Positions 1 to 38,473 of a stretch of DNA of 38,473 nucleotides are shown here, in pieces. Both the position numbers and the translations under genes were made by a program. Position 1 is the stretch's first letter. The number at the start of each line of letters is the position of its first letter. The stretch is taken from contig CAYFUK010000003.1 in the NCBI GenBank assembly GCA_964346325.1, positions 1 to 38,473 on the forward strand, in the 5' to 3' direction. This DNA is from an uncultured Candidatus Peribacteria bacterium (GTDB lineage Bacteria > Patescibacteriota > Gracilibacteria > UBA1369 > PNNO01). Under the pieces are notes generated by a model. That model had not been told where the DNA came from, did not search any database, and was given only the letters and a program-made list of their open reading frames with translations.

Positions 1-936
1 GAAGCCTTTAATGAGAAACGTTTTTTGATTCTTGCAGGATCTTTGGAAAGCCTTGATATAAGCCCTGTTGCCGAGGCAATTTGTGTGTATTGTGAAAAAG
101 AAAATATAACTTTCAAAAAAGTTAATGATTATAAAATTGTTAAAGGTATGGGTGTTATAGGTATTATGGATGATCAGGAATTTATTATAGGCAATGAAAA
201 GTTAATGCAACGATACAAAGTTAAAATGATTGATGATTTATACAATAAAGCCGAAGTAATGGCGCGTAATTTAAGAACACCCGTTTTTGTTGCACGAAAC
301 AGATCTTTGATTGGAGTAATAGGTGTTACGGACAAGCTTAAAAACAATGTTAAAAACGGTATAAATAATTTAAAAAAGAAATATAATATAAGTTTAATAA
401 CCGGTGATAATCAAATATTAACAAAAGGTGTTTGTGAAGAAATGGGTATAAAAAATTTTATTGCGGACCTTGATGAATTTGAAAAATTGGAGGCAATAAA
501 AAAATATCGCGAGAAAGAAGAGATAGTTTTAAGTATAGGGGACGGAAAAGAAGATAAAGATATTCTTGATGAATCCGATGTAGGCCTTTCATTGGGTGCT
601 TATTCGGATTTATCAACAAAAACGAATGATATAACTTTAATCAGCGATGATATAAATAAAATTGATTACCTTTTAAATTTATCAGAAATAATAAAAAATA
701 TTTCCAGAAAAAATCTGCAGATTACGGTCTTGTATCACTTTATCGTACTGATAATTGCAAGCGGATTATTAGTACCTTTCGTGAATTTATTAATACATCC
801 GGCTGCGGCAGCCTTATTAATGTTTTCTTCGTTTATGCTGATAGAAAAAAACAGTTTTGCCAGCTTTCGAAATAAATCCGCCTCTCTTCATCATGATTAT
901 TTAGTGCCTAATACGCCGCCATATTCCAACTCATAA
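1..936 (+). CDS. Heavy-metal (P1B-type) P-type ATPase, C-terminal part (5' end outside window); several motifs degenerate
   Basis: Frame is open from base 1. Contains GxGV, IGNEKLM, TGDN, GDG and D-V-G-x-x-G/ADI-like segments plus C-terminal TM helices. Canonical SEHP reads DISP and GDGxND reads GDGKED. Confidence 0.8.
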   Translation, partial: EAFNEKRFLILAGSLESLDISPVAEAICVYCEKENITFKKVNDYKIVKGMGVIGIMDDQEFIIGNEKLMQRYKVKMIDDLYNKAEVMARNLRTPVFVARNRSLIGVIGVTDKLKNNVKNGINNLKKKYNISLITGDNQILTKGVCEEMGIKNFIADLDEFEKLEAIKKYREKEEIVLSIGDGKEDKDILDESDVGLSLGAYSDLSTKTNDITLISDDINKIDYLLNLSEIIKNISRKNLQITVLYHFIVLIIASGLLVPFVNLLIHPAAAALLMFSSFMLIEKNSFASFRNKSASLHHDYLVPNTPPYSNS

Positions 937-2012
937 ATGTGTAAAAAGGCCAATAACAGGTTTAATGCAATTGGTCCGTAAATTATTCCTTTAGGGCCAA
1001 AAGCGAATACTCCGCCCAATACGGCCAGGAATGTAAGTAGCGGATGCACAGGCGCTCTCCCCTCTATCAAATAAGGTCTTACAAAATTATCAACTGTTCC
1101 TATAATCAATGTTCCCCATAAAAATAATCCTATCCCACCTATTATGTTACCGGTAGCTATAAGTATTATTGAAGCCGGTACCCAGATTAAACCCGTACCA
1201 AACAAAGGAACCAATGAAAATACTGCTGTAATTACAGCCCAAAAAATAGGATTTGGAATACCAACAATCGCATAACCTATACCTGCCAGTGTGCCCTGTA
1301 TTATAGCTGTAAAAAATATACCGAAAATCATAGCAAGGCTTACTTCCTTAAACTTTTTGAAAACCGCTTTACCGTGTTTGGGAGGCATGGGAGTTAAAGA
1401 AATAATTTTTTTTATTATTAATTCCCCGTCTTTAAAGAAATAATAAAGCGCAAAAAAGAATATAATTAATCCCAAAACAAAATCAAAAATATTACTTATT
1501 ATTCCAACAACAAAATTCTTTAAATTCTGGCCCCATTCTGCAACTGTCTGACTAATCTTTCCTATTAAATCCAAATTTAAATCCTGAAGCCCGAATTCCT
1601 GAAAGTAAGGAATTATATTCTGTAATGAATCATATAAAAAGTAACCGTCTTCCCAACGTACATAATCATCGAATTCACCAGCAGAGAACTGACCTGAAAT
1701 ATGATCCAGTGCGTTTATTACTTCAAATATAAGCAAAGTTAAAATCAAAGCCAAAGGTAACGCAATCACAATCAATGTAAAAATACAGGTAATAAAAGAA
1801 GCAATTCGTGAATGGCCTCCAAGACCTTTACTCAAAGCTTTATATACGGGAAAAAATATTGTTGCAAAAATTGAAGCAAATATAAGACTTGTTAAAAATT
1901 GGCTATACATTACATAGATGTAATAAAAAAGCACAACCAAAACAAGCAAAAGGAAATAACCCGCAAAATTGGGAACTGTGAGATTATATTTTTTAGCGGA
2001 CCCTTTAGGCAA
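897..2012 (-). CDS. AI-2E family (PerM/YdiK-like) transporter
   Basis: Multi-TM protein with IQG, P-x-x-G-x-x-L-I-W-x-P, GTVDNFVRP, HPLL and FG-x-x-G-I-I-x-GP signatures; TTG start. Confidence 0.9.
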   Translation of the reverse strand: MPKGSAKKYNLTVPNFAGYFLLLVLVVLFYYIYVMYSQFLTSLIFASIFATIFFPVYKALSKGLGGHSRIASFITCIFTLIVIALPLALILTLLIFEVINALDHISGQFSAGEFDDYVRWEDGYFLYDSLQNIIPYFQEFGLQDLNLDLIGKISQTVAEWGQNLKNFVVGIISNIFDFVLGLIIFFFALYYFFKDGELIIKKIISLTPMPPKHGKAVFKKFKEVSLAMIFGIFFTAIIQGTLAGIGYAIVGIPNPIFWAVITAVFSLVPLFGTGLIWVPASIILIATGNIIGGIGLFLWGTLIIGTVDNFVRPYLIEGRAPVHPLLTFLAVLGGVFAFGPKGIIYGPIALNLLLAFLHIYELEYGGVLGTK

Positions 2013-2157
2013 TTTTATATAGTTAAATCAATATATTTATAACAAAAAATTCAAAATAAATAAATATATTTTTATTATCATGAAAATATCATATTTTAAA
2101 CTTCATTAATTTCTTATTTGTTGTAAAATTATACAGGACTAAATGAATGATCTATAT

Positions 2158-2305
2158 ATGGAAATCTTAATTATTGAAGATGATAAACAGCTTGCGAAAC
2201 ATATTGCCCCGGAATTTAAAAAACACGACCATTACCCTACAATCTGCAATATGGAAGAATTCGTCAAAAATGAGATACACACATTTTATTATTTCCTGTA
2301 TAAAT
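2158..2305 (+). pseudogene. Truncated response-regulator receiver domain (N-terminal fragment)
   Basis: MEILIIEDDKQLAKHI resembles a REC domain beta1-alpha1 start. Similarity ends before the phospho-Asp and the frame runs into the antisense of tRNA-Gln. Confidence 0.55.
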
Positions 2306-2380
2306 TGGCTGGGGTGGAGGGATTCGAACCCCCGAATCGCGGGACCAGAACCCGCTGCCTTACCACTTGGCTACACCCCA
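2306..2380 (-). tRNA. tRNA-Gln(CTG)
   Basis: Minus strand folds as TGGGGTG/CACCCCA acceptor stem, GCGGG-TT CTG GT-CCCGC anticodon arm, TTCGAAT T-loop and encoded CCA; 75 nt. Confidence 0.97.
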
Positions 2381-2401
2381 TAGTCGGCCATTTACCTCCG
2401 A

Positions 2402-3007
2402 TTATCGACTAAGGTGTTTGGTTTCATCCAGTATAATTTCTTCAACATCATGTACGCACTTAGCTATTTGATTATGAAGGCTTGGAACTTTATAATCACT
2501 TATCTCCCCGCCTCTTTCAAATTCTTTTTCCGCGCTTTCCATTCTCCGTTTAATCTCTTCTTCAGGGAGTTTACCACGTTTTAATATACGGTCAATTAAA
2601 TCCTGTTTATCGGGAACCGTTAAAAATATAGAAACCAAATTTTTTTCCGGTATTACTTTCTGAATCGATTCCAGCCCCTGCATATCAACTTCTCTTATAA
2701 TAATCCTGCCCTGCTTCAGAGCTTCTATTATTGGTGCTTTAATTGTTCCGTAATATTCTTCCTGATGTACAATTGCATATTCAAGTAATTCATTTTGTTC
2801 AATCATTCTTTTAAATTCTTCATCGGATACAAAGTGATAGGTCTGGCCGTCTTTTTCTCCGGGCCGTGGATCTCTTGTTGTGGCGGAAATAGGATACTCC
2901 CATTCAGAATGAAGCTGTTTTAGATGATTAATTACAGTCCCTTTTCCAACTCCCGAGGGGCCTGCAATTATAAATAATTTACCTGTTAATTCTTTTTCAT
3001 CAACCAT
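2402..3007 (-). CDS. gmk: Guanylate kinase
   Basis: GPSGVGKGT P-loop, SATTRDPRPGEKDG, YHFVS and YYGT motifs. Confidence 0.97.
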   Translation of the reverse strand: MVDEKELTGKLFIIAGPSGVGKGTVINHLKQLHSEWEYPISATTRDPRPGEKDGQTYHFVSDEEFKRMIEQNELLEYAIVHQEEYYGTIKAPIIEALKQGRIIIREVDMQGLESIQKVIPEKNLVSIFLTVPDKQDLIDRILKRGKLPEEEIKRRMESAEKEFERGGEISDYKVPSLHNQIAKCVHDVEEIILDETKHLSR

Positions 3008-3065
3008 AATAAAAAATTATCAGCTTAATTATTATAAATATTTTTAAGAAAAATGCCAGTGATGG

Positions 3066-3094
3066 TTGTATATCCCCCTTTTTAATGCTATAAT
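3066..3094 (+). promoter_or_regulatory. sigma70-type promoter TTGTAT-N17-TATAAT with extended -10 TG
   Basis: -35 at 3066-3071, TG at 3086-3087, perfect TATAAT at 3089-3094; points into the ORF-free structured region. Confidence 0.8.
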
Positions 3095-3106
3095 ATTAAG
3101 ATTTCA

Positions 3107-3118
3107 AGTTCTTTAAAA
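3107..3118 (+). promoter_or_regulatory. boxA-like antitermination motif AGTTCTTTAAAA
   Basis: Matches the rrn-leader boxA pattern GYTCTTT(A/G)AMA and sits just after the predicted transcription start. Confidence 0.5.
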
Positions 3119-3273
3119 TACAGAAATAAAAATAAAAAGCCGGGAGAGAGCGGATTATGAAGGCATATTCATGATCTCCCCCTCCTTACTTTTCGATGGC
3201 AGCCGGCTACTGCCACCTAAGAGTAACCTCCTTTAATAGGCCTTTATTGGCCTATTAAAAGGCAGTATCTTTG

Positions 3274-3384
3274 ATGTTTCAAAACAAAAACAAAAGAAAC
3301 AAAAACAAAATTGCTCCATATTATTTATGGGCATATCAAAACAAAAACAAACAAAAAGACGATGGTGGATCCGTCAAAAAATAA
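3274..3384 (+). CDS. Putative 36-aa mini-ORF MFQNKNKRNKNKIAPYYLWAYQNKNKQKDDGGSVKK embedded in the structured RNA
   Basis: ATG at 3274 and TAA at 3382-3384. The CAAAA repeats read in frame as (Q/R)NKNK three times. Only a weak SD-like AAGG lies upstream; translation is unproven. Confidence 0.35.
   Translation: MFQNKNKRNKNKIAPYYLWAYQNKNKQKDDGGSVKK
3279..3357 (+). repeat. Two C(A)3-5 repeat tracts sharing the 16-mer TCAAAACAAAAACAAA
   Basis: Identical 16-mer at 3279-3294 and 3336-3351, separated by a small hairpin (3312-3333). Confidence 0.85.
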
Positions 3385-3628
3385 TCCATCCAAAGAACGG
3401 TAAGGAGGCGGTCCCAAATTTAAGTTTACTTAAAGGACCACCTGTAACAAGAACGTTTAGCCGAACTTGTTACCCGCTCTTTGATCCCATAGAGTCCCAG
3501 TTACGTTTAGTAATTGATGAGGCCCTGTGAGAGATTAAAGAGATATATGTTGAGGCGTACTTCACACCTCTGCATCCATACCGCTTAACGCGGCCTTGCA
3601 TGTGTAAAAGAAGTGCGCCTCAAATTTT

Positions 3629-4192
3629 CTATGCTTTTCCCAAAGTTTTATCACCCTCTTTCCATCCGACAGGACACAAATCACCCGTTTGAAATGCTTT
3701 TACGAGTCTTATTAATTCATCAATGTTTCTTCCGATATTAACATCGTTTACAGTGTATGATTTTAAAACACCGTCAGGATCAATAATGAATGCTCCTCTT
3801 AAACTTATTCCGTTATCATAATCCAAAACATTATAAGAATAACTGACCGATTTTGTAATATCACTTAGCAAAGGATAGTTCAAATCTCCGACATCATTTT
3901 TTGACCAGGCTTCATGCGAATAAACACTATCAACACTAACTCCGAGAACCTGAGCATCGATATCTTCGAATTCCTTTTGTTTTTTACTTAATTCAATAAG
4001 TTCAGTCGGGCAAACAAAGGTGAAGTCAAGAGGATAAAAGAATAGCACAACCCATTTTCCTTTATAATCCTCAAGATGATAGTTCTTCATTTTACCTTTG
4101 TGATAACCCTCCATTTTAAAATTTGGAGCTGGTTTGCCTATTTGAAGACAGCACTCCGAACAACAAGCTGAGTCCTTGTGTGTATTTTCCAT
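3629..4192 (-). CDS. ahpC: 2-Cys peroxiredoxin (AhpC/Prx1)
   Basis: FYPLDFTFVCPTE peroxidatic motif, GRNIDE and resolving LCPVGW. Confidence 0.95.
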   Translation of the reverse strand: MENTHKDSACCSECCLQIGKPAPNFKMEGYHKGKMKNYHLEDYKGKWVVLFFYPLDFTFVCPTELIELSKKQKEFEDIDAQVLGVSVDSVYSHEAWSKNDVGDLNYPLLSDITKSVSYSYNVLDYDNGISLRGAFIIDPDGVLKSYTVNDVNIGRNIDELIRLVKAFQTGDLCPVGWKEGDKTLGKA

Positions 4193-4220
4193 AATAGCTT
4201 TGGTTAAAGAATAATCAGGA

Positions 4221-4241
4221 AATTAAGAATAATTCTTAATT
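4221..4241. promoter_or_regulatory. Perfect 10-1-10 inverted repeat, PerR/Fur-family operator-like
   Basis: AATTAAGAAT-A-ATTCTTAATT; the core resembles the Per box TTATAATnATTATAA and overlaps the predicted ahpC transcription start. Confidence 0.7.
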
Positions 4242-4244
4242 AGA

Positions 4245-4273
4245 ATTTTAATATATTGAACGCCAAATTACAA
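4245..4273 (-). promoter_or_regulatory. sigma70-type promoter of ahpC (TTGTAA-N17-TAAAAT)
   Basis: On the minus strand, -35 at 4273-4268 and -10 at 4250-4245. Confidence 0.6.
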
Positions 4274-4279
4274 GTAAAC

Positions 4280-4308
4280 TTGACCTTAATGTTATTACTA
4301 TATATCAT
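4280..4308 (+). promoter_or_regulatory. sigma70-type promoter of the flavodoxin-OFOR operon (TTGACC-N17-TATCAT)
   Basis: -35 at 4280-4285 and -10 at 4303-4308, about 30 nt upstream of the TTG start. Confidence 0.6.
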
Positions 4309-4337
4309 AAATAAAGATTAATACTAAGTAATCCAAA

Positions 4338-4781
4338 TTGACTTCAGTTTTAATTATATATGGAAGCACAGGCGGAAACACAGAATTAGTATGCGACAAA
4401 ATTGCTGAAATTTTAGAGAATAAAAGATTTAAAATAAAAAAACAAAGGGCCGAATTAACTGAAAATTCGGATTTGAAAAATTATGAATATATAATTCTGG
4501 CCGGTTCAACTTACGGTCAGGGTTTATTGCAGGACCACATGAAAAGGTTTATTAACAATCTTAAAAGTTTAAAAGGAAAAAAATGCGCTGTTATCGGACT
4601 TGGTGACAGTAAATACAATGTGGAATATGTAATTGAATCGGCAAATTTATTGGAAAAAGCGGTTAAAGAAAATAACGGAGAACTGCTGATTAAACCTTTA
4701 AGAGTAAATAAGACTCCCGTGCCACATTTGGATAAAATGGTAAAAGACTGGGCTCAAAAATTATCTAAATCAATTGAATAA
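4338..4781 (+). CDS. Flavodoxin (short chain)
   Basis: IYGSTGGNT FMN phosphate loop, GSTYGQG and GLGDSKY. Confidence 0.92.
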   Translation: MTSVLIIYGSTGGNTELVCDKIAEILENKRFKIKKQRAELTENSDLKNYEYIILAGSTYGQGLLQDHMKRFINNLKSLKGKKCAVIGLGDSKYNVEYVIESANLLEKAVKENNGELLIKPLRVNKTPVPHLDKMVKDWAQKLSKSIE

Positions 4782-6536
4782 ATGAATAGAATTTCTTTAA
4801 AAATAGCGGGTGAAAGCGGAATGGGATTGCTTACCGTTGGTAAAATAATATCAAAGGCTTTAAAAGATATTGGATATTACGTGGTGTCTGACCGAGAGTT
4901 CCCTTCTTTAATCAAAGGAGGTTGTTCAAATGTCCAGGTTGATTTCAGTAACAATAAAATTTACAGCCTGGGTAACCAAGTGGATGTTGTAGTTGCTTTG
5001 GATAGACATGGTTTGGTTAAATATATAGATGATATCAAAAAAGGCGGAATTTTAATTCATGGATATGAAAGACATGAAATGATTCCTGAATTGAAAAAAA
5101 AATGTAAGAAAAGAAATATTAAAATATTATATCTGCCTGCCAGAGAAATAGCCTATTCAATGGGCGGAAGCATATTAATGGTAAATATGGTTCTTATGGG
5201 GCTTTTGTGGAAGGTTCTCGGGCTTGATTTAAAAGATGTTATTGATGATGTTAAAAGAAGATTCAAGTCAAAACCAAAATTACTAAAGATAGATCTTAAA
5301 TGTATTAAATACGGATACGAACCAAAGAAACACCTGAAAGATATACCTCAAACAGACATTCCAAAATCAAAAAAACTATCAAAAAAATTATTAATAGATG
5401 GTACAAAAGCTCTTTGCCTCGGAGCAATTCACTGCGGAGTAAGAGCATATTATGCTTACCCTATGAGCCCTTCAAGCGGCGTTCTAACATATATAGCCGA
5501 TACCTCACACGATACCGGAGTGATTGTTAAACAGGCGGAAGACGAAATTACAGCAGCGCAATTGTGTATGGGTTCAATGCATAACGGATGCAGGGCATTC
5601 ACAGCCACATCCGGAGGCGGATTTGATTTAATGACAGAAACGGTTTCATGCGCGGGTATAACGGAAACACCTTTATTAATTGTTATAGGGCAGAGGCCGG
5701 GTCCCGGTACCGGATTGCCAACATGGACTTGCCAGGCTGATCTGGATTTGGCAATTAATGCCGGGCACGGAGAATACCCGCGAATTGTAATTGGTTGCGC
5801 TGATCCCGAAAGTTCATTCAGATTAATACAACACGCATTCAATTTTGCGGAAGAATATCAAACACCAACTATCGTATTAACTGAAAAACATGTTTATGAC
5901 TGCCATATGGTTGTTGATGAATTCAGTCAAAAAAACATACCAATCAAACGCGGACTTATTACAAAAAAATCCGAACTTAAAAAACTGGAATCAAAACAAA
6001 GATATGAATTTACCGATTCCGGTGTATCAAAAAGATGGCTGCCGGGAACAAGCGACGCTTATTATTACGCTAACAGTGATGAACATGAAGAAGACGGGTC
6101 AATAACCGAAGAAGCCCGGCCGGTTAATAAAATGATTCAAAAACGACATGTTAAGAAATTTGAAACCATAAAAAAGAATTTACCAAAGCCGGAAATAATC
6201 GGTGTTGAAAAAGATGCCGATATTTCTTTTATCGGCTGGGGGAGTTCAAAAAACGCAATAAGAGATGCCATAGAAGCGCAAAAGAAAAATGGCGTTAAAG
6301 TTAATTATATGCATTTTGATTTTGTTTGGCCTATACACGAAAAAGCTGCGAACAACTTTTTTAAAAATAATAAAAACGTACATTTAATTGAAGGCAATAT
6401 GCATGGTCAGCTTGGTAAACTAATTGAGGCTGAAACAGGTAAAAAATTTAAAAATAAATTATTGAAATATAACGGAAGACCTTTCTTTTTTGAAGATGTA
6501 ATGGAATATATTAATAAAAAAGTAAAATCTAAATGA
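4782..6536 (+). CDS. 2-oxoacid:ferredoxin/flavodoxin oxidoreductase alpha subunit (gamma-alpha fusion)
   Basis: AGESGMG N-domain, AYPMSPS, QAEDEI, ATSGGGFDLM, QRPGPGTGLPT and IEGN..GQL. Confidence 0.95.
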   Translation: MNRISLKIAGESGMGLLTVGKIISKALKDIGYYVVSDREFPSLIKGGCSNVQVDFSNNKIYSLGNQVDVVVALDRHGLVKYIDDIKKGGILIHGYERHEMIPELKKKCKKRNIKILYLPAREIAYSMGGSILMVNMVLMGLLWKVLGLDLKDVIDDVKRRFKSKPKLLKIDLKCIKYGYEPKKHLKDIPQTDIPKSKKLSKKLLIDGTKALCLGAIHCGVRAYYAYPMSPSSGVLTYIADTSHDTGVIVKQAEDEITAAQLCMGSMHNGCRAFTATSGGGFDLMTETVSCAGITETPLLIVIGQRPGPGTGLPTWTCQADLDLAINAGHGEYPRIVIGCADPESSFRLIQHAFNFAEEYQTPTIVLTEKHVYDCHMVVDEFSQKNIPIKRGLITKKSELKKLESKQRYEFTDSGVSKRWLPGTSDAYYYANSDEHEEDGSITEEARPVNKMIQKRHVKKFETIKKNLPKPEIIGVEKDADISFIGWGSSKNAIRDAIEAQKKNGVKVNYMHFDFVWPIHEKAANNFFKNNKNVHLIEGNMHGQLGKLIEAETGKKFKNKLLKYNGRPFFFEDVMEYINKKVKSK

Positions 6537-6543
6537 AGATAAT

Positions 6544-7458
6544 ATGCCAACAAATGATATAAAAAAAGTATTGAAAGATCTAAGCGGTAATAAAAGCACT
6601 TATGTTGATTATGAAAACGAAGAAGTAATCACCTGGTGTAACGGATGCGGCAATTATCAAATACAGAACGCTTTAAAGCGTGCCCTTACATTGGAAGGCT
6701 ATAAAACAAATGATATTTTAATGTGTTTTGATATAGGTTGTAATGGTAATGGTTCCGATAAAATGGGGGGATATACTTTTCATGGATTACACGGCCGTTC
6801 ATTGCCCCTTGCTGCAGGTGCCGCGATGGGCAACAGTAATATCAAAGTAATTGCTTCAGGCGGTGACGGCGGAACAATGAGTGAAGGAATAAATCATCTG
6901 GTGCATTGTGTCAGAAGTGAATATCCGATGCTGTTTATTTTACATAATAATCACAATTACGGGCTCACAACGGGTCAGGCTTCCGCATGTACGCCTCAGG
7001 GATACGAAATGAACGGATCTCCCGACGGGCAACTTCTCGAACCAATGAATCCAACCGAATTTGTTCTGAATTTGAATCCTTCTTTTGTTGCGCGCACTTT
7101 TAGCGGAGACATCAAACACATGACTGAAATATTTCAAAAAGCCTTAAATCATAAAGGTTTTGCATTTGTTGAAGTACTACAGGTTTGCCCTACTTATAAC
7201 AAAGCGACTCCTCAGGACTGGTATTGGGAGCGAATCAAATACCTTGAAGATTTAAAAAACTGGAAAGCTGATGATATTAAAAAAGCGAAAAAATATGTAA
7301 GTGATTTTGAAAAAAATGTTTATTTAGGCTTGTTTTACGAAAATAAAGACGCTGTTGATTATGTCCATAAATTACCTTATTTAAAAGATTATCAAGGTAA
7401 TCCCGCAGATGAAGTGAAATATTATAATATAGGCAAGTTACTTAAAGATTCCGAGTAA
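6544..7458 (+). CDS. 2-oxoacid:ferredoxin oxidoreductase beta subunit (TPP-binding)
   Basis: WCNGCGN, DIGC, HGLHGR, GGDG, NN.NYGLT.GQ.S and QVCPTYN. Confidence 0.95.
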   Translation: MPTNDIKKVLKDLSGNKSTYVDYENEEVITWCNGCGNYQIQNALKRALTLEGYKTNDILMCFDIGCNGNGSDKMGGYTFHGLHGRSLPLAAGAAMGNSNIKVIASGGDGGTMSEGINHLVHCVRSEYPMLFILHNNHNYGLTTGQASACTPQGYEMNGSPDGQLLEPMNPTEFVLNLNPSFVARTFSGDIKHMTEIFQKALNHKGFAFVEVLQVCPTYNKATPQDWYWERIKYLEDLKNWKADDIKKAKKYVSDFEKNVYLGLFYENKDAVDYVHKLPYLKDYQGNPADEVKYYNIGKLLKDSE

Positions 7459-7993
7459 ACTTTTTAACAAGATCCAGAAAATATTCGTGTATTTTTGTAT
7501 TTGATGTAAGTTCGGGATGAAAAGTTGAAGCAAGGTAAGTATTCTGACTAACCAAAACAGGATCATTTAAAGAATTGGTGGCAAGAATTTTAACTTTTTT
7601 ACCTGTTTCGGTTATTTTTGGTGCTCTTATAAAAATTCCGTTTATTACTTCATCATTAAAATTAAATTTATCTTCAAAGCTTTCAAGTTGGCCGCCATAA
7701 GCGTTTCGTTTAATTTCCATATTAATAAGTCCAAGCTGAGCCAGAATGATTGCACCCGCACAAGTACCAAAAACAGGCGTTTCTTTTAAAAATATTTTAA
7801 AATCATCTAAAAGAAGATTCATCGTTGTACTTTCCCCTCCCGGAATAATCAAACCATTCACGAATTTTAAATCTTCAGGGGTTCTTACTTCCGATGTATT
7901 TATATTCATTTTATTCAAAATTGAAATATGTTCGGCAAAAGCACCCTGCAGAGCCAGTACCCCTATATTTAGTTTACCAGCCTCTTTCTGCAT
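7442..7993 (-). CDS. pdxT: Pyridoxal 5'-phosphate synthase glutaminase subunit (start may be 7993 or 8005)
   Basis: [30 protein letters not shown] and FHPEL; overlaps the end of pdxS. Confidence 0.95.
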
Positions 7994-8849
7994 ATTTATG
8001 TTCAAGTTGATCTATTAATTTGCTTTCCATGGGTTCACCCAAATTTTCAGAAATCTTTGCCAATTTATCAGGATCATTAAAATTTGTTGTAGCCTTTACA
8101 ATTGCTTTGGCCCTTTTTTCAGGATCACCTGATTTAAAAATTCCCGAACCTACAAAAACACCATCAACACCAAGTTGCATCATCATTGCGGCGTCAGCAG
8201 GTGTTGCTATTCCTCCCGCAGCAAAATTAACTATCGGTAAACGTCCCATTTTACAAACTTCTTCAATCAAACTTACCGGAACCCTCTCTGCTTCAGCCCA
8301 TAATCCGCGATTTTTGGAGTCGGATTTTTTTAAAAATTCAATTTCTTTATTTACAGTTCGGGCATGACGAACAGCTTCAACAACATTTCCCGTACCTGCT
8401 TCGCCTTTTGTACGCATCATTGATGCTCCTTCGTTTATCCTGCGCAATGCCTCTCCCAAATAAGTACAACCGCAGACAAAAGGTATATCAAAATCACTTT
8501 TATTAATATGAAATTCTTCATCAGCCGGAGTCAAAACTTCGCTTTCATCTATATAATCTATGCCAAGCGCCTGCAAAATTTGTGCTTCTGCAAAATGTCC
8601 GATCCTCACTTTCGCCATAACCGGAATTGTAACCGCTTTATTTATTTCTTTAATAAGTTTCGGGTCAGTCATTCTTGCCACACCTCCTTGTTTTCTTATA
8701 TCCGACGGTACTCTTTCCAAAGCCATTACAGCACAAGCTCCGCTTTGTTCGGCAATTTTTGCCTGATCGGCAGTTACCACGTCCATAATTACTCCGCCTT
8801 TTAACATCTGAGCGAGACCCTTTTTTAATTTTGGGGTATTTTTCTTCAT
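7974..8849 (-). CDS. pdxS: Pyridoxal 5'-phosphate synthase lyase subunit
   Basis: [41 protein letters not shown] and C-terminal ERGW. Confidence 0.98.
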
Positions 8850-8974
8850 AAAATATTCATTAAAGGCAAAAGTATTATACTTAAACCTAATAAAGGAGCA
8901 ATGAAATTTATTCTTGATTTAAAATAAAAAATTTGTAAAATGGTAAACCTATAATTAATATTAATAAGTAAATA

Positions 8975-9166
8975 ATGGCTTCTACGGAAAATGAAACTGC
9001 GGATTGGGCGGAACTTGCAAGAAAATATGCAAACACAAATACTTTTAAAAAACTCGATGAAGAGGAATTAATGGAAGATGTTAAAACTGAAAAAAATAAT
9101 ACAAATGAAAAGGTAGCGGATACATTGGGAATAGTTACAAACGGTTTATCGCCTTTGGATTTATAA
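8975..9166 (+). CDS. Small acidic hypothetical protein
   Basis: 63-aa ORF filling the intergenic gap, ATG start, typical codon usage; no recognisable motif. Confidence 0.55.
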   Translation: MASTENETADWAELARKYANTNTFKKLDEEELMEDVKTEKNNTNEKVADTLGIVTNGLSPLDL

Positions 9167-9192
9167 TAGTTGTTTGCCTGAACAAAAAATAC

Positions 9193-9690
9193 TTAAAATT
9201 CCAATTCCATATAATACATATCTTCATTGTTGGTTTTTTGTGTCCCTTTGATTTCAAATCCGCTTTTTTTATAAACTTTCTGAGCGCCGGCATTATTAAA
9301 GTGACAGGTTAAATTTATTTTTTTTGCGTTTTTTTCTTCTTTGAGATATTTTTTTGCAACTTTAAAAGCATCTGTCGCATAGCCTTTTCCCCATTCTTCT
9401 TTTGCACCGATTACAATTCCGATTCTGAAATTATGATCAGAGTTATCAAGCTCATGAAACCCCACATTTCCGATTAATTTATCGTTATTTTTTTTAAAAA
9501 TACTCCAGACTTCTTCATTCGGATCATCTTGAATTTTTTTGATCCATTCGATCTCTTCTTCTATTGTTTGAGCTATCTTTAAACCAATCATATATTTATT
9601 TACTTCAGGATCATTTATCCATTTCAAAAAAACTTCAGCATGTTTAACCGAAATCGGTTTTAAATATATTTTATCTCCTTTGAGCTTCAT
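9193..9690 (-). CDS. GNAT N-acetyltransferase, RimJ/RimL-like
   Basis: W.ND.EV, LIGNVG, IG...EWGKGYAT and N..A.KVY.K.GF. Confidence 0.92.
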   Translation of the reverse strand: MKLKGDKIYLKPISVKHAEVFLKWINDPEVNKYMIGLKIAQTIEEEIEWIKKIQDDPNEEVWSIFKKNNDKLIGNVGFHELDNSDHNFRIGIVIGAKEEWGKGYATDAFKVAKKYLKEEKNAKKINLTCHFNNAGAQKVYKKSGFEIKGTQKTNNEDMYYMELEF

Positions 9691-9694
9691 ATTA

Positions 9695-10207
9695 TTAATT
9701 CAAAACATTTATGATGTAAGTTAAATAAGTGGCGAATCCCAGCCAAAATAAATAAGGCAATAAAAGCAAAGAAGCTATTTTTGAATGCTTCCATATTAAT
9801 ATCATCAACAATATAATTGTGGCTTCCAATAATAACATTTCGAATAATGCAATGTAAATTAAACGAAATGAGAAAAACAAAAGACTCCATAAAACATTCA
9901 AAACAGCATTAGCTGCAAATAAACCGATTATTAATTTGAAATCATGAGCTTTTCGTTTAAAAATAACCAAATAACGTTCTTCAAACTGAGGTTTGTTCCA
10001 AACCATCAAAGCTGATATTGTTGTACATAAAAATATTATATTCCATGCAATGGGAAAAACATAATTGGGCGGTGTTATATCGGGCCTGATTAGCTGTGTT
10101 TCATACCATTGCATTCCAAAGCTGTTAAACAAGCTGCCTAAAATAATTACCAAAACGGTTATAAGCGGAATAACAATGTAATTAGGTTTAAATATAAAAT
10201 TTTTCAT
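9695..10207 (-). CDS. TspO/MBR tryptophan-rich sensory protein
   Basis: WY..L.RP..TPPN.VFP.AW, LN..WS..FF and LLLPY..W..FA..L. Confidence 0.92.
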   Translation of the reverse strand: MKNFIFKPNYIVIPLITVLVIILGSLFNSFGMQWYETQLIRPDITPPNYVFPIAWNIIFLCTTISALMVWNKPQFEERYLVIFKRKAHDFKLIIGLFAANAVLNVLWSLLFFSFRLIYIALFEMLLLEATIILLMILIWKHSKIASLLLLPYLFWLGFATYLTYIINVLN

Positions 10208-10374
10208 TGACTCTAAAGTTAATAATTTATTTAATCATATTATACCATAATTTTGACTAATATTAGCCTTTAAAGTGGAAAGAAAATATGATATAATAAA
10301 CAGATTTCAGAATGATTGTTCGATAAGATTTAGTTGGATTGCAGTAAGACTGCTTATATTGTCAAAAATAAAAA

Positions 10375-11595
10375 ATGAAAATAAAAATTTTAATGTTCGG
10401 ATGGGAATTCCCTCCGAATAACAGCGGCGGCTTGGGTGTAGCTTGTAAAGGAATTGTTGACGGTTTGTTGGAATCGGGAATTAATGTTGATTTAATACTG
10501 CCCGACTATAATAAAAATTTACCGGGTTATTGTAAGAATTTAAAAAATCATTTAACCGAAGGAGAATTAAAAACAATTCCTTTAAAATTACTCAGTACAT
10601 CGGTTTATATTTCAAATGAAGAATATAATGAAAAAATTAAAAATTATAAACCGGGTAAAAACTTTTTAAAATCGGATAATTTGGTAAATGATGCTGTTAT
10701 TTACGGCAAAATGGCTTCAAAAATCGCTTTAAAACTTCCGCATGATTTAATCCATGTTCATGACTGGCTTACGATTCCCGCCGGTGTAGAAGCAAAAAAT
10801 CACTCGGGTAAACCGCTTGTAATACATGTTCATTCAACGGAATTTGACAGATCCGGAGGCAATCCAAATCCCGCTGTATATAAAATTGAAAAAAGCGGTT
10901 TTAAAAATGCTGATTTGATAATTGCGGTAAGCAATTACACAAAACAAAAAATAATCAAACACTACGGAATTGAAGAAGAAAAAATTAAAGTTGTTCATAA
11001 CGGTATCAATCAGACACTGAAAGAAAAATATAATCCGCATCCGCTCGGTGAAAAAAATAAAATTGTGCTTTTTCTCGGAAGAATAACAATACAAAAAGGG
11101 CCGGATTATTTTGTTGAAATGGCTAAAAAAGTTCTGAATAAAATCAAAAATGTGAGGTTTGTAATAGCGGGCAGCGGAGACATGATGAATGAAATAATAA
11201 GTAAAGCCATAAATCTGGGTATTGAAAAAAATGTTATTTTTACGGGATTTTTAAAAGGAGGCGATATTGATAAGGCTTTTCAACAGGCTGATGTATACGT
11301 AATGCCTTCTATTTCAGAACCTTTCGGTTTAACTCCTTTGGAATCGATTCAAAACGGTACTCCGGTTATTATTTCAAAACAATCCGGAGTAAGCGAAGTT
11401 TTGCATAACGCATTAAGAATAGATTTTTGGGACGTTGATGAAATGGCCAATAAAGTTATTTCAATCTTAAAATATCCCGCATTAACAAAAACATTAAAAG
11501 TAAATTCCGAGAATGAAATAAAAAATTTTTCATGGCAAAAAGCATCAAATAATTTAAAAAACTTATATATTAACCTGATTAATAAACATGTATAA
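10375..11595 (+). CDS. GT4 glycosyltransferase (glycogen-synthase-like)
   Basis: GWEFPP..SGGLG, HVHDW, HVHSTEFDR, GRIT.QKG and PS.SEPFGL..LE. Confidence 0.93.
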   Translation: MKIKILMFGWEFPPNNSGGLGVACKGIVDGLLESGINVDLILPDYNKNLPGYCKNLKNHLTEGELKTIPLKLLSTSVYISNEEYNEKIKNYKPGKNFLKSDNLVNDAVIYGKMASKIALKLPHDLIHVHDWLTIPAGVEAKNHSGKPLVIHVHSTEFDRSGGNPNPAVYKIEKSGFKNADLIIAVSNYTKQKIIKHYGIEEEKIKVVHNGINQTLKEKYNPHPLGEKNKIVLFLGRITIQKGPDYFVEMAKKVLNKIKNVRFVIAGSGDMMNEIISKAINLGIEKNVIFTGFLKGGDIDKAFQQADVYVMPSISEPFGLTPLESIQNGTPVIISKQSGVSEVLHNALRIDFWDVDEMANKVISILKYPALTKTLKVNSENEIKNFSWQKASNNLKNLYINLINKHV

Positions 11596-12856
11596 AAAAC
11601 AAAAAACAATTTGCATGTATTTTCAGGTCCATCAGCCGTACAGAGTAAGTAATTTCTCTCATTTTGATATAGGTAAAAAGGATTCGGATTATTTTAACGG
11701 ACCTTTTAACTTTGCAAATAAAGACATATTTGAAAAAGTGGCATTAAAATGCTACCTGCCTACAAATAAAATACTTCTGGAACTTCTGAACAAATATCCC
11801 GATTTCAAATTAAGTTTTTCAATATCCGGAATATTTCTGGAACAATGTATGGAATTCGGAGATATGGGAAAACAGGTTTTAGATAGTTTTAAAGCTCTTG
11901 TAAAAACAAAAAAAGTTGAATTATTATCGGAAACTTATCACCATTCTCTGGCCTATTTTTATTCAAAAAAAGAATTTGCCGAACAAATAAAAGAGCATCG
12001 TGAGTTAATTTATAAAATTTTTAAAAAGAAAACAAATGTATTCAGACATACCGAACTTATTTACAATAACGAAATTGCGAATTTTATAAAAAAAATTGGT
12101 TTTGAAGGAATTCTTGCGGAGGGATGGGATGAAATATTAGACGGAAGAAGTCCGAATCATATTTATGAACCATTAAATTGCGAATTGCATAAAGAAGATA
12201 AAAAACTCGCAAAACAATATGCAATCCGAAAAAGATTTCCTCAAAATTTCAGATTGCTTTTAAAAAATTATAAACTATCAGACGATATTGCGTTCCGATT
12301 TTCACAAAAATCATGGGAAAGCTATCCATTAACGGCTGACAAATTCGCGGCATGGCTGGATACTGCCGAAGGAGAAACAATAAATTTATTCCTTGATTAT
12401 GAAACTTTCGGTGAACATCAGTGGGAAGACACGGGTATTTTCAATTTTTTAAAACATCTGCCCGAAGAATTAATAAACAGGAATATCAGATTCAAAACAG
12501 TAACTGAGACTATGCGAAGTTATGACAGTAATGGAGAAATCGATATACATCATCCCCTTTCATGGGCTGACACCGAAAGAGATTTATCAGCGTGGTTCGG
12601 TAATGATTTACAGGAATCTTCAATCTCCTCGGTTTTTGAACTTGAACCTTTAATCAATAAAAAGAAATCCAAAGAGATTAAAAACAAATGGAGAAAACTT
12701 CAGACTTCGGATCATTTTTATTATATGTGCACAAAATATTTTAATGACGGAGATGTGCATAAATACTTCTCCCCTTTTGAAACACCTTATGATGCATATA
12801 TAAATTATATGAATATACTTACGGATTTTAGAAATAACCTTGAAAACAATGCCTAG
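11588..12856 (+). CDS. GH57 alpha-amylase/glucan-active enzyme
   Basis: FQVHQP, SETYHHSL, TELIY, DYETFGEHQW, SWADTERD and QTSDHFYYM. Confidence 0.95.
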   Translation: MYKKQKTICMYFQVHQPYRVSNFSHFDIGKKDSDYFNGPFNFANKDIFEKVALKCYLPTNKILLELLNKYPDFKLSFSISGIFLEQCMEFGDMGKQVLDSFKALVKTKKVELLSETYHHSLAYFYSKKEFAEQIKEHRELIYKIFKKKTNVFRHTELIYNNEIANFIKKIGFEGILAEGWDEILDGRSPNHIYEPLNCELHKEDKKLAKQYAIRKRFPQNFRLLLKNYKLSDDIAFRFSQKSWESYPLTADKFAAWLDTAEGETINLFLDYETFGEHQWEDTGIFNFLKHLPEELINRNIRFKTVTETMRSYDSNGEIDIHHPLSWADTERDLSAWFGNDLQESSISSVFELEPLINKKKSKEIKNKWRKLQTSDHFYYMCTKYFNDGDVHKYFSPFETPYDAYINYMNILTDFRNNLENNA

Positions 12857-14855
12857 AAGCGCGGTAGTCGGTAACGGTAACATGCTTGTAACGCTTGATA
12901 ATAATCTTTCAATTCGGGATTTGTATTTCCCTCATGTGGGTCTTGAAGATCATACCTCTTACCAGCATTTTCACAGACTCGGTGTGTTTGAAAACAATGA
13001 ATTAAGCTGGCTTAATAGCGGAGAATGGGAATCTGAAGTGGGATATATCAAAAATACATTAATAACCAAAAACAAAACAACAAATAAACGTCTCGGTTTG
13101 AGTTTTATTTTCAATGATTTTGTATACCCGACAAAAAATGTTTTTATAAGAAAAATTGAATTCTTTAATAACCGGGATGAAGACAGATATATTAAATTCT
13201 ATGTTAATCAGGATTTTGATGTATATGGAAACAAATTAAAAGATACCGCACTTTTGGATGCCGATACAAATGGTATATTGCATTACAGGCAATTAAGATA
13301 TTTTTTGGTAAATGGGCAGTCACATTTTGGAGGATTGTCCGGTTATACAACAGGCAAGGCCGAATACCTGAATTTTGAGGGAACATGGCGCGATGCCGAA
13401 GACGGAAAGCTTGAAGGCAATCCGATTGATCAGGGATCAGTGGACTCAACAATCGAATTTGAATTGCATATTAAAGCAAATTCATCTGAAACTTTGTATC
13501 TTTGGTATGCGGCAGGTAAAAACTATAAACAGGTAAAATTTTTAAATGATTATGTTTTAAAAAATACTCCCGAACGACTTATGGAAAATGCGATTCACTA
13601 TTGGAGAAGCTGGGTAAATAAGAGCCATCAACTTGAATCAACCGACTTATCGAATTCGGTTAAAGAGCTTTTTAAAAGAAGTTTATTAACAATAAGAACG
13701 CAAATTGATAACGAAGGAGGTATTTTAGCGGCAAATGATTCGGATATTATGAAATTCAATAAAGATACATATACATATGTTTGGCCACGCGACGGTGCCT
13801 ATGTTTGCAATGCGCTTGATGAAGCGGGTTACGGAGAAGTATCAAAACGTTTTTACAGGTTCTGTGCAAAAGTGATAACAGAAGAAGGTTATTTATTACA
13901 TAAATATAATCCGGATGGATCCTGGGGATCATCATGGCATCCGTGGATAAATGAACATGGGGAAAAAATACTTCCGATTCAGGAAGATGAAACAGCATTG
14001 GTTTTAATAGCGATATGGAGAAATTATGAAAAATACCATGATATTGAATTTCTACAGGAAATATATAATTCTTTTGTTTTTAAAGCAGCCGCCTTTTTAA
14101 TTAAATTTATTGATAAAAAAACGGGTCTGCCAAAACCGAGTTATGATCTATGGGAAGAAAGACGAAGTATATACGCTTATACGGTTGCAGCTACTTACAG
14201 CGGTTTAATTTCGGCTATAAAAATAGCCGAAACTCTGGGCAGGCATGCAAAAGTTCCCAAATACAAGAAAGTCGCTGATAAAATAAAAAAAGTTTTTGAT
14301 GATTATTTTTATGATAAAGAATTAAACAGATATATAAAATGTGTGGATATCGAAGACGGAAAAACTGTCAATCGTGATACAACAATTGATGCAAGTATTC
14401 TCGCATTATCATTTCTGGATTTTATTGATTATAATGATCCCAAAATAATCAATACGGCAAAAGCTTTAAAAGATGCACTATGGATAAACACCGATGTAGG
14501 AGGCATGGCAAGATATCAAAATGACAATTATCAGCGTCCGCCCGGAACCGAAGGAATACCCGGAAATCCATGGATACTAACCACCTTATGGTATGCGGAT
14601 TATTTAATAGCTATATCAAAAAATTCATCAGAACTGCATGAAGCAAAAGAATTAATAGAATGGGCGGCAGGGCATGCAAACAAAGCGGGTATGCTTCCGG
14701 AACAACTTAATCCTCTGACAGGTGAGCATCTTTCGGTTTCACCGTTAACATGGAGCCATGCCCAGTTTATTCAAACACTAATAAACTATGACAAGAAATG
14801 GCACAAATTCAATATTCTTATAGAAAAAGGATATGAAGAAAACCTTAGGCAATAA
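12849..14855 (+). CDS. GH15 glucoamylase-family glycoside hydrolase
   Basis: YTYVWPRDG, QEDETA, DLWEER and LPEQ...SVSPLTWSHA; ATG at 12849 overlaps the GH57 stop. Confidence 0.93.
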   Translation: MPRSAVVGNGNMLVTLDNNLSIRDLYFPHVGLEDHTSYQHFHRLGVFENNELSWLNSGEWESEVGYIKNTLITKNKTTNKRLGLSFIFNDFVYPTKNVFIRKIEFFNNRDEDRYIKFYVNQDFDVYGNKLKDTALLDADTNGILHYRQLRYFLVNGQSHFGGLSGYTTGKAEYLNFEGTWRDAEDGKLEGNPIDQGSVDSTIEFELHIKANSSETLYLWYAAGKNYKQVKFLNDYVLKNTPERLMENAIHYWRSWVNKSHQLESTDLSNSVKELFKRSLLTIRTQIDNEGGILAANDSDIMKFNKDTYTYVWPRDGAYVCNALDEAGYGEVSKRFYRFCAKVITEEGYLLHKYNPDGSWGSSWHPWINEHGEKILPIQEDETALVLIAIWRNYEKYHDIEFLQEIYNSFVFKAAAFLIKFIDKKTGLPKPSYDLWEERRSIYAYTVAATYSGLISAIKIAETLGRHAKVPKYKKVADKIKKVFDDYFYDKELNRYIKCVDIEDGKTVNRDTTIDASILALSFLDFIDYNDPKIINTAKALKDALWINTDVGGMARYQNDNYQRPPGTEGIPGNPWILTTLWYADYLIAISKNSSELHEAKELIEWAAGHANKAGMLPEQLNPLTGEHLSVSPLTWSHAQFIQTLINYDKKWHKFNILIEKGYEENLRQ

Positions 14856-15447
14856 TCTTTTCTAAACGATTTGCAACTTCATTCCAGTTAACTATGTCCC
14901 AGAATGCGTTTATAAAATCACCGCGTTTATTTTCATAATCAAGATAATATGCGTGTTCCCATACATCAACAACCATTAAAATACCAAAACTCGGAAAAAC
15001 ACTATCATTGTGCTTTTCAACCTGCATAATTATGGGACGTTCCGTGTTCTTACAATAAGTCAGCGCAGCCCAGCCCGAACCTTCAACTGATTTTGCGGCT
15101 TCGGCAAATTCTTCTTTAAACCTTTCAATGCTTCCGTATTCTTCTTCTAAAGCTTCTTTTAATTTTCCTTCCGGTTCTCCGCCTTCCCCCTTCGGAGCCA
15201 TATTCTTCCAGAAAAGACCATGCAAAATATGTCCGCCAATATTAAAACTCAAAGCTTTTAATAAGGCTTTCATGTCAGGACTATCATTGTCTTCACGCTC
15301 ATCTTCCAGTTCTTCCAGAATGCTGTTTGCACCTTTTACATAACCTTTGTGATGCACGTCGTGATGCAAAGTCAGAAGTTTTTTTGAAATAACCGGTTCC
15401 AAAGCATCGTAATCATAAGGTAATCCGGGAAGTTCGTATTTGTTCAT
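14845..15447 (-). CDS. sod: Fe/Mn superoxide dismutase
   Basis: LPY.YDALEP, HH..HH..YV, H.LFW, GSGW and DVWEHAYY. Confidence 0.97.
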   Translation of the reverse strand: MNKYELPGLPYDYDALEPVISKKLLTLHHDVHHKGYVKGANSILEELEDEREDNDSPDMKALLKALSFNIGGHILHGLFWKNMAPKGEGGEPEGKLKEALEEEYGSIERFKEEFAEAAKSVEGSGWAALTYCKNTERPIIMQVEKHNDSVFPSFGILMVVDVWEHAYYLDYENKRGDFINAFWDIVNWNEVANRLEKIIA

Positions 15448-15510
15448 GAGTTATTATGTTAGATTGTTTAAATCAACCTAACATACAAAATACTTTAAGA
15501 TCAAAAAAAA

Positions 15511-16479
15511 TTATTTTTCTTCTTCCATTTTAATTGCTTCTGAAACATTGTCTTTAACCCGTTTGATTTTATCCTCCTGTTTAGTTTGCTCTTTATCCGA
15601 TGAATTATCCTCTGAAACTGTTTTAATATTTTCCGCTTTTTTTTTGTTTTGTTCTTCTTCCATAGTCATTGCTTCAGAAACATTTTTTTTAACTTCTTCC
15701 ATTTTTTTAACGGCTTTTTTGGCTTTTTGTTCCGCGGCCTTCATTTCTTTCAGATCTTCCGCTTCTTCAACCTTCTTTTGTATCTCTCCTTTACTCTTAT
15801 GGAATTTGAGTAATGAAAAAACAACCAGACTTCCTACAATAATTCCTACCAGATTAAGCAAATAAATAATCAAATAATAACGCGCTGTTTCAAACGAAAA
15901 AATCCCGATATTGATTCCAAGTAAACTTAATGGCGGAACCAGAGAAACAGCAATTGAAACACCGGGTAAAATATCCGAGACTTCTTTTCTTACCCATGCA
16001 AAAGTAGCGGCAATTCCGGAAGCCGAAGCAACAATAAAATATAAAATCGCGGTTCTTAAGTCATTAACAAAAATCTGTTCAATCTCACTTGTTCCAAAAA
16101 TCAAAGTTAAAGCAGCGGAAGCCAGAATAGTTAAAAGCGTAGACTTTAATATGAGCATTAAAGGGCCTTTTACAGCTTTTAATTCCGCAGCTGTAATTCC
16201 CAAAGAAATAACCAGAATAGGTGTTAAAATAGGTGTAACCAGCATACCTCCGATTACAATCGGAGCATTTTGTAAAAGCAAACCCGTTGTTACTATAAAA
16301 ATTGATAAAACAAGCAAAGTATAATAAACAGAGCTTGGCTGGCTCTGTTCAAAAAGTTCATCAATCGTTTTAAATTTAGCATGAGCTTTTATTTTTAGTA
16401 TTTCGCCTTTCTCAGCTATTTTATGCTTTTTTTCCTGTTTTTCTTTATCGTAAAATTCAGGATACTGATTATCATTCAT
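15511..16479 (-). CDS. DUF389/TIGR00341-type membrane protein with charged coiled-coil tail
   Basis: GLL..AP.VIGGML.TP, LPGVSIAVSLVPPL and 7 predicted TM segments. Confidence 0.85.
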   Translation of the reverse strand: MNDNQYPEFYDKEKQEKKHKIAEKGEILKIKAHAKFKTIDELFEQSQPSSVYYTLLVLSIFIVTTGLLLQNAPIVIGGMLVTPILTPILVISLGITAAELKAVKGPLMLILKSTLLTILASAALTLIFGTSEIEQIFVNDLRTAILYFIVASASGIAATFAWVRKEVSDILPGVSIAVSLVPPLSLLGINIGIFSFETARYYLIIYLLNLVGIIVGSLVVFSLLKFHKSKGEIQKKVEEAEDLKEMKAAEQKAKKAVKKMEEVKKNVSEAMTMEEEQNKKKAENIKTVSEDNSSDKEQTKQEDKIKRVKDNVSEAIKMEEEK

Positions 16480-16551
16480 TTAGAAATAATTATTGTTAAT
16501 TCTTTATATAATAGCACAAATAAGCCAAAAAGTCACGAATTAAATAACCAA

Positions 16552-17382
16552 TTAACGCTTCCAGAGTTTACGTGTAATTCTGTCCAGAACCATAGCTAAA
16601 AGTACAATACCCAAGCCGCTTGCTATCCCCTGCCCCACTTTTAACCTCATAATGCCCCGCAATACTTCCTGTCCCAATCCTTCGGCACCGATCATTGAAG
16701 CAACAACAACCATTGAAAGTGAGAGCATTATGGCCTGATTTATACCCATCATTATAGAAGGCATTGCCAACGGAATTTCAACTTTTGTCAAAAACTGCCA
16801 TGGAGACGCTCCAAAAGCATGTGCGGCCTCTTTAAGTTCTTTTGAAACCTGTTCGATACCAAGGCTGGTTAATCTTACAGCCGGAGGGGTGGCAAATATA
16901 AAAGTAGATACAATCCCCGGAACATTTCCGATTGAAAAAAACAATACAGCCGGAATTAAATAAACAAACAAAGGCATGGTCTGCATAAAATCAAGAATCG
17001 GATCGAGTATATGCATCGCCACCTTATTATGAGCTTTTAAAATTCCCAAAGGAACACCTATTATTAAAGAAAAGAATGTTGCTGTAAGCACTAAAGAAAG
17101 AGTCACCATCGTCTCGGGCCAATAGCCCATCATACCTATAACAATTAAAGCCAAACCAACAAAAACAGCCAATCTTATTTTGCCTAAAAAATAACCGGCA
17201 ACAGTTAAAATTAATACAATTACAAAATCCGGTACAGAAGTTAAAACAAATTCCAGCGGATTCAAAAGTCCGTTAATCAGAAGTGCTATAAAATCAAATA
17301 ATAAATCAAAATTTGCATTAAGCCAGTTAATAAATATTTCAGCTCCTTCTTCAATCGGCAGATATGGCAATAAATCAAACAT
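16552..17382 (-). CDS. opuAB: Glycine betaine/proline ABC transporter permease
   Basis: PILDFMQTMP, PPAVRLT.LGI, EAA.AFG, MMGINQ and ASMIGA.GLG. Confidence 0.93.
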   Translation of the reverse strand: MFDLLPYLPIEEGAEIFINWLNANFDLLFDFIALLINGLLNPLEFVLTSVPDFVIVLILTVAGYFLGKIRLAVFVGLALIVIGMMGYWPETMVTLSLVLTATFFSLIIGVPLGILKAHNKVAMHILDPILDFMQTMPLFVYLIPAVLFFSIGNVPGIVSTFIFATPPAVRLTSLGIEQVSKELKEAAHAFGASPWQFLTKVEIPLAMPSIMMGINQAIMLSLSMVVVASMIGAEGLGQEVLRGIMRLKVGQGIASGLGIVLLAMVLDRITRKLWKR

Positions 17383-17385
17383 AAA

Positions 17386-18420
17386 TTATTTTTTTAGTAT
17401 TTTAGCCACTGAATCCTGATCAACTTTTCCAACTAAATTACCTTTATTATCTACAACTTCAACAGGTTTATCCGAAGTCATTAAATACGGGATGGCATCT
17501 TTTAAAGGCTGCAAAAGATTAATTGTATTTTTTGTTTCAGGTTTGTTTTTGCCCGTAACTTTTTGCATGATTGTTTCAATTCTGAGTGCCGAAGGCCTGT
17601 CTACATCCTGAACAAACTCCTCAACATAGTCGTCAGCGGGATTAAGAAGTATATCTGCGGGTTTATCAACCTGAACAAGTTGTCCCTGAGGATTCAGGAT
17701 GGCAATCCTATCCCCGAGCCTTATGGCTTCGTTTAAATCATGGGTTACAAATACAGTTGTCATATTCATTTTATTTTGAAGACGCAAAAGTTCTTCCTGC
17801 ATTTTAACTCTTATTAAAGGGTCCAGTGCACTAAAAGGTTCATCCATTAATAAAACTTCGGGGTCAACCGCCAGAGCCCTTGCAAGTCCCACTCTTTGCT
17901 GCATACCGCCGCTCAACGAATCAATCTTTTCTTTCTCCCAGCCTTCAAGACCAACCTGTGTAAGCACTTTTTCGCTTCGCTCTTTTCTCTCCCCGCGTTG
18001 AACACCCTGAAGCTCCAATCCGAACTGAACATTTTCCAAAACAGTCCTGTGCGGGAACAAAGCAAAATGCTGAAAAACCATTCCGAAAATTTTACGGCGC
18101 AATTCAATTAATTTTTTTGAATTCAAATCGGTTATATCTTTGCCTCTTATATTTATTGAACCTTTGGTTGGTTCATGAAGCCTTGCCAAACAGCGTAAAA
18201 GTGTACTTTTACCGCAACCCGAAAGGCCCATAATCACAAATATTTCTCCTTCGTTTACCTCAAAATTTATATCGCGCAGTGCAACCAGATGTTGAGTTTT
18301 CTTTTGTATATCAGAACGGGAAGCTCCCTGACTAACCAGATCAAGACTTTTTGCCGGCTTACCGCCGAAAACCTTATAAAGGTTTTTGACACTGATTGTG
18401 GGAGCTTTATTCCCGTTCAC
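17386..18420 (-). CDS. opuAA: Glycine betaine ABC transporter ATP-binding subunit
   Basis: GLSGCGKST, LSGGMQQRVGLARAL and MDEPFSALDPLIR; short C-terminus; GTG start. Confidence 0.93.
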   Translation of the reverse strand: MNGNKAPTISVKNLYKVFGGKPAKSLDLVSQGASRSDIQKKTQHLVALRDINFEVNEGEIFVIMGLSGCGKSTLLRCLARLHEPTKGSINIRGKDITDLNSKKLIELRRKIFGMVFQHFALFPHRTVLENVQFGLELQGVQRGERKERSEKVLTQVGLEGWEKEKIDSLSGGMQQRVGLARALAVDPEVLLMDEPFSALDPLIRVKMQEELLRLQNKMNMTTVFVTHDLNEAIRLGDRIAILNPQGQLVQVDKPADILLNPADDYVEEFVQDVDRPSALRIETIMQKVTGKNKPETKNTINLLQPLKDAIPYLMTSDKPVEVVDNKGNLVGKVDQDSVAKILKK

Positions 18421-18423
18421 AAT

Positions 18424-19422
18424 TTATTGAGCTAAATCATTAATACTCTGAAAATCCCGACTCACATAATCGGGAATACCCAATCCAAGCCAGGTCTGCG
18501 TAACATTGATACCGGCTATTTCAAGTTTATCTTTATTGCTTTCCCAATAATCCTGATGAGTTGTAGGAAGCCATCCCGCAACATTTACATCAATATCTTT
18601 TTGAGAAACAGAGGTATAAACAACGCCCGCATCAAGTTCTTTGATTTCGGTTTCATAACCTAAATCCTGTAAAAGCAATGCAACCACACGGCTTTTTACA
18701 GTTGCACCCGGCCACGGCGGTATACCTATAATAATCTTTTCTTTTCCAAGTTCGGCATCTTCCGGGAGCCATGCTGAAACCGCCTCGCTGTTATTCTCAA
18801 CATATTCCGCGGCAACTTCTTCAGCTTCTTTGTTGTCAACACTGTAACTGTAAATCCAGTCACTCTGAACATCGGAATCCACATTGAAATTCTGCAAAAA
18901 TTCATAGGCTGCAGGGGCATCGTCAGCAAATCCTTTATAAACAACGCTTGCTATTACATCGGAAGCAACCTGCGCATCCGCCCAGTCAGGCGCATTTTCT
19001 TCCAAAAACGCTTTTGTTTGTGAAGGGCTGTTATAAATATTTTGGGGATCATTAAGTTTTCTTATTTCCGCGATTGAAAATATTGCATGAGGTTCCCAAA
19101 CCGTGGCAACAATAGGTTCATTGTTTTCCACCGCATCCTGCATAGCCGTAAGCATTGCGGCTGAACTGCTTTCCTGAAGATTCCATCCCGCTTCTTCAAG
19201 ATTATAAGCTTCCATTACTTTGTCCGTATTAATCATAATTCCCGCACCGGGCTCGATACCAACTATATTGTAATCAACCGATGCTCCGAATGACTCCCGT
19301 TCCGGTTCCGTATCAGTTGTTGTATCGCCGTTTTCACCATTCTCAGCAGGTGCAGCGCATCCAACCAAAGATACGATCAAAAGAGTCCCAAGCAAATAAA
19401 ACAGATTTCGCTTAGTAAACAT
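18424..19422 (-). CDS. opuAC: Glycine betaine-binding lipoprotein (OpuAC-type domain order)
   Basis: Lipobox LVGC, GIEPGAGIM, SSSAAM, W.PH and WLPTTH. Start at 19422 preferred because a TTGACA-N16-TATTAT promoter occupies 19486-19459. Confidence 0.9.
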   Translation of the reverse strand: MFTKRNLFYLLGTLLIVSLVGCAAPAENGENGDTTTDTEPERESFGASVDYNIVGIEPGAGIMINTDKVMEAYNLEEAGWNLQESSSAAMLTAMQDAVENNEPIVATVWEPHAIFSIAEIRKLNDPQNIYNSPSQTKAFLEENAPDWADAQVASDVIASVVYKGFADDAPAAYEFLQNFNVDSDVQSDWIYSYSVDNKEAEEVAAEYVENNSEAVSAWLPEDAELGKEKIIIGIPPWPGATVKSRVVALLLQDLGYETEIKELDAGVVYTSVSQKDIDVNVAGWLPTTHQDYWESNKDKLEIAGINVTQTWLGLGIPDYVSRDFQSINDLAQ

Positions 19423-19508
19423 ATATATTGAGTTAATAATAAAAAAAATTTCTAACTCATAATAACTTATGATATACACATGTCAAACACGTATATATAA
19501 TTTGAACT

Positions 19509-20387
19509 ATGAAAAAGATAAAAAAAATCTTTAAACAAGCCGGTATAAATGATGTCGATTTAATCGAAAAAATTGAAGTTGGTTTTTCCAATGATGTTTA
19601 TTCCGTTGATGATAAATATATTCTGAAAATCTCGAAAGATAAACAATATAGTAATTTTATACGGAAAGATATCAACTATTGCGGGTTATTCGAAGATAAA
19701 CTTCCCGTTCCAAAGGTTTTATATTCCGGAGAGCTTGATGGAAAAGCATATTTTATTTACAAAAAAATCAAAGGTAATAATCTGTATAATGTTTGGCATC
19801 TCAGTGACGAAAACCAACGAAAGGATTATATAAAACAAATTTGTAAAATACTAAAAACAATAAACGCTTATCCGCATGAAACCATGGGCAAAACCTGGGA
19901 AGAATTTGTTTATTCGGAAATAATGGATCGTATTGAATCGGCTGAACAGAAAAATCTTCTGAATGACAATTTAATCAATAAAATAAAATCATATCTTGAA
20001 AATAATAAACATATACTCAAAACTGAAAAAATTTCATTAATTGACTGGGATTTGCACTTTGATAACTTTATAGTTTCCGATGGCCGAATTGTTGGAAGAC
20101 TTGATTTTGAACGCGTTATGACGGCGTCACTGGATTATCAAATGGTGTTGGTAAAAAGAATGATTAGAAACCCTAAAAAATATGCTTCTGAAAATGCGGA
20201 AAAATTTGTTGAGCCAAAAGACTATATTAATTTGATGCACTGGTATGCAGAATTTTATCCTGAAATGTTTGATTTTCCCGAAATTGAAAAACGTTTAAAC
20301 CTGTATTCTGTTTTGATGTGCCTGAATGATATTGGGATTTTTGGAGTAGATGAAAAACTCGAAGATGAGATCCTCGAATACTTATAA
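19509..20387 (+). CDS. Aminoglycoside phosphotransferase/choline kinase-like protein
   Basis: GFSN.VY, ILK, PVPKV, Brenner-like DLHFDN and LDFE. Confidence 0.85.
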   Translation: MKKIKKIFKQAGINDVDLIEKIEVGFSNDVYSVDDKYILKISKDKQYSNFIRKDINYCGLFEDKLPVPKVLYSGELDGKAYFIYKKIKGNNLYNVWHLSDENQRKDYIKQICKILKTINAYPHETMGKTWEEFVYSEIMDRIESAEQKNLLNDNLINKIKSYLENNKHILKTEKISLIDWDLHFDNFIVSDGRIVGRLDFERVMTASLDYQMVLVKRMIRNPKKYASENAEKFVEPKDYINLMHWYAEFYPEMFDFPEIEKRLNLYSVLMCLNDIGIFGVDEKLEDEILEYL

Positions 20388-20509
20388 TTTGGCTCCGCAC
20401 AGCATGGAAAGTCCAAACTATGTGAATCATAGAGTTCATTAATAATTAAATTTTACAAAACCGCATTTATGTATTATTATTATTGTTGTTATTGATAAAA
20501 CAAATCAAT

Positions 20510-22159
20510 ATGAAATTTTTGAAATTTGCATTCATTTTTACATTCACTTTTATTGGCTTAGTAAATGTTTGTAACGCACTAGATCCATTTCCTGACATGC
20601 AAGAATCAGGGCAGTATGCAAGTGATGCGGTTTACTATCTGAAAATAAATAAAATAGTTGAGGGGTATCCTGATGGGACTTTTAAACCTGACAATGAAAT
20701 AAATAGAGCGGAATTTGTGAAAATTGTTCTCGAATCTGCAGATATAAAGCCCGGCGGTTCGAATTGTTTCCCGGATGTTACCGATCAATGGTTTGCTCCT
20801 TATGTTTGTAAGGCAAAAGAGGAAAGCCTTATTAAAGGCTACCCTGACGGAACTTTTAAACCCGATCAAAATATTAACTTTGTTGAAGCAAGCAAAATTG
20901 TATCCAAAGCTTTTAATTTAGAGATTAATTCTGAATTAAATTCAACTTGGTATGAAAAATATGTTGTTGCGCTTGAAAATAAATACTTCATCCCTCCGAC
21001 TGTAACAACTTTTGATTATGCAATCACAAGAGCTGACATGGCTTGTATTACAGGGAATATTATGTTTGATGGCACAATTTATCACGATGGAACATGTTAC
21101 TCAAATACCAATTATATAAAATTGGCTGGATTAAATGATGTTAATACTGATGCTGTAAAAAATAAAATTTTAGATGGAGCAGTACTGGATTTTTACGAAA
21201 TAAATGGCGATGTGCATGTTTTAGATATTTTTGGCGTTACACATTTATTAGAAGAATCAAGTCCCGAAACTTTCAAAAAAGCATTCAGAGATACATATCA
21301 AGATAATCATCAAATATATACAATCCCGGATTATTATTATTCTGCAGAAAATTTGGATGAAAAAATTAAAATTTTCAGACAGTCAGAATTACCTTTTGAC
21401 TTACCTTCTCTTGAATTTATAAATCAATTCACTACGGTATCTCAATCTCAAAGTTGGTATTTTATCAAAGATAAAGACAATCTATTTGCATCTTGTACTG
21501 TTGAGACACCTGAAGGCTTTAAAATGGCTGAGGGTTCTGATCCGGAAAATTTTAAACTTTTAACTCTCGGGGGTCAATTTGTATTATTTACAGACAATAA
21601 ATATTTATATATGGGATATTTGGATACAGGATATGCTTGTAACTATTACAACATCAACGTGAAAAAAATAGATGAAGTTGACATGAATTCTTTTTACCTT
21701 CTGACTCCAGTATATTTTAAAGATAACAAAAATTTATATTTCTTAAATTATGAGCCACAAAAAAATGGAAATACTTTTATGTATTTGAAAACAGGAGACA
21801 GTATTACAACTATTCCAGGCATCTCTGATCTTTCGACGTTAAATGCTTTTGTAAGTGAAGAATATATTAATACAAATATCTTTAAAGATAGCTCAAATGT
21901 ATATCTTTTAAATGCAGATACGATAAGTATTCTTGAAGATGCTGACGCTGAAACATTTGAAATGATTGAACATTTTGATAGTTCATATTTCTTCGATGAC
22001 AACTATTTAGGTTATTATTTCAAAGATAAAAATTATATTTGGATTATTGGAGATGATAATTCAATCATTGATAAAATTAGTATCTCCGAAAAACCGAATT
22101 TTGACTATGAACAATATCTGATTGACCAAAATCAATCATTTTGGAGAGAATTGGGATAG
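20510..22159 (+). CDS. Secreted S-layer-homology (SLH) protein with DKNYY-like repeats
   Basis: Signal peptide; GYPDGTFKPD..INRAE twice plus ITRAD; C-terminal (Y/F)xKDKxxxY repeats (FIKDKDNLF, YFKDNKNLY, FKDSSNVY, YFKDKNYIW). Confidence 0.85.
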   Translation: MKFLKFAFIFTFTFIGLVNVCNALDPFPDMQESGQYASDAVYYLKINKIVEGYPDGTFKPDNEINRAEFVKIVLESADIKPGGSNCFPDVTDQWFAPYVCKAKEESLIKGYPDGTFKPDQNINFVEASKIVSKAFNLEINSELNSTWYEKYVVALENKYFIPPTVTTFDYAITRADMACITGNIMFDGTIYHDGTCYSNTNYIKLAGLNDVNTDAVKNKILDGAVLDFYEINGDVHVLDIFGVTHLLEESSPETFKKAFRDTYQDNHQIYTIPDYYYSAENLDEKIKIFRQSELPFDLPSLEFINQFTTVSQSQSWYFIKDKDNLFASCTVETPEGFKMAEGSDPENFKLLTLGGQFVLFTDNKYLYMGYLDTGYACNYYNINVKKIDEVDMNSFYLLTPVYFKDNKNLYFLNYEPQKNGNTFMYLKTGDSITTIPGISDLSTLNAFVSEEYINTNIFKDSSNVYLLNADTISILEDADAETFEMIEHFDSSYFFDDNYLGYYFKDKNYIWIIGDDNSIIDKISISEKPNFDYEQYLIDQNQSFWRELG

Positions 22160-22209
22160 TCACTTTAAAAATTCTTTAGTAACGTTTTTCATACTATCCA
22201 AAAATGATA

Positions 22210-22238
22210 TTGCGAATAATTCGCAAATCAGTTATATT
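22210..22238 (+). promoter_or_regulatory. Zur/Fur-type operator (8-1-8 palindrome) overlapping promoter TTGCGA-N17-TATATT
   Basis: TTGCGAAT-A-ATTCGCAA at 22210-22226 is a perfect inverted repeat directly upstream of zur-znuACB; -10 at 22233-22238. Confidence 0.75.
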
Positions 22239-22248
22239 TCCGGGTGAT

Positions 22249-22626
22249 ATGAATGTTAAAAATAAACTTGCACAATTGGGATACACACTTACAGAACCTC
22301 GTTTACAGGTTATAACATCTTTAAATAAAGAAAATAATTTGATATCCGCACGAAAATTGCATAAAAAAATAAAAACCATTAATAGAGCTTCTGTATACCG
22401 AACACTTAACTTATTTGAGAAACTGAATTTAGTCAATATTGAAATAATAAAAAAAGAAAAACTCTATTGTCTGGCAAATCACCCTCATCACCACGTTATT
22501 TGTCGTGAATGTGGATATACTGAAAAATTTGATTGCGATAAAAATGAATTTAAAAAATTTAATAACTTTACAAACATACACCACCGGTTAACTCTTACCG
22601 GTGTTTGCAATAAATGTAACTCATAA
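22249..22626 (+). CDS. zur: Fur-family regulator, probable zinc uptake regulator
   Basis: T.PR, SVYRTL, HHH.IC..CG and G.C..C; heads the znu operon; start at 22249 follows the promoter. Confidence 0.85.
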   Translation: MNVKNKLAQLGYTLTEPRLQVITSLNKENNLISARKLHKKIKTINRASVYRTLNLFEKLNLVNIEIIKKEKLYCLANHPHHHVICRECGYTEKFDCDKNEFKKFNNFTNIHHRLTLTGVCNKCNS

Positions 22627-22628
22627 AA

Positions 22629-23570
22629 ATGAATAAAAAACTACTCACGGCAACTGTAATAGCGGTTTTAATCGGATCAATTTTTACATTTTTCGGTTGT
22701 ACATATGAAACAACAACCCAAGATCCTGAAATAAAAGCCGATAATAAAAAAATAAATGTAATGGTTAGTATTTTACCTCAGATTGAATTTGTTGAAAAAA
22801 TCGGAGGTGAAAAAATAGAAGTTGGTGAAATGATACCTCCGGGATTCAGTCCCGCCACTTATGATCCTTCTCCCGAACAATTAAAAAAATTACAAGATGC
22901 TGAAATTTATTTTCGCATAGGACATATACCATTTGAAAAAGCTCAAATGGATAAACTATCGGATCTGAATTCGGAAATGATAGTTGTGGATACTTCTGAA
23001 AATGTTCCATTATTACAACTGGCAAGTCACAGTCACGAAGAGCACGACGAGCATGAACATGAAAATGAACACGTTCATGAAGCCGGAACAGATCCCCATA
23101 TATGGATGTCTCCTAAACTCGTTAAAATACAAGCAAAAAATATTACCGATGCATTAATTTCATTTGAACCTGAATCTGAAAAATATTTTTTAAACAATTA
23201 CAATAATTTCATTAATGACTTGGATAAACTTGATGATACTTTAAAAGAAACTTTTAAACCGATAAACGGAGAAACAATTCTGGTTTTTCATCCGGCTTTC
23301 GGTTATTTGGCTGATGCATATAATTTTGAACAGGAAGCAATAGAAATTGAAGGCAAGGATCCCTCACCTGAGCATTTGAAGAATATTATAGATGAAGCAA
23401 AAAAAGATGATATCAAAGTAATTTTCGTACAAAAGCAATTTAGTACTAAAAGTGCACAGGCGATTGCCGACGAAATTCAGGGAGCTGTAGTGCAGATAGA
23501 TCCACTTGCAAAGGACTATATTGACAATATGAATGAGATAGCTGAGACTATGGTAAATGAACTAAATTAA
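22629..23570 (+). CDS. znuA: Zinc ABC transporter substrate-binding lipoprotein
   Basis: Lipobox FFGC, His/Glu-rich loop, DPHIW.SP and FHPAFGY. Confidence 0.93.
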
Positions 23571-24301
23571 TGAATTCAGTAATAGAAGGTCAAAACATAT
23601 CATATTCATATAATAAAAAGGTTGATGTTTTATCGGACATTAATTTTAATGTTAATGAAAAAGACTTCATTGGTCTTATAGGGCCCAACGGAGGAGGAAA
23701 AAGCACTTTGCTTAAAATAATACTGGGACTTCTAATTCCTGACAAAGGCACAATAAAGGTTTTTAATAAAAAACCTAAATACGCCAGAGATAAAATCGGT
23801 TACGTACCTCAATACAGCCGGATAGATTTAAATTACCCGATCAGTGTATGGGAAATTGTTATTAGCGGTTTATTGGGAAGAAAAACAATCGGTTCACATT
23901 TCAATAAAAAGGACAAGGCTAAAGTTTCCGAAATACTCGAAACATTAAACCTTAATGATTTAAAAGAAAAATCCGTCGGTGAGCTTTCAGGTGGACAAAG
24001 ACAACGGGTTTTGGTTGCAAGAGCACTTGTAAGAAATCCGAAATTATTACTTCTTGATGAGCCTACAAATAATGTTGATCGGGAAAGTGGGAGTGATTTA
24101 TATAAACTCCTGCATAGACTAAATAAAGATATGACAATAATTATAGTTTCTCATGATATTGGGACTGTATCAAAATTTGTAAATAAAATATTTTGTTTAA
24201 ATAAAAAAATGGTTTGTAATAAGGCAAATAAAATCACCGGTGAATGTTTTAGCTCAGATTTCAAGCATGTTAATCATAAAACCGAATGCATCATAACTTA
24301 A
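23570..24301 (+). CDS. znuC: Zinc ABC transporter ATP-binding protein
   Basis: [23 protein letters not shown] and LDEPT. Confidence 0.93.
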
Positions 24302-24305
24302 ATAT

Positions 24306-25136
24306 ATGCCCGAAATACTACAATATGAATTTTTTAGAAACGCTCTTATAATAGGTGTTTTAAGTGGTGTTGCCTGTGGTATTATAGGCAGTTTTATTGT
24401 AATAAAGAAAATCTCCTTTATTTCGGGAAGTATTGCGCACGCTTCTTTCGGAGGAATTGGTATTGCATACTTTTTAGGGCTTAATCCTGTACTCGGAGCA
24501 CTTGTTTTTAGTATTCTGTCCGCACTGGGTATCGGATTCATAAACAAAAACAATAAATCTCAGGAAGATGCTTCTATTGGTGCTATATGGGCTATAGGTA
24601 TGGCTACAGGACTTTTATTTATTTATTTTACTCCTGGTTATGCCGCGGACCTTATGAGTTACCTTTTTGGAAACATTTTACTCTCCACAAATAATGATTT
24701 AATTTATATAGCTATACTCAATGTATTTATTATTGTAAGCGTATATTTTTTATTTAAATGGCTTGTTGCAGTAATATTTGATGAAGAATTTGCACAAATC
24801 AGCAACATTAAAGTTTATCCGTTGTATCTGTTTTTGTTGGTTTTAATAGCCTTATCGGTTGTGGTGTTAATCAGATCAGTTGGAGTAATCCTTGTAATTG
24901 CTTTGCTCACTTTGCCGGCATCCAGTGCACAACTATTAAGTAAAAGATTTAAAAATATTATTTTCATAGCTATTGTTTTAGCAATATTTTCAAATTTATT
25001 GGGTATATTCCTTTCATATTATTTAAATCTACCTTCAGGGCCGGTTATTATTTTTACCGCTGCTTTAATTTATATTTTTATTTTAATAACCAAAAGCTTA
25101 TCAAAAAGAAAATCTTTATTTGTGAAAAAAGTATAA
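24306..25136 (+). CDS. znuB: Zinc ABC transporter permease
   Basis: IAHASFGG, YLFGNIL, FDEEFA and VG..LV.ALL..PA. Confidence 0.93.
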   Translation: MPEILQYEFFRNALIIGVLSGVACGIIGSFIVIKKISFISGSIAHASFGGIGIAYFLGLNPVLGALVFSILSALGIGFINKNNKSQEDASIGAIWAIGMATGLLFIYFTPGYAADLMSYLFGNILLSTNNDLIYIAILNVFIIVSVYFLFKWLVAVIFDEEFAQISNIKVYPLYLFLLVLIALSVVVLIRSVGVILVIALLTLPASSAQLLSKRFKNIIFIAIVLAIFSNLLGIFLSYYLNLPSGPVIIFTAALIYIFILITKSLSKRKSLFVKKV

Positions 25137-25139
25137 ATT

Positions 25140-25452
25140 TGGCTCTCGGGGCCGGACTCGAACCGGCAACCCTTCGGTTACACTTTACCCTCAAATTTCT
25201 TTGAAGTGTGGACTATCTCATCACCATATCCATTTTGATTTAGGTGCCGGGCGCTAGTGAAAGATTATTGTTGGAACTCACTTTCTAGTCTCTGAACCTT
25301 CCTATCAACCAATTGTCCCGATAGGCTTGGCTGCGGATTCCCATACCTTGTCGGATTAGGCTCCCCGCAATTCACCCAGTTATCATCGTAATATTTCTAT
25401 TACGAGCTGCAACTGTTTACAGCCGAATGCTCTACCATTGAGCTACCCGAGA
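25140..25452 (-). tRNA. tRNA-Asn(GTT), split: exon1 25452-25419, exon2 25180-25140
   Basis: Joined exons give a 75-nt cloverleaf TCTCGGG..GCTC/GAGC..TTCGG-CT GT^T AA-CCGAA..GCCGG TTCGAGT CCGGC..CCCGAGA G CCA. Confidence 0.93.
25181..25418 (-). ncRNA. Group I self-splicing intron (238 nt, IC-like, no homing endonuclease ORF)
   Basis: Exon ends in U and intron ends in G. P=AAUUGCGGGGAG, Q=AAUCCGCAGC, R=GUUCAGAGACUA, S=GAGAUAGUCC; P7 GACUA/UAGUC; P3 CUGGGUG/CGCCCGG; P1 GGCUGU/GCAGCU with U-G at the splice site. Confidence 0.93.
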
Positions 25453-25488
25453 ACATTTTATACAAGAATTACTATAATTAAATTAATC

Positions 25489-26673
25489 CTATTTTTCAAC
25501 CAAATTTAATCTGAATATTTCTCTTCCAACTATCTGGCCTTTACGTGAATATAAAAGTGAACCCTGTTCAGTTGAGAGATCGGGCCATGGAATAAGGGAA
25601 TACCCGGCTTTTTCGATCTTTTTTTCAAAAGCTTCAATAAAAAAATTCTTTTTTCGGCCTTTATAATAAGGTAAAGCTAAAATTATATTTGCATCCTGGC
25701 GTATATTAACTTTTAAAGCATCCAGAAATCCCAGAATTATATTTTCAACTTCATTGAAATTCTTATAAATTTCTTTATCCGAGGGGAATTTTGATTGAGG
25801 AGGCCCCAGATAAACCTCCGACACAACAGCGGCGGGCTGAATCGGGAAATCCAAAGGCTCTATTTTAGCCGCATCTTTAACAAATAAATTATAATCATAT
25901 GCCACTTTAAAATTTTCTTTTAACCATTCCAGATTGTTCTCGCTGTCTTTAATTGCTTTTTCGCTTATATCGCTACCAATTGCGGTATAGCCCATTAATA
26001 AAGCTTCCATCAAAACAGTTCCGCTTCCGCAAAACGCATCATAAACAACACTTGTGGGGTTACCTTCGCACGCCAGATTAATCATAATTTGTGCAAGCTT
26101 TGGAGGCAGCATTCCGCTTTTTGAATCGCGAGCCGGCCTTTCGTAATCTCTGAACGAATATTTTTTGAAATTCTGAACAGCTACAGTGTAAGCCGGTAAA
26201 TATTTTTTGTCGGGAGTCATGATGCAATTCAGATCGGTTTGTTTTTTGTCGAGTTTTTCCTCAAAAATAACAACACTCTTAATGTTTTTATCGGGCTTGT
26301 TTAAAAAGCGCGCTCCTTTGCCTTCATCTTTGAGGTTCCTTTTTAAAAATTTTAGAATATTTTTATGATTTTTTAAGAATTCATTGTTAAAGTTATATAA
26401 GTTCAAAGAAAATATAACTTTTTTATCATCACGGTTAATCAAGTGTTTTAAGAATTTATTTTTAACATCATCAATACCATCGCAATCATCAAAAATTTTC
26501 ACAATCTTAACCGTACCGCCGAATATATCTATAACTGAAGGATCCAATTCCTCTTCAAACTCGTTAATCCATATATCCCGGCCTATAACCTCACCATCCG
26601 CATTAAAAAAAGACTGAAGCTCGGCAACTGATAATCGCCATTGTCTTCCCAGAATAAAACCGTACTTATGCAT
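25489..26673 (-). CDS. TRM11-like SAM-dependent RNA methyltransferase
   Basis: GMLPPKLAQIMINL, YDAFCGSGT...EA, GSDIS and VSE.YLGP. Confidence 0.85.
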   Translation of the reverse strand: MHKYGFILGRQWRLSVAELQSFFNADGEVIGRDIWINEFEEELDPSVIDIFGGTVKIVKIFDDCDGIDDVKNKFLKHLINRDDKKVIFSLNLYNFNNEFLKNHKNILKFLKRNLKDEGKGARFLNKPDKNIKSVVIFEEKLDKKQTDLNCIMTPDKKYLPAYTVAVQNFKKYSFRDYERPARDSKSGMLPPKLAQIMINLACEGNPTSVVYDAFCGSGTVLMEALLMGYTAIGSDISEKAIKDSENNLEWLKENFKVAYDYNLFVKDAAKIEPLDFPIQPAAVVSEVYLGPPQSKFPSDKEIYKNFNEVENIILGFLDALKVNIRQDANIILALPYYKGRKKNFFIEAFEKKIEKAGYSLIPWPDLSTEQGSLLYSRKGQIVGREIFRLNLVEK

Positions 26674-26847
26674 ATAAAACCGATTACAATTAATAAAAAA
26701 CAGTTAACAATATTTACTATAACAGGTCTTTTAATAATTGCATCATTAATTTTCGGATATTTTTTCGGATATCTTCATCATTTGTATATTACAAGGGATT
26801 CCATCGATATGATCGGTGAAATAAATCATTGCATCGGATCAAATTAA
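26668..26847 (+). CDS. Putative small single-TM protein (59 aa)
   Basis: ATG at 26668; basic N-terminus and hydrophobic LTIFTITGLLIIASLIFGYFFGYL; fills the gap before ilvN. Confidence 0.4.
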   Translation: MHIKPITINKKQLTIFTITGLLIIASLIFGYFFGYLHHLYITRDSIDMIGEINHCIGSN

Positions 26848-26883
26848 TATAGTAAACTTCATCTGCGAAACTAAAGGATTATA

Positions 26884-27375
26884 ATGAAAAAGCACAAACA
26901 CATACTTGTATTACTTGTAGAAAACGAACCTGGAGTTCTTAATCGTATAAGTTCTCTTATACGAAGACGCAGATTTAATATCGAGAGTATTTCAGCCGGA
27001 CATACGGCAAAAAAAGGTTTAACAAGAATCACTCTGGTGGTTAATACGGAAAAAACAAACGTGGAACAGGTAATGAAACAACTTTACAAAATAGTGCCAG
27101 TAATAAAAATACGCGATGTAACCGATGAAAATATTTTTGCTGCTGAAGTTGTGCTTGCAAAGGTAAAGGCTGACACAAAAAAACGCGCCGATGTACAACA
27201 AATTGCGGATCTTTTTAAAGCAAAAATAATTCATGTTGAAAAAGATATGATAATGATGATGGTAGCCGGTGAAGAAGATAAAGTAACTTCTTTTCTTGAT
27301 ATGATAAAACCCTTTGGAATTGTTGAAATGGTACGAACAGGCGTTACGGCAATGAATAAGGATAAAACTTTATAA
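26884..27375 (+). CDS. ilvN: Acetolactate synthase small (regulatory) subunit
   Basis: LVENEPGVLNRI, R.FNIESI, QV.KQL.K and FGI.EMVRTG. Confidence 0.95.
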   Translation: MKKHKHILVLLVENEPGVLNRISSLIRRRRFNIESISAGHTAKKGLTRITLVVNTEKTNVEQVMKQLYKIVPVIKIRDVTDENIFAAEVVLAKVKADTKKRADVQQIADLFKAKIIHVEKDMIMMMVAGEEDKVTSFLDMIKPFGIVEMVRTGVTAMNKDKTL

Positions 27376-27395
27376 ATTATTAACTTAAAAATACT

Positions 27396-27905
27396 ATGGC
27401 AATGTCATTGAATAAGGTTCAGTTAATCGGGAACCTCACACGCGATCCGGAAATGCGTCAAATTCCGGGAGGACAGGTTGTTACATCTTTCGGGCTTGCA
27501 ACCAATCTGTCATGGACTGATCAGTCGGGCCAAAAACAGGATAAAGCGGAATTCCATAATATTGTCGCATGGAGAAAACTTGCGGAAATTTGCGGACAAT
27601 ACCTTAAAAAAGGAAGCAAATGTTATATTGAAGGAAGACTGCAAACACGCTCATGGGAGGCTGAAGACGGCAGCAAAAAATACAAGACGGAAATAGTTGC
27701 CGAAAATATGATTATGCTTGATAAAAAAGGCGAAGTAAGCGGAAGTGCCGCTCCTGCTATGCAAAGTGATCATGCGGGGTTGGATCAGCAAAACCATTCA
27801 TCACAGGAACAGCAATCCGAACCTGAACCTGAAGCTGCACCTGAATCCTCTTCTGAAACAAAGCAAAAGGAAGATGAAGTAACTGTTGATGATCTGCCTT
27901 TTTAA
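27396..27905 (+). CDS. ssb: Single-stranded DNA-binding protein
   Basis: LNKVQLIGNLTRDPE, YIEGRLQTRSW and acidic tail DDLPF. Confidence 0.98.
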   Translation: MAMSLNKVQLIGNLTRDPEMRQIPGGQVVTSFGLATNLSWTDQSGQKQDKAEFHNIVAWRKLAEICGQYLKKGSKCYIEGRLQTRSWEAEDGSKKYKTEIVAENMIMLDKKGEVSGSAAPAMQSDHAGLDQQNHSSQEQQSEPEPEAAPESSSETKQKEDEVTVDDLPF

Positions 27906-27926
27906 ATAAGTAACAAATCGCCCAAT

Positions 27927-28910
27927 ATGAAACTTTTTTACGAAAATGATGCTGATATATCGGTACTGGAAGGTAAAAAAACAGCTGTAATAGGCTATGG
28001 TTCACAGGGAACAGCTCAGGCATTAATGCTGCATGATTCCGGTATTGATGTTGTTGTAGGTGTTCGCGAAGGCGGAAAATCATGGAAAAACGCCGATGCT
28101 GACGGGTTAAAAGTGATGCCAATCGCGGAAGCGGCAAAGGAAGCCGATATTATACACATTTTATTACCCGATGAAGTTCAGGGCAAAGTATATGAAAATG
28201 AGATAAAAGAACATGTGATAGCAGGTAAAACTTTATGTTTTTCACATGGATTCAGTATTGTTTATAAACAAATCCGGGCGCCCGAAGGTGTTGATGTAAT
28301 TATGGTCGCACCTAAATCACCCGGTTCGGAAGAAAGAAAAGCATATCTTGCAGGCGGTGGTGTTCCGGCTCTTATAGCGGTTAAACAAAATGATTCGGGA
28401 GGAGCTTTTAATACGGCATTAGCTATGGCAAAAGCTATGCATTTTACAAAAGCCGGAGTACTTGAATGCACATTCGAACAAGAAGTATATGAAGATCTGT
28501 TCGGTGAACAGGCTATTCTTTGCGGAGGTGTTACGGAACTCATAAAAAAAGGTTTTGAGGTGCTGGTGGAGGCCGGATATCCGCCTGAAATGGCTTATTT
28601 TGAGTGTTTGCACGAATTAAAACTGATAGTTGACCTTATACAGAAAAAAGGAATAGGCGGGATGTATTCGGAAGTATCGAACACAGCTGAATACGGCGGC
28701 CAATCGCGGGGAGAAAGAATAATAGATAACAAAGTTAAAGAAAATATGAAAGAATTACTAAAAGAAGTTGAAGACGGAAGTTTCGCGAAAGAATGGATAT
28801 CGGAATTTAACGGTGGAATGGAAAAACTAAAACAACTAAGGGAAAAAACCGAGAATCATCCTATTGAAACAACAGGTAAAAAAATTCGTGATCTTTTCAA
28901 TTTTAAATAA
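27927..28910 (+). CDS. ilvC: Ketol-acid reductoisomerase (class I)
   Basis: IGYGSQG, FSHGF, MVAPK.PG, DLFGEQ..LCGG, AYFE.LHE.KLIVDL and SNTAEYG. Confidence 0.97.
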   Translation: MKLFYENDADISVLEGKKTAVIGYGSQGTAQALMLHDSGIDVVVGVREGGKSWKNADADGLKVMPIAEAAKEADIIHILLPDEVQGKVYENEIKEHVIAGKTLCFSHGFSIVYKQIRAPEGVDVIMVAPKSPGSEERKAYLAGGGVPALIAVKQNDSGGAFNTALAMAKAMHFTKAGVLECTFEQEVYEDLFGEQAILCGGVTELIKKGFEVLVEAGYPPEMAYFECLHELKLIVDLIQKKGIGGMYSEVSNTAEYGGQSRGERIIDNKVKENMKELLKEVEDGSFAKEWISEFNGGMEKLKQLREKTENHPIETTGKKIRDLFNFK

Positions 28911-28984
28911 AAAATCACTTAACAAAAGTTAACTTGATGTTAACATCTAATGTGCTATATTAATAAACAGTTAAATTGATTTAT

Positions 28985-29437
28985 ATGAAAAATTTAATTT
29001 CGATTTTAATTTCATTTTCATTACTTATTGTTTTCAACTCTTGTAATCCGGATACGACAGATACGGAAAATCTTGAAACAAATGTTATGCAGGCTAAAAC
29101 TTACGAAATAGAAGTTGAGGAAGTTGATCAAAAAATTAAAGAAAACAGGAATCTGCATTTGATTGATGTAAGAACACCGCAAGAAAACTCGGAAATAAGA
29201 ATAAAAGAATCAGAATCAATGGTTCTTGACAATCTTGCCGATACAATAATTAATGATGAAGATATTTCATTTCATGATCAAATAATTGTTTACTGCAGAT
29301 CCGGAAACAGAAGCAAAAAAGCTTACGATATTTTAACGGGCCTTGGTTACACAAATGTAAAAAGTATGGCCGGCGGCATTAAAGAATGGCAAAATTCAGG
29401 TTTTGAAACATGCAGTGAGTTAAATAACACTTGCTAA
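28985..29437 (+). CDS. Rhodanese-domain lipoprotein
   Basis: Signal with Cys (FNSC), LIDVRT..E, YCRSGNRS and GGI.EW. Confidence 0.9.
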   Translation: MKNLISILISFSLLIVFNSCNPDTTDTENLETNVMQAKTYEIEVEEVDQKIKENRNLHLIDVRTPQENSEIRIKESESMVLDNLADTIINDEDISFHDQIIVYCRSGNRSKKAYDILTGLGYTNVKSMAGGIKEWQNSGFETCSELNNTC

Positions 29438-29440
29438 TAA

Positions 29441-29932
29441 ATGTTTAATTATTACAAACCCATAAAAAAATACCTTACTGCATTAATTGTAGTGCTTATT
29501 GCACTTATCATTTATTTATGCGCAATGGTTTTTACCGAAGATAACTATGAATGGTTTTTGAATCTTAACAAACCGGCATTTCAGCCTCCTTCATGGATTT
29601 TCATGTTGGTATGGGCCATTCTTTACGCATTAATTGCGGTATCAATAATAATTGTGCTTTTTAATAATAAGAAAAAACAAAAGGAAGCGAATTTAGTGCT
29701 CTTATTATTCATTATCAATGCTTTTTTTAATGCAATTTTAAGTATTGTTTTGTTCGGATTACATAATATACTTTCTGCCGTATTTATTCTTCCATTATAT
29801 CTGGCATCAATATTCGTTCTGATTTATTACACATTAAAAGTAAACAGAATAGCGGCATACTTACTTGTTCCATATGCTTTATGGGCTATATACGTAACAA
29901 TACTGATGGTTACGGTTGTTCTCATTAATTAG
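29441..29932 (+). CDS. TspO/MBR protein (second paralog)
   Basis: WF..LNKPAFQPPSWIF..VW..LY and AAYLLVPY.LW. Confidence 0.92.
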   Translation: MFNYYKPIKKYLTALIVVLIALIIYLCAMVFTEDNYEWFLNLNKPAFQPPSWIFMLVWAILYALIAVSIIIVLFNNKKKQKEANLVLLLFIINAFFNAILSIVLFGLHNILSAVFILPLYLASIFVLIYYTLKVNRIAAYLLVPYALWAIYVTILMVTVVLIN

Positions 29933-31044
29933 TCTTTTCTTTTCATTGCTTCGTCCTGCTTTTTGAAGTCTTTTAACTGTTCCAGTAAATTATCCTGTTC
30001 ACTTGCGGAAAGCTCCGAACGTTTAATCAGCTTCTGCATTGTTTCAAATTCCGATTCGGTAATTTCACCGTCTTCCATCATTTTAAACATCTCATCTTTT
30101 AATGACGCAGGTAATCCGCCGAACTTTTCGTTAACTATTTGCTTCTGAATATCAACCATGTAACCTTCGATCCTGTTCATTAAAAGTTTATATGCTCCTT
30201 CATCGATTTTGCCCGATTTAAGCTCATTATCAACAATATCCTTTAATCTGTACAATTCGGCTTCGCATCTTTTCGCCTTCATTTTGTATTCACTGTAAGT
30301 GTCATCAATCTGATTCATATACTTTGATATGGACTTTTGTTTTCTTTTGGAAGCAAAAGTAAAGCCGGTTGCTGCAATAATTACCGTTATAATTGTTAAA
30401 ATAATAACAAAGTTGTTCCAAAGCCACTGCAAAACATCAAATGAAGCAGATTCATTATTGCGGTCTTTTATCTTTTTAATTTGTTCATCGGTCAATTCAG
30501 AACGATCCGGCCTGGGTTCGGGCTCTTCAAACTCTCCTTCACCGGGCATGATTTCTTCAGGCTTGAAAACAAACTGCACATTGCTGCATCCCCTTCTTTG
30601 ATCAGTTGTGATTACACAAACTCTGTAGAAATTGTCCCCTACTTCAGGCTCATTATGTATAAATCCCGTTCTATTGGGATTCTCATAAAATTCAATTTCA
30701 GGTGTTTCAGGATAAAACAAATTGCTGTCATGAATTGAGTGCAAAATTTTATAATACTCGAAATTAGGCCCATCGTATCTGTTCCAATGCAAACCCACGC
30801 GACCGCCTTCTATCTCCTCGGCATCCAAAAATATATCTATTTCGGGGTCATCGGTATAAGGATCGTCGGGTATAAGCGGAATAGGCTCCAAGGGCAAAGG
30901 TTCAAATTGAAAAGTTTCCTCCTCTGCGGGTTCATACAATTCAACTTCCAAAGGCTCATCTATTATCAAATCCGGATTAATGGCCAAAGCTGTATTGCCT
31001 GATACTATTAAACCCAGTATTAAAATTGATAGTATTTTTTTCAT
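29929..31044 (-). CDS. Hypothetical type-I membrane protein (signal peptide, acidic/Pro region, Fn3-like domain, TM, helical cytoplasmic tail)
   Basis: MKKILS signal; V.L.W...F..Y....YRVC pattern; TM FVIILTIITVIIAATGF followed by KRKQK. Confidence 0.75.
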   Translation of the reverse strand: MKKILSILILGLIVSGNTALAINPDLIIDEPLEVELYEPAEEETFQFEPLPLEPIPLIPDDPYTDDPEIDIFLDAEEIEGGRVGLHWNRYDGPNFEYYKILHSIHDSNLFYPETPEIEFYENPNRTGFIHNEPEVGDNFYRVCVITTDQRRGCSNVQFVFKPEEIMPGEGEFEEPEPRPDRSELTDEQIKKIKDRNNESASFDVLQWLWNNFVIILTIITVIIAATGFTFASKRKQKSISKYMNQIDDTYSEYKMKAKRCEAELYRLKDIVDNELKSGKIDEGAYKLLMNRIEGYMVDIQKQIVNEKFGGLPASLKDEMFKMMEDGEITESEFETMQKLIKRSELSASEQDNLLEQLKDFKKQDEAMKRKD

Positions 31045-31109
31045 AATTGATTTATTAATATTCAACGCGTCCATTATAATGGTTTAAGCAAATATTGAAA
31101 CGTAAAATT

Positions 31110-32270
31110 ATGGCTGAAATTACCAAAAACTCTCTGACACTCCCAAAGACCGTTAAAAGTATACACGGATTTATTTACGCAATGTTTTGGTTGTACGTGC
31201 CGATTTATCTTACAGAACAGGGTTTCTCGGGGTATCATATTGGGTTATTCATAGGACTTTCAAATTTGATGGCAATAATAAGCACATTGCCTTCGGGTAT
31301 TGCAAACGACAGAATAAAATCAAAAAAAATAATACTGACAGCTTTAATTTTAAGCATTATTTATTTTACCGGTTTGTTAACCGTAACGAATGCAATTGTT
31401 TTGGCAGGCGCATTTATTTGCGGAGGTTTGGGCCGTAATTTATTTGATATTTCCGTTGATTCACTTGCTTTTAAAGTGATTGACAGAAAAAAATCATCAA
31501 TTCAGATCGGCGGTTATTTGGCTGTTCTTTATTTTGCACAAATAACAGGTTTTATGATTGGAGGAAATGTAATAAATTCATTCGGATTTCCGGCAACTCT
31601 TACCGCAATCATTGTATTGCTTTTCTTAACAACAATGATTTCAATTTATTTACCGTTAACACATACTTTTAAGTTTAAATTAATGGAATATAAAAAAGAC
31701 ATTTTTAATAAAGAAGTGTTATTTTTTATGCTTATCGTTTTCCTGTTCAGTTTGCATTTCGGAGCTGAAGCTACATCTTATACTTTATTTTTAAAAACCA
31801 ATTTAAACCTTAATTTAGGCCAAATAGGATTTTATGTCGGAGGAGCGGTGATTTTCCTTGCATTATCTGCTTTATTTTTCAGCTGGAGAGTTCAAAAAGG
31901 ATTTGATCCGAAAAAAGTATTTTATATAGGACTTATTATTTCAGGATTGGGTCATATACTTTTTTCAATTCAGGATAATGTAGTGATTTCATTTTTATTA
32001 AGATGCTTTCATGAAATCGGAGACGGAGCCATGATTTACAGTATTTTTTACGGGATAGTGAGAATATTTAATATTGAAAGAGTAGGAGGAAATTCCAGCA
32101 CAATAACTTTAACAAAAATTATGGGGACTTCGTTTGCCGCTTTTATTTTTGGACATTTTGGTGCTGAGTATGGTTATTATCTGCCATTATTTATAACGGG
32201 TTTCACGAATTTACTGGCATTTTTATTTTTATTTTACTTCAATAAAAAAGTATTGCCTAAAACGCCGTAA
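31110..32270 (+). CDS. MFS transporter
   Basis: About 12 hydrophobic segments; motif-A-like GIANDRIKSKK. Confidence 0.88.
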   Translation: MAEITKNSLTLPKTVKSIHGFIYAMFWLYVPIYLTEQGFSGYHIGLFIGLSNLMAIISTLPSGIANDRIKSKKIILTALILSIIYFTGLLTVTNAIVLAGAFICGGLGRNLFDISVDSLAFKVIDRKKSSIQIGGYLAVLYFAQITGFMIGGNVINSFGFPATLTAIIVLLFLTTMISIYLPLTHTFKFKLMEYKKDIFNKEVLFFMLIVFLFSLHFGAEATSYTLFLKTNLNLNLGQIGFYVGGAVIFLALSALFFSWRVQKGFDPKKVFYIGLIISGLGHILFSIQDNVVISFLLRCFHEIGDGAMIYSIFYGIVRIFNIERVGGNSSTITLTKIMGTSFAAFIFGHFGAEYGYYLPLFITGFTNLLAFLFLFYFNKKVLPKTP

Positions 32271-32309
32271 AAATACTACACTGCTTTTGTATTTATAAAC
32301 GGACGTATT

Positions 32310-33329
32310 ATGCACATCGGTTTAACAGGCTACCTTGCGTGCGGCAAAGGAGAACTTGCAAAAATTCTCCAGGAAAAAGATTTTACTTACATATCACTTT
32401 CCGATGTTGTAAGAAGAGAAGCCACAAGCCGGGGACTTGATCATACGCGTGAAAATCTTCAAAAAATCGGCAATGAACTACGTTCAAAACATGGCAGTGC
32501 ACATTTTTCAGGAGAGGTTCGTAAAGAAATAGAAAAAAATCCGGATAAAAATTATGTAATTGACGGAATAAGAAATCCAATGGAAGCAAAGGAACTTCAG
32601 GCTTTACCTGAATTTTATTTTATCGGTATTTCCGCTTCACCTGACACAATAGTCAAAAGAATTTTATCACGTAAACGTGAAGGTGATAAATTAACAAAAA
32701 AAGATATTCTTGAAAAATTAGATATAGAAAAAGGCAAAAACCAGCCAAAAGACGGACAACAAGTTGCCAAATGCCTGGAGATGGTTAATTTTTTAATCAT
32801 AAATGAGGGCACACTTGATGAAATTGAACAAAAAATCGAACACTTTCTGGGAATTATTAAAGGAACAACGCGGCCTACATTTGATGAGGTTTTTATGGGC
32901 AATGCGGTTAACTGGGCGCAAAGATCAACCTGTTTAAGAAGAAAAGTCGGCTCGGTTATCGCAAAAGATAACCAACAATTAACGGCGGGTTACAACGGCG
33001 CACCTCGCACAATGAAACACTGCGCGGAACTCGGGGGCTGCCTACGGGAAAAACTCGGTATTCCATCGGGCCAGCGCCACGAAATATGCCGCGGTACGCA
33101 CGCCGAACAAAACGCGATTACCCAGGCTGCCAAATTCGGCATAAACATCGAAGGCGGAACACTTTACTGCAACACACATCCATGCAGTATCTGCACAAAA
33201 ATGATAATAAACGCGGGCATAAAAAAAGTAGTTTACGACAGCGACTACGATGATAAACTTTCAAAAGAAATGCTCGGCGAACAAACAGCTTTGGAGTTGG
33301 TGCGATATGAAGGATTAAGAATTATTTAA
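32310..33329 (+). CDS. P-loop nucleotide-kinase-like domain fused to dCMP deaminase
   Basis: N-half GLTG...CGKG, SLSDVVR, DGIRN..E, I.NEG; C-half RSTC.RR.VG, GYNG, HAEQNAI, PC..C and IINAGI. Confidence 0.9.
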   Translation: MHIGLTGYLACGKGELAKILQEKDFTYISLSDVVRREATSRGLDHTRENLQKIGNELRSKHGSAHFSGEVRKEIEKNPDKNYVIDGIRNPMEAKELQALPEFYFIGISASPDTIVKRILSRKREGDKLTKKDILEKLDIEKGKNQPKDGQQVAKCLEMVNFLIINEGTLDEIEQKIEHFLGIIKGTTRPTFDEVFMGNAVNWAQRSTCLRRKVGSVIAKDNQQLTAGYNGAPRTMKHCAELGGCLREKLGIPSGQRHEICRGTHAEQNAITQAAKFGINIEGGTLYCNTHPCSICTKMIINAGIKKVVYDSDYDDKLSKEMLGEQTALELVRYEGLRII

Positions 33330-35305
33330 AACATGGAAACCTGCTCATCGGGAACTTCTTTCTTCTTTTCACGTACCTGCCGAATTTGTTCCGTTTTTTC
33401 AATAAAGTTTTCCGGAATATCATTTAAAAATCGCGAAGGGTTCATCTTGTATTTATCTCCGAAAAAGTTACGTTCATCAGCATGAATAATATGCAGTTCT
33501 TCTCCGGCGCGTGTCATGGCAACATAAAAAAGTCTTCTTTCTTCTTCTTCATTTATTTCTTCCTCATTAAACTGATAAGGTGTTAACCCTTCCGAAACTC
33601 CGGCAATAAAGACAATAGGGAATTCCAACCCTTTTGATGCATGCATGGTGAGCAAAGTAACCGCATCTTTTGATGCATCATACAGATCTTTATCCCGCAT
33701 CATTGAAGTTTCGTCAATAAACGCTTTTAACCCTTCAAAAGGAGGCAAATCATCAAACTGCAAACTGAATCCAATGAGTTCAAATACATTATCCTGACGT
33801 TTTTTATCTTTATAAATCTCAAAATAAGTAACTTTATGAAGCACAAATTTTATTAAATCCGAGAGCTTGTTTTCGGTTGCGTACTTTCTGAAAGTTTCAT
33901 GCATTGTAATAAAATCACCCAGTGATTTTTTAAGATCATTTGTTAATGAAAGTGTATCGAGTTCAAGGCACGACTGATAAAAAGGGATGCCATACACTTT
34001 TGAATAATTTATTATTTTTTCGATAGTCGTTTCCCCTACTCCTTTTGCGAATTTTTTTATTATACGTTTTATTGAAGTTTCATCATTCGGATCATAAATG
34101 CATCTTAAATAACTTAAAATATTTTTAATTTCCGCACGGTCATAAAAAGGAATCGCACCAATTATTTGATACGGGATACCGGCTTTAACAAAGGCATCCT
34201 CAATAGCTTTACCCTGCAAATGGGTTCTGTATAAAACCGCAAAATCTTTAAATTTTATTACATCATCTGTGTCTTCAATATTTTTCAGATCTTTTGACTG
34301 CCTGGAAATACCGCCCATTTTTAAGTCAATTGTCTGTAAAATATAATCGGTTTCAGCCCTGTCGTTATTTGCTTCAACAATTTTAATTACCGGACCATTA
34401 CCTTTAATTGAATTTGATTCACTCTGCATTCTTTTTTCATTTTTTTCAATAACCTTGTCCGAAGCTTCAACAATCTGAGAAGTGCTTCTGTAATTTTTAT
34501 TTAATTTTATTAACTTCACATCATCAAAATCATCACCGAATTGTAAAAAATTTTTAACATTAGCGCCTCTGAAAGCATAAATTGCCTGATCACTATCCCC
34601 TATCACACAAATATTTTTATCGCGCGCCGAAAGTAATTTAATTAATTCATATTGTGCTTCATTGGTATCCTGATACTCATCAACCGCTATATATCTAAAT
34701 GGCAAAGCATTTAAAACTTCCTCGTGTTTTTTTAACAGTTTTACTGTTTTAATAATCAAATCATCAAAATCAATTGCGTTTTTCTCACGCATTGCACCTT
34801 CGTAGTTTCTGTATACTTCCTGCAGCTCAGGCGGAGCTTCAAGCGGAGAAACAAATTCATTTTTAAGTTTGGAAATTCTTTTTAAAATATCCGATAAAGG
34901 CTTTTTTTTAGCTCCTTTTATTATTTCCTTCATTAATTCCATCTGATCATCCGGATCATAAATTTTAAAATCCTTTTCAATCCCCACTTTAAATGAAAAA
35001 TTCCTCAAAATCTTTAAACAAAGTGAATGAAAAGTTCCTACAAATGGAATTTCATCTCCTTCAATCAGCTCACTTAAACGTTTATTCATTTCATTAGCCG
35101 CTTTTTTTGTGAAAGTTATAAGTAAAATATCCTTGGGATCTATACCTTTTTCTTCAATCATATAAACTGTCCTGTATATTATTGTTCTTGTTTTACCGCT
35201 TCCCGGCCCCGCAGCAATAAGCAAAGGGCCGTCAATATTTTCAACGGCATTAAACTGCTCTCCATTTAAAATTTCAGAATAATTGCATTTGAGGTTTTGT
35301 TTCAT
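33326..35305 (-). CDS. UvrD/PcrA-family SF1 DNA helicase (start 35305 or 35314)
   Basis: AGPGSGKT, TFT.KAA.EM, VDEYQD, GD.DQAIY.FRGA, NYRS, T.HASKGLEF and EERRLFYVAMTRA. Confidence 0.95.
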   Translation of the reverse strand: MKQNLKCNYSEILNGEQFNAVENIDGPLLIAAGPGSGKTRTIIYRTVYMIEEKGIDPKDILLITFTKKAANEMNKRLSELIEGDEIPFVGTFHSLCLKILRNFSFKVGIEKDFKIYDPDDQMELMKEIIKGAKKKPLSDILKRISKLKNEFVSPLEAPPELQEVYRNYEGAMREKNAIDFDDLIIKTVKLLKKHEEVLNALPFRYIAVDEYQDTNEAQYELIKLLSARDKNICVIGDSDQAIYAFRGANVKNFLQFGDDFDDVKLIKLNKNYRSTSQIVEASDKVIEKNEKRMQSESNSIKGNGPVIKIVEANNDRAETDYILQTIDLKMGGISRQSKDLKNIEDTDDVIKFKDFAVLYRTHLQGKAIEDAFVKAGIPYQIIGAIPFYDRAEIKNILSYLRCIYDPNDETSIKRIIKKFAKGVGETTIEKIINYSKVYGIPFYQSCLELDTLSLTNDLKKSLGDFITMHETFRKYATENKLSDLIKFVLHKVTYFEIYKDKKRQDNVFELIGFSLQFDDLPPFEGLKAFIDETSMMRDKDLYDASKDAVTLLTMHASKGLEFPIVFIAGVSEGLTPYQFNEEEINEEEERRLFYVAMTRAGEELHIIHADERNFFGDKYKMNPSRFLNDIPENFIEKTEQIRQVREKKKEVPDEQVSMF

Positions 35306-36560
35306 ATTTATCATTGTCTTTAAAAATACTGATCACTCCGTATTCACCGTCATAACCCGGTTTTACATATACATTTCCTTCGCGCATTCTTTTTATCCCT
35401 TCAACTATAAATAAATCTGTTACTTTTTCAATATCTTTTAACGGCGCCTCCAGTAAGATATAAAGCTCATTGCCTGTTTTGGATATCAAATTCATATATT
35501 CATTCATAACTTTTTTTGAATTGACTCCCACTTTAAATACTTCTGAAATAATCTCATATAAAGGTATTGCATATTTATAAGGAAAAGCACGTTTGTTTTC
35601 GCCCGCTTTTTTTCGGTCGGCAAGATTTGACACCCTGTTCATTGTTCCTAAAATCAATGCTTTGCCACATTCGGGACATTTATAGTCGTTCGCCTTTGCT
35701 TCTTCGGGACCGCAGCTATATTCGCAAACACGATGCCCATCATAATGATATTTTCCTTCTTCCGGAAAAAACTCAATTGTTCCAAGAAATTTTTTATGGT
35801 CAGCCTTTTTCAGAGCATCAAACATTGCATCATAATTCAAATCACAATCAAAAACATTTGCTTCCCTTGCAAGTTTTATTGGAGAATGTGCGTCGGAATT
35901 TGAAATAAGAGTCACATTATCAAGTTTGGATAATCGCCGGTTCATCGGAGGATCACTCGATAAACCGGTTTCAACCGCAAAAATTTTCGAAGAAAGCTCA
36001 TCAAAACATTCCTCAATTGAATCAAAACCCGATTTGGAACCGAGCATTGCAAAATGAGGAGTCCATATATGAGCGGGAACCAAATGACATCTGTCACTCA
36101 CACTTAAACAAATTTCCAATAATTTCTTGCTATCCAGGCCGAGTATGGGTCTTCCATCAGATTTCAAATTTCCTATTTTTTGCAGTTCAGTGTTAATTTT
36201 GGATGCTTCTTTTAATGAGGGAGCAAAAACAATATTATGTACTTTTCTGCATTTGTCACCTTTTGAATAAATCGAACTTATTTCAACGGAAAGCATAAAT
36301 CTAACTTCAGCTCTGCATGAAGCCGGTACTTCGGAATCGATTTCTTCGGTTATTTCATCTTTTAATTTATAAAGGCCCGGCTCTGCTTCTTCTAATTTTT
36401 CCGAAAGTTCATAAAACCACTCAGGATGTGTAAAATCACCTGTGCCTATTACCTTTATTCCCTTTATTTGCGCCCATTTATAAAGATTCTCAAGATCCAT
36501 TTGTTTGCTCGTGGCCCTTGAAAATTTGGAATGTATGTGAAGATCGGCAAAAAAACGCAT
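35274..36560 (-). CDS. Endonuclease Q-family PHP-domain protein (TIGR00375-like)
   Basis: DLHIHSKFSRATS, GTGDFTHP, DGRP, PAHIWTP, ETGLSSD, SNSDAHS, GKYH.DGHR.C...CP.CG and PGYDGEYG. Confidence 0.92.
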   Translation of the reverse strand: MRFFADLHIHSKFSRATSKQMDLENLYKWAQIKGIKVIGTGDFTHPEWFYELSEKLEEAEPGLYKLKDEITEEIDSEVPASCRAEVRFMLSVEISSIYSKGDKCRKVHNIVFAPSLKEASKINTELQKIGNLKSDGRPILGLDSKKLLEICLSVSDRCHLVPAHIWTPHFAMLGSKSGFDSIEECFDELSSKIFAVETGLSSDPPMNRRLSKLDNVTLISNSDAHSPIKLAREANVFDCDLNYDAMFDALKKADHKKFLGTIEFFPEEGKYHYDGHRVCEYSCGPEEAKANDYKCPECGKALILGTMNRVSNLADRKKAGENKRAFPYKYAIPLYEIISEVFKVGVNSKKVMNEYMNLISKTGNELYILLEAPLKDIEKVTDLFIVEGIKRMREGNVYVKPGYDGEYGVISIFKDNDKYETKPQMQLF

Positions 36561-36562
36561 AT

Positions 36563-37171
36563 TTAAATTTCATAAATATTTATGTGTTCATACTTTAACG
36601 GAATTATTCTTTCGGCATCATATTCAAACTCGGTTTCATATAAACTTAAATTGTACATTTTTAATTCTCTGATTGATTTTGCCGTATCATTTGTAAACCA
36701 CCGGCCCAGTAATACCCTCATAACCATTCCGTGAGCAACTATTAATATGGGATCTTCATCGATTTCCATACATATTTCATTAACAGCTTTTTCGCATCTT
36801 TTAAATAGGCCGTTTTTTGACTCGCCCCCCGGTGGCGGCTGACCATGTTGATAAAAATCATAACGATATTTCACCCATTCTTCCACTTTTGCATTAGCAC
36901 TCCATTCTCCGAAGTTCATCTCTTTTAAATCATCTTTTTCATTCATTGGCAGATTAAGATGCTCGTTTATATATCGGGCCGTTTCTTTTGCTCTTGATAA
37001 TGGTGAATGAACGATATTTTTTAAACCGAAATTTTTAAAAACAGGGGCCATTTTTTTTATTTCTTCGCGTCCTTCATGGGATAATGGGGTATCAACATCC
37101 CCTTGAATTATACCCGTTTTATTAAATTCAGACTGTGCATGACGTAAAAAATAAAGCTTCTTTTTTTCCAT
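36563..37171 (-). CDS. Histidine phosphatase (phosphoglycerate mutase) family protein
   Basis: RHAQS, SPL.RA.ETA, L.E..FG.W, GES and VAHG. Confidence 0.92.
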   Translation of the reverse strand: MEKKKLYFLRHAQSEFNKTGIIQGDVDTPLSHEGREEIKKMAPVFKNFGLKNIVHSPLSRAKETARYINEHLNLPMNEKDDLKEMNFGEWSANAKVEEWVKYRYDFYQHGQPPPGGESKNGLFKRCEKAVNEICMEIDEDPILIVAHGMVMRVLLGRWFTNDTAKSIRELKMYNLSLYETEFEYDAERIIPLKYEHINIYEI

Positions 37172-37260
37172 AATTTAATAGTTACCGTACATTTTAATAT
37201 TATCATATATTGTAATTTTATTCGAAATTTAGTATGTTAATCAACCAATAAACTCAAAAT

Positions 37261-38473
37261 ATGTCAGAATTAATTGATCGTATTGAAAAAAATGATCAAC
37301 TCTATCTACAAAGAGCCCGGGAACTGGCCGAACAACATTATGAAGATGCAGATGAAATCGTTCCTGTGAATCTTGAAACAAGAATAATGACCGCCGCCAT
37401 TTTAAGTAGTCAGTATTTAATTGATTTTAACAGAAAAACCATTGCAAATTTGATTCGTTCATTGTCATTACATATTCCCGAAGATAAATATGACAAACCC
37501 CAAATCGAAAACCAGCTGCAGTTTTTTGAAAAAGGAGATATTGATTTATTTGAAATTTTTAAAATCGTACTGCAACAAATAAGCGCACTGAATTTATATG
37601 ACTATCCTGAAATTATCGCAAAAATTCATGAAATAAATCAATTAATATATGATACTTTAAAAGGTGTTCTTGAAGGAGACTTCAGGGCCGATGCCTTAAC
37701 TTCTCTTGATGAAATAATTGATGACACAAGAAATGATGAATTTGAAATTGCGGCAAAAAAAATACTTGAGAAAATCACCGAAGAACTTTCATTAATAGCA
37801 AAAATTAATAGTGTAAAATTGATTTATACCGATCCCGAACCGAATAATAACAATTTATTATCTTTTGAATATCCAAAAACAAAATCCAATAATACATATT
37901 CGGAAAATCCATATAAAAAAGTTGAATGGCAAACTTATGAAGATAAAGATTTAGGAGTGGATTACCTAACTCGACAAACCGAAAAAGGCTGTAAAATGGT
38001 GTTCAAATTGTGCTTTGGTGACGATGAATTCGGATATCTGGAATATGAACTCGGAAGTGAAACGGTGCATCCTTTGATTTTTACAAAAAGCGCATGTATG
38101 AGCGCAATGGTGGATACATTTTTAAATACACGTCTTCAGAATGAAATAAAAAAATTAATAGCGGCAAAAAAACGTGAAATATTAAAAAAACACGACTTTA
38201 GGGAATGGCCGTCAATTTGCAAAGAATTATTAAAATATTTAAGTAAAGTAATAGATAAACCTCTGGCTTTTACATGTAAAAAAAGCCCTTATGAGGATAA
38301 ATCATATTCTGTTTTGGTGGACGGCGAAGAATCAAATGAAGAAGCGGATTTAATCGATTTTATCAGATACACATTAGACCGGGGCGGAGAAATGCATGAC
38401 CTGGAGATTGATGCGGGAGACGGCCAATTGAGAATAGGTAGTGTTGTTGTAACGGTAAATGATGAAACAAGAA
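37261..38473 (+). CDS. Hypothetical protein, 3'-truncated by window edge (absent from ORF track)
   Basis: ATG at 37261 (MSELIDRIEKNDQLYLQRAREL...) stays open for about 404 codons to the end of the window. Confidence 0.85.
   Translation, partial: MSELIDRIEKNDQLYLQRARELAEQHYEDADEIVPVNLETRIMTAAILSSQYLIDFNRKTIANLIRSLSLHIPEDKYDKPQIENQLQFFEKGDIDLFEIFKIVLQQISALNLYDYPEIIAKIHEINQLIYDTLKGVLEGDFRADALTSLDEIIDDTRNDEFEIAAKKILEKITEELSLIAKINSVKLIYTDPEPNNNNLLSFEYPKTKSNNTYSENPYKKVEWQTYEDKDLGVDYLTRQTEKGCKMVFKLCFGDDEFGYLEYELGSETVHPLIFTKSACMSAMVDTFLNTRLQNEIKKLIAAKKREILKKHDFREWPSICKELLKYLSKVIDKPLAFTCKKSPYEDKSYSVLVDGEESNEEADLIDFIRYTLDRGGEMHDLEIDAGDGQLRIGSVVVTVNDETR

Follow-up and report, generated by a model that had tools for sequence, protein, structure and literature searches.

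The window, by which we mean the whole stretch of 38,473 nucleotides analysed here, carries a gap of 621 bp between the open reading frames for guanylate kinase (gmk) and AhpC, against the 620 bp given in the preliminary description. Within this gap lies a candidate non-coding RNA gene of ~525 nt (window ~3100-3628, + strand), which stands alone and overlaps no other gene. The features of the locus are as follows.

2402-3007, - strand: guanylate kinase ORF flanking the RNA gene
3066-3094, + strand: predicted promoter, with a -35 element TTGTAT (3066-3071), a 17-bp spacer and an extended -10 element TGCTATAAT (3086-3094)
3108-3118, + strand: boxA-like leader element GUUCUUUAAAA, named for its likeness to the 16S-leader boxA of the lineage
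3142-3182, + strand: variable 5' hairpin domain, GGGAGA...UCUCCC closing an inner hairpin at 3154-3175 (MFE fold)
3182-3189, + strand: 5' strand CUCCUUAC of a long-range helix, partner 3400-3407 (column counts)
3189-3223, + strand: Helix II (CUUUU 3189-3193 with AAGAG 3219-3223) and hairpin A (3198-3202 with 3210-3214, loop 3203-3209)
3204-3209, + strand: kissing-loop strand A, CGGCUA, partner UAGCCG at 3458-3463
3227-3265, + strand: hairpin C, 11 perfect pairs between 3232-3242 and 3249-3259 (sequence and MFE)
3280-3357, + strand: two A/C-rich tracts (3280-3310 and 3336-3357) with ACAAAAACAAA three times, flanking a small variable hairpin D (3311-3333)
3358-3392, + strand: H-type pseudoknot, stem GACG 3358-3361 with CGUC 3372-3375, loop UGGUGGAU 3363-3370 pairing with AUCCAUCCA 3384-3392
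3392-3407, + strand: junction strand AAAGAACGG (3392-3400) and 3' strand of the long-range helix (3400-3407), from conservation
3410-3473, + strand: hairpin E (3410-3439) and hairpin B (3444-3473), the loop of B carrying the kissing strand 3458-3463
3474-3543, + strand: 3' domain, GCUCUUUGAUC 3476-3486 pairing with GAUUAAAGAGA 3533-3543, inner hairpin 3498-3516 (MFE)
3552-3629, + strand: terminal long hairpin (3552-3621) with a conserved CACCUCUG at 3565-3572, AUGUG, then AAAUUUUC
3629-4192, - strand: AhpC ORF flanking the RNA gene

The promoter had been called a textbook one. The arrangement TTGTAT-17-TGCTATAAT is indeed present, with a perfect -10 and TG; its -35, in contrast, agrees with TTGACA at only three of six positions, which is why a consensus scan left it unlisted. 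Its position is conserved in homologs from the same and from other families (TTGAAT or TTGAAA-17-TGCTATAAT), and transcription likely starts near 3100-3101, at a conserved AGAUUU. At the other end, the terminal hairpin is terminator-like and oriented for the + strand, and may terminate the transcript; it was not listed by a simple terminator scan, and in one large family a plain GC hairpin followed by a U-run takes the place of the whole module. Across 54 loci gmk is the divergent neighbour at 48, and the gene downstream of the RNA differs (SSB in 24, AhpC in 8). Because the downstream gene varies, the RNA gene is not a leader, as the preliminary description had held in stating that it was no simple cis-leader.

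Twenty sequencing runs were listed as sharing part of the stretch. The sole RNA run among them, X20 (share 0.05), gave no aligned contigs. The best three DNA runs (shares 0.51-0.90) are of one sample, maybe the source DNA, and lend no independent support; X4, X5 and X9, whose kind of library is unspecified, contributed short contig pieces of relatives only.

Distribution and known RNA families

By BLASTN the gene is single-copy in its own genome and has homologs in all 12 of the same-family genomes. Within the order (Candidatus Peregrinibacteria/Peribacteria) the covariance model R1 matched 74 of 151 genomes, once in each. Model R2, run on a class-wide sample, matched 25 of 151 genomes, including families outside the order (6 of 7 genomes in one, the single genome of another). 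A divergent copy missed by the models occupies the same locus in a further family, and an RNA of ~180-190 nt with a long rod-like closing stem is found in the gmk-ssb slot of one family within the order. The search for homologs proposed at the outset was thus productive, returning homologs with many compensatory changes, and the suggested lineage specificity agrees with their presence in Peregrinibacteria and allied Gracilibacteria. An 18-mer of the RNA was not found in viral contigs, and an origin as phage or plasmid cargo was dropped on that account.

No family of Rfam 15 (4227 models) reached its gathering score in 3066-3625. With E values up to 10 admitted, the best scores were 8.6-19.7 bits against cut-offs of 50-100, and no family was found in 15 diverse homolog loci or in 5 loci of divergent forms. 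The RNA had been described as lacking the hallmarks of RNase P, tmRNA and SRP RNA, in keeping with what the genome encodes: RF00010 matches G000:C57:537-913 (199.5 bits) and RF00023 matches G000:C93:1226-1630 (104.1 bits), both elsewhere in the same genome, and ARAGORN reported no tmRNA in the window, so that RNase P RNA and tmRNA were rejected as identities. The SRP models were unmatched (RF00169 in 0 of 1 and 0 of 5 genomes, RF01854 in 0 of 5). The own genome gave no match to the Ffh M domain (PF02978) and, for PF00448, nothing above the cut-off; in five relatives PF00448 gave one borderline P-loop match. The lineage is without SRP RNA and SRP proteins. The 6S RNA model (RF00013) had no match in the own genome or at the RNA region, and a match to RsmY lies at a different locus and was put down to chance. 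The RNA had also been presumed undescribed, and we found no description in the literature; supplementary motif lists (e.g. PMC5737381) could hold it under another name. It is probably a new housekeeping RNA that matches no known family.

Covariation and fold

Pairing was assessed by column counts over 54 distinct homologs, with a second test on a model-fitted alignment. In the 54 sequences 84.8% of the cells are paired, as against 32-51% with slid partners, and changes on both sides occur at 23 of 41 pairs. The covariation amounts to 0.216, compared with 0.116 after shuffling (none of 500 shuffles reached 0.216) and at most 0.083 with slid partners. The model-fitted alignment gave changes on both sides at 18 of 25 pairs and a covariation of 0.362 against 0.131. 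The compensatory changes that the preliminary description had proposed to look for therefore exceed both the slid and the shuffled controls. Mean column identity is only 32% across the 54 sequences, with 24 invariant and 44 nearly invariant columns, which cluster in the junction strands. The MFE is -170.5 kcal/mol (z -9.3), and none of 100 shuffled sequences folded equally well.

G-U pairs, promoter and terminal hairpin are all consistent with the + strand. Three ORFs of 37-67 aa inside the region are broken in most relatives, the 67-aa one by stops or frameshifts in all 12 relatives, and a small-protein gene was rejected as the ORFs are not conserved. Clustering of translations in all frames was uninformative, the input including coding flanks and low-complexity translations merging every frame. 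Judged from these sequence comparisons, the predicted RNA is non-coding and structured.

Much of the fold first proposed was recovered. The hairpins at 3154-3175, 3186-3226, 3232-3259, 3410-3439 and 3444-3473 are present, with compensatory changes where tested on homologs, and so is the long-range pair 3181-3185/3404-3408, which likewise shows compensatory changes. Two other pairings fell away. The outer closing helix 3142-3153/3474-3488 is unsupported, its 5' side varying in 7 of 13 same-family sequences against a near-constant 3' side CCGCUCUU; 79 of 104 cells are paired in these 13 sequences, and only 3-4 of 8 pairs are left in four of them (the result for its GGGA/UCCC arm was discarded, the search having matched a wrong UCCCA). 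For the pair 3268-3276/3387-3396, the 5' strand UUCUUUG was found only in part of the same family. Two elements had been overlooked, the H-type pseudoknot (3363-3370 with 3384-3392) and a 6-bp kissing contact between the loops at 3204-3209 and 3458-3463.

The 5' hairpin domain differs in length and sequence among homologs, GAGA/UCUC being paired in 43 of 52 cells within the same family. Eight of the nine pairs listed for the long-range helix are paired in 53-54 of 54 sequences, with column 13-352 as CG in 38, UG in 12 and UA in 4; the ninth, outermost on the list (column 8 with 357), is spurious. The CUUU/AAAG core of Helix II is paired in 44-54 of 54 sequences, with one change on both sides. 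In hairpin A all five pairs show changes on both sides, and 96.3% of cells are paired. In hairpin C both sequence and length vary, and pairing appears to be kept in the family alignment. The pseudoknot has changes on both sides at three of four stem pairs and two of five pairs of the pseudoknot helix (3 of 6 in the model-fitted alignment). In that alignment, hairpin E has such changes at 5 of 5 pairs with 75.7% of cells paired, and hairpin B at 8 of 8 pairs with 91.4% paired. The junction strand AAAGAACGG is invariant or nearly so in the 54 sequences. A possible alternative GAACGGU/ACCGCUC pairing, with 97.6% of cells paired and little variation, overlaps the long-range and 3'-domain helices. 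The 3'-domain helix (GCUCUUU.../...AAAGRGC) appears to recur in distant homologs, in one of which it is a plain hairpin.

The kissing contact shows changes on both sides at five of six pairs, with 86.2% of cells paired in the 54 sequences. Its variants include CGACUA/UAGUCG, CCAACA/UGUUGG, ACGACU/AGUCGU, UCGACUC/GAGUCGA, CCGAUA/UAUCGG, GACUUA/UAAGUC and CCCAAC/GUUGGG. These figures come from column counts; automatic loop extraction mis-picked hairpins in ~10 of 51-54 sequences, and the means for the loops so extracted, 5.25 when matched and 4.16 when mismatched, make a weak control because most loops share CGAC. The long-range helix, the H-type pseudoknot and the loop-loop contact are predicted to form a compact core, and each of the three is maintained by compensatory changes.

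Leader element and A/C-rich tracts

The boxA-like motif reported earlier is present as GTTCTTTAAAA at 3108-3118. The leader word GUUCUUUAAAA is identical at 10 of 11 positions to the 16S-leader boxA GUUCUUUAACA of a same-genus genome, and boxA in the rRNA leaders of the lineage has the form G[UC][UC]CUUUAACAU; those leaders were taken from four relatives, the 16S 515 site not being found in the own assembly. The word is kept at the same position in homologs with some degeneracy, as in GAUAUUUGAAA, one of several degenerate forms. Such words are frequent by chance in this AT-rich genome (157 sites with at most one mismatch); the one discussed here is lineage-like and falls early in the predicted transcript. 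NusB is encoded in 13 of 13 genomes. The Rho RNA-binding domain was found in none of these 13, and a role of boxA in protection from Rho was dropped. The boxA-like leader may instead recruit NusB/S10, as the rRNA leader of the lineage presumably does. Since Rho was not found, the help given by the Nus complex would lie in rapid elongation and in folding during transcription, not in blocking Rho.

The two A/C-rich tracts are unpaired in the MFE and consensus folds and are conserved in the 54 homologs. Their motif ACAAAAACAAA has 23 occurrences in the genome where 2.3 would be expected. With starts taken from crude gene calls, 1.4% of 866 (~12 genes) have ACAAAAA[CT]A at -20 to -1, compared with 0.1% at -60 to -41, and Shine-Dalgarno (SD)-like words are scarcer in the same interval (4.4% versus 7.9%). 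A second candidate ncRNA in the same genome also bears the ACAAAAACAAA motif, twice. A-rich repeats are known to be bound by Hfq; Hfq was not found in any of the 13 genomes, and an Hfq sponge was dropped. Mimicry of the 16S 3' tail by GAUC..CCUCCUUA was regarded as coincidence, as the word is confined to the same family and CUCCCUAC stands in other families. The tracts could also be mere non-pairing spacers.

Proposed function and comparison with known systems

The reading we tentatively favour, with less than even confidence, is that of a trans-acting compact scaffold, its synthesis assisted by Nus factors at boxA, that presents the two ACAAAAACAAA tracts to a protein or to the small ribosomal subunit. 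The RNA would be transcribed from a strong extended -10 promoter lying back to back with that of gmk, and its folded core would act in trans to hold out the A/C-rich tracts. Stretches ahead of start codons in the same genome are likewise poor in G and free of Shine-Dalgarno words. For that reason the tracts might capture, or titrate, a partner that binds single-stranded RNA, with the 30S subunit/protein S1 or a regulator of translation as the most plausible candidates; both the partner and the effect are guesses.

The near-invariant unpaired junction bases (UUUUCGAUG, AAAGAACGG and CCGCUC) would equally suit a catalytic or ligand-binding core. The RNA may accordingly be viewed as a ribozyme or ligand-binding RNA in which pseudoknot, kissing loops and long-range helix form a pocket lined by these bases, the A/C tracts being linkers. 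Its size, its covarying tertiary complexity, the concentration of invariant columns at junction strands and the single copy per genome all speak for such a role, which we nevertheless consider unlikely, as no substrate, cleavage site or associated gene points to chemistry and the A/C tracts are conserved in sequence, beyond mere composition.

The kissing contact may be read in a further way, since covariation is blind to whether a contact forms within or between molecules. Large bacterial RNAs form homo-oligomers, and loop-mediated contacts occur in OLE/ROOL/GOLLD assemblies, according to PMC12286853. By analogy, the covarying 6-bp loop complementarity could join separate molecules into RNA-only dimers or cages, a reading we hold improbable given that the two hairpins flank the long-range helix, whose pairing could let them meet inside a single molecule.

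An RNA made and folded like rRNA, and contributing to a reduced ribosome either as an added structural component or as a factor in its assembly, would fit the leader resembling the lineage's 16S boxA, the stable-RNA-like promoter and the one copy per genome, and bacteria of the candidate phyla radiation (CPR) are said to have unusual ribosomes. The argument is purely inferential and the gene is not co-located with rRNA genes, and we judge this reading improbable to the same degree. The genome yielded no 6S RNA, and the rod-like RNA of ~180-190 nt in the gmk-ssb slot of one family might hint at a divergent, much enlarged relative of 6S RNA that regulates RNA polymerase, or at another known housekeeping RNA too diverged for Rfam models. 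This is very improbable: neither the RNA locus nor the short forms nor the homologs match Rfam 6S, the branched fold, with its tertiary contacts, is not a rod with a central bubble, and the short forms share the slot only, their kinship to the RNA being putative. That the RNA does not act in trans at all, being instead a leader or antisense element that serves gmk or ahpC in cis, the gene of a small protein or a reverse transcriptase template, is scarcely credible despite the divergent gmk, the three short ORFs and the template-like A/C repeats, given the lack of gene overlap, the varying downstream gene, the ORFs broken in relatives and an RVT_1 domain in only 6 of 13 genomes; a telomerase-like or template RNA was rejected with its absence from the closed genomes G007 and G013, both of which have the RNA.

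Under the scaffold reading as under the others, the gene is one per genome throughout a branch of the candidate phyla radiation. Large bacterial RNAs with such conserved tertiary structure are rare, and historically they have proved to be ribozymes or ribonucleoprotein machines and, of late, cages of self-assembling RNA. Peregrinibacteria-type organisms have genomes of ~1 Mb, from which SRP, Rho and Hfq have been lost, and the genes retained are therefore likely to matter. It is possible, if rather doubtful, that we are dealing with a new class: a large housekeeping RNA with tertiary structure, present throughout Peregrinibacteria and allied CPR lineages, that works as a ribozyme or self-assembling particle (RNA-only or RNA-protein), evolved in reduced cells and perhaps takes on a job that in other bacteria falls to proteins or to systems lost here. 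With predicted 5' and 3' ends and a secondary structure backed by covariation that includes both a pseudoknot and a kissing contact, the RNA is a target for structure determination as well as a marker gene for these bacteria, and may be the first boxA-led non-ribosomal structural RNA. The shorter second RNA of similar design and the reduced forms of 180-400 nt at the sister-family locus, upstream of gmk, offer a natural deletion series.

Like RNase P RNA, tmRNA, SRP RNA and 6S RNA, the RNA is single-copy, chromosomal, served by its own predicted promoter, conserved in structure and widespread in its lineage. It is distinct from them all the same: the first two have genes of their own at other places in the genome, the lineage lacks SRP RNA together with its proteins, and 6S RNA, a rod of ~185 nt with a central bubble, has no match. 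The leader recalls the boxA/Nus antitermination complex of rRNA leaders, given the resemblance of GUUCUUUAAAA to the lineage's GUUCUUUAACA upstream of 16S and the presence of NusB; unlike there, Rho was not found and the predicted boxA precedes a non-ribosomal RNA of 0.5 kb. With CrcZ, whose A-rich repeats are bound by Hfq/Crc, and RsmY/Z it shares the display of repeated short single-stranded motifs on a structured RNA, which in those cases sequester an RNA-binding protein; the RNA described here is much larger, has a conserved tertiary core and occurs in genomes (13 of 13) in which no Hfq was found. OLE, ROOL and GOLLD are similar in that each comes from a stand-alone gene, runs to several hundred nucleotides and is rich in conserved helices, pseudoknots or tertiary contacts. 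In contrast to these RNAs, whose Rfam models are unmatched here and which belong to a different phylum, the present one is chromosomal, occurs once per genome, was not found on viral contigs, and combines a boxA-like leader with A/C-rich single strands.

Genomic setting and distribution of the RNA

The region between gmk and ahpC carries a conserved, single-copy, non-coding and compactly folded RNA gene of about 525 nt (window ~3100-3628, plus strand). The gap noted between the two genes in the preliminary description is present and measures 621 bp, and the locus includes the following features.

2402-3007, minus strand: guanylate kinase gene gmk (Pfam PF00625, E 4e-40)
3108-3118, plus strand: boxA-like word, one mismatch in 11 against the boxA-like word preceding 16S in a same-genus genome
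3629-4192, minus strand: gene for an AhpC-type peroxiredoxin (PF00578)

The letters previously read as a promoter are there (3066-3071 and 3086-3094), with a perfect -10 element and TG, although the -35 element, presented as part of a textbook promoter, agrees with the consensus at only 3/6 positions and for this reason was missed by a simple promoter scan. The -35 of relatives reads TTGAAT or TTGAAA at unchanged spacing. The same scan placed a promoter-like site for gmk at 3059-3031. In at least 48 of 54 homolog loci, some of which are cut by contig ends, the RNA has gmk as its divergent neighbour upstream; this close pairing may simply stem from back-to-back promoters. Downstream, the convergent gene encodes SSB in 24 of these loci and AhpC in eight.

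BLASTN against 60 relatives recovered the homologs that the preliminary description called for: the stretch is found in 12/12 same-family genomes at 71-87% identity, mostly at full length (two are partial), and in the other families only short conserved pieces matched. The genome itself (1.12 Mb, 96 contigs, 99% complete) holds a single copy. R1, a covariance model built on window positions 3350-3487, matched 74 of the 151 sampled genomes of the order, exactly once each, with family counts of 12/12, 21/22, 3/3, 8/8, 10/11, 8/22 and 7/16 and 4/6 for single-genome families; six other families of the order (50 genomes) gave no match. A broader model, R2, matched 25/151 genomes sampled from the class, including 6/7, 1/1, 3/7 and 1/2 in families outside the order; some of these matches are weak, and the whole architecture is visible at three such loci. 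An exact 18-base word from the junction was searched in 185,579 species, one genome each, and occurs on 46 contigs: by title, 34 belong to Candidatus Peregrinibacteria, Peribacteria or Gracilibacteria, four to the 'Patescibacteria group', four labelled only as bacteria and four under different names. Among the last four, a 2-kb 'Nitrospirota' contig carries the full RNA, and the occurrences in an alphaproteobacterium, Paludibacteraceae and Bacteroides, none with a covariance-model match, were rejected as chance. Viral contigs gave no occurrence of the word.

Five genomes from three sister families, none matched by R1 or R2 (loci L124-L128), were also inspected upstream of gmk. In this slot, which several of the genomes bound with gmk on one side and ssb on the other, an ncRNA of varying size is found: a diverged yet clear homolog with the loop-loop (kissing) pair intact in one family; RNAs of 310-400 nt with the A/C tract, a long-range helix and the 3' CACCUCUG...AUGUG hairpin, lacking the junction words, in another; and, between gmk and ssb in the third, a rod-like RNA of ~180-190 nt whose leader is boxA-like. 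Rfam matched none of these forms, and those of the latter two families are candidate homologs. Since such forms escape the models, the R1 and R2 counts understate the spread.

A tRNA-Gln(CUG) gene (2306-2380, minus strand; Rfam, ARAGORN) lies directly downstream of gmk, and Rfam called tRNA genes inside several homolog loci as well. A group I intron match lies near the RNA locus on a Peribacteria contig (L069:886-1353, minus strand), exactly at the gathering score of 50 bits. Elsewhere in the window, a tRNA gene (25141-25455, minus strand) appears to be interrupted by a group I intron (RF00028, 25189-25428, 96.2 bits) inserted in the anticodon loop, with flanks resembling tRNA halves ending in CCA; ARAGORN made no tRNA call there.

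Fold and covariation

The plus strand of 3095-3640 folds at -170.5 kcal/mol (z -9.3, 100 shuffles), and the minus strand of the same region has a z of -7.2. The plus strand fits, because the many G-U pairs would become A-C mismatches on the other strand, and the orientation of the promoter and terminal hairpin agrees. The cores of 54 distinct homologs were aligned with MAFFT (alignment A2) and the structure was named on its columns; all alignments used are MAFFT or model-fitted, and uncurated. Standard pairs fill 84.8% of 2088 cells; sliding the 3' partners by 1-3 columns lowers this to 32-51%. The compensatory changes proposed as a check on the RNA are borne out, with both sides changed at 23/41 pairs in A2 and a covariation score of 0.216, compared with at most 0.083 for slid and 0.116 for shuffled controls (0/500 shuffles reach 0.216); as the sequences are related, shuffling overstates significance, and sliding gives the fairer comparison.

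Helices and contacts of the RNA (window coordinates; pairs with both-side changes; cells paired)
3198-3202/3210-3214: hairpin A stem; 5/5; 96.3%
3358-3361/3372-3375: pseudoknot hairpin stem; 3/4; 89.8%
3363-3370/3384-3392: pseudoknot helix; 2/5; 79.9%
3182-3189/3400-3407: long-range helix; 2/9, one in the outermost, non-pairing column; 89.9%
3204-3209/3458-3463: loop-loop contact; 5/6; 86.2%
3444-3473: hairpin B; 8/8; 91.4% (model-fitted alignment A3, biased towards the structure)
3410-3439: hairpin E; 5/5; 75.7% (A3, same bias)

Eight positions of the long-range helix are paired in 53-54 of the 54 sequences, one of them as CG in 38, UG in 12 and UA in four, and across lineages seven or more distinct pairs of complementary words form the loop-loop contact. 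CUUU(U)/(A)AAAG (3189-3193 with 3219-3223), a short helix around hairpin A, is paired in 44-54 of the 54. The outer closing helix drawn earlier did not survive comparison, its 5' strand being changed in 7/13 same-family sequences with no answering change in the 3' strand. GAACGGU (3395-3401) is able to pair with ACCGCUC in 97.6% of cells, almost invariantly (A3), and this pairing competes with both the long-range helix and a 3'-domain helix, GCUCUUUGAUC/GAUUAAAGAGA, judged in homologs by eye only.

Comparison with known RNA classes

The Rfam search proposed earlier left the RNA unassigned: no Rfam 15 family matched the region at gathering score, hits up to E 10 being at chance level, or matched any of 15 diverse homolog loci. 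RNase P RNA and tmRNA were rejected, as the genome's own copies sit on other contigs. The Rfam 6S model gave no match in the genome. Neither the small nor the large SRP RNA model matched in this genome or its closed relatives, no Ffh M domain was found in this genome, and in this genome and relatives no SRP54-type GTPase domain exceeded the cut-off. SRP subunits are missing from many candidate phyla radiation bacteria according to PMC8080830; the loss is thus already known, and the RNA is not an SRP RNA.

Searches of the openly accessible literature on Patescibacteria (with large noncoding RNAs, ROOL, GOLLD and OLE included), the candidate phyla radiation, Peregrinibacteria and Peribacteria found no description of such an RNA. 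The main text of PMC5737381 (224 motifs) mentions none of Peregrinibacteria, candidate phyla, Parcubacteria, gmk, guanylate kinase or boxA. Within these limits, the RNA represents an undescribed class.

A/C-rich tracts, possible roles and the boxA-like leader

Two unpaired A/C-rich tracts of the RNA contain ACAAAAACAAA three times in all. The genome has 23 copies, versus 2.3 expected by composition; of the remaining 20, some directly precede start codons and a second candidate ncRNA contains two. In crude gene calls (866 starts), ACAAAAA[CT]A occurs at -20..-1 of 1.4% of starts versus 0.1% at -60..-41. The region before starts is also poor in Shine-Dalgarno-like words (4.4% versus 7.9%) and in G (down to 6-10%), yet relatives retain CCUCC at the 16S 3' end. 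These sequence patterns suggest SD-independent initiation in this organism, and the tract motif may offer a thin lead, the only one, to a partner.

The second candidate (locus L111, G000:C6:~186-606, plus strand, ~420 nt) lies outside the window and has the same design: a TTGACA-17-TACAAT promoter, the opening letters GAUUUC of the main RNA, a boxA-like GACCCUUAAAAAA, the motif ACAAAAACAAA twice, and a GC hairpin with a U7 terminator. Its fold has a z of -3.8, BLASTN found homologs in 11/12 same-family genomes, and Rfam gave no match.

The reading we rank first, tentatively, is a scaffold presenting its A/C tracts to a binder of single strands, because no other unpaired element is as well conserved and because the tracts are repeated and turn up again in translation start regions and in the second RNA. 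Possible partners are the 30S subunit, S1 and a translation regulator. Distinctly less probable is a ribozyme or a core that binds a ligand. An RNA-only oligomer held by kissing loops is improbable, and a ribosome-associated RNA equally so. An expanded 6S-like RNA is more doubtful again. Cis-acting, coding or template elements, taken jointly, are very improbable. The small-protein reading was rejected as the three ORFs are not conserved: in all 12 relatives the 67-aa frame lacks its start and contains 2-10 in-frame stops, and the 43-aa frame too is interrupted by stops in all 12, while stops or frameshifts disrupt the 37-aa frame in eight.

The RNA would probably be transcribed on its own, with Nus-assisted synthesis, and act in trans. 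NusB is encoded in 13/13 genomes of the order; a Rho RNA-binding domain and Hfq were each found in 0/13. This genome is AT-rich and the boxA-like word is common in it (157 sites at one mismatch or fewer); the case for boxA therefore depends on position and conservation. Homologs carry a related word at the same position, at times degenerate, and the rRNA leaders of four relatives read G[UC][UC]CUUUAACAU. If working here, boxA would favour elongation and co-transcriptional folding, the role discussed for boxA in rRNA in PMC4807359, PMC8632103 and PMC10250234.
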